Virus record (IMG/VR): IMGVR_UViG_3300010998_000001 | Coordinates: 27,477-91,476 of that record | Strand: one strand, 5' to 3' | Source of the DNA: a virus | Lineage: Duplodnaviria > Heunggongvirae > Uroviricota > Caudoviricetes | Length of the DNA stretch: 64,000 bases | In this document: piece after piece, positions 1-64,000 of the stretch | Position numbering within the stretch: the first letter of the stretch is position 1 | Layout: the number at the start of each line of letters is the position of its first letter | Program-made: the position numbers and the translations under genes | The notes under the pieces: generated by a model | Databases searched by the model: none | The model's input: only the letters and a program-made list of their open reading frames with translations | What the model was told of the DNA's origin: nothing

Positions 1-2
1 TT

Positions 3-149
3 CCTCTGTGGTTTCTAGGAGAAGCTATCAAGAAATTGGCCGAGGCTGATGCGGCGCTATTTTTGGAAGGTTGGGAAAGCGCAAGAGGATGTAAAGTAGA
101 GCATGATTGCGCTGTAGAATATGGTATCCGCATTTTCCATCAAGTGTAA
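3..149 (+). CDS. partial (5'-truncated) DUF4406-like / nucleoside deoxyribosyltransferase-fold protein
   Basis: Not in the ORF track. Frame 3 reads PLWFLGEAIKKLAEADAALFLEGWESARGCKVEHDCAVEYGIRIFHQV*, with the typical GW..S.GC..E motif. Stop TAA at 147-149 lies just before the next ATG at 152. Confidence 0.7.
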   Translation, partial: PLWFLGEAIKKLAEADAALFLEGWESARGCKVEHDCAVEYGIRIFHQV

Positions 150-151
150 CT

Positions 152-1378
152 ATGAATAACCATATTTTTATTCCACAAAAGATTAAGGTTGGATTTCAAA
201 ACCGTTCTGATACATACACACAGAAACTTGCCTATGTAATCTATTATGATGAAAAAGGTAAACTGCGCAAGGAGCCATCTTGGGAATCTTGGCGAGATAA
301 GAAAATTGATCCAGAAGAATATGACAATGTTCCAACTGAAGGATTTGTATTAAACAAAAAGGTTGGTGGATATTGCAGCTATTGGAGCAATTTCCGACAG
401 GCTTATGTGCGCGTGTATGATCCTCGCGGATTTGAGTTTGAAATCTCTGTTCCCAATCTTTTGTATATCCTAGAGAATACCAGCTCTATTAAGGGCAAAG
501 GTCTTGAGGGTGAATTTGTTTATGGTTGGGATGGAACTGATTTAATCCTTATTCCAACATCCGCGCCAGATTACATACAACTTTCTGAGTACAACGATAA
601 ACGTTTTGCCAGAAAGAAGATCGTTTCCAAGGATTTGAAAATTGGCGCTACTTATTTAACTAAGGACAATCAACAAGTAGTGTATCTTGGCAAATTTGAT
701 GCTTATGAACACGGTTATTTGTTCGATGGTAAGTGGTTTAAAACACATCATCGAATGGCGAAATATGCCAAAGAGAACAATTTAGAGGTTAGAAGAACAA
801 AGCAAAGTAGTCGGGCATATTATGGATATTACTATGAAAATATGTATGATTACGGAGTTGGTAATGCCGGGAAACATTATTTCTTTGTTAAAATAAACGA
901 GCCGAAAGAAGAAATTGAAAGATATGGGCATCGTAGTTATATTGTTAAAGACTCAATTTCTGGATTGTTAATTGATGTAATTTCTGAAAATCCTGCATCC
1001 AATTATGCGGAGCTTTTTGAAGAGCTTGAGCATCAACCAATTTATTCACCAGAAGATGATTCTAAAGAACAACTCGTTCCTTATGATAGAGATGAATTTT
1101 ATGAAAAGCTAAATACAATTCGTCTATGGGGAGAGGGTTTCAAAGTAATAGACGATGGAATGGCTGTTGGTGTTGAAATTAAAAGGTCTGATGATGGCTT
1201 GTTTGTGCTGCGGGAAACAGATAAGAATATTGACCTGGCAGAGTTTTTTGAGCTGCAACATACTAAGTATGATCGGCTCACCGTTCCAATGACACCAGAT
1301 AAAATATTCAATACCCTACGATTCGTTCATGTAGACCATTATCTTGCGAACGGTAAGTTATATAGGAGGGTTTATTAA
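152..1378 (+). CDS. conserved large-phage hypothetical protein
   Basis: ORF 107..1378. The start is more likely ATG 152 (MNNHIFIPQKIKVGF), coupled to the upstream stop. No function recognised. Confidence 0.75.
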   Translation: MNNHIFIPQKIKVGFQNRSDTYTQKLAYVIYYDEKGKLRKEPSWESWRDKKIDPEEYDNVPTEGFVLNKKVGGYCSYWSNFRQAYVRVYDPRGFEFEISVPNLLYILENTSSIKGKGLEGEFVYGWDGTDLILIPTSAPDYIQLSEYNDKRFARKKIVSKDLKIGATYLTKDNQQVVYLGKFDAYEHGYLFDGKWFKTHHRMAKYAKENNLEVRRTKQSSRAYYGYYYENMYDYGVGNAGKHYFFVKINEPKEEIERYGHRSYIVKDSISGLLIDVISENPASNYAELFEELEHQPIYSPEDDSKEQLVPYDRDEFYEKLNTIRLWGEGFKVIDDGMAVGVEIKRSDDGLFVLRETDKNIDLAEFFELQHTKYDRLTVPMTPDKIFNTLRFVHVDHYLANGKLYRRVY

Positions 1379-1779
1379 TGAGCAAAAATGATGATACGAT
1401 TCTTGCACTGAAAGAGCAACTGAAAAAGAAAAATGATGAACTAGGTAAGAAGATTCGTTTTGCGCCAATCACGAGCTGTTCAATTGAACTGGATGGCGTT
1501 CGCTATAATCTTCATACCATGAATGTAGATTCTTTGACTTTCCTTCTAGTGAAACTCCACGCTCTTGAAAAGGCGGCAGATGACCTTGGTGTATCTGTTC
1601 AAATCTCAGGGTTTAATATAAAGGATTGGATCGTTGATATTCTCGCCAAGATTAACATTATTAATCGGGGCGAAAAGGAAAAAGAACTGAAGGTTCTTGA
1701 GAACAAGTTGAATACCATGCTTTCTGCGGATAAGCAGACCGAGCTTGAGCTTGAGAAGATTGCTGCCTTGTTGTCTTAA
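1378..1779 (+). CDS. hypothetical protein (coiled-coil rich)
   Basis: 133-aa ORF overlapping the upstream stop (TAATG), preceded by an AGGAGG SD. Confidence 0.75.
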   Translation: MSKNDDTILALKEQLKKKNDELGKKIRFAPITSCSIELDGVRYNLHTMNVDSLTFLLVKLHALEKAADDLGVSVQISGFNIKDWIVDILAKINIINRGEKEKELKVLENKLNTMLSADKQTELELEKIAALLS

Positions 1780-1806
1780 ATATAAAACAAACTAAAGAGG
1801 TATATA

Positions 1807-2823
1807 ATGACGCTGACAAATAAATGGATTAATGGAGATTGCCTTACTGAGCTGGCGAAGCTAGATGATGAATGTGTTGATCTTATTATAACAAGTCCGC
1901 CTTATCATAATCTTCGCGTGTATAGCAATGATCCGCATGACCTATCTAACTGTGAAACATATGAAGAGTATTTCTATATGCTTGGATTGGTGATTGAACA
2001 GTGTGAACGTGTCTTGAAACCTGGCGGTAAGTTTGTTATGCAGTTTGAAGATTATAATTACACCATTGGCCGTGATAACAAAATGGGGCAAGAGAGCCTT
2101 ACGGGAGATATTAATAAGCTATTCCTCGAACATGGGTTCTCTCTTTGGACGAAGGCTTTCTGGAGGAAATATTCTGCGCAGCGAGCTATGCTCGCTCAAG
2201 GCAATCTGTATTACAGAAACATGAAAGCCAGAGACACGATCCTCGCGGCAAATGTCGGCTTTGTGTATGTATATAAGAAAGCTGGCGATTGCGAACTAAT
2301 TAAAGCCAGCGATATTACCCTTGCGCAATGGGCAGAATGGGCCGATGGAGTATGGAACATCGGTAACTCTGGCATCGGACACACAACTCCTTTTGCAGAA
2401 GAGTTTGTCGAGCGCTGCATTAAACTATGGTCTTGTCCGGGGGATACCGTTCTTGATCCTTTTGCTGGCGCGGGAACAGTTAATAAAGTCGCCATTGAAA
2501 ACGGCAGAAATGCTATCGGCATCGAACTTCTAAAGGAGTTCTACGATTTGGCAAACGAGAAACGTTTCTCTCAATGGGATGATAGCATCTTTGAATCCAA
2601 TGATTCTATTGACGCTATGAAAGATCGGTTTGCCGCAGAGCTTGAGGCTGGCAAAGTGCAAAGTGCAAATGCAAAGGCAGACAAAGAGGAACAGAAACAG
2701 TTAACCAACAAGAAGAAGGAATTACAGGCGCAAATCAAACAGCTTGAATCTGAGCTGGCCGCGCTAGGTGTTAAGAAGTCAGAAATTAAATCCATTCGTG
2801 CGGGAGCCTCTACCAATGATTGA
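1807..2823 (+). CDS. orphan DNA methyltransferase, beta class, probably N4-cytosine
   Basis: Motif IV TSPPY precedes motif I DPFAGAGT. About 90 aa of coiled-coil C-terminal extension. Confidence 0.9.
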   Translation: MTLTNKWINGDCLTELAKLDDECVDLIITSPPYHNLRVYSNDPHDLSNCETYEEYFYMLGLVIEQCERVLKPGGKFVMQFEDYNYTIGRDNKMGQESLTGDINKLFLEHGFSLWTKAFWRKYSAQRAMLAQGNLYYRNMKARDTILAANVGFVYVYKKAGDCELIKASDITLAQWAEWADGVWNIGNSGIGHTTPFAEEFVERCIKLWSCPGDTVLDPFAGAGTVNKVAIENGRNAIGIELLKEFYDLANEKRFSQWDDSIFESNDSIDAMKDRFAAELEAGKVQSANAKADKEEQKQLTNKKKELQAQIKQLESELAALGVKKSEIKSIRAGASTND

Positions 2824-4300
2824 GGTAGAGGTTCCAGTTACTAAGATACCATTTGTTCGCACAATCGAAGGAAGAAAGTTTCTAAATGGCAAGTGGCAGT
2901 TTCCAGATTCAGCAGCGCCATTATTGGTTCAACTTGATTTAATCAAAGAGGATTCTGTAACAAGAAAAGAAGAACAAATTGAATTTGAGTTATCTCCGCA
3001 TTTGCGGAAACATCAAAAGGAAATTTGTAATCTTGCATTAAACAAAAAATCTCTAGGAATTTTTGCCGATACGGGAACTGGTAAGACAGTGATCGGTTTA
3101 GAGATTGCGACACACCATAAGAAAACTCTTGTCCTTTGTCCGTTGTCTGTTATTGAAACGGCATGGGTAGATGATTGCCACAGGTTCTATCCTGGCAAAA
3201 CTATCGTGAATGTATGGGCTAATTCTGCGCAGGAGAGAAGAAACAAACTTGCGCAGGATGCAGACATATATGTTATGAATTACGAGAGTTTCAAGATTCT
3301 AAGAAATGATATTCGCAAAGTTGGTTTTGACTGTCTGATCGTGGATGAAAGCTCCGTGATGAAGAATATGAATAGCCAGATTACAACAATACTCTTGCAA
3401 TTCATTGATGTAATTCCGCACAGATTTGTAATGTCTGGTTGTCCTACACCAAATCATAATTCAGAAATATTCCCGCAAATGAAACTGGTTAATCCAGAAG
3501 TGTTTGGCAACAACTATTATGGCTTTCTGGCACGGTATTTTCATCAAGACATGGCGAATCCTCATGTCTGGTATCAGACAGATGAGGACAAGGATAGATA
3601 TTTTGCGCGATTGCGAACACAATCTGTATTCCTCAAGAAAGAAGATTGTGTAGATTTGCCGGACAAGATATTCTCTGTGCGACAATTTGATCTATCGCCA
3701 GAGCAGAGGCTTTATTATGATGAACTCGAAAATGATATTAGGCAGCATATTAATGAATGGAGCAAAATTGAGTTCACGGCCAAGCTGATGAAACAAAGAG
3801 AAATCGTCAGCGGATTTGTGATCCAGAAAGACAAGAGCATTACTACCTTTGATAACTATAAGCATCGTGCGCTGAAGGAAACCATTGAAGAAATAGGGAA
3901 TAAGCCTATTGTTGTCTGGTGTCAATTCAAACATGAGATTGAAACCTTGGCAAAAGAGTTTGGCGGCACAGCATTAACCTCTGGAACGCGCAATAGAGAT
4001 GAGATTATTAGGGCATTTCGTGATAATCAAATTCATCTTTTATTCACGCATCCAAAATTGCTTGGCAAGGGTGTTACATTCGTTAATTGCACTTATAACA
4101 TCTATTATTCTTTGAGTTTTAGTTATGAAGAATTTAAACAAAGTCAAGACAGAATACATAGAATAGGACAGGAGAATAAATGTACTTACATCATTTTGCA
4201 AGCCAAGGATACAAATGATATAAAGATTTATTCTAGCCTAATGAACAAGGGCAATGCCGTAGATGAGTTATATTATGAAATGGCAAAGCCAATAAGTTGA
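2816..4300 (+). CDS. SNF2-family helicase
   Basis: Walker A DTGTGKT, DES box (VDESS), SGCP motif III, QSQDRIHRIGQ motif VI. Start taken at ATG 2816, overlapping the MTase end. Confidence 0.9.
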   Translation: MIEVEVPVTKIPFVRTIEGRKFLNGKWQFPDSAAPLLVQLDLIKEDSVTRKEEQIEFELSPHLRKHQKEICNLALNKKSLGIFADTGTGKTVIGLEIATHHKKTLVLCPLSVIETAWVDDCHRFYPGKTIVNVWANSAQERRNKLAQDADIYVMNYESFKILRNDIRKVGFDCLIVDESSVMKNMNSQITTILLQFIDVIPHRFVMSGCPTPNHNSEIFPQMKLVNPEVFGNNYYGFLARYFHQDMANPHVWYQTDEDKDRYFARLRTQSVFLKKEDCVDLPDKIFSVRQFDLSPEQRLYYDELENDIRQHINEWSKIEFTAKLMKQREIVSGFVIQKDKSITTFDNYKHRALKETIEEIGNKPIVVWCQFKHEIETLAKEFGGTALTSGTRNRDEIIRAFRDNQIHLLFTHPKLLGKGVTFVNCTYNIYYSLSFSYEEFKQSQDRIHRIGQENKCTYIILQAKDTNDIKIYSSLMNKGNAVDELYYEMAKPIS

Positions 4301-4418
4301 TAACACTTTTATAGTGATGATATAGATAGTTCTTTAATAGGAGCGTGATAGCTATGCTGTAGCTATATTATTTTGCCATAAAAAGAAAAACAAAATAAAG
4401 AGAGAAGGAGAAATAAAA

Positions 4419-5048
4419 ATGTCAAGTGTATTTACTACTCTGAATGATGTTGATGTTTCTGACAAGATCAAGGAAAAGGGTGGCCTTTCTTATTTGTCTT
4501 GGGCGAGCGCCTGGGCGGAAGTGAAGAAACGTTACCCGGATGCAGAGTTTAGGGTTTATCCGCAAACAATTGATGAACAAGGAAATGATCGCTTTTGGCA
4601 TGATGACGGCAAAACTGGTTGGGTCGAAGTCGGTGTAACGATTGACGGTATCGAACTGATTGAGGTTCTTCCGATTATGGATTTCAAGAACAAGGCTATC
4701 CCTGCCGAAAATATTACTTCCACTGATGCCAATAAGACAATGAAACGCTGTCTTGTTAAGGCGTGTGCGCTTCATGGGCTTGGTCTATATGTGTATGACT
4801 CCGAAGATTTGCCTGAGTCTGTTTCCAAGGGTAACGAGATTAAGGATCATATCACGGCTCTTATTAAGAAGAAATGTGATCTTGGAGAGGCTGCTACGAA
4901 GAAGGTAAGTGAATACTGCAAGGCGGCAGAGCGTAAGGCATGGCCGGAGTTGGATGACGATGCTATTACTGGCCGCAATTATAAGGATATTGATGATATT
5001 GATATTCTAACTAATCTTGAGAAACAGCTTATGGCTGTTAGAAAGTGA
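4419..5048 (+). CDS. Sak-like (Rad52-family, DUF1071) single-strand annealing protein
   Basis: N-terminus VDVSDKIKEKGGLSYLSWASAW and KRCLVKACALHGLGLYVY are typical of Sak. Confidence 0.85.
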   Translation: MSSVFTTLNDVDVSDKIKEKGGLSYLSWASAWAEVKKRYPDAEFRVYPQTIDEQGNDRFWHDDGKTGWVEVGVTIDGIELIEVLPIMDFKNKAIPAENITSTDANKTMKRCLVKACALHGLGLYVYDSEDLPESVSKGNEIKDHITALIKKKCDLGEAATKKVSEYCKAAERKAWPELDDDAITGRNYKDIDDIDILTNLEKQLMAVRK

Positions 5049-5058
5049 GATAAGAAAC

Positions 5059-5526
5059 ATGGGCTTTTTTAAAGACAATATTGCAACTGTCTGGTCTGTT
5101 AATGTTAAGGACAATTTCTGCACCGCCAATGTGAGTACATCAAAGAAGAACAAGGAAAGCGGCGAATACTTCACAGACTTTAACGATGGTTTTGTTAATT
5201 TTGTTGGAACTGCAAATGAACGTCTGAGAGATCGTGTTATTCCTGAAGGCGGGCTAAAAATCCGTATTGGTAATGGCGACGTAACACATTATTACGATAA
5301 GGCGAAACAAAAACTATACATTAACTATACTGTGTTTTCTTTCGATGATGTAACTTGGGATTCTGCGCAGAAGAAGTGGGTTACTGTAGAGAACGAAAAT
5401 AACGGAGCTGCGCCAAAAGCCGCTAAGTCCGCATCAAAGGCTAAGTCAAAGACTACGGCAAAGTCGCAGAAGAAGACAGAGCCAGAGCCGGAAGATGAAG
5501 ACGAGGAAGAGGAACTTCCGTTCTGA
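5059..5526 (+). CDS. ssb: single-stranded DNA-binding protein
   Basis: OB-fold-like N-terminus and acidic tail ending EDEDEEEELPF. Follows sak. Confidence 0.8.
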   Translation: MGFFKDNIATVWSVNVKDNFCTANVSTSKKNKESGEYFTDFNDGFVNFVGTANERLRDRVIPEGGLKIRIGNGDVTHYYDKAKQKLYINYTVFSFDDVTWDSAQKKWVTVENENNGAAPKAAKSASKAKSKTTAKSQKKTEPEPEDEDEEEELPF

Positions 5527-5539
5527 TAAGGAGTGAGAC

Positions 5540-6157
5540 ATGGATAATCAAACAAACATTGAACGTTTTGAATCACTTTTGATGCAGTATAACAGAGAGG
5601 GAATGGATCGTCTTTTAGATTTCATTCGTAAATCTGATTTCTATACCGCTCCTGCCAGCACACGATTTCACTCCTGTCATGCTGGCGGTCTGCTTGAACA
5701 TTCTCTAAATGTTTATGATTGTCTTTGTGAAAAACTCAATAGCCCTGTATGGAAAGATATTCTTGAAGAAGTCGGGCAGGAAAGCATTACGATTACTGCC
5801 CTTCTTCACGATATTTGTAAATCCTATTATTACATAGTCGAGTATAAGAACAAGAAGATTTATAGTCCAACTGGCGCAAAGCAAGATAGTAACGGGCGCT
5901 TTGATTGGAAATCTGTTCCTGGCTATACGGTTGATGACAAGATTCCTTATGGGCATGGTGAGAAGTCATGTATGATGATCGAAGAATATATGCGGCTAAA
6001 GCCAATGGAGAGATATGGTATTCGCTGGCATATGGGATTCACGGAGCCTAAAGAACAATGGGGTACTTTAGGCGCTGCTCTAAAGAAGTATCCATTTATC
6101 CTCGCTGTACATGAAGCCGATCTCGAAGCAACTTACCTCAAAGAAGAGGATGAGTAA
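5540..6157 (+). CDS. HD-domain phosphohydrolase
   Basis: PASTRFH...GGLLEHS and LLHDICK motifs. Confidence 0.85.
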   Translation: MDNQTNIERFESLLMQYNREGMDRLLDFIRKSDFYTAPASTRFHSCHAGGLLEHSLNVYDCLCEKLNSPVWKDILEEVGQESITITALLHDICKSYYYIVEYKNKKIYSPTGAKQDSNGRFDWKSVPGYTVDDKIPYGHGEKSCMMIEEYMRLKPMERYGIRWHMGFTEPKEQWGTLGAALKKYPFILAVHEADLEATYLKEEDE

Positions 6158-6637
6158 ATGGCGGAAAGAAATACCCAGCGTGTGTGTCAGTATCTTCAAT
6201 GCAGACATGGCAAACGTATTGATATAAGTACAGAAAAGTATATTAAAGATGGTACTAAGTATTATCATGAGAACTGTTTTCAAGAAATGAAGGATATGCA
6301 GCTCTTTCGTAATATTTGGGTAAGCCATATTAGTAATACAGTAAGATACTCTGAATTAAATAAAATCTTAAATGAGTATCTAAATCGCGGCGTATCATCT
6401 GACTATCTTTTGTTTGTTTTACAATATGTTATAGACCATGATATGAAACTCAATTATCCTGCTGGTTTCAGATATTACATTGATAGGTCTGAAATTAAGA
6501 AAGCTTATGATAAAAAGCAAAAAAGTGTTATAAGTAAAGTCAAATTTTCAGCCAAGGATGTAGAAGATAATTCACCGAAGTTTTCAATCACTTCTAAACA
6601 ATCTGGATTTGGTACTATTTTTGGCGATAAGAATTAG
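6158..6637 (+). CDS. hypothetical protein, possible helicase loader
   Basis: 159 aa with N-terminal CxYxxC...HxxC, immediately upstream of the helicase. Function inferred from position only. Confidence 0.6.
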   Translation: MAERNTQRVCQYLQCRHGKRIDISTEKYIKDGTKYYHENCFQEMKDMQLFRNIWVSHISNTVRYSELNKILNEYLNRGVSSDYLLFVLQYVIDHDMKLNYPAGFRYYIDRSEIKKAYDKKQKSVISKVKFSAKDVEDNSPKFSITSKQSGFGTIFGDKN

Positions 6638-6648
6638 GGAGGTGGAAA

Positions 6649-7992
6649 ATGAATATCTCTGAGCTATCAGATATTCAATCAGAGAGTGCCGTTATCGGAA
6701 CTCTAATTTGCCATCCTGAGTTCATGTCACATACAGAGTATTTAATGCCAAGATATTTTTACAATGTCGAAAACTCTTGTATCTTTTGGGCGATTACCGA
6801 ATTATACAAAGAGGGCATAACAAATATCGACGCATATAATATATCAACAAAGATACAAAGTGACAAAGGTGTAGCAAACACAATTGAGAAATACAATATG
6901 CCGTCTGTGCAGGAGTTCTTAGAATTATACAAGGGGGCGGCAAGACATTCTCTTGGCGAATATAAAATGTTCGCAGAAAATATTGTTTCACTTGCTTTCA
7001 AGCGCGATCTAGCTAATGTGTTAGGGAAACTGCAAAACGATTGTTTTAAAAAGAATATCCAGTTAGATCAACTCAGCAATCATGTGTATGACGAGCTTGA
7101 TAATCTTACACAAAAATATATTGTTTCGGATGAGATACATACGCTAGGCAGCGAACTAGATGACATTTGGGCGGAGATCGTAAACCGCCGCACAGAAGAT
7201 GGTATGTATGGCATCCCATCTAAGTATGTTTCATTTAATGAGTATTTCACATATGAACCGGGAGAACTTGTAGTAATCCAGGCGAAATACAAACAAGGCA
7301 AATCTGTTTTGTTAATGAATGAGGTTGTCCACAAATTAAAGAATGGTGTGGCAACGCTTGTTATTGATAGCGAGATGCCTACAAGATTATATGTAGAGCG
7401 GCTTATTTCTCATTTGACTGGCGTTGAATTAAAGCGTGTAAAGAACGGCCTGTATTCTGATGAAGAGGAAGAAAAAATTAATCAAGCCATCAAATGGCTT
7501 AAAGAACAGCCGTTTATCCATATCTATGATCCGCATATGACAGACGATAAGATGTACTCTATTTGTAAAATGCTACAAAGAAAGATGAATCTATCTTTTG
7601 TTGTGTATGACTATCTCAAAAGTAACGAAACCTCTACCAGTGATAACTACAATGTGCTTGGTGCAAAATGCGATTTTCTCAAAAATAATATCGCTGGCGA
7701 ATTAAATCTTCCCGTTCTCGCAGCTTGTCAGCTCAATAGAAACGGAGAAGTAGCAGACAGTATCAAAATCAATCGTTATCTTAGCGTTGGTATCAAATGG
7801 GAGCATAAGACACAGGCCATGATTGCCAATGATGGATTAAGATGCGGTGACGCTTACGCAAAGATATATGTTAATCGTCTTGGGCGGCAGATGCAAGAAG
7901 ATGATGAAAGTGATTACATTGATTTCATTTTCGATGGCGACACAATGACGATAGTAGAAGCGGAGCAACACGTTCGGCAAGACTCTTTCTAA
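6649..7992 (+). CDS. dnaB: DnaB-like replicative helicase
   Basis: SESAVIGTL N-terminus, Walker A AKYKQGKS, DSEMP, VVYDYLK, CQLNR. Confidence 0.9.
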   Translation: MNISELSDIQSESAVIGTLICHPEFMSHTEYLMPRYFYNVENSCIFWAITELYKEGITNIDAYNISTKIQSDKGVANTIEKYNMPSVQEFLELYKGAARHSLGEYKMFAENIVSLAFKRDLANVLGKLQNDCFKKNIQLDQLSNHVYDELDNLTQKYIVSDEIHTLGSELDDIWAEIVNRRTEDGMYGIPSKYVSFNEYFTYEPGELVVIQAKYKQGKSVLLMNEVVHKLKNGVATLVIDSEMPTRLYVERLISHLTGVELKRVKNGLYSDEEEEKINQAIKWLKEQPFIHIYDPHMTDDKMYSICKMLQRKMNLSFVVYDYLKSNETSTSDNYNVLGAKCDFLKNNIAGELNLPVLAACQLNRNGEVADSIKINRYLSVGIKWEHKTQAMIANDGLRCGDAYAKIYVNRLGRQMQEDDESDYIDFIFDGDTMTIVEAEQHVRQDSF

Positions 7993-8015
7993 AGAAGTGA
8001 TAAGGAGGCTTATCG

Positions 8016-9026
8016 TTGAATTTAATATACGATAATGAAACGTTGCAACAAATCAACGAAAATGTTGACCTCCTTGGCTATGTAGAAAAATCAATAGACT
8101 TAGAAGAAAAGGGAGGCGAGTATTGGGGTCATTGTCCACTCCATGTAGATAACACTCCCTCTTTTTCTCTAAGTCCAGAAAAGAATGCGTACTATTGTTT
8201 TTCGTGTGGATCAGGTGGCGGTATAATCAATTTCCTTGTAGATTATGAGGATATGACATTTGATGATGCTGTTACAAAAGCCTCGCAATTGGCGAATATG
8301 GATTTATCCAAAATGTGCCAATCAAGAACAATCGCATTTCTCAAAAAGCTTCGCGCCATGTCGCAAGTTCAAAAGATTGATTTTCAGCATAAAATATTCA
8401 AGAAAACAGAATTAAAAAAATATTTAAAGGATCACCCACAGGAATGGATTGACGAAGGTATTGATCCAGATGTGATGGATTTGTTTGATATACGAATAGA
8501 CGAATATGGTAACAGGATTGTCTATCCAGTGTATGACATAGACGGAAACCTAATTAATATTAAAGGGCGAACCAGATATGAGAACTTCAAACAAATGGAT
8601 ATTCCTAAATACATAAATTATTATACTGTTGGCGTGGTTGATTACTTTCAAGGATTAAATGTAACATTGCCATATGTCAAAGAACAGAATGAGATAATCA
8701 TATTTGAATCAATCAAATCTGTAATGAAAGCATATGGTTGGGGATATAGAAATTGTGCATCCGCAGAGAAACATACATTAACCAAAGAGCAGATTGATTT
8801 ATTAATTAAGCTGAGAGTGAATGTCGTATTTGCTTATGACTCTGATGTAAGTTATCGGGAAGGCGAAGTTAAAGAGAATATAGATAAATTAAAACGAGTT
8901 ACCAATGTCTATATTATCGAAGATAGAGAACATCTACTCGGCGGCAAAGAAACTAAAAACGCGCCCGCAGATTGCGGCGAAGAGATATGGGAAGAGTTGT
9001 ACGAAAGCAGGAAGAAAGTGGTGTGA
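8016..9026 (+). CDS. DnaG-like primase (CHC2 zinc finger + TOPRIM)
   Basis: CPLH...CFSC zinc finger, IFES and AYDSD TOPRIM motifs. TTG start with AAGGAGG SD. Confidence 0.9.
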   Translation: MNLIYDNETLQQINENVDLLGYVEKSIDLEEKGGEYWGHCPLHVDNTPSFSLSPEKNAYYCFSCGSGGGIINFLVDYEDMTFDDAVTKASQLANMDLSKMCQSRTIAFLKKLRAMSQVQKIDFQHKIFKKTELKKYLKDHPQEWIDEGIDPDVMDLFDIRIDEYGNRIVYPVYDIDGNLINIKGRTRYENFKQMDIPKYINYYTVGVVDYFQGLNVTLPYVKEQNEIIIFESIKSVMKAYGWGYRNCASAEKHTLTKEQIDLLIKLRVNVVFAYDSDVSYREGEVKENIDKLKRVTNVYIIEDREHLLGGKETKNAPADCGEEIWEELYESRKKVV

Positions 9027-9027
9027 T

Positions 9028-9837
9028 TTGAGCGATTATAAAGAACAAATTGATAAAATGTGTTGGTCTTATTCGCGGCTAACATCATTCGGACATTGTA
9101 AATATGAGTTCTACTTAAACTATATCATCAATGATGATGAACAATATTTATCTGAAGGAAATTTCTTTGCGGAAAGTGGATCATTTGTCCACGAGATTCT
9201 AGCTAAAGTATTCTCTGGTGAAATGACTCCTGACGAAGCGCATCAGTATTTTCTTGATAATTTTGAAGATAATATTTGCTATAAATTGAAAAAGAAAGAA
9301 ACAATGCAAAAAACCTTTGAATTGTGTTCTGATTACTTCGCGGCATTAGATTTATCTTGGCTAGATAAATATGAAATCCTGGGAGTAGAGTTAAAAATTA
9401 AGTTTAAAATTGCTGGATACGAATTTATCTCATTCATTGATTTGCTGCTAAAAGACAAGGAAACTGGCGAAATCATTGTTGTAGATCATAAATCCGCACC
9501 GTATCCATTTAAGCAGAATGGCGAAGTTAAGAAAAATTCACAGCATAGTTTCGATACATATAAGAAACAAATGTATCTCTACTCTTTCGCCGTGCTACAG
9601 AAATTCGGACAGTTGCCAACAGAATTATGGTGGAATCATTTCAAGGATGGTGGCAAAATTGCCAAGATTAAATTTGATCCTAATGAGTATGATGAAACCG
9701 TAAAATGGTTTGCAGATACGATCCACGAGATTGAGGAAGAGACGGAATATCCGCCAAGCACTGATTATTTCTATTGTCATAATCTGTGTAACTTCCGCGC
9801 CTCATGTGAATATGTAAGTAAAGGTTCGTGGAAATGA
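9028..9837 (+). CDS. PD-(D/E)xK (RecB-family) exonuclease
   Basis: WSYSRL..C, FIDLL...VVDHKS, QMYLY, C-terminal C..LC.FR..C. The start is uncertain (TTG 9028 or ATG 9058; the track starts at 8905 inside the primase gene). Confidence 0.8.
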   Translation: MSDYKEQIDKMCWSYSRLTSFGHCKYEFYLNYIINDDEQYLSEGNFFAESGSFVHEILAKVFSGEMTPDEAHQYFLDNFEDNICYKLKKKETMQKTFELCSDYFAALDLSWLDKYEILGVELKIKFKIAGYEFISFIDLLLKDKETGEIIVVDHKSAPYPFKQNGEVKKNSQHSFDTYKKQMYLYSFAVLQKFGQLPTELWWNHFKDGGKIAKIKFDPNEYDETVKWFADTIHEIEEETEYPPSTDYFYCHNLCNFRASCEYVSKGSWK

Positions 9838-12800
9838 GATATAACAATTATCATAAACACGATCACTATGGTAATCCTTGGATTTCTGACACTGTAACAA
9901 AAGTAGAGGATTATTGTAAACGCGCAGTAGAGCTAGGGCATAGTACCCTATTCACAACCAATCATGGTATGCAAGGTAATATCTTTGATTGCATGGAAAG
10001 CGCACAGAAGTATGGTCTACAAATGTGCTATGGCGCAGAGATGTACTATGTCAAAGATCGTTTTGAGAAAGATCGTTCTAATAGACATATTATCATTATA
10101 GCTAAAAATAATGATGGCGCAATGCAGCTCAATGACATTATTTCGGAAGCGCATTCAACTGGTTTTTACTATAGGCCGCGTATTGACTATGATCTATTGT
10201 TTTCTTTAGATAGCAACAACGTCATTATTACTACTGCCTGTGTTGCCGGACTTTGGCGAGACAACGAGTTAATGTTGGCTCTGCATAGGAAGTTTGGTGA
10301 GAACTTCTTTTTAGAAATGCAAGATCATAACATTGACATTCAAAAAGAAGCAAACAAGAAACTACTTGAATTTAGTAAGATGACTGGAATACCAATCATC
10401 CATGCAAACGATAGTCACTACATTTACCCTTCAGATGATAAGTACAGGGCGCTCTATTTGCGAGCCAAAAGGAATAAGGACGATCAAAACGACTTCGCCG
10501 TAGAAGATGGTATGATCTTGGATTATCCAGACTCAGATACGATTTATGAGAGATATGAAAAACAGGGGATTCTTACCAGGGCGCAAGTAACAGAGGCTAT
10601 TAATAATACTCTAGTCTTTGATAATTGCGAACCAATTACCATTATTAACGATGAGATCAAGCTGCCATCTGTTTCAGATCATCCACAGGAAGAGCTTACA
10701 AAAATCATTTATTCCAACTGGAATAAGGAAAAACAAACTATTCCGGCGCAACTGCATAAGAAATATGAAGATGCTATTGAATATGAGTTGGACATTATTG
10801 ATAAGACTCATATGGCTAATTATTTCTTGATTGATTATTGGGTGGCTAAAAACGGTCAAGAAGTGTATAACGGCAGACTTACCAATACTGGAAGAGGAAG
10901 CGCACCATCTTTCTATGTTACAAAGATGTTGGGACTGACAGATATTGATAGGGTAGAAGCTCCTATTACTCTTTTTCCAACAAGGTTTATGTCTATTGAG
11001 AGAATCCTGGGAATCCGCAGCCTTCCCGACATCGACTTAAACACTACGGATCGGGAGCCGTTTATTCGAGCAACAGAGGATTTACTTGGAGCCGAAAACT
11101 GCGCATGGATGATCTCTTGGAAACCATACAAGGATGCAAGTGCATTTCGCCTTTATTGCAAAGGCATTGGCATGGATATTTCTGAGTACGACGATGTAGC
11201 TAAAAACATTGATGATTACCGCGACGATTCAAAATGGGGGAAACACATCAAAGAGAGTGAACGGTTTGTTGGTGTGGTCGATAGTATTTCTGAATCTCCT
11301 TGTAGTATGCTCTTATATGACAAATCTGTACGAAGAGAGCTTGGATTAGTACGAACACCAAATAAGAAAGTGTGTTGCCTCTTAGATGGTATCAACTGTG
11401 ATAAGTATAAGTATTTGAAAAACGACTATCTCACAGTGACAGTTTGGGCTATCATACGCGACGTTTGCGACATGGCCGGGATTCCAATTCCTACAATTCG
11501 AGAAATGGATAAGCTACTTGATGAAAAGACTTTTAATGTTTATGAAGATGGCTTAACAAGTACGATCAACCAGGCAGATAGTGATTTTGCCACTGGTATC
11601 GTAAAGACGTATAAACCAACAAGTGTATCTGAAATGTCCGCATTTGTGGCAATCATCCGCCCAGGTTGCGCAAGTCTACTGCAAGACTTCATTAACCGCA
11701 AAGATTATACTACTGGCGTTCCAGAGCTTGATGATCTTCTGATCGAAGGCAAACACCGTATGATCTATCAAGAGCTGATTATGAAATATCTGATTTGGCT
11801 AGGAATACCAGAAACAGGATCATACGATATTATCAAGAAGATAGCAAAAAAGAAATTTAAGGAACCAGAGCTTGAAGAATTAAAGGGGAAACTCCTTAAA
11901 GGTTGGATTTCCCGCGTTGGCAAAGAAGATGGATTCAAAGAAACCTGGACTGTCGTTGAACAAGCCGCCCACTATTCTTTCAATGCGAGTCATAGTTTAT
12001 CCTATGCTTACGATAGTCTCTATGGAGCGTATCTGAAATCTCATTATCCATTAGAGTATTACACGGTTGCACTAAACTATTATGCGGATGATAGCAAGAG
12101 AACAATGGCTTTAACGCATGAACTTCCTTATTATAATATTCAACTCAAACCAATTCGATTTCGGTATTCTCGCGCAAAATACGCAGAGTCAAAAGATGAC
12201 AATAGTATATATAAGGGAATAGAATCTATAAAGGATATGAGTGCTAACACAGCAGAAGCCCTATATACCTTGAGAGATAAACAGTATAACTCATTTATGG
12301 AGCTGCTATTTGATGCGAAAGAATTACCAGATACAAAAATAAGCCAAATCAAAATCCTTGCGTCACTTGGCTATTTCAGTGAGTTTGGCGACGAGAACTA
12401 TTTGCTTGAACAAATCAAATTGTTTGAAAGATTCTATGGCAAGGTACAAGTTAAAAAGCTTACTCTTGATGAATTGAATATTCCAATTACTGCGGTTACG
12501 CCGTTTGCCAGTAAAGAGACGGCAAAGCAATTCTCTGGCGTTGATTCAAAAGGTTTTCTAATTGAGGCGGCAAAACATATCAAATATCATCCCCTGAAAC
12601 TCAGCGAGAAGATTAGGGCGCAAATAGAATATTTGGGATATATAGATATTGTTAGTCCGCAATATGATAAGATGGCGGCGGCAATGTCGGTAGATACAAA
12701 GTATGCTCCTAAATTAAAACTCTACTCTTTAAAGAACGGAACAACTTTAGATTGCAAAATTGATAAGCGCACATTCAATAAAGAGAAGATCAAAGAAGGA

Positions 12801-12929
12801 GATATAGTCTCTATCCAAGGTGTGAAACGTAAGCCAAAAGTTCGTAGAACAGAAGATGGCAAATATGTAGAGATACCAGATACTAGCGAACTGTGGATTA
12901 CTAAATATCAAGTTTTACAGAATTTCTAG
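9834..12929 (+). CDS. dnaE: DNA polymerase III alpha subunit (family C, DnaE-type, with PHP and OB domains)
   Basis: PHP motif HKHDHYG, GRGSA, catalytic PDIDLN, YSFNASHS. ATG 9834 overlaps the upstream TGA (ATGA). Confidence 0.95.
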   Translation: MRYNNYHKHDHYGNPWISDTVTKVEDYCKRAVELGHSTLFTTNHGMQGNIFDCMESAQKYGLQMCYGAEMYYVKDRFEKDRSNRHIIIIAKNNDGAMQLNDIISEAHSTGFYYRPRIDYDLLFSLDSNNVIITTACVAGLWRDNELMLALHRKFGENFFLEMQDHNIDIQKEANKKLLEFSKMTGIPIIHANDSHYIYPSDDKYRALYLRAKRNKDDQNDFAVEDGMILDYPDSDTIYERYEKQGILTRAQVTEAINNTLVFDNCEPITIINDEIKLPSVSDHPQEELTKIIYSNWNKEKQTIPAQLHKKYEDAIEYELDIIDKTHMANYFLIDYWVAKNGQEVYNGRLTNTGRGSAPSFYVTKMLGLTDIDRVEAPITLFPTRFMSIERILGIRSLPDIDLNTTDREPFIRATEDLLGAENCAWMISWKPYKDASAFRLYCKGIGMDISEYDDVAKNIDDYRDDSKWGKHIKESERFVGVVDSISESPCSMLLYDKSVRRELGLVRTPNKKVCCLLDGINCDKYKYLKNDYLTVTVWAIIRDVCDMAGIPIPTIREMDKLLDEKTFNVYEDGLTSTINQADSDFATGIVKTYKPTSVSEMSAFVAIIRPGCASLLQDFINRKDYTTGVPELDDLLIEGKHRMIYQELIMKYLIWLGIPETGSYDIIKKIAKKKFKEPELEELKGKLLKGWISRVGKEDGFKETWTVVEQAAHYSFNASHSLSYAYDSLYGAYLKSHYPLEYYTVALNYYADDSKRTMALTHELPYYNIQLKPIRFRYSRAKYAESKDDNSIYKGIESIKDMSANTAEALYTLRDKQYNSFMELLFDAKELPDTKISQIKILASLGYFSEFGDENYLLEQIKLFERFYGKVQVKKLTLDELNIPITAVTPFASKETAKQFSGVDSKGFLIEAAKHIKYHPLKLSEKIRAQIEYLGYIDIVSPQYDKMAAAMSVDTKYAPKLKLYSLKNGTTLDCKIDKRTFNKEKIKEGDIVSIQGVKRKPKVRRTEDGKYVEIPDTSELWITKYQVLQNF

Positions 12930-12939
12930 GAGAATTAAA

Positions 12940-13284
12940 ATGAAACAATTTTCTATTTCTTACGAACAGTTTGAGGACTATATGAATGGGATTGTTAAAC
13001 GGCGCAAATTGCGTCACGCCATTAGCGATCTAACATTTGAATATCGTAAGACATCTAGTGACATGGCAGAGATCGAGCTTCCGGCAGATGCAGATTATGA
13101 TGTCCTAAGTCTACTGGCGATCCTAACGGACGATGAGGATGATTGGATTGAGTATTGGGTTGATGAATTGGATTGCGGCGAAAAGTATGTTGAAGGCAAG
13201 ATCGTTGACGTGAATGATAAACCCATCCCGTGCAAAACAATAAAAGACCTTTGGGAGTTGCTTTTGCACGTTGATGAACCGTAA
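12940..13284 (+). CDS. hypothetical protein
   Basis: 114-aa acidic ORF with a GGAG SD. Confidence 0.7.
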   Translation: MKQFSISYEQFEDYMNGIVKRRKLRHAISDLTFEYRKTSSDMAEIELPADADYDVLSLLAILTDDEDDWIEYWVDELDCGEKYVEGKIVDVNDKPIPCKTIKDLWELLLHVDEP

Positions 13285-13395
13285 ATTTGGCAAAATGATT
13301 TTATTTGCATCATTTTACAATAAAACTTGTTTTTTAACAGGAAACCGACATAACGAAAACGCCCAATTCATGGGGGTTTTGGAAAGGAGGCACTT

Positions 13396-13854
13396 ATGAC
13401 AATTCCTGAATGTCAGGTTGAAACGCTCAAACATATTGAAAAAGTCAGAGAGATCATGCGCATTTTTGTTTCAAAGCTGGTTACTAGAGCTTTAGAGCAT
13501 GATCGCCTAAAGCTTGAGAGTCCAGAGGTAGAAATCTTCGCGGAGTACACTCCAAAGCTGGCAGAAACAACATATGGCAGCGAAGAGTATAAGCAGTACC
13601 TTGAAGAAATGAATGGCGCTCTGAAACATCACTATGCTAATTACAGACACCATCCAGAACATTTTGATAAGGGGATTAACGATATGAACCTTGTTGATAT
13701 TGTAGAAATGTTCTGCGACTGGAAAGCATCTTCAATGCGCCATACAGATGGCAACCTGCTAAAGAGCATTGAAATCAATGCGGAGCGTTTTGGCATAACA
13801 CCGCAACTTAAAAAGATTCTTGTGAATACGGCAAAAATGTTTGATGAACAGTGA
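13396..13854 (+). CDS. DUF5662-like protein
   Basis: HDRLKL...E and HHYANYRHHPEHF...M..DW motifs. Strong SD. Confidence 0.7.
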   Translation: MTIPECQVETLKHIEKVREIMRIFVSKLVTRALEHDRLKLESPEVEIFAEYTPKLAETTYGSEEYKQYLEEMNGALKHHYANYRHHPEHFDKGINDMNLVDIVEMFCDWKASSMRHTDGNLLKSIEINAERFGITPQLKKILVNTAKMFDEQ

Positions 13855-13862
13855 GGTAATTC

Positions 13863-14171
13863 ATGGACGAAGAAAAAGTGATTGTCGAAGATGACAAGAC
13901 AAATCCTGGCTTGACAGAAGAACAGGAGAAACTATTAGAGGAAACTCTAAAAGAAGAGTTTGAAAAGGTGCGCAATAGCAGTATGATTCACGGTGCGCGA
14001 ATGGTAGCTGGTGTTGTCATCGGATTTGCCAAGGATAAAAAGAAACCATATAATCAGCGGCTAAATACTATTATTAAGTTTTGCAATACTGTTATGGCAA
14101 ACACAAAAAAGAGAGCTGATGAAATCGGATTAGATTTGGAAACTGGCAACCATGAATCAGAAGAAAAGTAA
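13863..14171 (+). CDS. hypothetical protein
   Basis: 102-aa ORF with a GAGG SD. Confidence 0.7.
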   Translation: MDEEKVIVEDDKTNPGLTEEQEKLLEETLKEEFEKVRNSSMIHGARMVAGVVIGFAKDKKKPYNQRLNTIIKFCNTVMANTKKRADEIGLDLETGNHESEEK

Positions 14172-14182
14172 TATTTTCTTTA

Positions 14183-14211
14183 TTGTATCAGTTATAAAAA
14201 ATATATACAAT
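14183..14211 (+). promoter_or_regulatory. sigmaA-like promoter of the nucleotide-metabolism operon
   Basis: TTGTAT (14183-14188), 17-bp spacer, TACAAT (14206-14211) in an AT-rich gap before thyX. Confidence 0.5.
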
Positions 14212-14247
14212 TTACAACAAAATTCATAAAATAATATAGGAGAATCT

Positions 14248-14949
14248 ATGGGAACAGTAACAATTTTACCAGAGACAACGAAAGACCCGATCTCTCTTAT
14301 TGGCCGAAGAGCTGGCATCTGTTGGGGCGCTGATATTTCCGATCCTGTGAAGAATTATAAACGCGGCCTAGATTGTCTTGAATCAGAGCATGGCCGTACA
14401 CTTGAGTTTCCAGATGTTGAATTGCTATTAGACGGTTATTCAGCTCGTGTTATTCGAGAGTGGTACACGCACATTGGTTGTTTACCAACCAGATTACAGG
14501 CATCTACAAGATATATCAATTATAAGAATCCAAGTTATATAATCCCGCCAAGCATTGAGAATAATGAATTTGCGAAAATTCGTTACATCAATACGATGAA
14601 CATGCTGTTTGAAACATTGGGCGCTCTTGAGGATATTGGCATCCCTCGTGAGGATGCTGCTAATATTTTGCCACTTGGAATGACTACTCGAATTGTTGAT
14701 AAGAGAAATCTTAGAAACTATATTGATATGTCTCATCAAAGAATGTGTAATCGTGCGCTATGGGAATTTCGTGGTCTGTTCTCTGACATTCGTAAAGAGC
14801 TAAGAGAATACTCGGATGAATGGAAAGAAATAGTTGATGGTTACTTAATTCCAAAGTGCGAATATCGCGGATTTTGCACAGAGAAGTATAGTTGCGGCAG
14901 AAAACCTAAACTTGATAGGGCAAAACAAACTAACAATGGAAACGTTTGA
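14248..14949 (+). CDS. thyX: FAD-dependent thymidylate synthase
   Basis: H.RTLEF, SARVIREWYTH...QASTRY, REDAANILPLG, R.CNRA.WEFR. Confidence 0.9.
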   Translation: MGTVTILPETTKDPISLIGRRAGICWGADISDPVKNYKRGLDCLESEHGRTLEFPDVELLLDGYSARVIREWYTHIGCLPTRLQASTRYINYKNPSYIIPPSIENNEFAKIRYINTMNMLFETLGALEDIGIPREDAANILPLGMTTRIVDKRNLRNYIDMSHQRMCNRALWEFRGLFSDIRKELREYSDEWKEIVDGYLIPKCEYRGFCTEKYSCGRKPKLDRAKQTNNGNV

Positions 14950-15175
14950 AAATCAATGCGTAGATTGTGGCCTACCTTGTTTAGTTTACTGCCCATATAA
15001 AAATGTCAGAGTCGTATATTGTGATTCATGCGGCTCTGACAATGCAGAATATTCGATTGATGGAGCTGACTATTGCGACAAATGCGCAAGAAAATTTCTC
15101 CTAGATTCATTTGATGATCTTAGCATTTATGAACAAGCAGAAGCGCTACAGCTCGACATTGCAACAATCGAATAA
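14936..15175 (+). CDS. small Cys-rich (zinc-finger) protein
   Basis: CVDCG..C...C, CDSC and CDKC motifs. Confidence 0.65.
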   Translation: METFENQCVDCGLPCLVYCPYKNVRVVYCDSCGSDNAEYSIDGADYCDKCARKFLLDSFDDLSIYEQAEALQLDIATIE

Positions 15176-15192
15176 ATGAAAGGACTAAATCA

Positions 15193-15762
15193 ATGATTGT
15201 AATTTTAGGAGAAAGTGCATCTGGCAAAACATCTTTGGTAAACGATCTGATTAAGTCAAATCCAGTTTATCAAAAGGTTGTAACATATACTACTCGCCCT
15301 ATGCGCCCAGGTGAAGTAGACGGCGTTGACTATCATTTTGTAGATGAAAAAACTTATCTAGGCTTACAGAAAGAAGGATTCTTTGCGGAGAGTGCTGAGT
15401 ATAGAGGTTGGTATTACGGTACGCCAGCAGATGAATGTAAGAAACCAAACTCAATTATTATTCTAACTCCACATGGTTTGCGCTCATTAAAAGCACTTGG
15501 CTATGAGATTATTTCCGTTTATCTCTATGTTGATCGCAGATCACGCCTTATCAATCTTCTTTGTCGCGGAGATGATATTGAAGAGGCATATCGAAGAAGT
15601 CTTTCCGATGTAGGCCAATTTGACGGTGTTGAAGATGAAGTTGATTATATTATCGACAATACAAAATACCAAATGACAGAAGAAGATGTTTTGCAATGTC
15701 TGAAAAATATTCTAATTGTTAAATCCCCCCGAAACAGAATACGAACAGATGTCAATGTTTGA
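15193..15762 (+). CDS. gmk: guanylate kinase-like nucleotide kinase
   Basis: GESASGKT, TYTTRPMRPGEVDGVDYHFV, WYYGT. Confidence 0.9.
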   Translation: MIVILGESASGKTSLVNDLIKSNPVYQKVVTYTTRPMRPGEVDGVDYHFVDEKTYLGLQKEGFFAESAEYRGWYYGTPADECKKPNSIIILTPHGLRSLKALGYEIISVYLYVDRRSRLINLLCRGDDIEEAYRRSLSDVGQFDGVEDEVDYIIDNTKYQMTEEDVLQCLKNILIVKSPRNRIRTDVNV

Positions 15763-16235
15763 GAACGGAGAAAAGATTGAGAACGTATAAGATTTATACA
15801 GCAGGGAAGATGAGCGGTCTTTCACAAGATGAACAGATTGGTTGGCGTTTTGATATAGCCAGAGCAATATTGAATGCCATCCAAAATAAATTCGATCCCC
15901 CGAAAATCGAATTTATACATCCGCCGCTTTTCTATCAATATGGCGCTGAGTATCACAAGAGCGAAAGAGAAGTAAAGGAATGGGATACAACTCAAGTGAT
16001 GAACAGCGATATTGTTATTGTCAATACAGATTATGTGGCTGATAGTACAGGAACACACTTTGAGCTGGCTATGTGTGATGCGGTAAACAGGCTATCAAAC
16101 AAGCATATTTTTGTAATTGGTATTGGCAAAACCAAGCCGGAAGAATTACATCCTTGGATCGCAGAAAGTATTATGCGATACGAAGAGAATGTATATGATG
16201 CCGCTGAGTATATCGCTGATTATCTTCTAGTTTAA
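15759..16235 (+). CDS. nucleoside 2-deoxyribosyltransferase-like protein
   Basis: KIYTAGKMSG, D.....SDIVIV, STGTHFEL. Confidence 0.75.
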   Translation: MRTEKRLRTYKIYTAGKMSGLSQDEQIGWRFDIARAILNAIQNKFDPPKIEFIHPPLFYQYGAEYHKSEREVKEWDTTQVMNSDIVIVNTDYVADSTGTHFELAMCDAVNRLSNKHIFVIGIGKTKPEELHPWIAESIMRYEENVYDAAEYIADYLLV

Positions 16236-16456
16236 TGGAGGATGTAATGACAACAATTCTTTATAGCACTGGTTGCCCTCGTTGCAACATTCTCAAGAAA
16301 AAATTAGATGCCAAAAATATTACATACACGGAGTTCACAGACAGAGAACAAATGATTGCCATGGGCTTTAATGATATACCCATTCTTTCTGTGGATGATA
16401 AGTTGATGGATTTTGCGGCAGCTAATGATTGGGTTAATAATTATGGCGGAGATTGA
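16235..16456 (+). CDS. NrdH/glutaredoxin-like redoxin
   Basis: YSTGCPRC CxxC motif and a P.L.VD motif. Sits directly before nrdD. Confidence 0.85.
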   Translation: MEDVMTTILYSTGCPRCNILKKKLDAKNITYTEFTDREQMIAMGFNDIPILSVDDKLMDFAAANDWVNNYGGD

Positions 16457-16459
16457 TAT

Positions 16460-18436
16460 ATGCAAATTGAATTAAACTTATCTAAAGATTTTGAGCGGTG
16501 TCTTGATGAACTAAAGAAAAAGTATGGCGAAGATTTTGAATATATTAATGGTGTTCATCCTAGTCAATTAGATTTCTCTGAGTTTATTGATAACTTTGTA
16601 GATAAAGATACCCTGGCAGACGCAAGCATTGATCCTAATGCAAATGCTAACCATAAAGATATTCGTAGCTTTATGACTGAAAAAGGAAAGAGCGAAGATA
16701 AGCTGTTTGGCCTCAATAAGATTTTCATGGAAATCAAAAAGATGTGGGGGTTACGCACAGCCAAACAATGGCTCGAACAGGAATTTAGCAAAGGGTTCTA
16801 TTTGAATGATAGTACCACCGCAAGCTATTTCCCGTATTGCTGGGCGAACGATCTAACGCGGCTTGCCACAGAAGGATTGTTCTTCCTTGACAATTACAAT
16901 AACCAAGCACCAAAACACTTAACCACTTATTTTGATGATGTGATTGAGTTCGTTTCGTTCCTGTCCAACCGTCAAAGCGGAGCTGTTGGACTTCCGAATA
17001 TTCTTATTTGGGCATGGTGGTTTTGGAAGATTGACGTTGAAAAGGGTTATTACATGAAAAACCCTGATTATTACCTTCGCCAGCAATTCCAGAAACTTAT
17101 TTATCGACTTAACCAGCCTTTCTTGCGGATAGATCAAAGTGCCTTTACCAACGTTTCTATTTTCGATCATCCTTACTTAGAGTCAATCTTTGGTGGTGTA
17201 GAGTTCCCTGATGGCACGTTCGCCATCGACCACATTGAAGATATTATCGAAGTTCAAAAGATTTTCATGGAAGTGGTTGCTGAGATTCGCGGTGAACAGA
17301 ATATGTTTACATATCCAGTTTTGACATATTCGTTGCTAAAGCGAAACAACATCACGCCAGAAGAAGTTGAAGAGATGACGCGGACAAGAGAATGGGACGT
17401 TTTTGTTGATGTACCATTTGCCCGTTGGTGTAGCGATCACAACATTGATTGGAGCGATTCAAATTTCTTCTGTTCTGATAATGTTGGTGTCTTGTCTAAT
17501 TGCTGCCGACTTCTTAGCGACACAACAAAGCTTGATGCCTTTATTAACAGTATTGGCGGCACGGCGCTTTCTGTTGGCTCATGCAGAGTAAGTACAATCA
17601 ACCTTGTGCGCATTGCCTATGAGAGCGAATTTGATAAGAAGAAGTATTTAAAGATTCTGAGACAAAGAGTTCTCCTTGATTGCAAGGCGCTAGCTTCCAT
17701 GCGTCATGTGATTCAGAGAAATATTGAAAAGGGTCTTTTGCCTAACTACCAGGATGGAGCAGTAGAGCTTAGTAAGCAGTTCTGCACTATTGGTGGCATT
17801 GGTATGTATGAAGTCATGGATTTGTTTGGCTTAATTATTACAGATGAAATCGGCAATAAGAGTTATTCAGATGAGGCGGTTGAATTTGCCACAGAAATTC
17901 TCGATGCAATGAATGAGGTTAAGGATTCTTTTGAATGTGATTTCTCATTCAACATCGAAATGATCCCTGCCGAGAATTGCGCCGGAGTCATCTGCCAAGC
18001 CGACAACCTACTGTTTGAACAGAATAAATACTTCATTTATAGCAATCAATGGATTCCTTTGATGGAACCTTGTTCCATTCAAGAGAAGTGTCGCCTTGGA
18101 TCATTGTTTGATGAAAAGTGTGGCGGTGGTTGTATCGCCCATATCAACATCGAAAATCGTTTCCCGAATGAAGATGTTGCATGGGATATGCTTAACTACG
18201 TTGCGGCACATGGCGTAATCTATTTTGCTTTTACAACTAAGATTAGTGTGTGTCAGCATAAACACGCCTTTATTGGAACATCAACTTGCCCGAAGTGCGG
18301 AGAACCAATTGCAGATACTTACGCTCGCGTAGTCGGTTTTTATACTCCAATTAGTAGCTATCAGAGGATTCGTAAGAATGAATTTGATAAGCGCCGCTGG
18401 ATGAATGTCTTAGAGAAAGATGGGATCATGCAATAA
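16460..18436 (+). CDS. nrdD: anaerobic (class III) ribonucleotide reductase, no ATP cone
   Basis: SNCCRL finger-loop Cys pair, EMIPAE, C..H...CPKC zinc site, glycyl-radical motif RVVGFY. Confidence 0.93.
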   Translation: MQIELNLSKDFERCLDELKKKYGEDFEYINGVHPSQLDFSEFIDNFVDKDTLADASIDPNANANHKDIRSFMTEKGKSEDKLFGLNKIFMEIKKMWGLRTAKQWLEQEFSKGFYLNDSTTASYFPYCWANDLTRLATEGLFFLDNYNNQAPKHLTTYFDDVIEFVSFLSNRQSGAVGLPNILIWAWWFWKIDVEKGYYMKNPDYYLRQQFQKLIYRLNQPFLRIDQSAFTNVSIFDHPYLESIFGGVEFPDGTFAIDHIEDIIEVQKIFMEVVAEIRGEQNMFTYPVLTYSLLKRNNITPEEVEEMTRTREWDVFVDVPFARWCSDHNIDWSDSNFFCSDNVGVLSNCCRLLSDTTKLDAFINSIGGTALSVGSCRVSTINLVRIAYESEFDKKKYLKILRQRVLLDCKALASMRHVIQRNIEKGLLPNYQDGAVELSKQFCTIGGIGMYEVMDLFGLIITDEIGNKSYSDEAVEFATEILDAMNEVKDSFECDFSFNIEMIPAENCAGVICQADNLLFEQNKYFIYSNQWIPLMEPCSIQEKCRLGSLFDEKCGGGCIAHINIENRFPNEDVAWDMLNYVAAHGVIYFAFTTKISVCQHKHAFIGTSTCPKCGEPIADTYARVVGFYTPISSYQRIRKNEFDKRRWMNVLEKDGIMQ

Positions 18437-18918
18437 TGCGGCTCAAGAATATTGTTGCAGAAGATTTCTGCAATTATAGAAAACCATCACTGTTTATTGT
18501 TTCTGCCACTTGCGATTGGAAGTGTTGCAAGGAACAAGGTTTAGATATAGGGGTGTGTCAAAACGCACCCCTTGTATCTCAGCCGACTACAGATATTAGT
18601 GATGAAGATATATATAAGACATTCCACGAAAACGATATAACACAGGCTGTGATAATCGGCGGATTAGAACCAATACTTCAAATCAAAGAAGTTGAAACAC
18701 TGATTAAATGCTTTCGAGATCGCGGCGAAAACTGCGAATTTGTCATTTATACGGGCTATTATCCTAACGAAATCACGAATGAAATTCGACTTTTATCACA
18801 GTACGAAAATATCATTATCAAATTTGGGCGCTTTATACCAGATAGCGAGTCAGTATATGATGAATTATTAGGAATAACGCTCGTCTCAAATAATCAGTTC
18901 GCCATGAGGATTTCATAA
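18436..18918 (+). CDS. nrdG: NrdD activase (radical SAM)
   Basis: CDWKCC cluster motif, GGLEP, YTGY. Confidence 0.88.
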   Translation: MRLKNIVAEDFCNYRKPSLFIVSATCDWKCCKEQGLDIGVCQNAPLVSQPTTDISDEDIYKTFHENDITQAVIIGGLEPILQIKEVETLIKCFRDRGENCEFVIYTGYYPNEITNEIRLLSQYENIIIKFGRFIPDSESVYDELLGITLVSNNQFAMRIS

Positions 18919-19103
18919 TGAAGATTACTTTAAATCCAGATAAAGAGTATGTAGCTGAAATTAAGGAAGCTCTCAAAAACAATAATGGCTATTGCCCTTG
19001 CCGCCTTGAACATACACCAGAAACAAGGTGTATGTGTAAAGAGTTCCGCGACATGGACGAAGGAATGTGCCATTGTGGATTATATATTAAAGAGAAAGAT
19101 TGA
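18918..19103 (+). CDS. mini ferredoxin-thioredoxin reductase catalytic-subunit-like protein
   Basis: GYCPC...CMC...CHCGLY, the CPC/CxC/CHC signature. Confidence 0.8.
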   Translation: MKITLNPDKEYVAEIKEALKNNNGYCPCRLEHTPETRCMCKEFRDMDEGMCHCGLYIKEKD

Positions 19104-19113
19104 GGAATAAAAA

Positions 19114-19524
19114 ATGAAGATAGTTTTAGACGAGAAAGCAATTATGCCAACCAGGGCGCACAATACGGATGCTGGGCTTGATCTATATTCTCCCAAGGAG
19201 TTTGTTGTTCGGGCGCACAATTCGGCCACGATTGATACGGGTGTCCATGTAGAAATTCCTGAAGGGTATGCCGGATTTCTAAAAAGTAAGTCTGGCCTCA
19301 ATGTCAAATGGAGTATCCAATCTGACGGTGTAATTGATACTGGCTATACTGGCTCTATTGTTGTTAAGCTATATAACCATGCCAATGTCCCATATGTGTT
19401 CAAGAAGGGCGATAAGATCACCCAGCTTGTTCTTGTGAAGATTGATCTGCCGGAGCTTGAAGTGGTTGATAGCCTAGAGGAAACAGAGCGCGGCGATAAC
19501 GGATTTGGTAGCAGCGGACGATGA
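19114..19524 (+). CDS. dut: trimeric dUTPase
   Basis: DAGLDL, KSGL, GVIDTGYTG, TERGDNGFGSSG. Confidence 0.95.
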   Translation: MKIVLDEKAIMPTRAHNTDAGLDLYSPKEFVVRAHNSATIDTGVHVEIPEGYAGFLKSKSGLNVKWSIQSDGVIDTGYTGSIVVKLYNHANVPYVFKKGDKITQLVLVKIDLPELEVVDSLEETERGDNGFGSSGR

Positions 19525-19886
19525 CACTAATACAACTTCTTTCTATTAAAATTAGCCAAGAAACAAGGCCGGATATGACGCAAGAGCAAACCGCATATGT
19601 ATCTGGGCTAGCAGATGCTCTTGAAATAGTTAAAAAATTTGAAGTAAATAATTTGGAAGTTGGTAAAAAATACTTTGTTGTATTGCGCGGCCAAGGCGGT
19701 AGTCCGAATTGTATTCGCAAAATGGAGTTATACCGCATCAACCGAAAAGATGTTTACTCATATTGTTTTGTGGATGTCAACGATCCTGACAAGAAGCTAA
19801 TTCTCCATAATAAAAAGAGCATTGAAAAAAGAGTGTTTGAAACAGCGGAAGAAGCCGAGAAACTAAAAGACTTAGCATTTATTTAG
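19521..19886 (+). CDS. hypothetical protein
   Basis: 121-aa ORF with an ATGA overlap to dut. Confidence 0.65.
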   Translation: MTLIQLLSIKISQETRPDMTQEQTAYVSGLADALEIVKKFEVNNLEVGKKYFVVLRGQGGSPNCIRKMELYRINRKDVYSYCFVDVNDPDKKLILHNKKSIEKRVFETAEEAEKLKDLAFI

Positions 19887-19911
19887 GGCGGGAGAAATCT
19901 CGCCCTTATTT
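19885..19911 (+). terminator. intrinsic terminator/attenuator before xis
   Basis: AGGGCGGGA-GAAA-TCTCGCCCT stem with one G.U pair, followed by TATTT. Confidence 0.6.
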
Positions 19912-19937
19912 GGCAAGGAGGAATAACTATTACATTA

Positions 19938-20126
19938 TTGCCACATCAAAAAATCTGTTTGACAATTGATGAAGCTGGCGCTTATTCAAGTATAGGGCAA
20001 AACAGATTGCGAGCTATTATAGAAGAAAATCCAACATATGATTGGATTTTACATAAGGGTAAACACATACTCATTAAACGCCCATTATTTGAACAATGGT
20101 TAATGGAGGTAAAATATGTGGAATGA
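19938..20126 (+). CDS. xis: Tn916-type excisionase
   Basis: LTIDEAGAYSSIGQNRLR...ILIKRPLFEQWL winged-helix pattern, directly upstream of the integrase. Confidence 0.8.
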   Translation: MPHQKICLTIDEAGAYSSIGQNRLRAIIEENPTYDWILHKGKHILIKRPLFEQWLMEVKYVE

Positions 20127-20130
20127 CCTA

Positions 20131-20160
20131 TTGACTTATTACCGAATCTTACTGTATAAT
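20131..20160 (+). promoter_or_regulatory. sigmaA promoter of the integrase
   Basis: TTGACT (20131-20136), 18-bp spacer, TATAAT (20155-20160). Confidence 0.7.
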
Positions 20161-20203
20161 ACAATAACACTTGTGTTGCCGTCTAATGAAAGGCGGTGTC
20201 TGA

Positions 20204-21493
20204 ATGAGTAAAAAGACGGCGACAAAAAAACGAACTGATAGCAAGGGGCGTAATCTTAATACTGGCGAATATCAACGTAAAGACGGGAGCTATGAATACA
20301 AGTACAAAGACAAATCTGGCAAGTCTCAAAGTATTTATAGCTGGATGTTATTTGATACAGATGAACCGCCAGCGGGCAAACAATGTGTAAAATCTTTGCG
20401 GGCTATGGAAGAAGAAATTACAAAAGATCGAATCCACAACTTAGATATTTCTCGAAAAGCCCAAAAGAAAACACTTAACCAAGCGTGGGATGATTACTTA
20501 GCAACCGCAATCAACCTGAAGGACAGCACAAGAGAAAATTACACTTATATGTGGAATCATTTTGTGCGGGAATCATTTGGCTCGAAAAAAGTAAAAGATA
20601 TAACCTATACAGATGTAAAAAAATTCTATATATATCTGATAGAAGAAAGAGGCTTATCTGTCGCTACACTTGAGAGTATTCACACATTGGTTCATCCGGC
20701 ATTGACAACCGCAGTAAGAAATGAATGGCGACTAAATAATCCTTCGGATGGTGTAATGGCCGCGTTCAAAGTTGGCGATTGGAAATCTGAGCGAATAGCA
20801 TTAACAGAAGAACAGCAGAGAAATTTTTTACAGTATGTAAAAGAGTCAGAAACATTCAATCATTTCTACCCGTTGTTCATTACAATGTTTGGAACTGGCG
20901 CGAGAATTGGCGAAATCCTTGGTCTGCGAATAATCGACTGTGATTTTCGTAAAGAAGAGATTGATATTAACCATCAACTTATTTACCGAAAAAATTCCAA
21001 GACAGGCAAAATGGAGTTGCATATTACAACTACCAAAACCAAAAATAGCAATCGTAAAGTGCCGATGATGCCGCAAGTCAAAGAAGCATTAATGGAAGAA
21101 ATAGATCGGAGAACAAGGGCTCCGTGCAAATCTATTGTTGATGGTTACGGCGGATTTGTTTTTACGACAAGATTTAGCCGAGCTATGACACCGCATAATG
21201 TAAATCGCGCCATCGAGAGAATTGTAAAAACGTATAATGAACAGGAAGAGATCGCGGCAAAAGAAGAACACCGCATAGCCGAATTGTTACCTCACTTCAC
21301 TTGCCACAATGCCAGACACACATTCGCATCAAGAATGTGTGAGCAAGTTTCCGACGAGGTTGTTCTTAAATCAGTTCAGGCGATTCTTGGACACGCCAGT
21401 TTTGAAACGACTATGGATGTGTACGCGAAGGCGAATGAGAAGAAGAACAAGCAAGCCATGATCGCCATGAGCAGGTGTGCCGTGTTTGGATGA
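20204..21493 (+). CDS. int: tyrosine integrase with Tn916-type N-terminal arm-binding domain
   Basis: N-terminus KKRTDSKGRNL.TGEYQRKDG.YEYKY. Catalytic GARIGE, HNARH, LGH...TMDVY. Confidence 0.93.
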   Translation: MSKKTATKKRTDSKGRNLNTGEYQRKDGSYEYKYKDKSGKSQSIYSWMLFDTDEPPAGKQCVKSLRAMEEEITKDRIHNLDISRKAQKKTLNQAWDDYLATAINLKDSTRENYTYMWNHFVRESFGSKKVKDITYTDVKKFYIYLIEERGLSVATLESIHTLVHPALTTAVRNEWRLNNPSDGVMAAFKVGDWKSERIALTEEQQRNFLQYVKESETFNHFYPLFITMFGTGARIGEILGLRIIDCDFRKEEIDINHQLIYRKNSKTGKMELHITTTKTKNSNRKVPMMPQVKEALMEEIDRRTRAPCKSIVDGYGGFVFTTRFSRAMTPHNVNRAIERIVKTYNEQEEIAAKEEHRIAELLPHFTCHNARHTFASRMCEQVSDEVVLKSVQAILGHASFETTMDVYAKANEKKNKQAMIAMSRCAVFG

Positions 21494-21494
21494 G

Positions 21495-21733
21495 TTTACG
21501 AAAAAATTTACGAAAAATGCCCAAATTTTTCTAAAAACATTTGAAACTTTTTGAAACTTTTTTGAAATCGCAATACTATATATAGATTGTGTCATAAGTT
21601 GAAATGCTATATATTGTATATGATTTACCGATATGGGCAAATCCCGACAATGAAGCCGAACGACTGAAAAGCCGCTTGTATCAACGGTTACAGGATTAAC
21701 ATAGTCGATTTACGAAAAAGTTTACGAAAAATG
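21495..21733. other. attP region: arm-site repeats flanking a core
   Basis: TTTACGAAAAA-N-TTTACGAAAAATG occurs at 21495-21519 and 21709-21733. TTTGAAACTT repeats lie at about 21540-21567. Candidate core CCGACAATGAAGCCG at 21644-21658. Confidence 0.75.
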
Positions 21734-21785
21734 GCTAGACAGCAACACAAGTGCTATTAAAACAGTAAAAATAAAAACGCAAAAG

Positions 21786-21819
21786 AAAAGGGTGCAGATT
21801 TTGTCTGTACCCTTTTTTT
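21786..21819. terminator. bidirectional intrinsic terminator between the convergent arms
   Basis: AAAA-GGGTGCAGA-TTTTG-TCTGTACCC-TTTTTTT. Confidence 0.8.
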
Positions 21820-21850
21820 ATTCTCTAATGAGAGAGTTATCCTCGCCATC

Positions 21851-22297
21851 TTATTTATATTGTAAAACAATCTTTCCGCAAATCTTGTAGTAAGGAGCTG
21901 GAAGTTCATGCCAAACATAATAGTTATAAGCATCGGCTATAAATATCGCCGCGATTGACAAAACCACCCATGCAAAGAAGAATGGTAAACAAATCATGCC
22001 ATCGAAATTGCACCAGGTATTAGAGTAATCCCACATCACAGGAAATAGATTTGTATGTAGCGCTAGCTCGCCAATTACTAATTCAAAGAATGTAACTAAA
22101 GAGCCACCGATCAATCCTTGTACTAACAGATCAACGTCCCAGGAAATTTTATTGTTGATTTGATCTACGAGTAACATTATTAACCCGCCGCATACACCCA
22201 TCAGAGGATATGATATACCCCTCCAGGTGACTTCCACGGCTATATAGATACAATAACCGAGCAGGAATAGTATTACTGGCTTGATTGCCCGTTTCAT
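21851..22297 (-). CDS. small multi-pass membrane protein (CmpB/ABC-permease-like family common in Firmicute phages)
   Basis: Four hydrophobic segments, EVTWRG.S, E...G, WDYS....NFDG.ICL. Confidence 0.75.
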   Translation of the reverse strand: MKRAIKPVILFLLGYCIYIAVEVTWRGISYPLMGVCGGLIMLLVDQINNKISWDVDLLVQGLIGGSLVTFFELVIGELALHTNLFPVMWDYSNTWCNFDGMICLPFFFAWVVLSIAAIFIADAYNYYVWHELPAPYYKICGKIVLQYK

Positions 22298-23040
22298 TAT
22301 TCCGCCTCCTGCGCGATCAAAGCCTTGAGAATATCGGATTGATACTCAGCAGGAATTTCCATACCATATTGAATCGCGGCGATTTCTGGAATAGTCTCAA
22401 GAGAATTAATATAAGATTTAAGACTGTTCACATAGGTAGTATGCCATGTTTTTTCATTTGTCGCTGCGGTTACAATAGCGCCGAAATCTGCGGCTGAATA
22501 CATACGGCAAAGCTCTCCGTTAGCATGATAAGGTATCTCTGTAGCGCCAGTAGATAAAAGAGAGGCTAAAGACAAGAGGTTGACCTGATCTGTCAACTCC
22601 ATGCTAAAGTGATAAGTTTCCCCATCGGAAAGCTCAAGATCAAAACCGTTAATGATTGCCTGTGTGCAAGCCGCGTTCATTGCGGCAACTTTCATTTCGC
22701 GCACATACTCAAGTGTATAATCTGGATCGTCGTGGATTTCAGGTTCCGGCTCTAGCTCGTCTGGAATAACAATCTCTTCCTCTGTCTCAAGAGCTTCCAC
22801 TAAAGCATTGTATTCCTCCTCATCGACTTCGACAATACTGACAGTTAAAAATTGAATTTCATCATTAATAATGGGACGTAGCCACACATCCCGATACAAA
22901 ATTTCTTTATAATAAACGTATTCGGCGCTGTCAATTTCACAAGCTATCAACGCGCCATGCTTATGTTGATACCTCAAAAACTCAAGCTGCGTTGCAACTC
23001 CAACGATACTCTGCCCATCTATCAATTTGTAGTATCTCAT
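22297..23040 (-). CDS. DUF4376-like tail fibre assembly/accessory protein
   Basis: C-terminal K...MNAAC..AI..GF...D+YHFS...DQ.NL...YHANG..C pattern. Confidence 0.65.
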   Translation of the reverse strand: MRYYKLIDGQSIVGVATQLEFLRYQHKHGALIACEIDSAEYVYYKEILYRDVWLRPIINDEIQFLTVSIVEVDEEEYNALVEALETEEEIVIPDELEPEPEIHDDPDYTLEYVREMKVAAMNAACTQAIINGFDLELSDGETYHFSMELTDQVNLLSLASLLSTGATEIPYHANGELCRMYSAADFGAIVTAATNEKTWHTTYVNSLKSYINSLETIPEIAAIQYGMEIPAEYQSDILKALIAQEAE

Positions 23041-24298
23041 AGTTTACCTCCTTACGCTTGTTCTCTTTCGCCCATCGAGCATTTCTTTTCCACGACTTTG
23101 TAATTCTATAGCCGCTAAATAATTCATTATATAGTTTATTCATACTTTTCTTTGTCTGGTAAGACATGGCAATTTCTGAATGTGCATACCATGATTGAAC
23201 AGAATTGAAAATATCATCCATTGTCATTTCACCATTGGCGAGTTTTGTTTCAAATTTCTTTAAACGCTTACGCATTCTATGAATACCAGCGTGTGTAAGC
23301 CTCATTATGATTTTACCATTACTTGTGATATGATATTTGACTTTCATAAAAGTAAATCCTTTTGAGGATTTAACAATATGTGTTTTCTTTAAACTAAAAT
23401 GTAGCTCTAACTTGTCGGCAATCTTTTCCATTTCTTCAAACAATTGTTCCAATTCTTCTTTAGTCTTTGCCATAACAATGCCATCATCCATATAGCGAAC
23501 ATAGTATTTATACCCACATTTATCTTTAATATAATGGTCTAAATCATTTGCAAACACCAGCGCGATAATTTGTGAGACTTGACTTCCAAGACAAATACCG
23601 CATAGCTTATCATTGAACAAATCATTTAATTGCTTTTCTCTTTCATGCTCATCTTCAATCTGCATTATTTCGTAGAATTGATAAGACTTTACTATATCCA
23701 TAGTAATATCTATAATTCTTTGATCTGTAAAGTGGCGGGCTAATATCTTTCGTATTACTCTGTGCGATATACTATCAAAGTAACCTTTGAAATCGAATAC
23801 TAAGATATAGAAGATTGAGCCAAACTCTTTTGTTGCTTGTATTAACTTAAGCTTTACACGTTTCCTTGTAAAATCAACACCTTTACCTGGTAAGCTTGCA
23901 CCATTGTCAAATATTAAAGTATTCTTGAGAACTGGAACGAGAGAATAATCACACAAGATTCTTTGCGGTACTCGATAATCAATTTTAATTGAGGTAATCT
24001 TTCGCTCTTTACCTCTTTCTCGAATATACATGGTGAGCACATCTTTTAATGGCGGCATTTGACAGTTATCAAGAAGTCCCATGAGCCTATATAGATTTGT
24101 AATTGCGTGTTGTGTGTAGAACTGTACACTACCTTTCCAATCAACATTTAATCTGCATTTTCCTAAACTCGATACCGCGTGTTGCATTGTAAATACTTTA
24201 TCGTAATTATCATATTCGATATTTTGCCTCGCGCGTTTTGCTTTCTTAATTTCATAATCGCGTTCAATTCTTAATTTGGCGCGATAACCTTTATTTAT
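22982..24298 (-). CDS. DGR reverse transcriptase
   Basis: FDFKGYFDSI, GICLGSQVSQ (DGR-type SQ), YVRYMDD. The track starts at ATG 24187, but the frame is open to 24316 and a strong SD (AGAAAGGAG, 24315-24307) lies 8 nt before an in-frame ATA at 24298. Confidence 0.93.
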   Translation of the reverse strand: MNKGYRAKLRIERDYEIKKAKRARQNIEYDNYDKVFTMQHAVSSLGKCRLNVDWKGSVQFYTQHAITNLYRLMGLLDNCQMPPLKDVLTMYIRERGKERKITSIKIDYRVPQRILCDYSLVPVLKNTLIFDNGASLPGKGVDFTRKRVKLKLIQATKEFGSIFYILVFDFKGYFDSISHRVIRKILARHFTDQRIIDITMDIVKSYQFYEIMQIEDEHEREKQLNDLFNDKLCGICLGSQVSQIIALVFANDLDHYIKDKCGYKYYVRYMDDGIVMAKTKEELEQLFEEMEKIADKLELHFSLKKTHIVKSSKGFTFMKVKYHITSNGKIIMRLTHAGIHRMRKRLKKFETKLANGEMTMDDIFNSVQSWYAHSEIAMSYQTKKSMNKLYNELFSGYRITKSWKRNARWAKENKRKEVNYEILQIDRWAEYRWSCNAA

Positions 24299-24565
24299 AG
24301 TAATCGCTCCTTTCTGTTAGAAATTACACTCCATCGTGCGTCAAGCGCAAACTCTCGCCCCAGCTATGAAAATATTTCTATCTTCATAACTTGCCCCATA
24401 TGGGCATATACGCGGAAAGAGTACGATCAGTAGTTATCACTGGTTGCCAGATTTGGATATTCCACCGCATCCTTGTAACAGGCAACGGTATATTTGCCAC
24501 ATAATGTGGAAGGTCATAGTCTCCTTCTCAATAATGATCCTTCGGGCTTATTCATCCTTACTAAA

Positions 24566-24716
24566 TATATTGGGAATCCGAGGGCCACGGCATTCGTGTT
24601 ACTCGCGTTGTTGTTGTTGTTCGGATTGCCATTATTGTTGACATTCATGAAGTTCGTGCTATTACTGGTATTGGGAGAACGCTCCCACCAGTTATTCGCC
24701 TGAACCCAGCCGCCAG
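24566..24716 (-). repeat. DGR template repeat (TR)
   Basis: 151 bp aligned to 25757-25907 (offset 1191). 16 mismatches, 15 of them at TR adenines (- strand). AAC-rich and lies between avd and RT. Confidence 0.97.
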
Positions 24717-24801
24717 CAACAGCCGCGCCACTAGCGCCGCGACATTTAGACCATAACCAATGGTATATAAAACGATAGCCGTATTATATCAATTTATTTA
24801 A

Positions 24802-25599
24802 TTATTCTAAGTCTGCATATCTCTTCTTGTCTGTTTCAATTAAAGAAGCCAACATTGTTTGTAAATCGTTGATGTAGCCAGCCCACTCGCGCATTACAGC
24901 TTCGCCATATCCCATTAAATTAAAATAAGCAAGCGTTGGCCTCTCGATTGCATTTAGCCGATCTAGTGCTTTTATAAAATGTTTCCTTCTGGTTTCATAT
25001 TCCGCTTTTGTCTCTGGCGGCTTTTTATTTCCTTCGCAGAGATGATAAAGAATACTATCAGCCATATCCCATAAGGAATATCCACGAGAGTTTTTAATAT
25101 CCTTTTTAGAAGAAATGATTTTCCCATTTAGAAATTTATGAAACTCTCGCGTTTTCTTTAATATAAGGAATTTCTCTGCTGTTTCTATATCAAGAGCCGT
25201 CATTTTCCATTCCTCTTTTCTTTCGATCTTAGCAACTCCACATAATAAAATGATTTCATAATTCGCAAGTTCGCACCACGCGGCGCTAATCCTTAACTCT
25301 GTGTCTTGTATGCTACAAAAGGCATACATATATTTTTGAAGTTGCATAAACGATTCGATTGTCTCAGTAATTTTATTTGCGTTGTCCGCACCTTTGATTC
25401 TTTTATAAGTAAAGTCAAAACTTATAGAAGCAATTTGGTTATAAACATGATTTAGAATTTCAATAATAGGGTAGCCTATTAATTCGTAACGTCTTTTAGA
25501 CATTTGTTTAATCCTGGATGTCGTTTCAGAATATAACTTTTCAAAAGTATGTTCATATTCATAACCTGATAAATTTCGTTCGTTCTTACGAACGCTCAT
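24802..25599 (-). CDS. avd: Avd-like DGR accessory protein, apparently a tandem double domain
   Basis: Positioned between VR and TR. MSVRKNER N-terminus, basic and all-helical, W...IN....ML...DKKRY C-terminus. 265 aa. Confidence 0.8.
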   Translation of the reverse strand: MSVRKNERNLSGYEYEHTFEKLYSETTSRIKQMSKRRYELIGYPIIEILNHVYNQIASISFDFTYKRIKGADNANKITETIESFMQLQKYMYAFCSIQDTELRISAAWCELANYEIILLCGVAKIERKEEWKMTALDIETAEKFLILKKTREFHKFLNGKIISSKKDIKNSRGYSLWDMADSILYHLCEGNKKPPETKAEYETRRKHFIKALDRLNAIERPTLAYFNLMGYGEAVMREWAGYINDLQTMLASLIETDKKRYADLE

Positions 25600-25671
25600 A
25601 TCTATACCTTCTCCTTTTAATCATTGATTTTACGCGGTCTGATACCGCATAGTTTGTTGCGTAATAATATT

Positions 25672-25695
25672 CCCCGTGGCTTTGATGCCACGGGG
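25672..25695 (-). promoter_or_regulatory. GC-rich hairpin downstream of the VR (candidate DGR homing/cruciform element)
   Basis: CCCCGTGGC-N6-GCCACGGGG perfect 9-bp stem. A second near-palindrome, CTCTATCATAGAG (25741-25753), lies 2 nt after the target stop. Confidence 0.6.
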
Positions 25696-25755
25696 CTTTG
25701 TTATTTCTTTTATTTGTTGCTAGGGGGTATCCTTCGTTTTCTCTATCATAGAGGA

Positions 25756-28700
25756 TTAGATTGAGAAGCCGAGGGCCACGGCATTCGCGTTACTCGCGCC
25801 GTAGTAGTTGGTCGGATAGCCAATATTGTTGACAAACATGAAGTTCGTGCTATAACTGGTATTGGGAGAACGCACCCACCAGTTATACGCCTGAACCCAG
25901 CCGCCAGAGGCGTAACTTGAATCGGCGGTGTATGCAGGAGTAATCGCATACTGAGTTAATTCATTAGTAGGAACGAACATATAGCCAATACTACTATTGC
26001 CAGTATGAATCCAAATATCGCCTGGATTCATAGCCTTCTGATTGAGCGCCGCTGGGTCTGTATCAGTCACATACATTGTGCATCCATCAGGATTAGTAGT
26101 GCCAGAGGATGTGCCTGTTGCTTGTGAAGTTCTAATTCTTCCGCGCCATTTAATTCTAGCATAGTTCGTAGTCAGCCAAGAAATAGGTGAATCGCTAGTA
26201 CCAATCTCATCGTTGTAAATATTTCCAGAGCCGCCAACCTCACGATAACTTGGCAGATAGACTTTATCTTCGCTTGTCCAAATAGTAGAAGATTGTGAAC
26301 CAGCGGACGCTTTAATCTCTACGGCGCGAATAATAGATTGCCATTCTTGCGGCAGAGAATCAAACAACCGCCCATTGCAGAACACGCGCATATCACAGTT
26401 CATCCAGCCGCCAGAGTTAGTATTGGTAGAGTTCATGTAATGTCCACGAGCGCGGAAGCAGTTATTAGCAATGAAACTAGCTTTACTCGTATCAGCAGAA
26501 TTGTAATAGTAGTATTTACCAGCGCCCCAATATTCCATGCGGACTAACTCTCTCGGCCATGTGGCAATCTTTTGAGCAACATCATCGCCCAAATCAGCTT
26601 CCCAAATCTTCATCCAATGGATATGCCCATTACCATAGTAGCGATAACCGCTATTATACTGGACACCACCAAATGTCATACCAATATCAGAATTGGAAGC
26701 GGCAGATCGAAGAAGAACTGTCTTTGTAATTGTATTAGCATAAGAGTCATTTGTATTAGCCCCGAAAGCATACACATATAGATAGTTGCTGCCCTCTGGA
26801 TGCCGAATGACAACTATATCGCGCCGAGCGCCATTGCCGACAGTAACAGACTTATCACCCCATTGAAGAGTTGGAGCTGTATTATAATACAGTCTAAATC
26901 CTTCAGTAGTTTCTCCATCAAATGTTGAAACAAGAGTGGAATTTGCGGCGGCATTAGCAAAATCAAAGTCAATTGCAATAGTAAATGCGGGGCCTCCATT
27001 TTCGCACAACTTGATATTGTCCAATGTCACAGCCGTTGAACCATCGAAGTAGTATCCACCGCTCCAATACTGGTCTACTGTAACGCCGTTCAATATATAA
27101 TCACTCGTTCTTGTAACTGTACGACCTGTACCATCAAGGATTGAAACAGTCTGATTGGGGCCGATTTCAATATCAGACACGTTAGAGAAGTTATAATCAT
27201 GTCCGAGAATAATATCAGTATAATCCTTATCTTCCCAATATGTGCTCTGTTGTCCAGACTGAGCAATGCCATAAATCTGAGCAACAGTCATATCTTTCAT
27301 GTCTGTTCCAGCAACGGGCCAAGCAGCATTCATTACTTGCCACTGAGCATACACGGCAATATCGCCAGTCACAAAACCAGTTGACTTATCCCAGCCAGTA
27401 AAGACACGATAAATATAACTGGATTCACCCGCTGTCCATGTTGGCGTATCTCCGCTATACACAGCTTCCGAACCATAAGGAATATTGGTCTGAGTCTCTA
27501 GCACAGTACCAGAAGTTCTATACCAGATAACGGTGTATGTTCTCGTTGTAGTTGAATACTGTGCGGTAATTGTCCGTGGCCCAGTTATGGCACTACTGAT
27601 GTTATCCCAACCAGTATAAGTATAAACATACTGCGCCGTTGGGGCCATTGTTGGCAATAAAATATCACTTTCATCGACAAAGTTCCAATCGGTTCCGTCA
27701 GACAAATAGATGTAGCCATTGGTGGTGTTTTGATAGTAAACGCCATCATAATTACCGGCATCATAATTGTTGTCCTCCGCCGTTCCAGCGCCAGACAGAG
27801 TAATCGTATAGCCCATGGTGATAGGATCATAAGGAACACCGCCAGCGTCAACCCACTGTGTATATGGATTGCCGTTTTTGTCGTAAATAGGATTGCCGTC
27901 GCCATTCATAAATGTGGCAAGATACTGTGTAACCATAGCATCATAGGTAATCGTTAGATAAGGCCATGCTGTGTTATACTCGGACAGTAAGCTATTACGC
28001 ATCGTGGGAGTGTACGCCGCGCCAGTGAGAACAGACTGTGCAGTAGCATAACCATCGTCGCCAATACCAGTCATTAAAAGGAGATCGTCAAGAGTGTCGG
28101 TATCAGACAAAGACCAATCAATACCAAGTAGTCTCACGCGAGAAAGGTTAGGCGCGGATTCTACAAGGTTAAGAATAATATCTTTAATGGCCTGAGTAGT
28201 AGAGGTAGTGCCAATCGTCAATGCAGCCGTATCTGCAAATTCGCAGTTTTCAGCCACAAGCTGAGTAAGGCTACTAATGTTTGCAATGTTAAGATCGGTC
28301 AGATAGATCAAATCGCGCATTGCAAAAGTTGTCGGGGTAGGAAGGTGCGCCGTCTCAAGCAAGCCATTTGTCGCAAAAGAGATACCAGAGAAAGCGGTGT
28401 TCTCAAGATATACTTCGCGCAGAGACAGGCATCCGGTTAGATCAAGTGCACCCGTAGCATTCGGGCAATTTCTAACATCAAGATATTCAAGCATTGTGCT
28501 GTTGCCAATCGTCAGCCCTTCAAGGTTCGGGTTAGTGTACCCCGTCACATTAGAACCAATTTCAAGCCGCTGAAGGTTAGTCGCCATAGCGAAGTTATTT
28601 TGCTTGAAATATAGGTGGGCAAGACCACTAAGCTCCGTAATCATAGGCGCGGAGCAGAAGTAAAGCTCGGTTTCTGACATCTGTCCAACAGTAGTAAAGT

Positions 28701-31700
28701 CCATAACATAAGACTGACCGCGCTTGCCGCGTGTCTTTGCCACAACGTTATTACTGGTAGAAGTAATGACAACATAGCAATCAATATACATAGACATTGT
28801 TGCCGTGTTCGCGGGTTCAACACCATACCAGTTTGTAGGAGTGTTACCACGAACCATGATATTTTGAGAAGTGCAGAAGTCAGACACATACTTAGAAGCA
28901 TAGTAATAAGCATTGTAGGTCTTGACTTGCTCTCTCTGGTGAGTCTTACGTCCCGCCAGCATAGGGATATAGGTTTCAGTGCCATTGTCCTCATAAGGAC
29001 GCAGATACTTTCTCTGAGCATCAGCAACCCAAACTCGTTCGGGTCTAGTGGCTTGCCAATCGTCCATTTTCGCAAGGAAGTTCGCAGTATTAAAACAACC
29101 AGCACTCTCGCGGTTTCTGTACATTGTCTGACAAGCACCAAAAATTCCTCGGCAGAAAGTAATCCACGCCGCGTCATGTGCATTAAAGACATAGCTACTA
29201 CCAACAGTATCGTCGGTTTCTAGTCCATAAGTAAAGGATAAACCACCAACGTTGTCGTTGCCTAGGCCAGTATCGTTATCATAATCTTTGGATGGTTCCC
29301 AATGAACGAGATCGTCAGATGACCAGAAAGTGTTCTTAGCGACGTTATCCGTCATCAAGTAAGATTCAATGAATACAAAATGATAAATAACAGGGTCAAT
29401 AACCATGTATTCTTCGCAATGCGCGAGAAGATAAGCCATACGATACTCGTAACTGTCAGTAGTATAAGTTCCAGCGTAAGTATCAATAGAAGTTCCGGCA
29501 AGGACGCTATTGCCGTCAGCCGTCCAAGTCAATTCTGCGCCAGCCGTCCAGTTGTTACCATTGCTTGAATAAATACGATTATTCTCGTAGTTGATATAGT
29601 AATAGCAAGTAGCGCCAGAAGTGGTATCAGTAGTATACTCAGTTGCGGCATATCCGAAAGCATTAGGCAGACCATAACCATACAAATACACAACATTATA
29701 ATCATCATTATCATACGTAGATGTATCGTAAGTGCCGCTACCTTTGAATGTATAAGCGTCAAATGTCACAGACTCAGAAAGGGTATTTCCAGTGGCGAGA
29801 TTAGGATTGTGGTCATACATAAATGCAACGAATCTATCCCATGCTCTCTTAGCCTCAGTAGTCATATCTCCCACATAACGGAACTCATAAACCTTCTGCT
29901 CTTCGCCATCCTCTGTAATAACTGCCTCATCTTTACTATTCCAGTCATAGGTCTTTGAGGACATCAAACAGGGAAGAGAAGTGTTATTCGCAACTTCGAC
30001 ACAACAAGCAATCGGGTTAGAAGTATCATGGAACACTTTGGTATTCTTCTTGCTATTGCCGATGTCGCAGATTCCGTACATATGATAGCCAGTGGTATCT
30101 CCGAACAGTCCGCCGCTACGATCACGAATAAAGATAACACCTGGAACAAACTCAATCGTATCGCGGCATTTTGTGTTTTTCTTTCTGGCAGGGGAAGTCC
30201 AAGGCTGATATGTATTATACCAATCCGCAATAACAGCATTGTTGGCATTCTCGGAAGAAGCAACATTCAGTTTCACATTAAGATAGTCCACGGGAATAGA
30301 ATTATCTGTCATTGAATAGCCGGATGTGGAGCTTGTACCATCGTCAAATGCAATCGCGCCAGTAGTATAACTCTCATTATCGCTTGTGAATGTACGATTA
30401 TACTTAAAGTTAATATCCACATTACCAGCAGACTCAAGATAACCGACAGAAGAAGTACCCTGAATTGTCACACAAGCATTGTTCACAGTAAATGTCTTGC
30501 TAGTTCCGCCAGCATTATAAATGTGGCGCACAGTATAAGCCACAACATTATCCTTCTTACCAGTTGACATACGGTTAATATCCATAAGAAGAACGTGAAG
30601 GTCTGGATTAGCATTGGCTAATTTTGTGTAGTCAATTTCGCCGCTATCATTCAGAATATCATTCCGCTCATAACGTTCCACCATCTCATTTGCATTAGGC
30701 GCGTCCATAATAAAGTTGCTCAGTTCGTTTTCGTTAGTCATATATGTAGGATAAGCCTTAATCATATACACATAAACGTCGCAATAATCAGAGCCGATGG
30801 TGATACCAACAGGAGAGACTTGTTGCATAATATCATCCGCAGAATAGATGATTGTGCGATCATGCGAACCATCCATCCAGAATTGCAAATAGCGATATTC
30901 GGTATCAGGGTGAATGTTCAACTCAAACTCAATGTAGCTATCCTTGCAGTAGTGAGTATCAAGAGATTCGTTGGCAGTAGTAAGCACAGCATTATTCGCC
31001 GTCATAACCAGACCAACGCCATTGTTACCGTTGGCGGTATCAAGGCAAGTCAAAACAGGCGCGTCATAAGTACGGCAGTTTACGGCCTTGAAGATGAACT
31101 TAAAGTTTTTACCAAACTGCTTCGGGTCATACTTCTTGCCAAACAGATCATAGTTGATAGTCATGGTAGTACCAGCGCGAACAGCGAAGTATTGACGAAT
31201 GTGATTGTCCTCGTCATATTCGGTATGCAGACCACCGTTAATCCAGTCAAAGTTATTGCTGAAGGTCAGAGTGACAGGATCGCCAGCAACCGTTGTAACA
31301 CTCCAACTTTGCGCCGCACTATTCGTAGCCAGCTCAGAAGCCTTGAAACGGAAATCATATCCGGTTACCTCGGCTTCGTCAATATCGAGCTGCGTAACAG
31401 TAATCGTAAGAGTCTTAGTAGTTGCGCCGCAAGTGATAGTCAGCATCTTTTCACCATAAGTAGTAGGTGAATAGTTCCAGTAATGCACAGTACGATCAAC
31501 GCCAGTCCAAGTAGAAACAAGGTTTCCGTCCTCATACAGATACACAGTAGTTGAAGTGTTGCTAGGATCGTAAACAACAATAGGAATCTGCACGGTGTTA
31601 TACTGTGTCATTGTCCGCGTATTAAAGGAAGTCGCAATCACTGGCGCGGTTTCGCCACTTTCGACAAACACCATATCATGTGCCTGTTGCGCCGCTGTGA

Positions 31701-34134
31701 TTTCCACGCCATTAACAGTACCAACCATATAGCGCACAACAGAATGAGCGCCATGCTCCTGCATAGGAATAGTTAGAGCCTGTTGCACACCAGAACGTGT
31801 AGTAGTCGTGGCATTAAACAGATAACCAGTTCCGGCAACATACTGATTGGTGGTACTATTCCAGACATAATGGGCATAAGTGCCATGATCGGAGTCATAC
31901 ACAAAATAGTTGGCATTCGCGTCAAAATCATCGTCGGAAGAAGAAGGCAAAACTTCCACGATCACAGGATTGAAATTCAGCGGATCAACATCAATGAAGG
32001 TGTAAATCACTTTAGACAGGGCACCATAAGGAGTATAATAATCTGTTACGGCAGACGTATTTACTTGTGCATCATTATAGTTCCAAGTGAAATACATATT
32101 GATAGCGTTGACACTCCAAGTCTTAGTAGCAACACTATTGCTCTCACCGCCAGTATCAACACTCACGCTGATCTTAACGGTATTAGAGCCAACGACAAGA
32201 TGTTCACTAACATCAAGAGTGTTATTTCCCTGGTAAACATCAAAACCAGTTTCCACGGCCACGTTGTTAATATACAGAGTACCAACACCATTACCAACAG
32301 TATCACCGCTCGCATCCGTGGCAACAAATTCATACGCAATCACGCAAGGATCGCTATAAACTGTTTGCACGGAACTATCGGTAATGCGGTTGATATAAGC
32401 AGTACCAGAAGTAGCGCCGCCTCCGCCACCGCCACCAGGAACATAGCAAGCCAAATCTTCCAGCTCGTTATCATTGCTATCATAGAACCGAAGGTAATAA
32501 TCCTCATTCTCGTTATAGCGAACCGCGCCAATGTCAATACCAGTTTCCACGATAAAGGAAGTGGTAGAATCGTCCGCGTAAGTCACGGTGATAACATTGT
32601 TATTATTAGTAACATCCTTAACCATGTTGGACAGATTATTGAGCGCCGTTTGCATAGCAGAAATTGCACTCTCCGCCGCAGTAAGCCGTGTAATGATAGG
32701 ATCAATGGCCTCGTCAATAATGGCCTCCATCTCCGCAGTAGAAGAGCCGATAGGCACAAACTGATTATCAATGTAACGATAATGCACATAAGAGCCAGAG
32801 CCATCATTCAGATAGTAGTCTGTCAATTCACTGGCAGTTGTAAGCGTATCAACTTTTGCCCATGTCGTTCCGTTTGAACGGTACACGGTGAAATCAGTAA
32901 GATTTAAATAATACTTACCATTGTAACTTGCGGCATCATATCCGACTGTTGCGGGAAGGCCATAATCCTTAACATCAATTGTGTATGTGGTTGCGATTAC
33001 TTCTGAATTTGAGCCAGCAATCATATGCCACTCACCGTCAATGTACTTATAATATAGATAACCAGCGTCACTTTCCACAATATAGTCAATATCCTCTGAA
33101 GGATCATCCACATGATCTAGGGAGTCAACAATCACAGTAGAAGTAGAACCGAAGTTATCCCAAGTCTTATTGCCATTCTCATCAGTGATATACCACCACT
33201 TATCATATCCGTCGCCGCTATCTTTAGGAAGCAGATAGAAAGTACGATCTTCACCAACATCCGGCAGATAGTTCACGATCTCAATATAGAATGGGGAATA
33301 GGTAGAGAATGAAGCATCAGTATAGGATTTCGCCGCCGCATACAGACCACGAATAGCATTTCCTAAAGAAGTGAAATAAATATCTCCGTCTTGTGTGACG
33401 TTAGATACAGGAGCGCTATCATGTCTGTAGATGTAATACCCGTCCTCAACTTCCGCCTTCAGCCTATCAAGGTGTCCAGTAGAACCATTGTAGATCAAAG
33501 CATCCTGCGCTGTGGCAAAGTCGAATATGTCACGATTATATCCGTGGGTATCATAGACGCTCGGCTGCATAGCCGTATCAGCCTTGGCAAGAGTAGCCTC
33601 AAACGCCGCATTGACCTTGTTCCGCGTAATACTCCCATCCTCAATAGTCAGGTTGGCAAGAGTACCATCAGAAATATACTGTTCGAGCAAATCTTCCAGG
33701 CCATCCAGCAGATAAGAGATGTATTCACTATCGCTCAGACTAAGCACACTATTGACTTTTGCCACAAGCTGATCGTAAAGAGATTGAGTAATCTCTGTGC
33801 TTTGCGCGTCAGCAATAAGCATATTTTCATCAATAGTCAAAACAACCGCATTAGTAGTCGCCCTGGTTGTTCCGTCACTGGCGTACAGCAGGAGGGAGCA
33901 GTTGCCTTTAGTAATTTCAGGCGGCAAATAGCAACTATAATCCTGTGCCAGATAAACGTTGTATCCAGTGCCATTCTGAATGAATTGCGCAAAGATACTA
34001 CTGTATCCTAATGCCAGCCATTCATCAGGAAGGTTGAATACAAACTTCACAAAGTTCTGCGTCCCTTCCACAAAACTCCGTAAATTTGTTGCAATCTTTA
34101 ACTTTTGATTGACAACGTTAACTAGAATTTCCAT
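25756..34134 (-). CDS. giant multidomain tail/receptor-binding protein, DGR target
   Basis: BppU-like N-terminus, CotH-kinase-like segment (DNVAKN...W...YDNDTGLG.DN.G), LRR-like run, InlB-B/Flg_new-like repeats (FTGWD...VYAQW), LamG-like segment, and a C-terminal CLec-fold DUF6273-like domain (WWVRSP) carrying the VR. SD AGGAGG. Confidence 0.88.
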   Translation of the reverse strand: MEILVNVVNQKLKIATNLRSFVEGTQNFVKFVFNLPDEWLALGYSSIFAQFIQNGTGYNVYLAQDYSCYLPPEITKGNCSLLLYASDGTTRATTNAVVLTIDENMLIADAQSTEITQSLYDQLVAKVNSVLSLSDSEYISYLLDGLEDLLEQYISDGTLANLTIEDGSITRNKVNAAFEATLAKADTAMQPSVYDTHGYNRDIFDFATAQDALIYNGSTGHLDRLKAEVEDGYYIYRHDSAPVSNVTQDGDIYFTSLGNAIRGLYAAAKSYTDASFSTYSPFYIEIVNYLPDVGEDRTFYLLPKDSGDGYDKWWYITDENGNKTWDNFGSTSTVIVDSLDHVDDPSEDIDYIVESDAGYLYYKYIDGEWHMIAGSNSEVIATTYTIDVKDYGLPATVGYDAASYNGKYYLNLTDFTVYRSNGTTWAKVDTLTTASELTDYYLNDGSGSYVHYRYIDNQFVPIGSSTAEMEAIIDEAIDPIITRLTAAESAISAMQTALNNLSNMVKDVTNNNNVITVTYADDSTTSFIVETGIDIGAVRYNENEDYYLRFYDSNDNELEDLACYVPGGGGGGGATSGTAYINRITDSSVQTVYSDPCVIAYEFVATDASGDTVGNGVGTLYINNVAVETGFDVYQGNNTLDVSEHLVVGSNTVKISVSVDTGGESNSVATKTWSVNAINMYFTWNYNDAQVNTSAVTDYYTPYGALSKVIYTFIDVDPLNFNPVIVEVLPSSSDDDFDANANYFVYDSDHGTYAHYVWNSTTNQYVAGTGYLFNATTTTRSGVQQALTIPMQEHGAHSVVRYMVGTVNGVEITAAQQAHDMVFVESGETAPVIATSFNTRTMTQYNTVQIPIVVYDPSNTSTTVYLYEDGNLVSTWTGVDRTVHYWNYSPTTYGEKMLTITCGATTKTLTITVTQLDIDEAEVTGYDFRFKASELATNSAAQSWSVTTVAGDPVTLTFSNNFDWINGGLHTEYDEDNHIRQYFAVRAGTTMTINYDLFGKKYDPKQFGKNFKFIFKAVNCRTYDAPVLTCLDTANGNNGVGLVMTANNAVLTTANESLDTHYCKDSYIEFELNIHPDTEYRYLQFWMDGSHDRTIIYSADDIMQQVSPVGITIGSDYCDVYVYMIKAYPTYMTNENELSNFIMDAPNANEMVERYERNDILNDSGEIDYTKLANANPDLHVLLMDINRMSTGKKDNVVAYTVRHIYNAGGTSKTFTVNNACVTIQGTSSVGYLESAGNVDINFKYNRTFTSDNESYTTGAIAFDDGTSSTSGYSMTDNSIPVDYLNVKLNVASSENANNAVIADWYNTYQPWTSPARKKNTKCRDTIEFVPGVIFIRDRSGGLFGDTTGYHMYGICDIGNSKKNTKVFHDTSNPIACCVEVANNTSLPCLMSSKTYDWNSKDEAVITEDGEEQKVYEFRYVGDMTTEAKRAWDRFVAFMYDHNPNLATGNTLSESVTFDAYTFKGSGTYDTSTYDNDDYNVVYLYGYGLPNAFGYAATEYTTDTTSGATCYYYINYENNRIYSSNGNNWTAGAELTWTADGNSVLAGTSIDTYAGTYTTDSYEYRMAYLLAHCEEYMVIDPVIYHFVFIESYLMTDNVAKNTFWSSDDLVHWEPSKDYDNDTGLGNDNVGGLSFTYGLETDDTVGSSYVFNAHDAAWITFCRGIFGACQTMYRNRESAGCFNTANFLAKMDDWQATRPERVWVADAQRKYLRPYEDNGTETYIPMLAGRKTHQREQVKTYNAYYYASKYVSDFCTSQNIMVRGNTPTNWYGVEPANTATMSMYIDCYVVITSTSNNVVAKTRGKRGQSYVMDFTTVGQMSETELYFCSAPMITELSGLAHLYFKQNNFAMATNLQRLEIGSNVTGYTNPNLEGLTIGNSTMLEYLDVRNCPNATGALDLTGCLSLREVYLENTAFSGISFATNGLLETAHLPTPTTFAMRDLIYLTDLNIANISSLTQLVAENCEFADTAALTIGTTSTTQAIKDIILNLVESAPNLSRVRLLGIDWSLSDTDTLDDLLLMTGIGDDGYATAQSVLTGAAYTPTMRNSLLSEYNTAWPYLTITYDAMVTQYLATFMNGDGNPIYDKNGNPYTQWVDAGGVPYDPITMGYTITLSGAGTAEDNNYDAGNYDGVYYQNTTNGYIYLSDGTDWNFVDESDILLPTMAPTAQYVYTYTGWDNISSAITGPRTITAQYSTTTRTYTVIWYRTSGTVLETQTNIPYGSEAVYSGDTPTWTAGESSYIYRVFTGWDKSTGFVTGDIAVYAQWQVMNAAWPVAGTDMKDMTVAQIYGIAQSGQQSTYWEDKDYTDIILGHDYNFSNVSDIEIGPNQTVSILDGTGRTVTRTSDYILNGVTVDQYWSGGYYFDGSTAVTLDNIKLCENGGPAFTIAIDFDFANAAANSTLVSTFDGETTEGFRLYYNTAPTLQWGDKSVTVGNGARRDIVVIRHPEGSNYLYVYAFGANTNDSYANTITKTVLLRSAASNSDIGMTFGGVQYNSGYRYYGNGHIHWMKIWEADLGDDVAQKIATWPRELVRMEYWGAGKYYYYNSADTSKASFIANNCFRARGHYMNSTNTNSGGWMNCDMRVFCNGRLFDSLPQEWQSIIRAVEIKASAGSQSSTIWTSEDKVYLPSYREVGGSGNIYNDEIGTSDSPISWLTTNYARIKWRGRIRTSQATGTSSGTTNPDGCTMYVTDTDPAALNQKAMNPGDIWIHTGNSSIGYMFVPTNELTQYAITPAYTADSSYASGGWVQAYNWWVRSPNTSYSTNFMFVNNIGYPTNYYGASNANAVALGFSI
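25757..25907 (-). repeat. DGR variable repeat (VR)
   Basis: Last 50 codons of the 2792-aa gene (GGWVQAYNWWVRSP...NAVALGFSI*). Differs from TR almost only at adenines. Confidence 0.97.
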
Positions 34135-34157
34135 TAAATTTTCCTCCTAGAAAAACG

Positions 34158-34198
34158 AAAAAAATAGGGCAGTAGGAGTTTTAGACTCCCGCCGCCCT
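34158..34198 (-). terminator. intrinsic terminator after the lysis cassette
   Basis: AGGGC...GGAGT / ACTCC...GCCCT stem followed by a T7 tract on the - strand. Confidence 0.6.
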
Positions 34199-34207
34199 TT
34201 CTTAAAT

Positions 34208-34666
34208 TTATTCGTCAAGCTGTCCAATGATAGGAAGCTTGCGGACTTTAATCATTAGAGTTTTAAGGTAACCATTGCCGTGGAACACATCTTGGTATTC
34301 CTCGTACATTTCTTCTAGGGAACGGAGCTTTCCCGCAGATATACAATTCGCGGCAATGGCATCATCACAAGTATGTGCAATCGAATATCGTATCTGCTTA
34401 AAATTGACTTCCTTTTGTTCCTCTAATGATTGTGTAATTTTTTTGAGGGAGTCATTTATCTCCGAAAGAGTAGCATCGTGCGCTTTCAGAGTTTCTTCAA
34501 GATTCTCATTCTTTTCTTGGTACTCCTTATACTTCGTGAACCCCTTGTATAACTTTGTCACGCCAGCAACAATCGCCGTAGCAATAGCGATAATTACAAT
34601 TCCCCAACTAACTAATGTACCAACAGGGAGCTGCGCGAGCAATCCCCATACGGCTTGTGTGTCCAC
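34208..34666 (-). CDS. holin-like single-TM membrane protein with coiled coil
   Basis: One N-terminal TM, a coiled coil, and a C-terminal Y...HGNG motif typical of this lysis-cassette family. Confidence 0.6.
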   Translation of the reverse strand: MDTQAVWGLLAQLPVGTLVSWGIVIIAIATAIVAGVTKLYKGFTKYKEYQEKNENLEETLKAHDATLSEINDSLKKITQSLEEQKEVNFKQIRYSIAHTCDDAIAANCISAGKLRSLEEMYEEYQDVFHGNGYLKTLMIKVRKLPIIGQLDE

Positions 34667-34683
34667 TGTATTATCCTCCTATC

Positions 34684-36417
34684 TTATGCGACAAGCGCGT
34701 TCCATGTATTTTTGCCGACAATGCCATCGACAGTTAATCCTTTTGCCTTCTGGAATTTCTTCACGGCGGCAAGGGTCTTTGCTCCAAATATGCCATCAAC
34801 AGTACCACAGTTATATCCAAGAGAATTAAGAGTAGTCTGCAATGTTTTGACGTATGTGCCGCTAGAACCATTACGCAAAGTAGGATAACCAGATGCAACC
34901 TTAGAAGTAGAAACAGTTGAAGTATTCTTAACCGCAGAGCTGCTATTCAGAGCTTTCCATGTATTAGGCCCAACAATGCCGTCAACTTCGAGATTATTCT
35001 TTTGCTGGAACAGCTTCACAGCCGCCAGTGTTGCCGCGCCAAAATCGCCATCAACACCAGAAGAACCGCAAGAATACCCGAGCTCAATCAACCTAGTTTG
35101 AAGTTTCTTAACATAGGTGGAATTACTAGAGCCAGAACGTAAAGTAGGATAATCGGAAGATGTAGAGTTGGAAGTATTATTAGTCGGCGCAATACTAGTA
35201 GGAGGCAGAGTTGTTAAGCTACCATATTTAGGGATAGCAAATCCGCGCAGATAACGCCCATTGACTTGAATCTGTCGTACCTTAACACTGTCACTGTAAT
35301 TTCCTTCTATGACATAAATGGTTGTACCAACAACCTTTTGAACTATGCCAATATGATCTGCGCCGCCAGTATTATCAGTGCTTGCATAATTAGAACCATC
35401 GTCCCAATCATAAAGAGCAATATCACCAGCAGTAGGAATGTAATTCTCGTTCTCGTGCCAAATGCCTAGTTCTTTACATAGATCAATATAGCGCCCACAT
35501 CCACATTCACGAGGGATGATCGTATCTGCCAGTTTAGCAACAATAGCCATAGCAGAAACGTATGTGGCGCACCATGCGTCGCTATACGTAACCTTGTATC
35601 CAACTGGCAGAGGCGTTTCCCCATTGTAAATATCAATGATTTTCTTATGCGAACCATCGGCCTCGTTATAACCCAGATATTGCTCGCAAATGCTAACAAA
35701 GTATGCTCTCCACGCGGCTTCAATTTCCGCAGCCGTAGAAGTCTTTGATGCACTATTGTCCTCAGTCTTTGTTTCCGCGCCAAGCTTATTTAATCCAGCG
35801 GCCTTAATTACAGCAGGATAATCCTTATAAGCATAGTTCATATCAAAGTTGCCAGAGCAATCGCTGATTGTCCCCTCGCTTGAATACTGCCAAAGCCCAC
35901 ACTCAATAGAATGAGACTTAGACCACTGAGCAAGCCATAGATCGTATTTGCCAGTCAGAGAAGAGAATCCCTTATTCAGATAGTCAATATTTGTATAGTT
36001 GGCAGGGAAGTAGCCGCGCTCTTTCACCCGCGCCATAAACGCATCCCCCATCTGAGTAATCAAAGCATTGGTTGGAGTTGCGCCATTCTTCACCGCATTG
36101 TTATAGCTATCGTACTCATAGTCAAAACAAATAGGATAGGTGAACTGTACGCCAGTAGATTCAATTGCATTGCAGATATAATCAGCCTCCGCCTTTGCTT
36201 CTGCAACAGTGAGAGCATAGCTAAACCAATACGCGCCAATTGCCACGCCAGCGGCGCTGGCGTTTTTCGCGTTATTGATAAAGGTATTATCAATGTGGTT
36301 TTTACCATACCCGGCGCGAAGGATAGCAAAATCAATTCCAGCAGCCTTGATCTTCGACCAGTTCAATGAACCATTCCAGGTAGAAACGTCAATGCCTTTT
36401 GCTAAAATTTCGCCCAT
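34684..36417 (-). CDS. modular endolysin: GH25 muramidase + CHAP + two PG_binding_1 domains
   Basis: KGIDVS.WNG, FDYE, DMN (GH25). WCATYVS...HIGIV...EGN (CHAP). Two copies of PTLR.GS...VK.LQ..L..LGY..G.VDG.FG. Start at ATG 36417 with an AAAGGAG SD. Confidence 0.92.
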   Translation of the reverse strand: MGEILAKGIDVSTWNGSLNWSKIKAAGIDFAILRAGYGKNHIDNTFINNAKNASAAGVAIGAYWFSYALTVAEAKAEADYICNAIESTGVQFTYPICFDYEYDSYNNAVKNGATPTNALITQMGDAFMARVKERGYFPANYTNIDYLNKGFSSLTGKYDLWLAQWSKSHSIECGLWQYSSEGTISDCSGNFDMNYAYKDYPAVIKAAGLNKLGAETKTEDNSASKTSTAAEIEAAWRAYFVSICEQYLGYNEADGSHKKIIDIYNGETPLPVGYKVTYSDAWCATYVSAMAIVAKLADTIIPRECGCGRYIDLCKELGIWHENENYIPTAGDIALYDWDDGSNYASTDNTGGADHIGIVQKVVGTTIYVIEGNYSDSVKVRQIQVNGRYLRGFAIPKYGSLTTLPPTSIAPTNNTSNSTSSDYPTLRSGSSNSTYVKKLQTRLIELGYSCGSSGVDGDFGAATLAAVKLFQQKNNLEVDGIVGPNTWKALNSSSAVKNTSTVSTSKVASGYPTLRNGSSGTYVKTLQTTLNSLGYNCGTVDGIFGAKTLAAVKKFQKAKGLTVDGIVGKNTWNALVA

Positions 36418-36493
36418 TGTTTCGCTCCTTTCTATAAAATATAAAAGCGACGCTTTCACGCCGCCCCTTGTCATATGTCAAGTAGTTTGACAA

Positions 36494-36892
36494 TTATTCA
36501 GCCGCAGTTTCCTCGGCCTTCGGTTGTTCCGCAACAATCTTGCGGAGAGATTTCAAAGACTCATTAATTGTATCGTCAATAAATGATATAATAGACTCTT
36601 GGTCTGTAACTTTCGCCAGCACAGGATATTCAGCGAAAATCTTCTGGATAACCTGGGAACGCTTAATGCTTCCAGCTTTCGTCCATGTTTCATAATCTAC
36701 TTCTGCATCTGTAATCCATTTTAGCATAGACTCTTTGATTTGAGATTTCGCGGCCTCGACACGTTCCGCTTTGGTCTTCTTCATATAAGACTTAATCTTC
36801 TCCCAAAGAGCAACCGCCAGACCAATGATAATAATAATCGAACTCCAATTATCATTCAAAAATTGGAGTGTGTTTTGAATACCAGTCAACAT
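36494..36892 (-). CDS. holin (LL-H-like)
   Basis: One N-terminal TM, AE..Y......G..KRSQVI motif, adjacent to the endolysin. Confidence 0.65.
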   Translation of the reverse strand: MLTGIQNTLQFLNDNWSSIIIIIGLAVALWEKIKSYMKKTKAERVEAAKSQIKESMLKWITDAEVDYETWTKAGSIKRSQVIQKIFAEYPVLAKVTDQESIISFIDDTINESLKSLRKIVAEQPKAEETAAE

Positions 36893-36907
36893 CTTGATAT
36901 TCCTCCA

Positions 36908-37378
36908 TTATAAAATTGTACTTTCATTGGCGGTAACTCCGGCAGCAATAATCGCCGCCAAAGTGTCACCATTGATAGACGAATTATTATTCTCGTCATC
37001 TAATTCATCGTCTGTGACTTTGCCCATGCGCATACTCATTTTGTCGCGCTCAAGAATATTCTTTTCTTGTTCTTTTTTTCCGTGAAATGCTTTTAGACAG
37101 TAGATAGCGTAGACTAACACTTGCGCCGCAATATCAGAGATCAACACGCCAAGATATGATAAATCAGAAAAATGCCACATGGCAACTAACGCATACGCCA
37201 CAATAACATTAAGAAGAAGGAACAAGTAAATGGCAATCATCTTACTCGTTTCCTTCTTCTTAGGAGTCTCATATTTGGCACGTTCTTGTTTCAATTCATT
37301 GATACGTTGCGCTTGTTTGTTACGCTCTCTAATCTTTCGTAATTTACGGTAATATCGAGCGTCGGTCATGGCTATCAC
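36908..37378 (-). CDS. two-TM membrane protein of the lysis cassette
   Basis: Basic N-terminus, two hydrophobic segments, Y..K...EK motif. Confidence 0.65.
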   Translation of the reverse strand: MIAMTDARYYRKLRKIRERNKQAQRINELKQERAKYETPKKKETSKMIAIYLFLLLNVIVAYALVAMWHFSDLSYLGVLISDIAAQVLVYAIYCLKAFHGKKEQEKNILERDKMSMRMGKVTDDELDDENNNSSINGDTLAAIIAAGVTANESTIL

Positions 37379-37569
37379 CGCCTATGAGGATGTTTCTTTT
37401 CAAAATAGTCTAGGATATTACAAGCTAGCTGTGCAGCTTCGCCGCGAGTCAGAGGCTCATTAGGGCGGAAATTGCCCTTATCGTCGCCAATCATAATTCC
37501 TAGCTCAGAGACACGTTTGATTGCCTCACCATACCACCGCGTATAATCCACATCGGGAAAAGTTTTCAT
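37375..37569 (-). CDS. stand-alone S-layer homology (SLH) domain protein
   Basis: FPDV...WYGEAI.....LGIM.G...GNFRPNEPLTRGEAA. Start at MKTFPDV. Confidence 0.85.
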   Translation of the reverse strand: MKTFPDVDYTRWYGEAIKRVSELGIMIGDDKGNFRPNEPLTRGEAAQLACNILDYFEKKHPHRR

Positions 37570-37570
37570 A

Positions 37571-37945
37571 TCAACTACCTTCTTTCTGTTTTTCGTTTTC
37601 ATCTTCAATCATCCATTCCAATACAAACATTTGCTGAGAAGTCAATGTGCCAGAAATAAATGTTTCCTCGTTTACTCGCATGATGGGAATATCACATTCG
37701 ATTTCGCCATATGGTTTCAATTCATCGACAAAATCTGCGAATTTATCATTATCAATAGTAAACCTACCATCTGGCAAAACCTCACCATATTTTCTAGCAA
37801 GAGTTTCGCGCATTTCACAAAACTCTGTGAGTTCATCTAAGAATTTGCGGCGATTTTTCGCAATAGCAAATCCGAGTTTTCCTTTTTCATTTGCTTCCGA
37901 TAAAACTTCTAGGCTGTTAAAAGCCTCTGAATTTTTAAAAACCAT
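37571..37945 (-). CDS. hypothetical protein
   Basis: 124-aa ORF between the tail hub and the lysis genes. Confidence 0.7.
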   Translation of the reverse strand: MVFKNSEAFNSLEVLSEANEKGKLGFAIAKNRRKFLDELTEFCEMRETLARKYGEVLPDGRFTIDNDKFADFVDELKPYGEIECDIPIMRVNEETFISGTLTSQQMFVLEWMIEDENEKQKEGS

Positions 37946-37959
37946 TATTATACTCCTAT

Positions 37960-40900
37960 TTATACTTTAAAAGCAATAATTCTTGTTGGTATAGCATAAG
38001 TATCACTCGATTCAACTGAGTTACTTGCATATGCCCTAGTCGCTCCGCCAAATGTAATTCTGTTATTCGAGAAATTAAAACTAACCTCTCTATGCACAGA
38101 ACTAACATATCCAGATGAACCAGTGAACCAAGACATATTCAAAAAAGCAACCACGCTAGAATCGCTAGTACGATATACAATACAAGAACTTCTATCATTG
38201 GTGTATGTGGTACTCCAACAAAATTCTACAATAAACATATTATAATTAGACATGGCAGTATTTGTTGTATATGTTCCGCTTGATACGGAACTAGAAGGGG
38301 AGCTATTTGTATAAAGAATAGTTGGAACACTCCAATACGTTATATCCTTATAAGAAATCCCCGCATTATAGAGTCTCAATACACCATAATCATTATCCGA
38401 ATTATTATTTACAAACATTGCCGCCCTATTACTGCCACTGGCGTTATACAAATCTAATTCTGCGCCAACATCATATGTAAATAGTCTCGTTCCAATTACA
38501 CCAGAACTATTATACATACGCAAAACAGTATTACTGCTTGTGTTTGCCGCGCCAAAATAAATGCTGCTACCAGTATATCGCATATGCCCATCCGCTAAAT
38601 ACAAATCTCTTTCGGATGAATTATATGTGCTCGTCATTCTTACACCAGTATCAGTAACTATGATATACTGTGAACCATCACTATTTGATAAAACAATTCC
38701 ATTCGTGCTGGCAGTTGTTCCATCAAGGAATCCTTGAGAGCCGTACATAAAACCAACATAGCCACCAATGGTTGATGAGGAAGCGCTTTGATAAACTTTT
38801 AATGCGCCGCCAATACTCAAATCGCCGCTAATCATGCCAGCGCTTGCATAGACTGTACCATATATGATAGCGTTACTTGCTTGTAATAGTCCAGCAGATG
38901 AAACCGTAAATCCAGTTGCGTCGCTTGCGGGAGTAGAACCAATAGTCCCATCTTTTTGAATATAAACCGTTAAATCAGGTTTGTCAGATAGAGAAGAATA
39001 ACTTCCAGATGTAGCAACCGAGGCAAGGCCGGACACGCTACTTGAAGCAACAGTAACCCCACTACCAAGTGTTAAAGATGTTGCATAAATTGAACCATAT
39101 ATAACCGCATTACTTGCCGTTAAGAGTCCGGCAGAGGATACTTTAAACCCAGTGGTGGTAGAGCTTGGAGTCGAACCAATAGTTACGTCTTGTTGCACAT
39201 ACACGGTTAAATCAGGCGTACTAGAAATCTTATTATATGGAATAGTAACATTACTTCCCAATGTCAGTGACGTTGCCGTGATCTCGCCAGAAAACACACC
39301 ACCACTAGCATATACAGTACCGTCATTCTTCACACCAAATTTCGAGCCAATAGCAAAACGCAAATTAGATCGAGATGTACCGTTAATTGATCTTGTGAAA
39401 TCCGATGTAGATAAAGTAACGTCACCAGCAGATGTTCCAGTGTTTGCAGTACCAGAATAAATTCCGCCAGATGTAATGACCCATCCAGAAACTCCGCCAA
39501 TGTAGCCGGATGTTGCCGTGATTGATCCAACAATGCTCACATTACCAGATGTATCAGCGGTAAAAACGGTATTAGTGCCATTTTTAATTGTGATACCAAT
39601 ATTCGTAATTGCTACACTATTGCCCTCATTATAAATTCCAAGGCTTTCACCAAGGATCAAATGACCCACCAGCTTGTCCGCAATAACACCGTATCCTTCT
39701 TCGGTTTGTTTGGTTGAAGGATTGTAAAATGTAAAAGCGCCAATACCAGCTTTTGAAGTAAGCCAATTATCATCTGTAACATATAGCCCACGATTTATAA
39801 TCTTTAACTGCCGATCATCATAATTATCGTCTATAGAGCTATATTCTCTAAGTAATAACCCATATCTATCCCATGTCACATTCTGATTATCTGCACTATT
39901 GACAATTTGTGAAGTTGTTAGAGCTAAACCTTTATTGACCCAATTCTGAACAACTGACGCAGAATTATTTCCTCTCGTTGCCTGTTTTTGTACCGCGCCA
40001 TATGAGCTTGCCATACTTGCAGCACTATTTATAACACTTGGGGCATCACTTCCAAGTTTTTTATCTTCATACATAACATCAGAAAATGTTATTGAAAGAT
40101 TTTCCAACTGATCGTAATTTATTTCATAATCCAACAATCTTAATTTGTATATCTCATCATCGACTTCAATTCTTATCCAATTACCAACTTCAAAATGATC
40201 TCGAATTGGTGCGAACTCAGGCATGGCTAGCAAATTCTTTAATGTTGCAGATATACTATGTTGATTTGTAGCAGATGTTTTAATCTCTTTTTCTGCTACT
40301 TCCATAAATTGTTGCGCCATTAAAAATAATTCAGATGTGTTAAGCCCGTCTGATATATAGTTAGAATTTGTATAAGTATCTTCACGACGATATGCGGCAA
40401 ATTCCTTCCACAATGTATCACCGATAAACGCTTCAAAATTAAGCGCTGATTGGATAGCCTCAATCCTTGCATAAAGAATTGTCTGCATTCCATTTGTTTG
40501 TACTTGCCCGCTTTCATTATACACACCATATATCGTGGCAATTTCATTTTCTCTTGTTACCATCTCTGCTTGAATTAATCCAAGCTTTTGATAATATGGT
40601 AAATAAATCGTGTTATACAAATTTACAGACGCGCTTGCCCAATTTGATGGATTGGCAATTCCTTGTTCAACAAGAATATCAATACAACCCTGGCAACACT
40701 TTTCAAGATTACTCAAATTATCTAAACTATGCTGTTTAAGGAAATTTGCAAATGTAGTATTAGAAACAGATGGCTTAAACATATCAACAATATCTGTAAT
40801 ATCACTATCATTATCAAGCATCTTGCCAATCTTTTGACTTACATATGTAGCATAATCAGAATTAATTGAAATTGTAATTGTGCCAGTTGTATATGTATCT

Positions 40901-42336
40901 TCTTCATTTGAATAGCTAGTAACCTTAATTGCGCCCACCCATGTGCGTGTTGACGAGCTACTTGAATATGCTGTTAAGGTTGCTCCATCAACAATTTTCA
41001 CTTGATAACGAGAGTCCACAATAACTCGCGCCATACCTTGTACGGCGTTCGATGCGGTTGACACAGAACACGCTTGCAGATTAGTAACCGCAACGGGCGA
41101 TAGATTACCAGCAGTTAGCAAGGCTACTTGAGCCGCAGCCGTTGTATTTGATAACTCAGCATTTGGCATCATACTTGTCTGAAGGAACAAGTTGAAGTCA
41201 ATCGTATTATATAGAGCCGCCATAAGTTCGGCATAGCCAGTGAGCGTAGCGGCAATAGGAGATAGATCGTCCATTCCAAGACTATATTGTGCATTAAGCG
41301 CAATATACTTATTTAACAGAATATTATATGCTGTGCGAATAGAGTTTGTCGGAGTATATGTTACAGTTTTTTGATATGATTCATATAATGTATCATATGT
41401 TTCTAGCTTGCTTTGAAGTGCGGTAGACATATCCTCGCGCACATCATCTGATATATACCAAATATAATCAGAGCCATTCGGATTGCAGTTGCGAATCGTT
41501 GCCGTCATTAGATCGTCGCCAGCTTCTAACTTAAAACAATTCTTCACGCTATCTGTATCAGTCGAATACTTTATATTATCAGCTAGATTATCAACAGAAA
41601 CGAATATGGTGGTATCATCACCATAACCAGAAATAATATTCGTACCGCCGCAATTTGTACACGTTCCGTTGAACTCACCTCGTGTGCCACAATCGCTGCA
41701 ATAATCCTTTAGATCATAAACACGAATTGAACGTTTCACTAGATTATTACTATCCAAGGTACAACGTACATCAAACAGACAATCATATTCTTCTTCAATT
41801 TCTATAAAGGCATCATATATACTCTTTCCATCAAAAGAAAAAGTCCGTTGTATTCCGGCGATAGTGGGAGATACATATTCAATTGAATAGTGTGGGGCTT
41901 TCTCTAAAATCCTATCAAGCATTGAGGCATTGCTATTCTGGTCGTTGTATAAAACTGTTATTTCATAATCGTCTCTCGCAATATCTGTTTCAGTATTAAT
42001 TTCAATATTATGTAATAGAATTTGAGAAAGTTCACATACACCAAGAGAATAAGCAGAGATTGATTTGACTGTTTCATCAGATTCTTCTAAATTTAAAACA
42101 ATCTCATAAAACATTTCATATTCAGGACAATAGATAAGTTTGAAATCCTTTATTTGTTCCCAATATACTTCACAATCATTTTTATAAACACTAAACGTTG
42201 TTTCGGATGTGTGCATAGTGTCTTTAAATTTGATTTCTTTCGCTGGCAACTGACATATACGTTGCCCGTTTCGCCGCGTTAAAATATAAGTAGGGTCTTC
42301 TACTCTATTCAGATTATCAAGTTTAATCTTACTCAT
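37960..42336 (-). CDS. baseplate hub / tail spike protein (Tal/prophage endopeptidase-like with beta-rich C-terminal extension)
   Basis: Follows the Dit-like gene. Hub-like N-terminus, ...EVGNWIR..VD...YKLRLL.YEINY.....ITFS motif, and a Gly/Ser/Thr-rich repeated C-terminal part. Confidence 0.8.
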   Translation of the reverse strand: MSKIKLDNLNRVEDPTYILTRRNGQRICQLPAKEIKFKDTMHTSETTFSVYKNDCEVYWEQIKDFKLIYCPEYEMFYEIVLNLEESDETVKSISAYSLGVCELSQILLHNIEINTETDIARDDYEITVLYNDQNSNASMLDRILEKAPHYSIEYVSPTIAGIQRTFSFDGKSIYDAFIEIEEEYDCLFDVRCTLDSNNLVKRSIRVYDLKDYCSDCGTRGEFNGTCTNCGGTNIISGYGDDTTIFVSVDNLADNIKYSTDTDSVKNCFKLEAGDDLMTATIRNCNPNGSDYIWYISDDVREDMSTALQSKLETYDTLYESYQKTVTYTPTNSIRTAYNILLNKYIALNAQYSLGMDDLSPIAATLTGYAELMAALYNTIDFNLFLQTSMMPNAELSNTTAAAQVALLTAGNLSPVAVTNLQACSVSTASNAVQGMARVIVDSRYQVKIVDGATLTAYSSSSSTRTWVGAIKVTSYSNEEDTYTTGTITISINSDYATYVSQKIGKMLDNDSDITDIVDMFKPSVSNTTFANFLKQHSLDNLSNLEKCCQGCIDILVEQGIANPSNWASASVNLYNTIYLPYYQKLGLIQAEMVTRENEIATIYGVYNESGQVQTNGMQTILYARIEAIQSALNFEAFIGDTLWKEFAAYRREDTYTNSNYISDGLNTSELFLMAQQFMEVAEKEIKTSATNQHSISATLKNLLAMPEFAPIRDHFEVGNWIRIEVDDEIYKLRLLDYEINYDQLENLSITFSDVMYEDKKLGSDAPSVINSAASMASSYGAVQKQATRGNNSASVVQNWVNKGLALTTSQIVNSADNQNVTWDRYGLLLREYSSIDDNYDDRQLKIINRGLYVTDDNWLTSKAGIGAFTFYNPSTKQTEEGYGVIADKLVGHLILGESLGIYNEGNSVAITNIGITIKNGTNTVFTADTSGNVSIVGSITATSGYIGGVSGWVITSGGIYSGTANTGTSAGDVTLSTSDFTRSINGTSRSNLRFAIGSKFGVKNDGTVYASGGVFSGEITATSLTLGSNVTIPYNKISSTPDLTVYVQQDVTIGSTPSSTTTGFKVSSAGLLTASNAVIYGSIYATSLTLGSGVTVASSSVSGLASVATSGSYSSLSDKPDLTVYIQKDGTIGSTPASDATGFTVSSAGLLQASNAIIYGTVYASAGMISGDLSIGGALKVYQSASSSTIGGYVGFMYGSQGFLDGTTASTNGIVLSNSDGSQYIIVTDTGVRMTSTYNSSERDLYLADGHMRYTGSSIYFGAANTSSNTVLRMYNSSGVIGTRLFTYDVGAELDLYNASGSNRAAMFVNNNSDNDYGVLRLYNAGISYKDITYWSVPTILYTNSSPSSSVSSGTYTTNTAMSNYNMFIVEFCWSTTYTNDRSSCIVYRTSDSSVVAFLNMSWFTGSSGYVSSVHREVSFNFSNNRITFGGATRAYASNSVESSDTYAIPTRIIAFKV

Positions 42337-42347
42337 TCATGCCCTCC

Positions 42348-43658
42348 TTATATACAGTCTTTGATAATTGGATCAAATGTTATAGAAATTGTACACGGTG
42401 CATTTACTACAATCACATTCCTATTATCATCATAGTTGTTCCCGATTTTCAAAAACTTGAAATTAAAATCCGTTGCTATATCATGTGATGCAGAAGTTGT
42501 TTCAATAATCTTTGTTTGACCGCGCATTGTAATAACTTCGCCGACGGCGCAATTTGTAATGGTAGTTGTTGTACTTTCTAATATGTTCTGGATTGTATAT
42601 GTCCCTGCTTGTCCGCAAGTAAGAACAACATCTGGATAGATATAACCAACGTCATCTGACGGGTCATATACATTATCTGTATAGCTATCCGCCGTACAAT
42701 CAGCAAAATCAATCCAGTTGTAGTAATTCGACACATAAGCATCGCCAGTGTTTTTGTTGATATATATTTTCCCTGTATTCGCAGATGCAATATACCCAGC
42801 AGTTGTTGGTACACCATAACCATATATTATTGTTGGTGTACCAGAAGTTAATCTTGTTATACGGGCGACAACGCCACTTTCATTTGGGTACGTAAAACTT
42901 GCTGTGCCAGAAGCGGTTATATTAAATATAATACTATAGATAGTATTGAGCGAGTTTTGCGAGCTACTATCATTACTACCGCTATACACGACAGAGCCGC
43001 TAACAGCTCTTGTGGCGGCGGTTTCATATGTTACATTAAAAATTATTACATCATCAGAACTAACACTAATGTTGCTCGTTACATAATAGTTTATTCCACC
43101 ACTCGTAGTTGTCGATGTATTAAACGGCACGTTCGCCGCAGTGTATTGAACGCCTGTTAAATCAAATGTGCGTTCGCAACTACTTGTGTCTATTAATTTA
43201 GTAATTCTTTCGGCGTAACCAAACGGTTTATCCGTTGTCATTTCTAAAGTAATACCCGCCAATTTTTCGCCAATTAAAATTTTCGATAGATTGAAACTGG
43301 ATTTATAAAAGCATGGCTCGCGGTCATAATCATCGTCTTCGTACAAAGCTTGAAATAGACAAAACTCGCCGCGATTAAGCCATCTCGCGATATCTCTATA
43401 TTCATCACTAGAAATATACATATCTTTTTGATCGTATTTATCAGGGTTTTTGCAAATATCAAATGTTGCTTGGATTGTGCCGCTAAAATCAGCGCTGGTC
43501 AATGTATTGCTTTTGCCATGATTAGTCGATACCAATTTGAAATCAATTTGTGAACCTACTGACACATTATTCGCGCCAGAAGCATTTCCAAAGTCGCAGA
43601 TGATGAAACCAAAATCACTTAGATATTGACCATCATATTCAAAGTCTAGTGCAAGCAT
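42348..43658 (-). CDS. distal tail protein (Dit-like) with internal insertion
   Basis: MLALDFEYDGQYLSDFG N-terminus and position right after the TMP. An S/T-rich insert lies between TDKPFGY and YPDVVL. Confidence 0.7.
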   Translation of the reverse strand: MLALDFEYDGQYLSDFGFIICDFGNASGANNVSVGSQIDFKLVSTNHGKSNTLTSADFSGTIQATFDICKNPDKYDQKDMYISSDEYRDIARWLNRGEFCLFQALYEDDDYDREPCFYKSSFNLSKILIGEKLAGITLEMTTDKPFGYAERITKLIDTSSCERTFDLTGVQYTAANVPFNTSTTTSGGINYYVTSNISVSSDDVIIFNVTYETAATRAVSGSVVYSGSNDSSSQNSLNTIYSIIFNITASGTASFTYPNESGVVARITRLTSGTPTIIYGYGVPTTAGYIASANTGKIYINKNTGDAYVSNYYNWIDFADCTADSYTDNVYDPSDDVGYIYPDVVLTCGQAGTYTIQNILESTTTTITNCAVGEVITMRGQTKIIETTSASHDIATDFNFKFLKIGNNYDDNRNVIVVNAPCTISITFDPIIKDCI

Positions 43659-43664
43659 TTAACT

Positions 43665-43931
43665 TCACCCCTTTATTTTAGAAATCTGTTCTCCCATCTC
43701 TTTTTCATATCTCGCCTTGAGTTCTTTAATTTCTCCAACAACAGTAAGATAAGCATGTTGATATTGCCGCGCCTCTGCAATAATATCAAGATACTCTTTC
43801 TGTGTACTTTCAACGCTCGCTTGTAAAGTTTCAATCATTGTATCTCTGTGTTGGATTTTCTTTTTTAACAGTTCGTTTTCTATATGTAGATTCCTATTCT
43901 CAAGCTCTAACTCTCTTAGTCTTTCTTCCAT
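43665..43931 (-). CDS. small coiled-coil protein
   Basis: 88 aa with a GGGGAGG SD. Confidence 0.7.
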   Translation of the reverse strand: MEERLRELELENRNLHIENELLKKKIQHRDTMIETLQASVESTQKEYLDIIAEARQYQHAYLTVVGEIKELKARYEKEMGEQISKIKG

Positions 43932-43983
43932 AGTTCTACCTCCCCATTATACAAAGAGGGAGAGGTAGAACTTAAACCTCTCC

Positions 43984-46900
43984 CTAAAATCTTATTCTAT
44001 ATTTGTCCATTGAGCTTCGCCCAACTAATTTATTAATGCTCATTGCCTCGATAAGTTTTTCAAACTTCTTATCACTCTGCATCTGCCGTACAAGATCGTT
44101 GTAATCTTGAACATGGTCTATCTCAATATTCAAATTAATATCGCCAATATTAGTTCCAGTATCCGCGCCAGAACCAAGACGTGAAAGAACGCTTGAAGCT
44201 ATATCGGCTGCTTTATCAGAGTAAGAGTAGCTATAATTGCCGCCATTCAACAGTGATAATGGCTGTTTAGCAATCGCCCTTAGAGAATCACGAAGATTAA
44301 CAAAGTTCTTAGTATCTTCCGCGTCAAGAACGGTTTCCGGCCTTCCGGGAGTACCGTCCAACCACGCAAGTCCAGTAAAGTCAACTTCGCCGCCGCGTTT
44401 ATAATTCTTAAACTTCTTGCGCATTTCTTTGTAGCTGTAGCCTTTGGGACTATAGCTAGAAGTATAAGAATATCCTTTATTAACAATGGTCTGAATCCCG
44501 TTTCCAGAGCCAAACACTTCTGTCAGTCTATTGGCGCGGGTTGGGTTTGTACTCCACCCATAGTTACCATTCCAAATAGCCGCCGCAACGTGTTTCTTAA
44601 TGCTGTCTGTTAATGTTGGCGCAGTAAAAGTAGAAGTTGTCTCTTTCTGCTCTTCCTTCTTTGTAGACTCACCATTCTGAGTAGCTGGAACAACAGACTT
44701 ATCAACTTCTGTAGTAGTAGCAGTTGCCGCAATTTTCGCCGTTGCTTCTTCTTCGCTCTTCTTGATTAAGCCATCTGTATATGCTTTGATACCATTGATC
44801 GCAGCATTAGTTGTAGTCATAGTAGAAGTGAAATTATTGCTATACGTCGTAATCGCACCAGTTGTAGCGAGGATTCTTTTTGCGACAGAGTTATCATCTT
44901 CGCCATTCATGGCCTTTTTCAACAATTCAGCATCGGCGCTAGATAATTGCCCCTCTGTAATGAGTTGGTTGATTAGCTTTGTCGCAAGGCTATTGTCGCC
45001 GCCATTAATAGCATTTTTCAATTTCTCAGCATCCGCCGCAGAAAGTTTACCTTCAGATTGAAGTGTATTGATGAGCATATTGGCGAGACTTCCAGAATCG
45101 CCGCCATTAATAGCCGCCTTAATATCTTCCGCTGTAGTTGCGGCCTGTTTCCATAACGTTGACAGTTCGCCGGAAATTGTATATCCGACAGATTTCGCCG
45201 CGTCATTTATGGTTTTGTTAATTGTGTCAGCGTTAAAATTAACATCATCTGTTAATTCGCTTATCAGCAAATCAACATCATCAAGCCGTGTGTTCAGAGT
45301 AGTCTCATACTCCAAGTACAAATCATCTAGGAGCTTCTTTTGATCCTTAATATACTGATCGTATTGAGTTTCCTCTAATTCCTCTTGCGCGTCGATTAAC
45401 TCTTGATTGAGTTTCTGTAGCCGCGAAATATTTTCCTCCGAAGAGTCACCTCCGTAGGCCGTAATCTGCTTCTGAATTGATGCAATATTCGCGGTCTGTT
45501 TCTCGATATTCTTACGATAGTCATTGAGTGACTTCGCCGCATCTAACGAATCCTCATAGGAATCAATCAACTCTTTTAGCGCATCAAGCTGGGCTTTAAT
45601 ACCTTCCTCGACAAGAGCAACCATAGCGTCCTTTTCATCGTTGGCCGCTTTTATAGAGTCTTGTTGCAGTTTGAGTAATTTTTCTCTCTGCGTAATAAGG
45701 TCGGTATTATATGGGTCTTTCGCTATGTCCTCGTTGATCTTCTTGATTTCCTTGGCATACTGGTCGGCTTGGTTCATGTAGATGTTATAATTCATACCAT
45801 GCAGACCAAGATTGGTTAGGCCAGTATCGGTAAAGTTACCCTGTTTATCTACATTATCACCAGTTAATAAACTCATTAGGAAATCACTTTCCTGAGTCAT
45901 TTGTCCAATTCGATCTTGCGTGAAACTAAAGTAAGACCATTCAAGCTCGCGCATAGTCTTAGCATATTTGGCCAGCGAAATATCAGCTTCATCCAAGGCT
46001 TCCTTAACCTTGTTGATATTTATTTGCATCTGGTTAAATGCTTCGCTGCCTTCTTCGATTTCGCCGCTATTAACAGCCTCAGACATGGCGCGAGTTAGCT
46101 CTTTCAGCTCTGCTTCGAGAACTTCTTTATTCTGTTTCTCTGCTTTCTGAAGGGCAGTATAATAGGAAGTAGCCGCCAGTCGGCCACGTTCCTCTAGCAA
46201 ATCAAGACCATTATTGTAGGTTGTTGCCAAATGGCCGATTAAATCAAGCTGTTGCTCAAAATCCGTTTGGGCGCGAGTAAAGTTTTCCTCATAAAGAGAG
46301 GCAAGGGTTTCATGGAGCGTATCAACAGCTTTTGAACATTCTAATGATTTCTCATACCACTCTTGATACTTTTTGATAAGCTCCGCCGTTGCGTCATCGT
46401 AATCGTTGATATCAATAATACCTTCGCGTACTTTTGCCGCCAAATCAGAAGATAATCCAACAGAGTTTGCTTGTTGTAGATACCTCTCTGCGGCGCGAGT
46501 TTGTAGATCAATCTCCTGCGCAACAAGCTCGATCTCGTCATATGTCGCCGCCATCCGGCCTTTGAGTGACAAATATGTACTATCGGCAGTTTCTTTCAAA
46601 TTAGAAATTGCGTCCTCAATACGATTAATCGCAATTTCGATCCAGTCGATAGTTTCTAAATCATCCGAAGAAGATGAACTTGAAGAGCTAGAAGAACTGG
46701 ACGATGAACTACTAGAAGAACTTTTTGAAGAGCTGCTACTTGATGAAGTAGACGACGTTCCACTATACCCCGTAGACTTTCCACCGCTTAAACTATATGT
46801 CGTATAACCAGAGCGGCCAGCGGCAAATGCTGGGATCGCATCACTGAAATCATTGTTCGCTAGTATCTTTCTGGTTTCCGCCGCTGTATAAACAACGTCG

Positions 46901-49410
46901 CCTTTATTCAGGTGCCCAAGAACGGGGCCATTAACGCCCGCCAAATATGCACTACCATTAGATACGACCAACTCTGGCTTGGGAGTTCCAGATGGTGAGT
47001 ATTCGTCGCCAAGTAGGGAAGTACCAGACTTGGCATATTTGGTGCCAGCCGCGTTAGATTGCACATTTCTTGTATTAACAGTTATAGTGACAGTCTTACT
47101 CTGAATACTGGCAATATAACTCCGCAAAGCAAGCACATTCGCCCTGGCTGTTCCAGTATTATCTAGAACAGTTGCTTGAGTATTTTGTGGCAAACCATTA
47201 AGTAGATCATAAATAGCCGTAATTTGCGCATTAGCATCATCTGTATTACCATTGAGTATAGCTTGCCAATCTGTTCCAACCAATTCTTCTAGTTGTGTTT
47301 TGGTAGCATCAATAGCAATCGTGGCGGGGCCGTTATCGGTATCAATAGTGATTTCTATTGTCGTATCACCGGAAGCGCCGCCAACGTCAATACCTTGACT
47401 TAATGTTTCTTTCGCGTTATTATAGGCTTCAATAACAGCTTGTGTAGATTGATCAAGAGCTTCGGCAGAAGCGTCGAATGTTCCCGTTTCAATCGCGGCA
47501 ACATCTAAATCTGTTCCATCAAGAGCCTGTTCCAGCGCCATATTTAGCGCAGCAAGTTTTTCCTCGGTTGTGCCAGCCTCGTTTGCGATATTCTGCATAA
47601 ACGAGATAACATCTTCCGGGGTTTGAAGGTCGATCTCATGGAACTGCGCAGCTCTCATGATAAGGTCATATAATGCGCCTTCGTCAATTTCGAGCCATTC
47701 AGCTAGCTCGGCCAGATTTGCGTTATCAATGTCAAAGGTAAGTTCTCCGTCCGCGTACTCAAACTCATTGAATAGAGCGGCAACCTCCGGGTGGAGATCA
47801 ACCATCTCTTGCAGATCGGTTAAGAAAGCATCCGTGCCAGAGTAATCGTCGCCAGAGAACCATGCGTTCTTAGCTTCAACCCAGCCCCAAAGAGCATCGG
47901 CATTGTGGGACTCGATCATCTCCATTGGAGCGCCCATGGCCTCGGCAATATCCCAAAGGTTAGACTCGCTACCAATTAAGCCACCCTCGAACATCTCAAG
48001 CATCTTGCTCATACCAGAAACACGAGAATCCCAACCAGCGTCGTTATTCTCATTCATAGCATCATTCAACGCCGAGATTGCATCGTTAGAGGCGTTGATC
48101 GCGTCGGATAGTGAGATATACTTATCGGATAGACTTTCTATGTATTCACTTGTTTCCGATGCCGCCTCAGAAGCATTGTGTAAGTATTCGCTGATTTGAT
48201 CTAAATTCCATCCAGAAATATCCTGGTTTTGCATTAGATCAAACAAATCTCTTAATTCATTAACGCTTAAATGACTAAGAAAATCATTCCAATCTCCCCA
48301 ACCAACATCAATATTGTCTGGTTTGAGTTTACGAAGTTGACTTAGAACTTCATCAACATCAATCGCGCCAATAGCAGAATTGATTGTATTAGCCAGATCA
48401 TCAACAGATATTCCGGCTTCATCAGCCGCCGCCGCAAGTTCTGGAAACAGAGTTCTTAACTCGCCGCCACTCATTCCATTCATCGTGTCGGCAAGCTCTT
48501 TAGCATCATCTACCATTTTAGAAATAGAAGAATCAGATATGAACTCGCTTATCTTTCCTTGCGCTCTTGCAAATTCATCATCACCATATAGGATATAATC
48601 ATATAAAGCATCAATCCGTTCAACATCTTCCTGATAATCTTCATATCCGTATATAGATGTATAGAAATCGTCTATTTGTGGCCGATAAGTTGTTACTTCA
48701 TTCTGCCAATAGAGCATAGCCTGATAAGCGTTTTGAGCTGCTGCGCTATTCTTATCAACTATGCCTTCATATTCTGCCGCTGCTTCATTTGCTTTCTTTT
48801 GCGCTCGATAAACATAATCAATAATATCAATGTGTTCATTCGCAGCGCCAGCACCACCAGCTAAAAAATCATACCAATGTTGCTCTCCGCCGTAATTTCC
48901 TGCGGTATTCCAAAGAAAGCCTTGATTATTTACCGCATCATGAGCATCACTAGCAGCTTGCATACCTTGTTTACGAGCATCTTCTTCGCGCAATGCGATT
49001 TCACGCTCAAGCAAAGCATTGGCCGTTTCAAGCTTTGTTAATTCCTGTTGTTCAACTAGGGTTAGAGAACCTTTCGCTTTCAGTTCATCAATGCGATCCT
49101 GAGTAGTTTGAAGTTCTCCATTAAGATTATCAATTTCAGATTTCGTCTTTTCATAGGCTTGACGAGATTCCTCTGCCTTTTGAGTTGCTTCTGAAAACGA
49201 AACAACAATAGAATCTATGACAATCGCCGTAGCCGCTAGTGCCGCAATAGCAATAGCCGCTGGGCCAAGTACAGCAACAAAAGTTTCAGCCGCTGCCGCC
49301 GACATTCCGAACCCATTAACTAGAGCTGCCGCCATTGACGAACCAGCAGTTTGTACCCCTTTCATTACTGTCAATCCAGTACGGAGTGTAGTAACGAAAG
49401 TTTTAATATT
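43984..49410 (-). CDS. tape measure protein, exon 2
   Basis: Long helical/coiled-coil ORF ending in a typical TMP C-terminus (GGEVDFTGLAWLDGT...E.VL). No SD before ATG 49425. In-frame fusion to exon 1 after removal of 49411-50712. Confidence 0.88.
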   Translation of the reverse strand, partial: NIKTFVTTLRTGLTVMKGVQTAGSSMAAALVNGFGMSAAAAETFVAVLGPAAIAIAALAATAIVIDSIVVSFSEATQKAEESRQAYEKTKSEIDNLNGELQTTQDRIDELKAKGSLTLVEQQELTKLETANALLEREIALREEDARKQGMQAASDAHDAVNNQGFLWNTAGNYGGEQHWYDFLAGGAGAANEHIDIIDYVYRAQKKANEAAAEYEGIVDKNSAAAQNAYQAMLYWQNEVTTYRPQIDDFYTSIYGYEDYQEDVERIDALYDYILYGDDEFARAQGKISEFISDSSISKMVDDAKELADTMNGMSGGELRTLFPELAAAADEAGISVDDLANTINSAIGAIDVDEVLSQLRKLKPDNIDVGWGDWNDFLSHLSVNELRDLFDLMQNQDISGWNLDQISEYLHNASEAASETSEYIESLSDKYISLSDAINASNDAISALNDAMNENNDAGWDSRVSGMSKMLEMFEGGLIGSESNLWDIAEAMGAPMEMIESHNADALWGWVEAKNAWFSGDDYSGTDAFLTDLQEMVDLHPEVAALFNEFEYADGELTFDIDNANLAELAEWLEIDEGALYDLIMRAAQFHEIDLQTPEDVISFMQNIANEAGTTEEKLAALNMALEQALDGTDLDVAAIETGTFDASAEALDQSTQAVIEAYNNAKETLSQGIDVGGASGDTTIEITIDTDNGPATIAIDATKTQLEELVGTDWQAILNGNTDDANAQITAIYDLLNGLPQNTQATVLDNTGTARANVLALRSYIASIQSKTVTITVNTRNVQSNAAGTKYAKSGTSLLGDEYSPSGTPKPELVVSNGSAYLAGVNGPVLGHLNKGDVVYTAAETRKILANNDFSDAIPAFAAGRSGYTTYSLSGGKSTGYSGTSSTSSSSSSSKSSSSSSSSSSSSSSSSSSSDDLETIDWIEIAINRIEDAISNLKETADSTYLSLKGRMAATYDEIELVAQEIDLQTRAAERYLQQANSVGLSSDLAAKVREGIIDINDYDDATAELIKKYQEWYEKSLECSKAVDTLHETLASLYEENFTRAQTDFEQQLDLIGHLATTYNNGLDLLEERGRLAATSYYTALQKAEKQNKEVLEAELKELTRAMSEAVNSGEIEEGSEAFNQMQININKVKEALDEADISLAKYAKTMRELEWSYFSFTQDRIGQMTQESDFLMSLLTGDNVDKQGNFTDTGLTNLGLHGMNYNIYMNQADQYAKEIKKINEDIAKDPYNTDLITQREKLLKLQQDSIKAANDEKDAMVALVEEGIKAQLDALKELIDSYEDSLDAAKSLNDYRKNIEKQTANIASIQKQITAYGGDSSEENISRLQKLNQELIDAQEELEETQYDQYIKDQKKLLDDLYLEYETTLNTRLDDVDLLISELTDDVNFNADTINKTINDAAKSVGYTISGELSTLWKQAATTAEDIKAAINGGDSGSLANMLINTLQSEGKLSAADAEKLKNAINGGDNSLATKLINQLITEGQLSSADAELLKKAMNGEDDNSVAKRILATTGAITTYSNNFTSTMTTTNAAINGIKAYTDGLIKKSEEEATAKIAATATTTEVDKSVVPATQNGESTKKEEQKETTSTFTAPTLTDSIKKHVAAAIWNGNYGWSTNPTRANRLTEVFGSGNGIQTIVNKGYSYTSSYSPKGYSYKEMRKKFKNYKRGGEVDFTGLAWLDGTPGRPETVLDAEDTKNFVNLRDSLRAIAKQPLSLLNGGNYSYSYSDKAADIASSVLSRLGSGADTGTNIGDINLNIEIDHVQDYNDLVRQMQSDKKFEKLIEAMSINKLVGRSSMDKYRIRF

Positions 49411-49460
49411 CAAATTGTTTGTCATATGTATTTCTGGTTACATATTAAGGAGGTACATTT

Positions 49461-50051
49461 ATGCAATATTCAATCGCAGATGAAATTAGAAAACTAAAAG
49501 ACCTTGCAGATGAAGGCATAATCACTCAAGAGGAATTTGAAACACAGAAAAAGAAAATTCTTAACAATGATGTTTCAGACACTCAATCTAATCCTGCAAA
49601 CATTCCGGCAATAGAAGAACTCTATAAGGTTGTTTTAAATGAAATTCCAACAAAATCTAAAGAGGCAACCATTAAAATGATCTGCATTACAAATTCAATT
49701 GGTTACAACGAAGCATGGGCCATGGCTACCAATCCGCCAACAGTAATACGAACAGGCATGAATATCACACAGGCCGAAAGTTTGGCGGCAAAGTATGAAC
49801 AGCTAAAATGTAATGTATCTATTGAGCTGGACAATAATGCAATGCAAGTAGAGGCGCGGCGTAAAGCAACCATATCTAAAGATATGGAAAATGAAGATAA
49901 ATTGCGCTGTCCTAAATGCGGCTCTTTTGCAATTACAACTGGCGCACGAGGCGCTAATTTCACGTTTGTTTTGTTCGGCGCTTCAAAGACCGTCAACCGA
50001 TGCGGCAAATGCGGATACACATGGAGTCCGGCAACAGGGAGGAAGGTCTAA
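49461..50051 (+). CDS. intron-borne antisense cargo gene: SHOCT + ribosomal L7/L12-like + zinc ribbon
   Basis: SD AAGGAGG (49447-49453). IADEIRKLKDLADEGIITQEEFETQKKKIL (SHOCT), a central segment resembling the L7/L12 C-terminal fold, and CPKC...CGKC with a hydrophobic loop. Confidence 0.85.
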   Translation: MQYSIADEIRKLKDLADEGIITQEEFETQKKKILNNDVSDTQSNPANIPAIEELYKVVLNEIPTKSKEATIKMICITNSIGYNEAWAMATNPPTVIRTGMNITQAESLAAKYEQLKCNVSIELDNNAMQVEARRKATISKDMENEDKLRCPKCGSFAITTGARGANFTFVLFGASKTVNRCGKCGYTWSPATGRKV

Positions 50052-50167
50052 ATCTTGCGCCGCAATAAAAATTTTAACCACTACATATAGTGTCAATGAA
50101 TTATACCACACGCAATATATAGTATTATTTTGCCGATAAAATTTGTCTTTTAACTAATATAAATACT

Positions 50168-50203
50168 AATACATCTAGTATTATTAACTAGATGTATTTT
50201 TTT
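50168..50203 (+). terminator. intrinsic terminator of the cargo gene
   Basis: Perfect 12-bp stem AATACATCTAGT/ACTAGATGTATT with a T tract on the + strand. Confidence 0.8.
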
Positions 50204-50712
50204 CTCCATCCAGAAAAACAACCAAGGAGAAGTGGCTGATTTATTTTACAAACTCTATGCTACTTCTAACATTGGAATGCCGTGCTGTTGCCAGCGAGCA
50301 TAGAACTATCGCCGCCAAATAAATAAACTCGACAATAGTAATTTCGACTGTATATCACGCTTAATCAAAATAATGTTTGACAAATATAAAATAGTCATGT
50401 ATAGCAAATAATAATGATAGCGAACCCCCTTACAGTCAGTGTGCCTTCCCGTTTTTCGCGCCAAGTAGATACTTGCCCAAGGCGAAACAGTCCCGATCAT
50501 AAGAAGGGGAGAGGGGCTTGGTGGCGGACTACTCATTGTGATAACCTTTAGCATTATGATTTAGCATGGGTCATCCGCTGTTTCTTTCTGCCTTTCGGCG
50601 GCTGTCACGCTCATCCGTTAGGATCACGTTGTAGCACAGCGGCATTAGAGCTTCCCCGCAGTTTGAGGGTTTATGCAAAACAGGCTTGCGCCTGTAAAGG
50701 GCAATTTTGTTT

Positions 50713-52653
50713 ACCAAAGTTTTTGATTAGGGCGACTAATCCGCCAGCTCCGGCCAGAGCCGCAAGAGTTCCACCGGGGCCGAGTTTTTCAGTGATCTTG
50801 TCAACCACTTCGAGGATAGAGGTTAGAGCTTCTACCGCATTTCCTATATCTTCGCGTGGGAACAAATTCTGAATTATTCCAGTTCCAGTCTCTTTGAGAG
50901 CATTTAGTTTATACTCAAGAGACTCCATAATAATAGACATCTCTGCGTCGGCATTGCCAGCAGAGTCCTCCATTTTAGACATGGCTTCTTCTGCCGCGCT
51001 AAAGTTTTGTAGGATCGCCGCACCGATCTGAGCACGAGTTTTACCGAATAGTTTCTCTAAGAGTCCTGCTTGCTGTTTATCGGTGAGATCGTCCCAAATG
51101 TATGAGATGTCGCGCAAAATCTCATAGGTGGATTTGTATGTATCCGCATCCTCCATAATCGAGATTTTACCATTTGTAAGTTCCGAAATGTCAGATTTAA
51201 TATTAACTAGGCTTTCGTCCAGTTGCTCGGTTTCCTCATCCATTCCGCGAATACGCATTGAAATTGTGCGCAAACCGTTACCAACCTTGCTGGCATTCTG
51301 CGTAATCTCAGTACCAGCCGTAATAAGGGCAATCGTTTCTTCTAGCGTATTGTTCGCTGCCGCCATAGCAGATGATGAGTTCATAAGACCTTCGGAAAGG
51401 TCAGCGTTTGAAAGCGCAAAGTTGTTACCAACAATATTAATCTTCGACATGATGCCATCTAGCACTTCGTTAGTCTGCACATCAAATGCTTTCATAACAC
51501 TAACAAGAGTACCAGTTGAATCATCAATGCTCATGCCAGGAGAGATAGATGCAAACTGCGCCGCAAGCTTTGACATTCTAGTAGCATCTTCATAACTACC
51601 ATATCCAAGGCGGCTCCAATCCGCGCTTGTCTGAATAATCTCTTGTGTTGTGCGGCCTAGTTGTTTCGCTATCTCATTAGCATCATAATAATAACTAGAC
51701 AATTCGCTGCCAGTCATTGAAGAAGTTTTCTGAAGGTCAACTAACGCCGTGTCTAATTCAACAACTGTATTGATAGCTTCTTTAACTTCCGACGCAACTT
51801 TGCGGATCGCCATGGCTACGCTTGTGATGCCGATAGTCTGTAAAGCAATATTCTTTAATGAAGTTGCAAAAGTATTGGTAGTTAATCCTGCGGCCTGGGC
51901 CTCGGATTTAATTTTTGCAAACTCATCTCTAACCTGAGTTAATTTACCAGCATCAGTATTATTGTTTAGCTGTTGTTGCAACTGTCTAAGTTGATCGCCA
52001 TACTGTTGTGCAGCTTTAGTATTCTTCTGCATCCAACTTTCTATCTGATTAGAAAGCGTCGCAGATTTAGTAAGAGTCTGTTGCTCTCTGGCGACTTGTC
52101 TTAATGCGTCAGCTCTTTCTTTTTCTGCGCGAGCTGCCGTCTGTGCAGCTTCGCGTTCTAGCCTTGCCTGTGTGCTAATCTGTGTATTAGTGACAGATAG
52201 TATTTGATTAAACCGTTGCGCTGCGGCAACACGGTCTGAATCTGCAATGTTAGCATTATTCACAGTGTCAAATGCTGCCTGTAAGCTACGCATATTAGCC
52301 TGTAAGGAAGAAGATACATTTCCTAACTTATTAAACTCATTCATCGTACTAGTGAGTTTAGCTTGCAAACCACTAATGTTTAAGCTTGAAAATGAGTTTG
52401 TTAGGATTCTATTAATATCATTCCCTGCGGCCTGGGCCTTGGCTGTCAAACCTTTAAAATCAAACGCCTTACTAGTATCAACTTTAAGGCCCATATTATT
52501 AAGAGCGCTTTGAATTGCGCGAGTAAATGCAGCAGTATCGCCAATTTTAACGTTACTTAATTTAATCTCAGTATTGCCTAATTTTTTAATCTGGCTTTCT
52601 ACTTGTGATAAGTTATTAAGTTTGGCCGTTATTTTGGCGGTAAAATCACTCAT
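50713..52653 (-). CDS. tape measure protein, exon 1 (TP901-type TMP domain)
   Basis: ELDTAL.DL.K, S.DWSRLGY, GN..A+S, TQNASKVGNGLRTISMRIRG motifs. Start ATG 52653 with GGAAAGGAGG. The ORF as called runs 13 codons into the intron before a stop at 50671-50673. Confidence 0.9.
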
Positions 52654-52704
52654 AATAATTCCTCCTTTCCTCAAAAATTAGAGTGACATTATTATGAAGA
52701 ATTT

Positions 52705-53754
52705 TTATAAGTTATCTAAACTGTTCTGTTGAACTTGTTTAATTCCTTCAGCGCCAAAATATTTTTCAAATTGCTCTTCGCTTGGAGTATCATCGTAAAG
52801 CTTTACCATGTCGGCAGAATCCCATCCAACTATATCTTGAATTACACTATCTGGAATACCATACTCTTTCAGCCTTGTTGTAAAACGATGTCTCATAGAG
52901 TGCCAGTAAAATGGTTTCTTCAATTTGGCAGAAAACGTTTGCGCCAATGAATCCATCAGAGATACATCAATTTGTTCATCTAACCATTCGCCATTTTTAT
53001 ATTTCGGGAATAGCCAATCGCTCTCAATACCAAGCTTTTCTCTTTCCTTGAGCCACATATCTAAATATGGCTTAAATGGTTTCGCAAGAGTGTAAAGATC
53101 AAGTAACTTACCTTTTGATCCGCGTCCTTTGGTTGTAACTTTCTCTGGTGTTTTGTATAATGCGCCGCTACAAATTAGATTTTCATCATTAAAATAAGAT
53201 ACCTTAAATCTAGGTATCTCTGATTTGCGGCGACCGCCATTCATTGCCAAAGATAGCGCACACGCTTTCATATAATCTTTTCTTTCAATAAGTTGATCTA
53301 GCAACCCTTGAAGGTCATCATCTTGAAAGACGGACTTCTCACGAACTGTTTCATTCGCAGGAGATTCTATCTTTCTAACTATTGGTCTATAACCTTCATA
53401 CTCATCATCTAAGATAGCCTCAATAAAGTTTGATAGGGAACTCATAGTTGCCTTTACCGTTCTTACGCGCTTTGGCGACCAATGCCACTCGTTAATACAA
53501 TGATTCTGGAACTTAGCAATCTCTCTCTTTGTTAGATCAACAAAGAATTTATTTTTATTAAATTCCAGATTCCAACACCAAAACACATGAAGATTAGCTT
53601 TATATTGTTTGATTGTACTTGCAGCCCTATCTATGGATTGCAAATATTCTAAAAAATCATTCTCTAATTCTATGTTTTCAGGATTAACCTGTTTCATCTT
53701 TTCTTCGGATGTGATGTTGTTATAAACAGTTGAACGTCCTTCAACTCTTCCCAT
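52705..53754 (-). CDS. second tyrosine recombinase (XerC/D-like) in the tail module
   Basis: GGRRKSE, HSMRH, VGW....VKLY. No arm-binding N-terminal domain. Confidence 0.88.
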   Translation of the reverse strand: MGRVEGRSTVYNNITSEEKMKQVNPENIELENDFLEYLQSIDRAASTIKQYKANLHVFWCWNLEFNKNKFFVDLTKREIAKFQNHCINEWHWSPKRVRTVKATMSSLSNFIEAILDDEYEGYRPIVRKIESPANETVREKSVFQDDDLQGLLDQLIERKDYMKACALSLAMNGGRRKSEIPRFKVSYFNDENLICSGALYKTPEKVTTKGRGSKGKLLDLYTLAKPFKPYLDMWLKEREKLGIESDWLFPKYKNGEWLDEQIDVSLMDSLAQTFSAKLKKPFYWHSMRHRFTTRLKEYGIPDSVIQDIVGWDSADMVKLYDDTPSEEQFEKYFGAEGIKQVQQNSLDNL

Positions 53755-53765
53755 ATCATCACCAC

Positions 53766-54176
53766 CTAACTAAATCTTTCCGCAAATTCTTCCCATGCGG
53801 CCACCTGGATACGATTATCTGCGCGTTCCCAATAACCAGTTGTACCAACCGCAGGGCGTAATCCTTTAGCATGACCCTTATCAGTTAAAGTAAGAACATC
53901 TTTCATGCTAGGTCTTTTACCAGTGCTATACACATGAGAATCATCTAATTTGGCTTCAAATTCGATAGTGTTTCCATTATCTTTGATTGGCTCTACTTTG
54001 GGCGTTTCCCCTAATGCGCCAGTTCTTATATACATTGTTGGATACCCACCAGCATAGAAACCAGCCGTTTCTTGTTTCATAATCTCTAGTGATTCTCTAC
54101 TAATACTTTGCATGGCGCTCTTAATTTCATCTTTAATCATTTTCTCTAATTCAGCCATGCTACTTGCTTCTGGCAT
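53766..54176 (-). CDS. tail completion / HK97-gp10-like protein
   Basis: P.MY.RTG.L motif and position. Confidence 0.55.
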   Translation of the reverse strand: MPEASSMAELEKMIKDEIKSAMQSISRESLEIMKQETAGFYAGGYPTMYIRTGALGETPKVEPIKDNGNTIEFEAKLDDSHVYSTGKRPSMKDVLTLTDKGHAKGLRPAVGTTGYWERADNRIQVAAWEEFAERFS

Positions 54177-54180
54177 ACAA

Positions 54181-54627
54181 TCACTCCTTTAGAGTATCGG
54201 CTACCTTATCCGCTAATTGAGCTGCCGTATCACCATTCTTAATTCCTTCGGCAATTTCGCTAATCTTATCAATATTCTCTTGTGAAAGAACAGTTCCAAT
54301 GTTTGATAGCCAATTATTCACCAAATCCAATAAGTTACCTAGAGAACTCTTTTTCGTATTCACGATCTCCATGGCTAAACGATAAGCGTTAGCAAAATTT
54401 AAAGACTCACATGAATCAACATGGCAAATCTCTTGATAGAAACTTTTAACAAATTCTTCATCTTCAAGAATACCGACAAATATATCTAAATCTTGGATTT
54501 CTTCGCCAAGATGATTATAATTAAAGAATAATCTCATAGCATTAAATTCTCCAAGATGTGGTTGATATACGCCAGCGTCAAAATATCCATCGACAATATC
54601 ATCCACTAAATGAATAAACTCAAACAT
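54181..54627 (-). CDS. hypothetical protein, possible tail assembly chaperone
   Basis: Acidic 148 aa between the tail tube and the TMP. Function from position only. Confidence 0.5.
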   Translation of the reverse strand: MFEFIHLVDDIVDGYFDAGVYQPHLGEFNAMRLFFNYNHLGEEIQDLDIFVGILEDEEFVKSFYQEICHVDSCESLNFANAYRLAMEIVNTKKSSLGNLLDLVNNWLSNIGTVLSQENIDKISEIAEGIKNGDTAAQLADKVADTLKE

Positions 54628-54629
54628 AT

Positions 54630-55136
54630 TTATCCTCCATGACTTATTACTTGCGCAACAAAATCATCAACATCATATTTATATCGTGTGCGCAATTTTC
54701 TTTGTTTGATTTCAATTACATGACCGTCTAAGTCTTTTATGTTCAAACTCTTTTTTGTAGTATTTTCTACTAATTCATTAAAATTCTCTATGGGCAAAAA
54801 TATTGTTTTTTCTAATTCCCTAAACTCAATTATAAATCCACATACAGTGCCGCTATATTTGTTCCATTCATTTAATCCAGCTATTTGATGATAATGTATT
54901 TCTCCATCGTCCTCTTTTGTGCGTTCAAATGATATTGATTTCCCTTGCACACTTTTCAACTCTAATGCAAACAAATACTTGCCATTAAACATCAAAAAAT
55001 CAAATGGGCTTTTGCGACTGAATCTTAACGATGAACTACCACCAAATGATTGCGCGGCATCCGGCAAACGATATATAAGAATATTGTTTGGCGTAGAATC
55101 CTTCCACGCTAATTCAAACTTCTTACCTACATTCAT
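54630..55136 (-). CDS. recU: RecU-like Holliday junction resolvase
   Basis: GKKFE, SPFDF...ALELKS....SISF, HYHQI..L, GFIIEFR. Confidence 0.85.
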   Translation of the reverse strand: MNVGKKFELAWKDSTPNNILIYRLPDAAQSFGGSSSLRFSRKSPFDFLMFNGKYLFALELKSVQGKSISFERTKEDDGEIHYHQIAGLNEWNKYSGTVCGFIIEFRELEKTIFLPIENFNELVENTTKKSLNIKDLDGHVIEIKQRKLRTRYKYDVDDFVAQVISHGG

Positions 55137-55142
55137 TCCAAT

Positions 55143-55382
55143 TTATAATCTATCTTTCTTTTGTGATGATTCTTGCCACCTTTGATACACATACTTTGTT
55201 TCATCTTTATGAAACCATGCCGTTAGTTTTCCTGGTTTTAATTCATTTTCACATATATATTTTGGTTGACACCCATGCGACGTATAAAAAATAACCTGTC
55301 TAATATTATCAATGGCAACAAGATTCCCTCGCCCATAGCATTCAAACACTTCATCTAGGGAATCAAACTGAATCCGTGTCAT
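55143..55382 (-). CDS. small hypothetical protein (DUF5659-like)
   Basis: 79 aa with I.N..Q..FY...G.QP...AWF....T..VY..W. Confidence 0.6.
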   Translation of the reverse strand: MTRIQFDSLDEVFECYGRGNLVAIDNIRQVIFYTSHGCQPKYICENELKPGKLTAWFHKDETKYVYQRWQESSQKKDRL

Positions 55383-55420
55383 TCTCTTTCTCCCTCTATA
55401 TGGTTTAATATGGAAAACGC

Positions 55421-55459
55421 AAAAGAATAGGGAAGTAACGGATTAGCATTACTTCCCTA
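55421..55459 (-). terminator. intrinsic terminator
   Basis: TAGGGAAGTAA/TTACTTCCCTA stem followed by TTCTTTT on the - strand. Confidence 0.65.
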
Positions 55460-55484
55460 ATTCAAAAACTGTAATACAACCCGT

Positions 55485-55742
55485 TTATTCCACTTCGCCC
55501 ATTTCCAGAGCTTTTACGAAATCCTTTTCATCAGTTGTTTTCTTATTTTTTTCTTTCTTCGGAGCCTCTACTTTGGCTTCCTCTTTATAATCATCGGCAA
55601 CCACTTCATATCGACCATCCTCGAATTTGACATTTACGCGGTCAACTTTTCGGCCAATGGCCGGAACTTGAACGACAACTCCATCAAAATCAAAAACAGT
55701 GATCGCCGCATTGTTTTTAATCACGGGACAAAATTTAATCAT
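55485..55742 (-). CDS. hypothetical protein
   Basis: 85 aa with an AGGAG SD. Confidence 0.7.
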   Translation of the reverse strand: MIKFCPVIKNNAAITVFDFDGVVVQVPAIGRKVDRVNVKFEDGRYEVVADDYKEEAKVEAPKKEKNKKTTDEKDFVKALEMGEVE

Positions 55743-55754
55743 AATAATCTCCTT

Positions 55755-55783
55755 AAACTAAAGGACTGGCTAAAAGCCAGTCC
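55755..55783 (-). terminator. intrinsic terminator after the tail tube gene
   Basis: GGACTGGC-N5-GCCAGTCC followed by TTTAGTTT on the - strand. Confidence 0.65.
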
Positions 55784-55794
55784 ATATGATTTAA

Positions 55795-56565
55795 TTAGGT
55801 TCCAGAACTAGGATTCACTGTAATCTCATCTTCCAGCTCGACGATCTCAATGAAGCTATCATCGTCGGTGGAGAGCAGATCGAAGCTCAGTGAAATGCTC
55901 TGAGGATCGCCCTCAGAAGAATAACTCAGATCAAGGTTGCGCTGGATCAGAGCCTTATGAATGATAATGCGCTTCGGAATCAGGTTGCCTTCCTCATCCT
56001 TGTCCAAAGTGGACAGATACAGAGTCAGGAACTTAGGCAGACGCTTGTTATTCAGGGTAACAGTATGGACACCGCTAGTACGCTTAACAAGGAAACCAAC
56101 CTCATACTTGCTGTCCTTCACAATCTCAGCCGCAGTAGTAGCGGTAAATGTGCCGGAAGCAAAAGTACCCTTAATCAGAGTTCCGCCGTAATCACCAGAA
56201 GCATACACAAACACATCACTCACAGTACCAGCAGACACAGCCAGAGGCAGAGTACCAGCAGTAGCGCAAGTAACCTCGGTTTTAACAAAATAGGTTGCGT
56301 CAGTGTCAATCACGCCATCAGAATAGAGAGCAAGAAGCTGAAGGGGAGCCACCTGAACCTCAAGGGTGAAAGTGCCCTCAAGAGGGTTATTAAACGCAAC
56401 ACGCCGCGCACCATGGCCCATAGCGTACACACTATCAGAAGTAATATTCAGTCCAGTAGTATTACCGTATTCATAGTGCATATAAGGAGTGCCATCAGCG
56501 TAATTCACAAGGTCAATATCGCAAACTTCGCGGTTCGCAACATAAGTCTTAGCATCAACAGACAT
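55795..56565 (-). CDS. major tail tube protein
   Basis: NREVCD+.L, LSYSSEGDPQSISLSFDL. Followed by a terminator. Position in the tail module. Confidence 0.8.
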   Translation of the reverse strand: MSVDAKTYVANREVCDIDLVNYADGTPYMHYEYGNTTGLNITSDSVYAMGHGARRVAFNNPLEGTFTLEVQVAPLQLLALYSDGVIDTDATYFVKTEVTCATAGTLPLAVSAGTVSDVFVYASGDYGGTLIKGTFASGTFTATTAAEIVKDSKYEVGFLVKRTSGVHTVTLNNKRLPKFLTLYLSTLDKDEEGNLIPKRIIIHKALIQRNLDLSYSSEGDPQSISLSFDLLSTDDDSFIEIVELEDEITVNPSSGT

Positions 56566-56612
56566 ATTATTTTCCTCCCATAATAATTTTTCTTTGCGCC
56601 ATAATGCGCATA

Positions 56613-57407
56613 TTATTTATCAAATTCGTTTTTATACCACAAACTAGAATCAAACGTTTTCTTTTCGTCGCCCCACACAGATACCCTTGTCGCGTCAATA
56701 TCATAGAAAGCATCTAATTGGAGCCGATTAAACGTATCAATAGCTTGATATAACGTTAGATCATAAACGTTCAAATAATTTAGCGCTGGATGCCTACCGC
56801 CAGCTAAAGCGGAAATAATATTTGGCAACGTCAAGTTCTTATCAGCTTTCTTGTTTTTCTTTTTCTTGAGCCGCCCAGCTTGCATTTTCAACCACATCTG
56901 GCGGGCCATTTTGTTCTTGAAATGCTGATCTTCTTCGCGTTCTTCTTCTTCGACATCCATGCCGCAAATTTGAGCCATGATATTAACAACATCTTGAAAA
57001 TTGTTTTCATTCACTACTCCGCGTACATCAGTCTCAATCTGTATGTTGTCTTGATCTGCACCAGGATTAAGTATTACAAAACAATCTTCAAGGAATACGA
57101 CCTCTTCAATAAAGAAAAAGTTGAAAATATTAAGATACATCATTTGGAATTGTGGAAATTGTAAGACAATATCATAAAGCCGCAAATGAATCTTTTCTTC
57201 ATCCGTTAATGATTCCCAATATGCCACACGCTTTTCGTCTTTGCTTTCTCCATAAAAAATCTCCGGCGTTAGCCGGAGGAAGTCTTGATACATCCCGAAT
57301 GAATCGAATGTCATATCTTCAATTTCTCTTAAAGTTGGTTTCTTCACCGACCCTATAGACAGCTTGATAGGGGAGGGGCCGATCATTGCGCCATAATCAA
57401 TCTTCAT
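56613..57407 (-). CDS. virion morphogenesis protein (hypothetical)
   Basis: 264 aa in the head-tail block, with IG.VKKPTL+EI and V.+LT+YQ..D motifs. Confidence 0.55.
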   Translation of the reverse strand: MKIDYGAMIGPSPIKLSIGSVKKPTLREIEDMTFDSFGMYQDFLRLTPEIFYGESKDEKRVAYWESLTDEEKIHLRLYDIVLQFPQFQMMYLNIFNFFFIEEVVFLEDCFVILNPGADQDNIQIETDVRGVVNENNFQDVVNIMAQICGMDVEEEEREEDQHFKNKMARQMWLKMQAGRLKKKKNKKADKNLTLPNIISALAGGRHPALNYLNVYDLTLYQAIDTFNRLQLDAFYDIDATRVSVWGDEKKTFDSSLWYKNEFDK

Positions 57408-57895
57408 CTGAAATTCGGCACACTAAAAGTTAATACAGTTCCATAAAAATGGCTGGCCTGGTATAATTCTTCGCTGTCTAATTTTAACTGGCCTATGCCA
57501 AAACTGTTTGTGACTTCTTCATCATTTAAAAGAACATCTTCAATCATTTGTGTCAATACGTCAACACGATTACCAATGAATTGCCCATCATCATACTTGT
57601 CAATAATATCCACATGACACAACACATACATAATAATCTTACAAGTTTTTGTATTCGTATGTATTTCTGGAAATACAACATCATAAAAGATATATGTATT
57701 CGTTTTTAAAACCGTATCATCAACATACAAATGTGAAAAGACACGATCCTTAAAATATTTCTGAATTGCAGATGGACTCATATTTGATGTGTCACCTAAT
57801 AATAACTCTTTTATATCGCTTGAGCGATATAGAGCGGTGTTAATTACTTGTTTAAACAATCCGCGCTCAGATGTAGATTTGTTATCTCTAAACAC
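57404..57895 (-). CDS. putative tail terminator
   Basis: 163 aa, R.D.L...I+..LN..G+G pattern, and position. Confidence 0.5.
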   Translation of the reverse strand: MFRDNKSTSERGLFKQVINTALYRSSDIKELLLGDTSNMSPSAIQKYFKDRVFSHLYVDDTVLKTNTYIFYDVVFPEIHTNTKTCKIIMYVLCHVDIIDKYDDGQFIGNRVDVLTQMIEDVLLNDEEVTNSFGIGQLKLDSEELYQASHFYGTVLTFSVPNFR

Positions 57896-57907
57896 TTAAC
57901 CACCGCC

Positions 57908-58975
57908 TTATATAAACGAACGCACAGTAATAGTAATAGAATCTGGTTCAAAATTATCACAAGTCAGATTCAATACAAACTGTTTGTTAATTAGTTTTTT
58001 GTTATTGGCGGCTATATAAATTCTATCTTCATCATACGACACAATTAGATAATCAGTATAATCACTCACTATTTCCCATGTTGGTATAGCAGAAATCTCA
58101 TTACCATCATTATCATAGAACCTTGCCAAGAATACACCAGCATCTAATCCATTATATATTTCATCACTGTCATAAACTATTTTGCAAGAAGAAGGTATAG
58201 ATACATCTGGCTCTGCTGGTTCATAACATAACCAATAGCCATTTTTATTTACCTTGTAATAACCATCTTTTTCATGCTGCTCATCCTGTGTCACTAATAA
58301 TTGAAATAGCCCACCATTTGTATAATCGTATAAGATAGAATCAACACGAGTGATCTTATATGTAATTACCTCATTTTCAGTATTAGATTGAATGCTATCA
58401 TCAAACGTACTTTCATATATCTCACAACGCTTGTCTATTATGAATCTCTGTCCTATATGTAAAAGCAAACATTCAGTATCGTTTGGCATAACTACCATTA
58501 GCTGGTCTGTTCGCAATGTATAGTAACGGCTTGCAGTTTCGCCATTGTTATATTGCGAGGCGGAAGTAATATTCGTCCAACGCTGTACAATAGCCCCCGA
58601 ACTATTGATCCACGTCAACTTATAGTTGCACAATGATAATATAGCTTTTTCATACACACCATTATTGTCTACTACGCTTACTACAATCCAAAAACGATTA
58701 TCCCAATTAAAATAGTCACCAGCTACACATGTTCCAATTGGAACAAGCGCGTGGCGAACCAGAGACTTTAACTTAGTATCAGTCAACGCATTTTGAATTA
58801 CTGCACGAAGTTCGGTACATTTAGACAGATCGTAGTTATATAATTTTACATCAGTTGCAATAAAAGAATCTAAAGCCTCAAAAAAACCTTCTTGACCATA
58901 ATCGTCAAATGCTTCATCCTCGTATCCACTTATTTGATCGTGTGGCGACTTTAACAAATACCATTCTTTTGCCAT
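57908..58975 (-). CDS. putative head-closure protein with Ig-like C-terminus
   Basis: GD...W....W++, CN..L.W motifs and position. Confidence 0.55.
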   Translation of the reverse strand: MAKEWYLLKSPHDQISGYEDEAFDDYGQEGFFEALDSFIATDVKLYNYDLSKCTELRAVIQNALTDTKLKSLVRHALVPIGTCVAGDYFNWDNRFWIVVSVVDNNGVYEKAILSLCNYKLTWINSSGAIVQRWTNITSASQYNNGETASRYYTLRTDQLMVVMPNDTECLLLHIGQRFIIDKRCEIYESTFDDSIQSNTENEVITYKITRVDSILYDYTNGGLFQLLVTQDEQHEKDGYYKVNKNGYWLCYEPAEPDVSIPSSCKIVYDSDEIYNGLDAGVFLARFYDNDGNEISAIPTWEIVSDYTDYLIVSYDEDRIYIAANNKKLINKQFVLNLTCDNFEPDSITITVRSFI

Positions 58976-58986
58976 AGTGTACCACC

Positions 58987-59376
58987 TTATGAATACGCCG
59001 TTGGTTTCTGATTAAAATACATTTGCTCCATCTTCCTGTCATTGCGTTCAAGCTCTGCTCTGGCTGCGGTTTTTGAGCCATTATTGCCATCAATCGAAAT
59101 GTCTTTGCCAACAATAGAAATACGTTTGTTTACTTTGGAAACTTCGCGTTCAAGATAGAAAACCTTCATTGCTTGTGCTAAAGAATCAATTACATATTGA
59201 TCTAATGTAATATCAAATTCGTCCGCATCCTCATCGTATGTTATTTTTTCTATTTCGACGCAATACTGAGCAACAGCCTTTTTAAGCCATAACAATTCTA
59301 ATGCTGCTGGGATTTCACATTTGTCTTGGAATGATGACTCAAAGCTGTCATAAACTTCCGAAAATGGAGTTGCCAT
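58987..59376 (-). CDS. putative head-tail connector
   Basis: MATPFSEVYDSF N-terminus, helical 129 aa, two genes after the capsid. Confidence 0.6.
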   Translation of the reverse strand: MATPFSEVYDSFESSFQDKCEIPAALELLWLKKAVAQYCVEIEKITYDEDADEFDITLDQYVIDSLAQAMKVFYLEREVSKVNKRISIVGKDISIDGNNGSKTAARAELERNDRKMEQMYFNQKPTAYS

Positions 59377-59402
59377 AACAAGTCATCCCCCTTATTTAAT
59401 GG

Positions 59403-59882
59403 TTAATTTTCGTATTTAAAACCAGTATAGTTTTCTGCAAATTTAATTTTTGCGTAATCATTAATTTTTAGGCGCTTTATTGCGCCCATAACAGCTTTCT
59501 TCTCAGCTCGTGTTACAAACGAATCTTTAAAGTGCTGTTCAAAAGCCGATTGTGTTTTATAATCAAACACTTTCTTTACCAGTTCGTCGCTAAATACAAC
59601 CTGTTTTGTCTTTCCATCTTCTGAATCAAAACCAAGTTCTTTTCTAGTTTCTGCATCATCGATAAACCATGTTGCATGACTTCCGTTACCGTCAACGCCA
59701 CCAATGGCCTTATTATTATTCTGGAATTGTGCGATTAACTCAGCACGACGTTCTAACACAGAACCAAATGGTGCAATATTAATTGAACCATTTTCCGTAA
59801 TGCGGTCACATCCAGTAGACCATCCAGCAATACTTTTTAAAACAACTCTCTTATCGAGATCAAAAACCTTTTCATTATCCAT
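59403..59882 (-). CDS. hypothetical virion-associated protein
   Basis: 159 aa with a GAGG SD. Confidence 0.65.
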   Translation of the reverse strand: MDNEKVFDLDKRVVLKSIAGWSTGCDRITENGSINIAPFGSVLERRAELIAQFQNNNKAIGGVDGNGSHATWFIDDAETRKELGFDSEDGKTKQVVFSDELVKKVFDYKTQSAFEQHFKDSFVTRAEKKAVMGAIKRLKINDYAKIKFAENYTGFKYEN

Positions 59883-59915
59883 AATTATTACCTCATTTCG
59901 ATTATTTTTAAGTTA

Positions 59916-60101
59916 TCAACTAATTTCATGCTTTACTTTATTGTATAAAGATATAATCTTATCTAATCTATCGGATTTTTGAAAAGTCCAATATCTACAT
60001 TTACTGTTTTGATTAACACTTGAATCAATACATTTCTCTCCAAAAGCGCAACAAAAATGATAGAGTCGATAAGAATAACAATAGAATGTATTATTTTCCA
60101 T
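59916..60101 (-). CDS. small hypothetical protein (DUF5659-like)
   Basis: MENNTFYCYS.RL..F....G...YW.F.+S pattern. Start taken at the internal ATG 60101. Confidence 0.55.
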   Translation of the reverse strand: MENNTFYCYSYRLYHFCCAFGEKCIDSSVNQNSKCRYWTFQKSDRLDKIISLYNKVKHEIS

Positions 60102-60116
60102 TTGACTTACCATATA

Positions 60117-60146
60117 TAAAACAGGAGCGCTCTTTAAGAGCGCTCC
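60117..60146 (-). terminator. intrinsic terminator after the major capsid gene
   Basis: GGAGCGCTCT/AGAGCGCTCC stem followed by TGTTTT on the - strand. Confidence 0.75.
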
Positions 60147-60174
60147 CAAATATTATGTACTAATTTAGACAAAC

Positions 60175-61296
60175 TTACAGAGTGTCAAGAGATGCGTCGT
60201 GCAGAACGCCAATCTCATGCTCGCGGCCCTTGGCAACGTCGCAAGCCACTTCAATATCAAAGCGAGAAATCACATGACCAGTATGAACATCGTTACCAGT
60301 TAAAGTGGTCAAACCGCCCTTACTCCAAGTAGCGATAGGAGACTTACCGCCCGCAGGAAGCACAAAGGCAAGACCAGCAGGAAGCAGGGTGCCGAAGTTG
60401 ACATTAGTATTGGTGCCGTCAGACCAAGTACCAGTCAGATCATACTCGTTGTATGGATTCTCGATCTCCTGAAGGATAGCACCATTATACAGGGCGGGCA
60501 TACCAGCGGCAGCAATATCATTCATAGCTTTTTCAGAAATGCCAGTAATGGTAGTGCTATCAATACTGCCCTTATAACCAGCCCAAGGGGTGAACTGAGA
60601 CAGCACAGCATAATCGCCCACGATAGTAGGACGGCCATAACGACGTACTGCGGTCAGCACACCATCAACGCCAGCTTTAGCTAAACCATTGGTTCCCTCA
60701 TACATATAAGTAACACCCGTAGCATTTTCAATCGCATCGAAAACCTTTTTCACGATAGCAGCCTTGGCACGATTTAGAATATCAACCTTAACCTGGGCCA
60801 GACCCTCGTTCTCTTTGGACATATCTCCAAGAGCAACACGCCGATAGTCAACAGCATAGCCGCCGCTCACGGTGAAGGTAGGCACAGGATAACGCTCCAC
60901 ATAGATGCTAGGATAAACCACATCACCGTTGGGAGCCTGAATGCGAGAACGCTCGCCGTCATAACGAGTAATCTCACGCTCAATGCTCTCATCGAAACCA
61001 ACGTTCTGATAGGAACCGAAGATTGACAGGAGCTTGATTTCCTCCATCACAGGTGCCTCAATAGCAAAACGCCGAATAGTATTCAGCTCGGCAACAGCAG
61101 TATAATCGCCATTCTGAGCGCGCTCGCCAAGACCTTTGATATAATTAACAGCCGCATCAGCCTTCTTGCCAAAACGGTTAAGAGACTCACCGTTCACCAT
61201 GGCGGAGAACACTTCCACGACAGGAGAATGTGCATTAATATTATTGGTCAACACAACGCCGGAATCACGACGAATATCATTCAGTTCAAAGTTCAT
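60175..61296 (-). CDS. major capsid protein
   Basis: 373 aa after the scaffold and decoration genes, higher GC/biased codons, followed by a terminator. Confidence 0.8.
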   Translation of the reverse strand: MNFELNDIRRDSGVVLTNNINAHSPVVEVFSAMVNGESLNRFGKKADAAVNYIKGLGERAQNGDYTAVAELNTIRRFAIEAPVMEEIKLLSIFGSYQNVGFDESIEREITRYDGERSRIQAPNGDVVYPSIYVERYPVPTFTVSGGYAVDYRRVALGDMSKENEGLAQVKVDILNRAKAAIVKKVFDAIENATGVTYMYEGTNGLAKAGVDGVLTAVRRYGRPTIVGDYAVLSQFTPWAGYKGSIDSTTITGISEKAMNDIAAAGMPALYNGAILQEIENPYNEYDLTGTWSDGTNTNVNFGTLLPAGLAFVLPAGGKSPIATWSKGGLTTLTGNDVHTGHVISRFDIEVACDVAKGREHEIGVLHDASLDTL

Positions 61297-61333
61297 TATT
61301 TTATTCCATCCTTTCTATAAGAGTAGAAATCAA

Positions 61334-61765
61334 TTAGGCCACCATAATGAGAGCCTTAACCTTGTTCCCACCAATGCCAGTCATCTTATCGGTGACTTTG
61401 AAATACACACCAGACTCAGGTGCCTCAGAAGCAATAGCCAGAGCGCCATCCTCATTAATAGTCAACAAGGTAGTACCATCAGTAATGCTCGCAAAAGTCT
61501 CGCCGGAGCCATAAGCAATATGGCGCTCGTCGATCACGAGCTTCTGATCTTTCCAAAATTCAACATTAAAGCCATTCAGATATTCACCAGCGGCGAAAAT
61601 AACATCATCAACATAAGAATCGTCACCGGAAACAGTATTAGCAATCAGATACACGATGCCGTTATCATCAGTCAGAAAAGTATAATTAGCAACAGCTTTA
61701 TCAGAAGTCAGAACAGGGTTGTTCTTAGAATTATCAATCATGCCAACGGTTTCGCACTTAATCAT
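61334..61765 (-). CDS. head decoration / cement protein
   Basis: 143-aa beta-rich ORF between the scaffold and the capsid gene. Confidence 0.6.
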   Translation of the reverse strand: MIKCETVGMIDNSKNNPVLTSDKAVANYTFLTDDNGIVYLIANTVSGDDSYVDDVIFAAGEYLNGFNVEFWKDQKLVIDERHIAYGSGETFASITDGTTLLTINEDGALAIASEAPESGVYFKVTDKMTGIGGNKVKALIMVA

Positions 61766-61781
61766 TTTTCATTTCCTCCTA

Positions 61782-62972
61782 TTAAAAAATATTTAAATCC
61801 TCTGGCTCATTAGTCAGGGACACAGGGCTAAAAATATCAGCAATATCAACATCGGTTTCGTTAGTTTCAACAACGACACCTTCAGCCTCTTTCTTAGAAC
61901 GACCAATACCCTCATAAATCTTTTCAACGATGGAATTGATCTCCACAGACATAGGATCAGCGTTAAAAGCATCGATTTGCTCAGAAGCATAAGCCTTTTC
62001 CTCGTTGGTGAATTGAGCAACGGCGGCATTCATTTCACCAACACGTTCACGAGCCTTGGCCTCGCCAAGCTCTTTCTGCAAAGTGCAAAGCTCCGCATGA
62101 AGAGCATCTAACTCTTGATACTTCGCGCTTAGTTCATTCCGCGCATCCTCAAGAGCAGCTTTAATTTGATCCACGCTTGCATTCAGTTCATTCAGCTCAT
62201 TAATAGCATTGTCACGAGCTGTATTTGCTTCATTAACCTGGGCTTCACAATCAGCTCTTAACTGATTCAGCTCGGCAGTTTGATTAGAAAGCTCACCAAC
62301 AACAGAAGTAATAAGAGCTTTCAGTTCGGACTCATTCATTGTCATATCCTCCTTGTTTTGAGTTTCATTGAGTTCAATCAATTTGGAATTATAATCAGCG
62401 GGAGAAACGCCAAGTAAAGCCAATCCGCTGTATATGAAATCCATCGGGATTCGACCCTTATCTTTGTAGCCATACACATATTGGATTTGTTCATTTTCAG
62501 ATGTGTGCATAATTTCAACACTTCCATAAGGGGCATCACCAATTGCCATATCCTCTTCAAGTTTCTCTACAAAATTGTGATAGCAAGCGGCATCAATTTC
62601 GCCCTCACCAATCACGGCAAGAATGGTTTCACCATCTTCATTTTCAACCTCATCAATAGAAGCGCCAGTAAAAGAGCCAATCATAACAGCATCTTCAAAA
62701 ACTGGCTCACCATCAACGATGTCGGTTAATCCATGCCCGGCGAGTTCCGTTCTTTCTTCATCGAGAAAAGCACAACGTAGCGGCATTCCGGCGATAGTAG
62801 GTAATGCTTTTTCACAATACTCTCGAATCCATGTAATTCCATTGTCGTTATACATAGTTCCAACTTGCTCGGCCTCATTTACACAATCATCAGGGAATAT
62901 TCGGTGGAGTATCACTTTGAAATTCCGTCTACCATTTCTTTGTTCTTTACTTTGGATTTCAAAGGTTTTCAA
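61782..62972 (-). CDS. prohead protease/scaffold fusion-like protein
   Basis: Globular N-terminus (NDNG...GHG...GSVEI...G.ALLG..PA) plus a long coiled-coil C-terminus. Lies between portal and capsid. Confidence 0.7.
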   Translation of the reverse strand: MKTFEIQSKEQRNGRRNFKVILHRIFPDDCVNEAEQVGTMYNDNGITWIREYCEKALPTIAGMPLRCAFLDEERTELAGHGLTDIVDGEPVFEDAVMIGSFTGASIDEVENEDGETILAVIGEGEIDAACYHNFVEKLEEDMAIGDAPYGSVEIMHTSENEQIQYVYGYKDKGRIPMDFIYSGLALLGVSPADYNSKLIELNETQNKEDMTMNESELKALITSVVGELSNQTAELNQLRADCEAQVNEANTARDNAINELNELNASVDQIKAALEDARNELSAKYQELDALHAELCTLQKELGEAKARERVGEMNAAVAQFTNEEKAYASEQIDAFNADPMSVEINSIVEKIYEGIGRSKKEAEGVVVETNETDVDIADIFSPVSLTNEPEDLNIF

Positions 62973-63009
62973 CCGTTAATCACCGCCTTTCGTTGTGTAG
63001 TAACTATAT

Positions 63010-63036
63010 AAAAAGAGAGCCGTTGTTTCGGCTCTC
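63010..63036 (-). terminator. intrinsic terminator after the portal gene
   Basis: GAGAGCCG-N6-CGGCTCTC followed by TTTTT on the - strand. Confidence 0.7.
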
Positions 63037-63046
63037 AATTTACCAA

Positions 63047-64000
63047 TTAATTATCCGATGGGCTTGGTTGTGCATTGCCATTGTTAGCCCTGGATTTGAC
63101 CGTATTATCAGACGGATTATCTGTATTCGGTCTACCTGGTGATAAATCATTTCCAGATGTAGTATAAGATAATGGATGTGGCGGATACTTCTCGAAAATA
63201 TTATTATCATATTCCTCATCTAACAAGGCGTAATAAGCCTCTGGCTCAATACCACAAGCCGCAATATACGCACCCATTGATCCGCCAATAGTAGTGTATA
63301 AGTCCTTCATATACCCAACCATTTCTTTTTGATTAACAAATGTAGTCGGGAAATAATAAACCTCACACCAATTCTTTTGATCCTTAATAATACAAGATGA
63401 AATAACTTTATTAATCTCGTAAGTTAATTGTTCAATCCATTGAAAAATTTGCGAAGAAACAAGTTTTAAGTTTTGCTCTTGAGCACTATATGATCCAGAA
63501 CCAACGCCATTAAGAAGAGAAGCTGCCAAACCTAGATCAAGAGCAATCTTGTCATTTATGTTCGACTCATTCTTTTCGTCAAATATATCAGTGTTTTGCA
63601 CATCAAGCGCAGCTAATTTTGTACCAGCAGCCACAGAAACAAAAGAAGTGCCGCCCTTGCTAGTCTTGCCGAGGACAACACCTTTAACTGCATTATGCTG
63701 GTTTTCCTGTTGCGCCTTTGTTAAAGAAGAAACTCCTTTATCTTTAGACTCAGGAAATGTTTGATATACAACACGATTATTCAAATCATCGAGTATGCCA
63801 CGCTTAGTTTCTGTAAAATAGTCGCCATATAAAATATCATTAATAGCGGCAATCACCAAAGGTCTACCAAATGGTTCGTCGCTCTTAGATTTAATCTTTA
63901 ATGTTAGAGTATGCTTATTATCTAAGATAACCCAATTTCCATTTTCGCTTGACTTAAACCGTTTCTTTCTATAAGCTTCCCGTATCTCTTTTGGCGCTTT
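63047..64000 (-). CDS. portal protein (5'-truncated by the window edge)
   Basis: The frame is open from 64000 (KAPKEIREAY...NWVILD..T...K...EPFGRPL), so the track start at 63859 is internal. C-terminal PGRP motif. First gene of the head module. Confidence 0.8.
   Translation of the reverse strand, partial: KAPKEIREAYRKKRFKSSENGNWVILDNKHTLTLKIKSKSDEPFGRPLVIAAINDILYGDYFTETKRGILDDLNNRVVYQTFPESKDKGVSSLTKAQQENQHNAVKGVVLGKTSKGGTSFVSVAAGTKLAALDVQNTDIFDEKNESNINDKIALDLGLAASLLNGVGSGSYSAQEQNLKLVSSQIFQWIEQLTYEINKVISSCIIKDQKNWCEVYYFPTTFVNQKEMVGYMKDLYTTIGGSMGAYIAACGIEPEAYYALLDEEYDNNIFEKYPPHPLSYTTSGNDLSPGRPNTDNPSDNTVKSRANNGNAQPSPSDN

Follow-up and report, generated by a model that had tools for sequence, protein, structure and literature searches.

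The Locus

The gene for the tape-measure protein (TMP) lies on the minus strand of the window (the whole 64,000-nt stretch of DNA analyzed here), where it appears as two ORFs set apart by an insert of 1302 nt that runs from 50712 down to 49411. The coordinates and the sequence of the insert, which begins AAACAAAAUUGCC and ends CAAUUUG, match those of a preliminary description of this DNA, which had read the insert as a group I intron carrying a gene of its own (Table 1). Exon 1 ends ...LIKNFG, its last codons being AAC UUU GGU at 50713 and the U of GGU being the 5' splice-site nucleotide; exon 2 begins with AAU AUU AAA from 49410. Joined to each other, the exons make one open frame with 0 internal stops and a length of 647 + 1808 = 2455 aa (2462 aa if one counts from the TTG at 52674 instead of the ATG at 52653), and the spliced RNA is predicted to read ...AACUUUGGU/AAUAUUAAAACU... 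across the junction.

Table 1. Positions of the parts of the interrupted TMP gene, the intron, and its cargo
Feature	Positions	Strand	Description
TMP exon 1	50713..52653	-	647 aa; ATG 52653 behind AAAGGAGG
TMP exon 2	43984..49410	-	1808 aa plus stop; begins NIKTFVTTL
Group I intron	49411..50712	-	1302 nt; ribozyme takes up the 5' third and the cargo cassette the rest; last nucleotide G 49411
P1	50700..50715	-	exon GGU and intron AA pair with internal guide UUGCC (50704-50700); loop ACAAAA; by sequence
P2 hairpin	50680..50695	-	ACAGGC-GCAA-GCCUGU; -8.5 kcal/mol
P3 5' strand, P4, P5 with P5abc-type extension, P4'	50521..50673	-	match to model R1; compensatory changes
Extended P6 region	50438..50520	-	CC/GG plus CCC/GGG base, two inner hairpins; from sequence and MFE fold
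P7-P3'-P8-J8/7-P7' region	50346..50437	-	read from sequence
P9-like region	50243..50345	-	local 10-bp hairpin, then CUAUGCU/AGCAUAG stem enclosing GCUG-GCAA-CAGC hairpin; MFE z -1.7, not significant alone
Cargo gene	49461..50051	+	196 aa; SHOCT, L7/L12 C-terminal-domain fold, zinc ribbon
Intrinsic-terminator-like hairpin and TTTTTTCT	50168..50206	+	12 bp; between cargo gene and ribozyme

Is this one gene or two? In profile searches, exon 1 matches positions 335-948 of phrog_4211 (and also PF10145) and exon 2 matches positions 976-2599, and on this evidence the two ORFs are successive, collinear stretches of a single TMP family. When the joined protein is compared with the continuous 2722-aa TMP of a related locus (L003), a single BLASTP segment crosses the junction, ..KNFG|NIK.. 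against ..PLMG|NLA.., and this read-through, along with the in-frame joining, bears out the earlier claim that splicing here would restore a single TMP of 2455 aa. In the unspliced sequence, the reading frame of exon 1 continues for 13 codons into the insert and then stops; the sole ATG near exon 2 (49425) lies 5 codons before the junction and has no SD before it. The virus record is a complete 155-kb genome with terminal repeats, and a working TMP is therefore to be expected. In other words, the TMP gene reads as interrupted by a group I intron, not as broken.

The Ribozyme

The preliminary description had spelled out P1 with its U.G pair, P2, P3, P4, and P7, and all of these are found in the sequence as written there. 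U50713 pairs with G50702, which puts the U.G at the 5' splice site; P3 is AACCCUC/GGGGGUU, P4 is GCGGG/UCCGC, and P7 is GACUGUA/UACAGUC. The extension of P5 contains a hairpin with a GAAA tetraloop, an A-rich stretch (AGAAAGAAA), and a receptor-like motif (CAUGC...GCUAAAG). Farther along the RNA come the 5' strand of P7 (50437-50431), P3' (GGGGGUU, 50429-50423), a long P8 (50422-50358), and J8/7 UGAUA with P7' UACAGUC (50357-50346), which together keep, as judged by eye from the sequences, the order of the P3-P8/P7 pseudoknot: GACUGUA-A-GGGGGUU-P8-UGAUA-UACAGUC. This order of P7, P3', P8, J8/7, and P7', as well as the GAUA-UA(C)AGUC junction, agrees with the homologues' GAUAUAGUC, and the 3' half of the ribozyme differs from theirs in its long P6 and P8 and in having no P7.1/7.2. 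The MFE z-scores are unremarkable and not significant (-1.2 for the core and -1.7 for the P9 region), and an 82-aa sense ORF within the ribozyme has no matches in Pfam or PHROG profile searches.

Searching the insert with group I models gave two different answers. Rfam RF00028 has no match in the window at its gathering score, nor at E<=10 on a 2.2-kb or a 441-nt slice. Covariance model R1 (A4/R1), for which nine other group I introns from phages were used and no window sequence, matches 50673-50521 on the minus strand over its full length, with 110.2 bits and an E of 1.6e-19; neither the window nor the rest of the 155-kb genome has a second match. How much should one make of the silence of Rfam? 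Two of the nine R1 source introns (Aeromonas, 60.7 bits, and Shewanella, 72.5 bits) exceed the RF00028 gathering score, and six of seven introns of the same subfamily that sit in classic split-gene contexts are, like the one in the window, below it; because those six fail too, RF00028 has low sensitivity for this subfamily, and we judge its null to be uninformative.

Compensatory changes relative to the homologues retain the pairing of P3, P4, P5, P5a, and P7. In P5a, the window has CCGCUG/CAGCGG against UUCUUUG/CAAAGAA, UUCAUUUA/UAAAUGAA, and others; in P3, ACCCUC/GGGGGU against CCUAUC/GGUAGG and CUUCUC/GGGAAG; and in P7, GACUGUA/UACAGUC against GACUA/UAGUC, GAUCA/UGAUC, and GAAUU/AAUUC. It was a blastn search of the insert against phages that led to the intron subfamily, through its sole match (115 nt, in Aeromonas phage AerS_266); a P5abc motif pattern scan of viral_contigs returned nothing. 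The ribozyme is a member of a subfamily that is common in genes of phages, among them those for jumbo-phage RNA polymerase, nrd, DNA polymerase, and TMP. The R1 match, the core helices, and the intron-less relatives described below all agree with the proposal that the TMP gene contains a group I intron.

The 3' Splice Site

How might a 3' splice site ~830 nt from the core be brought to it? The preliminary description had answered with a long-range P9 pairing, AAAUU with AAUUU and UUGUC with GACAA, which would close a P9 loop around the opposite-strand gene. Neither part of this answer is supported. The pairing ranks 133 of 886 windows (shuffle p about 0.125), which is the level of chance, and the same UUGUC is taken up by a competing local hairpin of 10 bp (intron positions 374-383 with 400-409); the long-range P9.0/P9 closing helix was dropped as evidence. 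Because that helix is at chance level, the cargo is placed in the 3' tail, 3' of the P9-like hairpins, rather than demonstrably inside a loop of P9. To be brought to the core, the 3' splice site would have solely a P10 of just 3 bp and the chance-level P9.0-like pairing.

The intron does end with a G, at 49411, and the exons meet in frame. The 3' junction is, moreover, homologous in relatives (G|UCG of SLKSIG in L009, L011, and L060 vs. G|AAU of NIKTF in the window), and the terminal G is kept in all four. Neither in the window nor in the relatives is there an SD or a consistent start codon ahead of exon 2.

The Cargo Gene

The gene on the opposite strand has, as was claimed for it, its own SD (AAGGAGG, 49447-49453, 7 nt upstream of the ATG) and its own terminator (a 12-bp hairpin and then a T-run, 50168-50198). 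A scan for its promoter gives a sole consensus match, TTGTCA-16-CATATT; a transcript from it would begin within the SD, and shuffled sequences yield just as many matches.

The further claim that the enclosed gene is not an endonuclease agrees with the searches. None of the homing-endonuclease classes LAGLIDADG, GIY-YIG, HNH, His-Cys, PD-(D/E)XK, and EDxHD is found in the intron ORFs; the cargo has no nuclease or defense-model matches in Pfam, PHROG, PADLOC, or NCBIfam, and profile searches find no transposase domain in 49411-50712. What the protein has instead is a SHOCT domain at residues 7-34 (PF09851; Pfam 38.0 bits vs. a cut-off of 27, E 1.2e-9), an L7/L12 C-terminal-domain fold at residues 55-123, and a C-terminal zinc ribbon (CPxCxS, ~25 residues, CxxC) at residues 150-184; family alignment A3 shows a conserved family. 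In an AlphaFold model (pLDDT 76.7), the predicted L7/L12-like part resembles 1ctf by Foldseek (TM 0.92, rmsd 1.0 A, 24% identity); the profile match to PDB 1dd3 is 4e-5, and the Pfam score against PF00542 is 24.4, just below the cut-off of 25.9. This is not a ribosomal protein, because it has no N-terminal dimerization/L10-binding domain. Known partners of the L7/L12 CTD are EF-G, EF-Tu, IF2, and RF3. The nearest relative of the cargo is 94% identical with the same gene layout, and an Atlas search gave leads that were all sub-0.9 and led to the same Zn-ribbon/L12 clusters.

The Same Site in Related Phages

Among 39 Clostridia prophage loci, ~16 are continuous through the site (L003 and ~15 other loci, the intron-less alleles) and ~20 have an interruption at this point, the gaps being 525-2426 nt long. 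The best 120 homologous N-terminal ORFs tell the same story from one side: 118 of them terminate at or just after KN[FLIV][GD], the codon being GGU or GAU and ending in U. In all, over 100 relatives have an interruption at this KNxG/D site. Right after the end of exon 1, R1 also matches in L009, L011, L034, L047, L008, L035, L040, L045, L046/L060, and L022. The Rfam group I model gives a score above the cut-off for the insert of L034 (55.8 bits) and no match on L008, L009, and L032. A further insert family at this site (family A) shows compensatory changes at 31 of 73 pairs, and its P1, GUCGGU/GCCGAC, which has one compensatory change of its own, puts the U.G exactly at KNVG|. By blastn, the window insert resembles none of the fetched TMP inserts.

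The contents of the site vary from one relative to the next. At the smallest are ORF-less introns of 525-690 nt; at the largest are an insert of ~6 kb that holds, among others, a MazF/PemK-like gene and one for a Big_2 protein, and a second insert of 5.4 kb; and elsewhere, ToxN, SocA/Panacea, or the N terminus of TnpB (L032, a TnpB-type HTH) follows the intron. Exon 2 was placed in the relatives by tblastn, which is too insensitive for many of them, and the GmrSD/NsnA, ToxN, and Panacea genes (L004/L017, L029, L038, L049, L064) lie either inside the intron or after a truncated TMP.

One element of the contents does recur. In 12 sampled loci, an opposite-strand ORF with the same C-terminal zinc ribbon adjoins exon 2, and these 12 have ribozymes in blastn-unrelated families and cargo N-terminal domains that differ. 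Of three further members of the zinc-ribbon family sampled at random, two are also beside a TMP exon 2. Some members are merely 110 aa of zinc ribbons, and the family is found away from TMP genes and introns as well, in a bacterial chromosomal neighborhood (in hundreds of contigs) and in a mobile-element gene row. The preliminary description had seen the intron as a docking site for moron genes, and the variety of contents among the relatives agrees with it to that extent; the passenger, however, is not an arbitrary moron, because the same zinc ribbon adjoins exon 2 in 12 loci across diverged introns. The zinc-ribbon gene looks like a resident of the element, beside which other genes have been added.

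Discussion

We put at about 0.8 the probability that a group I intron interrupts the TMP gene of this SPbeta-like phage of gut Clostridia, right after the GGU of the KNFG motif. On this reading, the 5' ~470 nt are the ribozyme (P1-P2, P3-P8, the P5abc-type extension, and P9-like hairpins), and the 3' ~830 nt are a self-contained opposite-strand cassette of SD, 196-aa gene, and intrinsic terminator, the last of which would end the cargo transcript ahead of the ribozyme. During late transcription, the pre-mRNA would fold, guanosine would attack after U50713, and exon 1 would be ligated to the exon 2 that follows G49411, giving an mRNA for one TMP of 2455 aa (~270 kDa). The cargo gene would be transcribed separately from the late operon, and its predicted product (SHOCT, L7/L12-CTD-like, zinc ribbon) would not be an endonuclease. 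The zinc-ribbon module looks like the conserved resident of the intron slot in related phages, and the slot can gain further accessory genes, much as an IStron has an insertion sequence at its 3' end. Since the element has no endonuclease of its own, its spread is probably through recombination of one related phage with another or with the help of a nuclease acting in trans. The comparisons establish what the intron is, its borders and frame, its presence in some relatives and absence from others, the domains of the cargo, and the recurrence of the cargo family; the splicing activity, the timing and promoter of cargo expression, the function of the cargo, and the way the element spreads are inferred. 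Against this reading stand the RF00028 null, the divergent 3' half of the ribozyme, the distance of the 3' splice site from the core, the shuffle-level promoter matches, and the MFE z-scores; transcription of the opposite strand, too, could interfere with folding of the intron.

Why should one care about a single interrupted gene? Phage group I introns are usually regarded as carriers of homing endonucleases. In this phage and in many prophages of gut Clostridia, one intron slot within an essential structural gene is filled instead by a backwards gene that has its own terminator and belongs to a single conserved family; some relatives have several kilobases of accessory genes in the slot. Should the intron splice, then a ribozyme can make gene-storage space within a coding sequence, the “split” tape-measure genes of genome annotations are accounted for, and a common phage intron subfamily escapes the standard RNA libraries. 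The source of this phage is a metagenome alone, but cultured lysogens that have the homologous intron with a zinc-ribbon gene, such as Flintibacter muris DSM 110149 (L011) and Ruminococcus sp. YE282 (L022), allow a direct test of the cargo's benefit to an endonuclease-free intron.

Might the zinc-ribbon gene be a functional partner of the intron? It could encode a new mobility, maintenance, or splicing-control factor that binds the target-site DNA or RNA or the intron itself, which would explain the constant place of the gene against the 3' splice site. The 12 loci in which the same zinc ribbon, on differing N termini, keeps company with unrelated ribozymes are what one would cite for this, together with the two randomly sampled members beside exon 2 and the fact that there is no homing endonuclease, yet one precise site is occupied in very many phages. 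A cargo with no nuclease, recombinase, or maturase signature argues against it, as do family members of just 110 aa of zinc ribbons, others that live on bacterial chromosomes or in a mobile-element gene row with no TMP or intron, and introns of 525-690 nt that do without an ORF at the same site; on balance, we think such a partnership unlikely. Its fullest version, in which gene and intron are one co-evolving element, the protein serves spread, retention, or splicing control, and the whole doubles as a landing pad for toxin-antitoxin/defense-type genes in an essential gene at no cost, is offered tentatively and at low odds.

It could also be that the intron has decayed and lost its splicing, with the TMP made as two polypeptides or the copy simply defective. 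All core elements are intact, however, and score highly against independent introns, and the exons keep exact frame across a junction whose homologue is seen in the relatives and in intron-less TMPs. The missing Rfam match, the distant 3' splice site with guiding helices at chance level, and the relatives' tolerance of inserts of 5-6 kb, which seem hard to splice, would all suit decay, and so would the stop 13 codons into the insert and the ATG 5 codons before the junction, but that ATG has no SD, and the relatives have no consistent start codon. With the terminal G kept in the window and in three relatives and with the genome complete, we consider decay quite improbable.

That the insert is removed or moved as DNA, as an insertion-sequence-like element or through excision by the upstream tyrosine recombinase, is scarcely credible and was rejected: the recombinase gene (52705-53754) is directly upstream of the TMP gene, a TnpB N-terminal domain follows the insert of one relative (L032), and an 11-nt imperfect direct repeat (D7) lies near both borders, but L003, whose TMP has no intron, has the recombinase gene upstream of it as well, and this gene belongs to the conserved SPbeta-like gene order. 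The window insert has no transposase, terminal inverted repeats, or in-phase target duplication; the two copies of the direct repeat are 6 nt out of register and not in phase, so that recombination across them would shift the frame; and the ribozyme evidence accounts for the insert with no need of excision from the DNA.

Our preferred reading, an intron of group I within a TMP gene, is not in itself new. Introns in TMP genes are already known, as Tourasse and Kolsto 2008 (PMC2504315) relate: TMP genes of Bacillus cereus-group prophages hold the group I introns TMP-IVS1, IVS2, and IVS3 (IA1/IA2), with intron-plus and intron-minus alleles, different introns at one site, and several introns without a complete endonuclease gene. 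The window intron resembles these in being a group I intron in a prophage TMP gene with intron-less alleles, a shared site, and no endonuclease, and it differs in its phage (SPbeta-like, of gut Clostridia), in its site, and in the conserved backwards zinc-ribbon gene of its 3' part; for the B. cereus TMP introns, the sections of that paper covered here (PMC2504315) mention neither accessory cargo nor a gene on the opposite strand.

IStrons (CdISt1 of Clostridioides difficile and BcISt1 of Bacillus cereus; PMC4227781) are known as well. Like them, the window element begins with a group I ribozyme at its 5' end, has foreign protein-coding DNA 3' of it, and keeps its 3' splice site at a long distance from the core; in both, a splicing element would render an insertion harmless, and at the same TMP site, L032 even has a TnpB-type HTH after the intron. 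Unlike them, the window cargo has no TnpA, TnpB, or guide RNA, is on the opposite strand with its own terminator, and occupies one fixed site in one gene instead of being scattered over a genome.

Three more comparisons help to locate what is new. The phage T4 nrdD (sunY) intron and other phage introns with endonucleases have a homing endonuclease ORF on the sense strand, outside the catalytic core, and the TMP of Thomasclavelia phage TR-TP1 is split by two HNH-carrying inserts. The window intron likewise belongs to a phage, is of group I, and keeps its large ORF away from the core, and the TR-TP1 intron (171 bits against R1) has the P5abc-type domain in common with it, but here, the ORF is backwards and has no nuclease domain. 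A fungal mitochondrial rnl group I intron houses rps3, a host housekeeping gene on the sense strand, and is thus another case of a non-endonuclease protein gene inside a group I intron; ours is an independently terminated backwards gene in a phage, not a sense-strand gene in an organelle rRNA intron. Phage morons, finally, are promoter-gene-terminator units between late genes and are typically one-off. The cargo is like them a self-contained accessory unit with its own terminator in the late structural region, but because of the intron it can sit inside a coding sequence, one and the same protein module is met again at this place in other phages, and the promoter matches are at the level of shuffles. 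With TMP introns and IStrons already known, it is the conserved backwards cargo that is the new variant.

A Ribozyme behind the First Exon

The window's source record is a complete 155-kb virus with direct terminal repeats, and on its minus strand two ORFs of 647 and 1808 aa stand 1302 nt apart. Profile matches place them on consecutive parts of one tape-measure protein (TMP) family (phrog_4211 positions 335-948 and 976-2599), with PF10145 also present in the shorter. Joined at 50713|49410, they form a single open frame, and against the continuous 2722-aa TMP of a related viral contig, one BLASTP segment spans the junction (..KNFG|NIK.. vs. ..PLMG|NLA..), which bears out the frame-restoring splice junction of the preliminary description. 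From the SPbeta gene set of the relatives (YonB, YomX, YomW, YomV, YomU, and YomN families), we identify the virus as a siphovirus of gut Clostridia akin to SPbeta.

As a candidate group I intron, the insert escapes the Rfam model: RF00028 has no match on the window with its gathering cut-off, none on 2.2 kb at E ≤ 10, and none on a slice of 441 nt. By blastn, the insert has a single short match, to an unannotated gap of Aeromonas phage AerS_266 behind a phiKZ-type RNA polymerase CDS piece; that gap holds two tandem RF00028 matches (43.3 and 60.7 bits; cut-off 50), with the insert's match falling on the 60.7-bit one. The AerS_266 polymerase gene is probably split by introns, its pieces annotated separately or not at all. 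Relatives of the Aeromonas intron were found across many phages, in split genes every time: jumbo-phage RNA polymerase (Shewanella, Klebsiella, Listeria), Enterococcus nrd, Lactococcus DNA polymerase III, a Staphylococcus case, and the TMP of Thomasclavelia phage TR-TP1. One of the seven related introns retrieved reaches the Rfam cut-off, so the missing Rfam match on the window says little. We aligned the P3-P4-P5abc-P4' segment of nine related introns, window sequence excluded (alignment A4), and the covariance model built from it (R1) matches the window over its full length (110.2 bits, E 1.6e-19), the sole copy genome-wide.

Paired changes relative to homologues preserve P3 (window ACCCUC/GGGGGU; homologues CCUAUC/GGUAGG, CUUCUC/GGGAAG, UUUCUC/GGGAAA), P4 (G-C; U-A), P5 (CUC/GAG; CCC/GGG), P5a (CCGCUG/CAGCGG; UUCUUUG/CAAAGAA, UUCAUUUA/UAAAUGAA, CUAACUAA/UUAGUUAG), and P7 (GACUGUA/UACAGUC; GACUA/UAGUC, GAUCA/UGAUC, GAAUU/AAUUC). 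Element order is canonical (P7, P3', P8, J8/7 [UGAUA], P7'), and the J8/7-P7' string GAUAUACAGUC agrees with the family's GAUAUAGUC. It is on R1 and these helices, with Rfam silent, that the proposed group I intron stands, its P1 (GGU|AA / UUGCC, with the U.G) and P2 (GCAA loop) present as originally drawn. Predicted P6 and P8 are long, and whole-core MFE z-scores are unremarkable. An 82-aa sense ORF in the core (P6-P8), without family matches, is most likely not a gene.

Features of the window and of comparison loci (L-numbers)
Feature	Position	Strand	Remark
TMP exon 1	50713-52653	-	ATG at 52653, preceded by AAAGGAGG
Insert	49411-50712	-	
TMP exon 2	49410 to 43987	-	then stop codon
R1 match	50673-50521	-	
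blastn match to AerS_266	50673-50559		
82-aa ORF	50306-50554	-	
Cargo ORF	49461-50051	+	
Hairpin and T-run	50168-50198		
Tyrosine recombinase	52705-53754	-	
Direct repeat, exon 1 end	50713-50723		AAAACUUUGGU
Direct repeat, 6 nt into exon 2	49394-49404		AAAACUUUCGU
AerS_266 gap	L002:2565-3301		OR496884.1
TR-TP1 TMP	L053:5687-13516		PQ571309.1
Upstream R1 matches	L047:1385-1528, L047:2103-2249, L039:2601-2745, L043:2609-2751		67-78 bits
ToxN toxin	L038:5825-6364	sense	E 7.5e-41
SocA/Panacea-domain protein	L049:5361-5864	sense	
TnpB-type HTH_OrfB_IS605	L032:5476-5946	sense	E 8e-23
GmrSD_N/NsnA-type (DUF262) defence-like genes	L017:6716-7687, L029:6408-7382, L064:3360-7109, L004		after TMP stop at KNxG
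Zn-ribbon (+/- L7/L12-like) members away from any TMP	L050:5001-5459, L067:6001-6591		

A Hot Spot for Introns

Used as a protein query, the exon-1 end gave 1440 matches; in 118 of the best 120, the motif KN[FLIV][GD], its last codon GGU or GAU, is the end or lies a few residues before it. Among 39 Clostridia prophage loci (genomes including Flintibacter muris, Dysosmobacter, Ruminococcus sp. YE282, and Lachnospiraceae), the TMP is continuous in ∼16 and interrupted at this motif in ∼20, with gaps of 525-2426 nt. The inserts form at least seven groups unrelated by blastn, none near the window's. R1 detects the same ribozyme domain right behind exon 1 in ten of the inserts, and one (L034) reaches Rfam (55.8 bits); a group missed by R1 has compensatory changes at 31 of its 73 predicted pairs, and its P1 (GUCGGU/GCCGAC) sets the U.G exactly at KNVG|. 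Such comparisons mark the TMP KNxG site as an intron hot spot. A 2008 paper on Bacillus cereus group prophages describes TMP genes with group I introns, differing ones at one site, without intact endonuclease genes (PMC2504315).

Further R1 matches lie upstream of KNxG; some relatives thus have two or three subfamily introns, placed within or ahead of the TMP N-terminal part, and this would account for the very short exon-1 ORFs of those relatives. The TR-TP1 TMP, annotated as separate CDSs, has two inserts, each with an HNH endonuclease gene, the first containing the same P5abc-type domain (R1, 171 bits).

A Backwards Gene and Its Neighbors in the Slot

The opposite-strand cargo ORF (196 aa) has AAGGAGG 7 nt upstream of its ATG and a 12-bp hairpin with T-run 3' of it, predicted to end the cargo transcript before the ribozyme; the Shine–Dalgarno sequence and terminator first ascribed to it are thus in place, and no convincing promoter was found. 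The protein has a SHOCT motif (38 bits), an L7/L12 C-terminal-domain fold at residues 55-123 (confident model; 1ctf TM 0.92, rmsd 1.0 Å; profile vs. PDB 4e-5), and a C-terminal zinc ribbon (CPKCGS...GASKTVNRCGKCG). Family, profile, and defence-model searches found no likeness to a nuclease, recombinase, or known defence protein, in keeping with the non-endonuclease passenger proposed at the outset. Its position within the intron is less secure: the long-range helix thought to close a P9 loop around it (AAAUU/AAUUU plus UUGUC/GACAA) ranks 133 of 886 by duplex energy among windows of the same intron and is equalled by 12.5% of shuffles, and UUGUC is also taken by a local 10-bp hairpin (intron positions 374-383 with 400-409), followed by a second stem holding a GCAA-capped hairpin. 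Because the closing pairing is at chance level and the local hairpin uses the same UUGUC, we would place the cargo beyond the P9-like hairpins, in the 3' tail, and not demonstrably within a P9 loop.

In the window and 11 relatives (L008, L009, L011, L012, L022, L039, L047, L060, L063, L065, and L066), exon 2 adjoins an opposite-strand ORF ending in CPxCxS, ∼25 residues, and CxxC; the N-terminal parts differ (extra zinc ribbons, an L12-like domain present or absent, SHOCT in the window). Two of three additional family members, a random sample, likewise adjoin TMP exon 2. This recurrence, to us the decisive comparative point, argues that the backwards gene belongs to the intron slot as a conserved resident and is not an arbitrary moron. 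One might go further and see it as a working partner of the intron rather than merely its oldest passenger, which we think rather unlikely. Two other members lie away from any TMP, one in a bacterial chromosomal neighborhood known from hundreds of contigs and the other in a restriction-modification/resolvase mobile-element row (source name "ribosomal protein L7/L12").

The notion of a docking site for accessory genes finds support in the relatives, which hold different contents in the slot, with one correction: the zinc-ribbon gene is a fixture there. In L060, exon 1 ends in KNLD and is followed by the ribozyme domain (R1), ∼6 kb holding seven genes (among them those for a MazF/PemK-like toxin and a Big_2 protein, then the zinc-ribbon gene), and a frame of 2148 aa homologous to the TMP C-terminal part; at that position L065 has 5.4 kb of genes and L069 has 3.8 kb, and ORF-less introns there measure 525-690 nt. 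Right behind inserts at the same TMP site, three short contigs ending before exon 2 carry ToxN, SocA/Panacea, and TnpB-type genes, the last IStron-like; IStrons are evidence that a group I intron is able to bear foreign coding DNA at its 3' end (PMC4227781). Exon 2 was not located in these loci or in those with GmrSD/NsnA-type genes (none in the 60-kb record of L004), so truncated prophages are possible; the GmrSD/NsnA loci may be that or very large cargo regions. A limited full-text literature search, which is not proof of absence and included term look-ups in a 2014 review of bacterial group I introns and an IStron survey, found no description of phage introns with a conserved cargo that lies on the opposite strand and is not an endonuclease.

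Splicing and Its Alternatives

We place the predicted 3' splice site on four grounds: the insert ends in a G (49411), the exons join exactly in frame, no Shine–Dalgarno sequence precedes exon 2's only nearby ATG, and the junction is homologous in L009, L011, and L060 (G|UCG..., SLKSIG/SLNDIG; window G|AAU, NIKTF); P10 has only 3 bp. The insert could still be a relic that no longer splices, a reading made improbable by its intact core, by exons that join exactly in frame, and by an exon 2 without translation signals. Removal at the DNA level is far less credible still, because the tyrosine recombinase upstream also accompanies an intron-less TMP and the insert's borders have no usable repeats. 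One direct repeat of 11 nt, an imperfect one, would not allow precise excision, being out of phase, and is probably due to chance. The recombinase (349 aa, PF00589 with a SAM-like N-domain) adjoins the TMP gene in the same position in L003, L008, L063, L065, and L066, one of them intron-less, and is therefore part of the conserved order of structural genes, not of the insert.

Follow-up and report, generated by a model that had tools for sequence, protein, structure and literature searches.

The cargo gene, its protein and the split TMP gene

The analysed stretch of 64,000 nucleotides (the window) comes from a temperate gut phage with a circular genome of 155,476 bp, in which an integrase-like and a repressor-like gene are read by eye, and whose layout we take to be SPbeta-like. 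Its tape measure protein (TMP) gene is split by a group I intron, and the 3′ part of this intron contains an antisense cargo gene (Table 1). The initial annotation had reported this plus-strand reading frame of 196 amino acids with its AAGGAGG ribosome-binding sequence and a 12-bp terminator, and all three are confirmed. It had also named it the sole well-supported plus-strand gene of the right arm, and from 21.8 to 64 kb it is indeed the only plus-strand reading frame of at least 80 amino acids that does not overlie a minus-strand gene.

Table 1. Coordinates of the features at the intron locus (window numbering)
Feature	Position	Strand	Basis or remarks
Group I intron, 1,302 nt, phase 0	49411..50712	-	Terminal G at 49411; P9.0 pairs 50344-50340 with 49416-49412
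Ribozyme core	50340..50715	-	P1, P2, P3, P4, P5abc, P6, P7, P8; compensatory changes and covariation
TMP exon 1	50713..52674	-	PF10145; phrog_4211 positions 335-948
TMP exon 2	43984..49410	-	phrog_4211 positions 976-2599
Variable TMP segment (~50 aa) opening exon 2, with hydrophobic helix (49257-49201)	49201..49410	-	Putative target of the cargo protein
Cargo gene, 196 aa	49461..50051	+	ORF call; AlphaFold2 mean pLDDT 89; family pN<pS
Shine-Dalgarno sequence AAGGAGG of the cargo gene	49447..49453	+	7 nt before the ATG
Weak sigma-A-like promoter candidate, TTGTCA-16-CATATT	49419..49446	+	Near the 3′ splice site
Intrinsic terminator of the cargo gene	50168..50203	+	12-bp stem 50168-50198, T-run to 50203
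SHOCT helical hairpin, aa 7-34	49479..49562	+	PF09851, E 1.2e-9
bL12 C-terminal/ClpS-like domain, aa 51-122	49611..49826	+	AlphaFold2 model and fold search
Linker helix, aa 125-145	49833..49895	+	AlphaFold2 model
CxxC-x27-CxxC zinc ribbon with Gly/aromatic hydrophobic loop, conserved family module	49896..50030	+	Homologue alignment, model

The intron has the core helices P3-P4-P6-P7-P8 with a G-binding G-C pair. P1 (50715-50713/50702-50700) provides the U.G at the 5′ splice site, and P3 and P7 are formed by 50670-50665/50429-50424 and 50437-50431/50352-50346, respectively. The bulge of P7 is U in this intron and A in that of L076, its closest relative, and P6 contains an A.C pair. Compensatory changes between these two introns occur in P1, P2, P3 and P5a, and 34 of 48 pairs covary among 13 related introns, according to RNAalifold and pairwise comparison. 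In the relatives, P10 and exon 2 covary. Since P1 has only 3 bp and two inner pairs, an automated splice-site scorer did not choose the junction, which was assigned from P1, P9.0, P10, the reading frame and the comparison with L076. The intron has no Rfam match at E 1, viral contigs gave no hit to an exact DNA pattern taken from P7, and folding of the 5′ part alone is uninformative (z -0.84).

The TMP frame joined without 50712-49411 comprises 2,462 amino acids, and a single HSP with 48% identity to the intronless TMP of L001 spans the junction. The ATG of exon 2 at 49425 is not preceded by a ribosome-binding site of its own. Judged from the sequence, splicing would restore the TMP. The insertion point of the intron follows a hydrophobic, glycine-rich part of the TMP. 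The first part of exon 2 encodes a hypervariable segment, and a hydrophobic helix comes next.

The cargo protein consists of three assigned folded parts, namely a SHOCT hairpin, a bL12-like domain and a ribbon of 45 amino acids. The SHOCT match passes its gathering threshold (38 bits against 27), its helices span residues 5-17 and 23-38 in the AlphaFold2 model, and it stands in for the N-terminal zinc ribbon of most relatives. The bL12-like domain of the model superposes on 1ctf with a TM score of 0.92 and an rmsd of 1.0, and, by VIA, on 8yeq with a Z score of 12.8 and an rmsd of 1.5 over 71 aligned residues. In Pfam, Ribosomal_L12 matches residues 56-121 at E 3.6e-5, with a score of 24.4 bits that is below the curated cut-off of 25.9. 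Both domains had thus been recognised correctly from the letters alone. The Ribosomal_L12_N dimerisation domain has no Pfam match in the protein, and SHOCT is found there instead. In the window copy, Cys and Trp occupy two positions that in relatives are most often Arg (75) and Lys (86). Despite the bL12 fold, the cargo protein is not a ribosomal protein.

Of the CPKC-X29-CGKC motif proposed initially, both CxxC pairs are present and the spacer is corrected to 27 residues, the length found in 120 of 120 homologues. The hydrophobic stretch within the ribbon (best 19-mer KD 1.03, best 9-mer 1.81) is a short loop, too short for a transmembrane helix. This Gly/aromatic loop of nine residues, modelled with low confidence, is a putative membrane anchor. 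ESM Atlas features for the ribbon gave leads that were all under 0.9. The PDB sequence matches of the ribbon are generic CxxC knuckles and nothing more, and its fold matches to TFIIS/Rpb9, Dof and NrdR do not rise above background (Z 3.4 or less).

No nuclease family or fold is listed for the cargo protein in Pfam, PHROGs, PDB sequence or fold searches, in agreement with the GIY-YIG, HNH, LAGLIDADG and PD-(D/E)xK motifs having been reported as missing. In the fold searches, the AlphaFold model likewise gives the bL12 fold and no listed homing nuclease fold. PADLOC (library dated 2023) returns no family at E 0.01, and neither Ltp nor gp15 is listed in the family or fold searches.

The promoter candidate of the window copy lies where relatives have strong extended -10 promoters. 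It agrees with the consensus at 9 of 12 positions, which is chance level, and scores 9 on the 13-point scale of the family, on which 71 of 83 family genes reach at least 10 near the splice site (shuffled mean 8.6). A perfect extended -10 (TG-G-TATAAT) at 50100-50108 on the minus strand points into the 3′ end of the cargo gene. It could make an antisense RNA, but is probably a chance occurrence or a relic, as it is present in only one of 36 short introns (0.6 expected).

The ribbon family and its exchange with the TMP segment

Homologues share only the last ~45 residues with the cargo protein. Their N-termini are zinc ribbons, helical bundles, bL12-like domains, SHOCT or combinations of these, with the bL12-like domain in a minority (11 of 73 distinct loci). 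At E 0.001, 818 clusters of 50% identity match the cargo protein, a count that includes SHOCT-only matches. The architecture of SHOCT, L12-like domain and ribbon had been described as unusual, which is overstated, as it is common to about ten such clusters. The emphasis on three domains was also misplaced: SHOCT and the L12-like domain are swappable, and what is conserved is the ribbon at the C-terminus and the location next to the 3′ splice site.

A survey of homologues for recurrence inside TMP introns, as the initial annotation had suggested, finds the gene antisense between both TMP exons in 57 of the 63 viral loci that were fetched by the ribbon alone and have enough flank. It adjoins the 3′ splice site in 82 of 91 (both counts include near-copies), and the same antisense position is occupied in 54 of 69 clusters over all collections. 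When loci are fetched from the TMP side, a family member is present in 21 of 21 interrupted loci with exon 2 in view, from four lineages. Intronless-TMP phages of 87, 91 and 96% completeness have no full family match, and the gene is therefore dispensable. The smallest introns (~0.9-1.0 kb) comprise the ribozyme and the family gene alone, while larger ones contain up to ~7 kb of further cargo. The same family is carried by ribozymes of several unrelated types, and its genes are under purifying selection (pN<pS). A literature search found no paper on cargo introns of this kind. The earlier description of the gene as moron-like intron cargo, not a homing nuclease, is backed by sequence, fold and family context.

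The cargo gene lies head-to-head with the hypervariable TMP segment, within ~50 nt. Among 200 full-length family genes, 159 have such an upstream TMP segment and 41 (about 20%) lack it. The block that is exchanged between relatives extends from the cargo N-terminus across the junction into exon 2, of which it takes in the first 150-450 nt. Its identity is mostly 45-65%, against about 90-100% in the flanks, as seen in L082/L208, L045/L047, L006/L009 and L006/L027. The cargo N-terminus correlates with the TMP segment (rho 0.83) and less with exon 1 (rho 0.34), in pairs that are not independent. Positive selection is not seen: the variable blocks have high pS and pN with pN below pS, which identifies them as old alleles moved by recombination. 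Since the intron puts the gene beside the coding sequence of its putative target, recombination moves the two together as one cassette. A tyrosine recombinase is encoded directly upstream of tmp (window 52705-53754, minus strand) and a RecU resolvase at window 54630-55136 (minus strand), and both may have a role in cassette exchange.

In the phage with a 92%-identical cargo protein, the TMP segment is also 92% identical, and the distal TMP is a mosaic of 18-98%. Eleven of the 15 cargo differences to this relative lie in SHOCT and the linker behind it. Among relatives, L12-type cargo occurs with short TMP segments of 37-76 aa (n=11) and type B cargo with long segments of 97-145 aa (n=22), both confounded by lineage. 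From sequence comparison, cargo and variable TMP segment appear to evolve together, as matched partners. Resolution of the exon-1 tree is poor, and the tree does not separate co-evolution from kinship. A counter-example to the pairing is given by L133 and L145 (around 7650), in which the cargo N-termini are alike (pN 0.02) and the TMP segments far apart (pN 0.50). One cargo allele in two TMP backgrounds suggests that the intron or its 3′ part moved between lineages. Much of the co-variation could be attained by linkage of adjacent sequences alone, and for this reason binding was examined with a complex model.

Bacterial genomes keep the cargo/segment pair after loss of the ribozyme and exon 1. 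In L069-L074 (2096-5459), a chromosomal locus between ppdK and a nitroreductase gene contains an intact family gene, P0064 (235 contigs), beside an open relic of TMP exon 2 (853 aa called), and it lacks a ribozyme and further genes of phage origin. The relic has only 2 SNPs, too few to judge selection. In L198, L199, L201 and L209, one and the same TMP truncation is combined with three different cargo/segment alleles, which shows that alleles were exchanged after capture by a bacterial element. The integrative element with the truncated TMP fragment and differing alleles is seen in L198, L199, L201, L207 and L209 around 6800-8200, and it adjoins an sbcC-like gene in L201, L207 and L209. L062, L078, L184, L187, L080 and L089 contain stacks of orphan cassettes and extra alleles. 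In L184 (1-12021), L187 and L062 (2954-5507) they form tandem repeats of TMP fragment and family gene; these arrays resemble orphan toxin-immunity arrays, and some may be assembly artefacts. The stacked extra alleles and the re-sampling of alleles in bacterial elements would point to a benefit for the host.

Predicted recognition and the proposed exclusion

The complex model covers a single pair, that of the relative L092, whose TMP segment is soluble. The recognition domain of L092 is a zinc ribbon with helices and differs from the bL12-like domain of the window copy. The L092 cargo/TMP-segment complex scores 0.62 against 0.07 for the best control; among solved pairs 58 of 80 reach the mark, and among mismatched pairs 2 of 110 (a rough calibration, as own alignments were used). 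The model runs agree in at least 42% of contacts, the pLDDT of the partner is at least 58, and the predicted interface places the variable cargo N-terminus against the variable TMP segment. Between L092 and L094, the 12 interface positions hold four of the eight cargo changes (p 0.0015), a result independent of the model score. The changes at the interface include the charge-compensating Y27D facing N48K and E30I facing N45D. Substitutions in the TMP are not significantly enriched at the interface (p 0.14 and 0.39). L229 and L236 have 12-16 changed TMP positions, all outside the interface, and their cargo interface is changed at only one residue. The model supports binding, which is probable for the family and its cognate TMP segments. 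For the window copy, the bL12-like domain is the putative TMP-recognition part, through which the copy would bind the adjacent segment, and the evidence from sequence comparison is indirect.

The initial annotation had proposed superinfection exclusion or another anti-phage function. Exclusion is the leading explanation, and the likely target is sharpened to the adjacent variable TMP segment. The cargo protein would be one allele of a polymorphic, membrane-associated and TMP-recognising superinfection-exclusion family that acts at entry, a reading with slightly less than an even chance. In the prophage, a host-type promoter at the intron 3′ end, strong in relatives and weak here, would drive the cargo gene. 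The zinc ribbon would insert its Gly/aromatic loop into the membrane from the cytoplasmic side, and the variable N-terminal part, here bL12-like, would bind the variable segment that opens exon 2, with SHOCT adding avidity. In an incoming phage whose TMP is inserted as a DNA channel, this segment may be exposed to the cytoplasm. The TMP of TP901-1 has a predicted cytoplasmic stretch between hydrophobic regions during injection (PMC5099701). Binding would then block the function of the channel and exclude phages with the same TMP allele. After induction, the late transcript would run antisense through the cargo gene, splicing would restore the TMP, and the excised intron would act as an antisense RNA, so that the phage is proposed not to block itself. 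Points against this reading are the chance-level promoter of the window copy, the low model confidence of the hydrophobic loop, the family genes that lack an upstream TMP segment, the L133/L145 mismatch, the non-significant enrichment in the TMP and the co-variation that linkage produces by itself. The gene, its folds, the intron anatomy, the position, the cassette exchange and the host capture are observed. Expression in the lysogen, membrane anchoring and the block of DNA entry are presumed, as is antisense silencing, which would follow the example of tai, a gene silenced by antisense late transcription (PMC11364771).

The strongest alternative, unlikely as it is, makes the cargo protein a helper or shield of its own phage, which binds the variable segment of its own TMP in lytic growth and keeps it from the membrane, chaperones it or hides it from host sensors. 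Predicted binding to the own allele, the tight co-inheritance of cargo and segment, and the existence of host defences against TMPs (SNIPE, PMC13190303) would all fit such a role. It is opposed by the antisense orientation, which works against late expression, and by intronless relatives that manage without the gene. Furthermore, extra non-cognate alleles in introns and their re-sampling in bacterial elements would be useless to a helper, and the L133/L145 mismatch is tolerated.

A sensor and pore in one protein, as in Rip1, is also quite unlikely. Here, TMP binding would oligomerise the ribbon loop, depolarise the membrane and abort the infection. A variable sensor joined to a constant hydrophobic module, the potential of SHOCT to oligomerise, and the location of a prophage gene among morphogenesis genes (as for Rip1, PMC13434031) speak in its favour. 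Nevertheless, the loop is too short to cross a bilayer as a helix, and recognition of the own TMP would demand complete silencing in lytic growth. Homology to Rip1 is rejected, as the structural match (Z 2.1, rmsd 3.4, 44 aligned, rank 50) is background.

Rather improbable is an ordinary moron with a target unrelated to the TMP, for instance a bL12 mimic on translation GTPases or a ClpS-like adaptor, with TMP co-variation due to linkage only. The fold is a true bL12 fold, some relatives retain the basic helix residues of bL12, and bL12 domains are known from phages and can become part of ribosomes (PMC6375957). However, only a minority of family loci have the domain, the window copy has Cys and Trp in place of the usual Arg and Lys, and the N-terminal dimerisation domain of bL12 is not detected. 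The fixed position and the interface-centred substitutions would be left unexplained. A maturase or mobility factor of the intron that replaces a homing endonuclease is highly improbable: the gene is a near-obligate companion of these introns, alone with the ribozyme in the smallest, and its basic zinc ribbon has a TFIIS-like shape, but the searches list no nuclease, ribozymes of unrelated types carry the same family, the gene persists in bacteria after ribozyme and exon 1 are lost, and its expression is antisense.

Proposed exclusion by TMP allele can be extended, more tentatively, to the large temperate phages of gut Clostridia. These may possess a polymorphic self-recognition locus inside an essential gene, in which the intron sets a membrane-anchored receptor head-to-head with a hypervariable TMP ligand and both recombine as one allele. 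Lysogens, multi-allele introns and capturing bacteria would keep out phages according to their TMP allele, with the spliced intron as the off-switch.

Comparison with known systems

Ltp of the Streptococcus thermophilus phage TP-J34 is a superinfection-exclusion lipoprotein that targets the TMP (PMC3952083). Like the proposed cargo function, it is prophage-encoded and membrane-associated and has the TMP of the incoming phage as target, and allele differences change its activity (PMC3952083). In contrast, Ltp is a lipoprotein that faces the outside and has repeat domains, and its gene lies away from tmp, whereas the cargo family has no signal peptide match, is presumably cytoplasmic, lies inside tmp and is exchanged with the target segment. 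Exclusion by HK97 gp15 depends on a tail region (PMC3594210), and its gene has its own promoter and terminator in the tail operon by the TMP gene (PMC3594210). Its tail-dependent block of DNA entry, which includes the own phage, is comparable to the proposed action of the cargo protein. However, gp15 is a YebO-like integral membrane protein encoded between genes, while the cargo protein is a zinc-ribbon protein with swappable sensor domains, encoded antisense inside an intron. By analogy, it would work like Ltp and gp15.

Tai/anti-Tai, a system of noncontiguous operons, is similar in having a defence gene antisense in a late operon, switched off by late transcription, that acts on tail components. 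It differs in blocking tail assembly via the central fibre and in needing a separate anti-Tai, and no sequence or PADLOC match is seen for the cargo protein. Rip1 (review PMC13434031) and SNIPE (PMC13190303) likewise act at the membrane as single proteins that recognise structural proteins of phages, and SNIPE probably binds TMPs (PMC13190303). The cargo protein has no detectable homology to them and no nuclease domain listed in its searches, and its predicted target is the own TMP allele. Phage bL12 domains (PMC6375957) have the same C-terminal fold and are also optional domains of larger phage proteins. The domain of the cargo protein differs in being fused to SHOCT and ribbon, in swapping with unrelated domains and in two changed positions that are usually basic.

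The new element is the proposed cognate pairing of intron cargo with the adjacent TMP segment. If it is true, a very common and unannotated zinc-ribbon family gains a function, and the persistence of a non-nuclease intron in an essential tail gene is explained. The pairing would also mark the part of the TMP that is exposed to the cytoplasm during DNA injection in Gram-positive hosts, for which a structure is lacking, and natural cognate pairs would predict which gut lysogens resist which phages. The many such pairs make allele-specific exclusion directly testable.

In-frame group I introns in tmp are known as TMP-IVS1/2/3 from prophages of the Bacillus cereus group (PMC2504315). These carry GIY-YIG or HNH endonuclease genes or none, in contrast to the antisense non-nuclease gene of the family introns. 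Further introns are found upstream in the same TMP gene in L031-L033 (3800-4980), L030, L048 and L080 (12433-13638), and some of them hold endonuclease-like ORFs. In the phage carrying P0001, exon 1 is split again (196 + 541 aa). Large introns have a recurrent sense-strand pair of a ~100-aa protein followed by an aspartic-protease-like protein with a DTG motif (L009 6363-7228, L045 6366-6863, L089 13260-14036). In genome G000, an ORF at 144895-145941, outside the window, resembles a reverse transcriptase by eye. This ORF and an unexplained 265-aa ORF at window 24802-25599 (minus strand), behind a tail protein of 2,792 aa, are possible parts of a diversity-generating retroelement.
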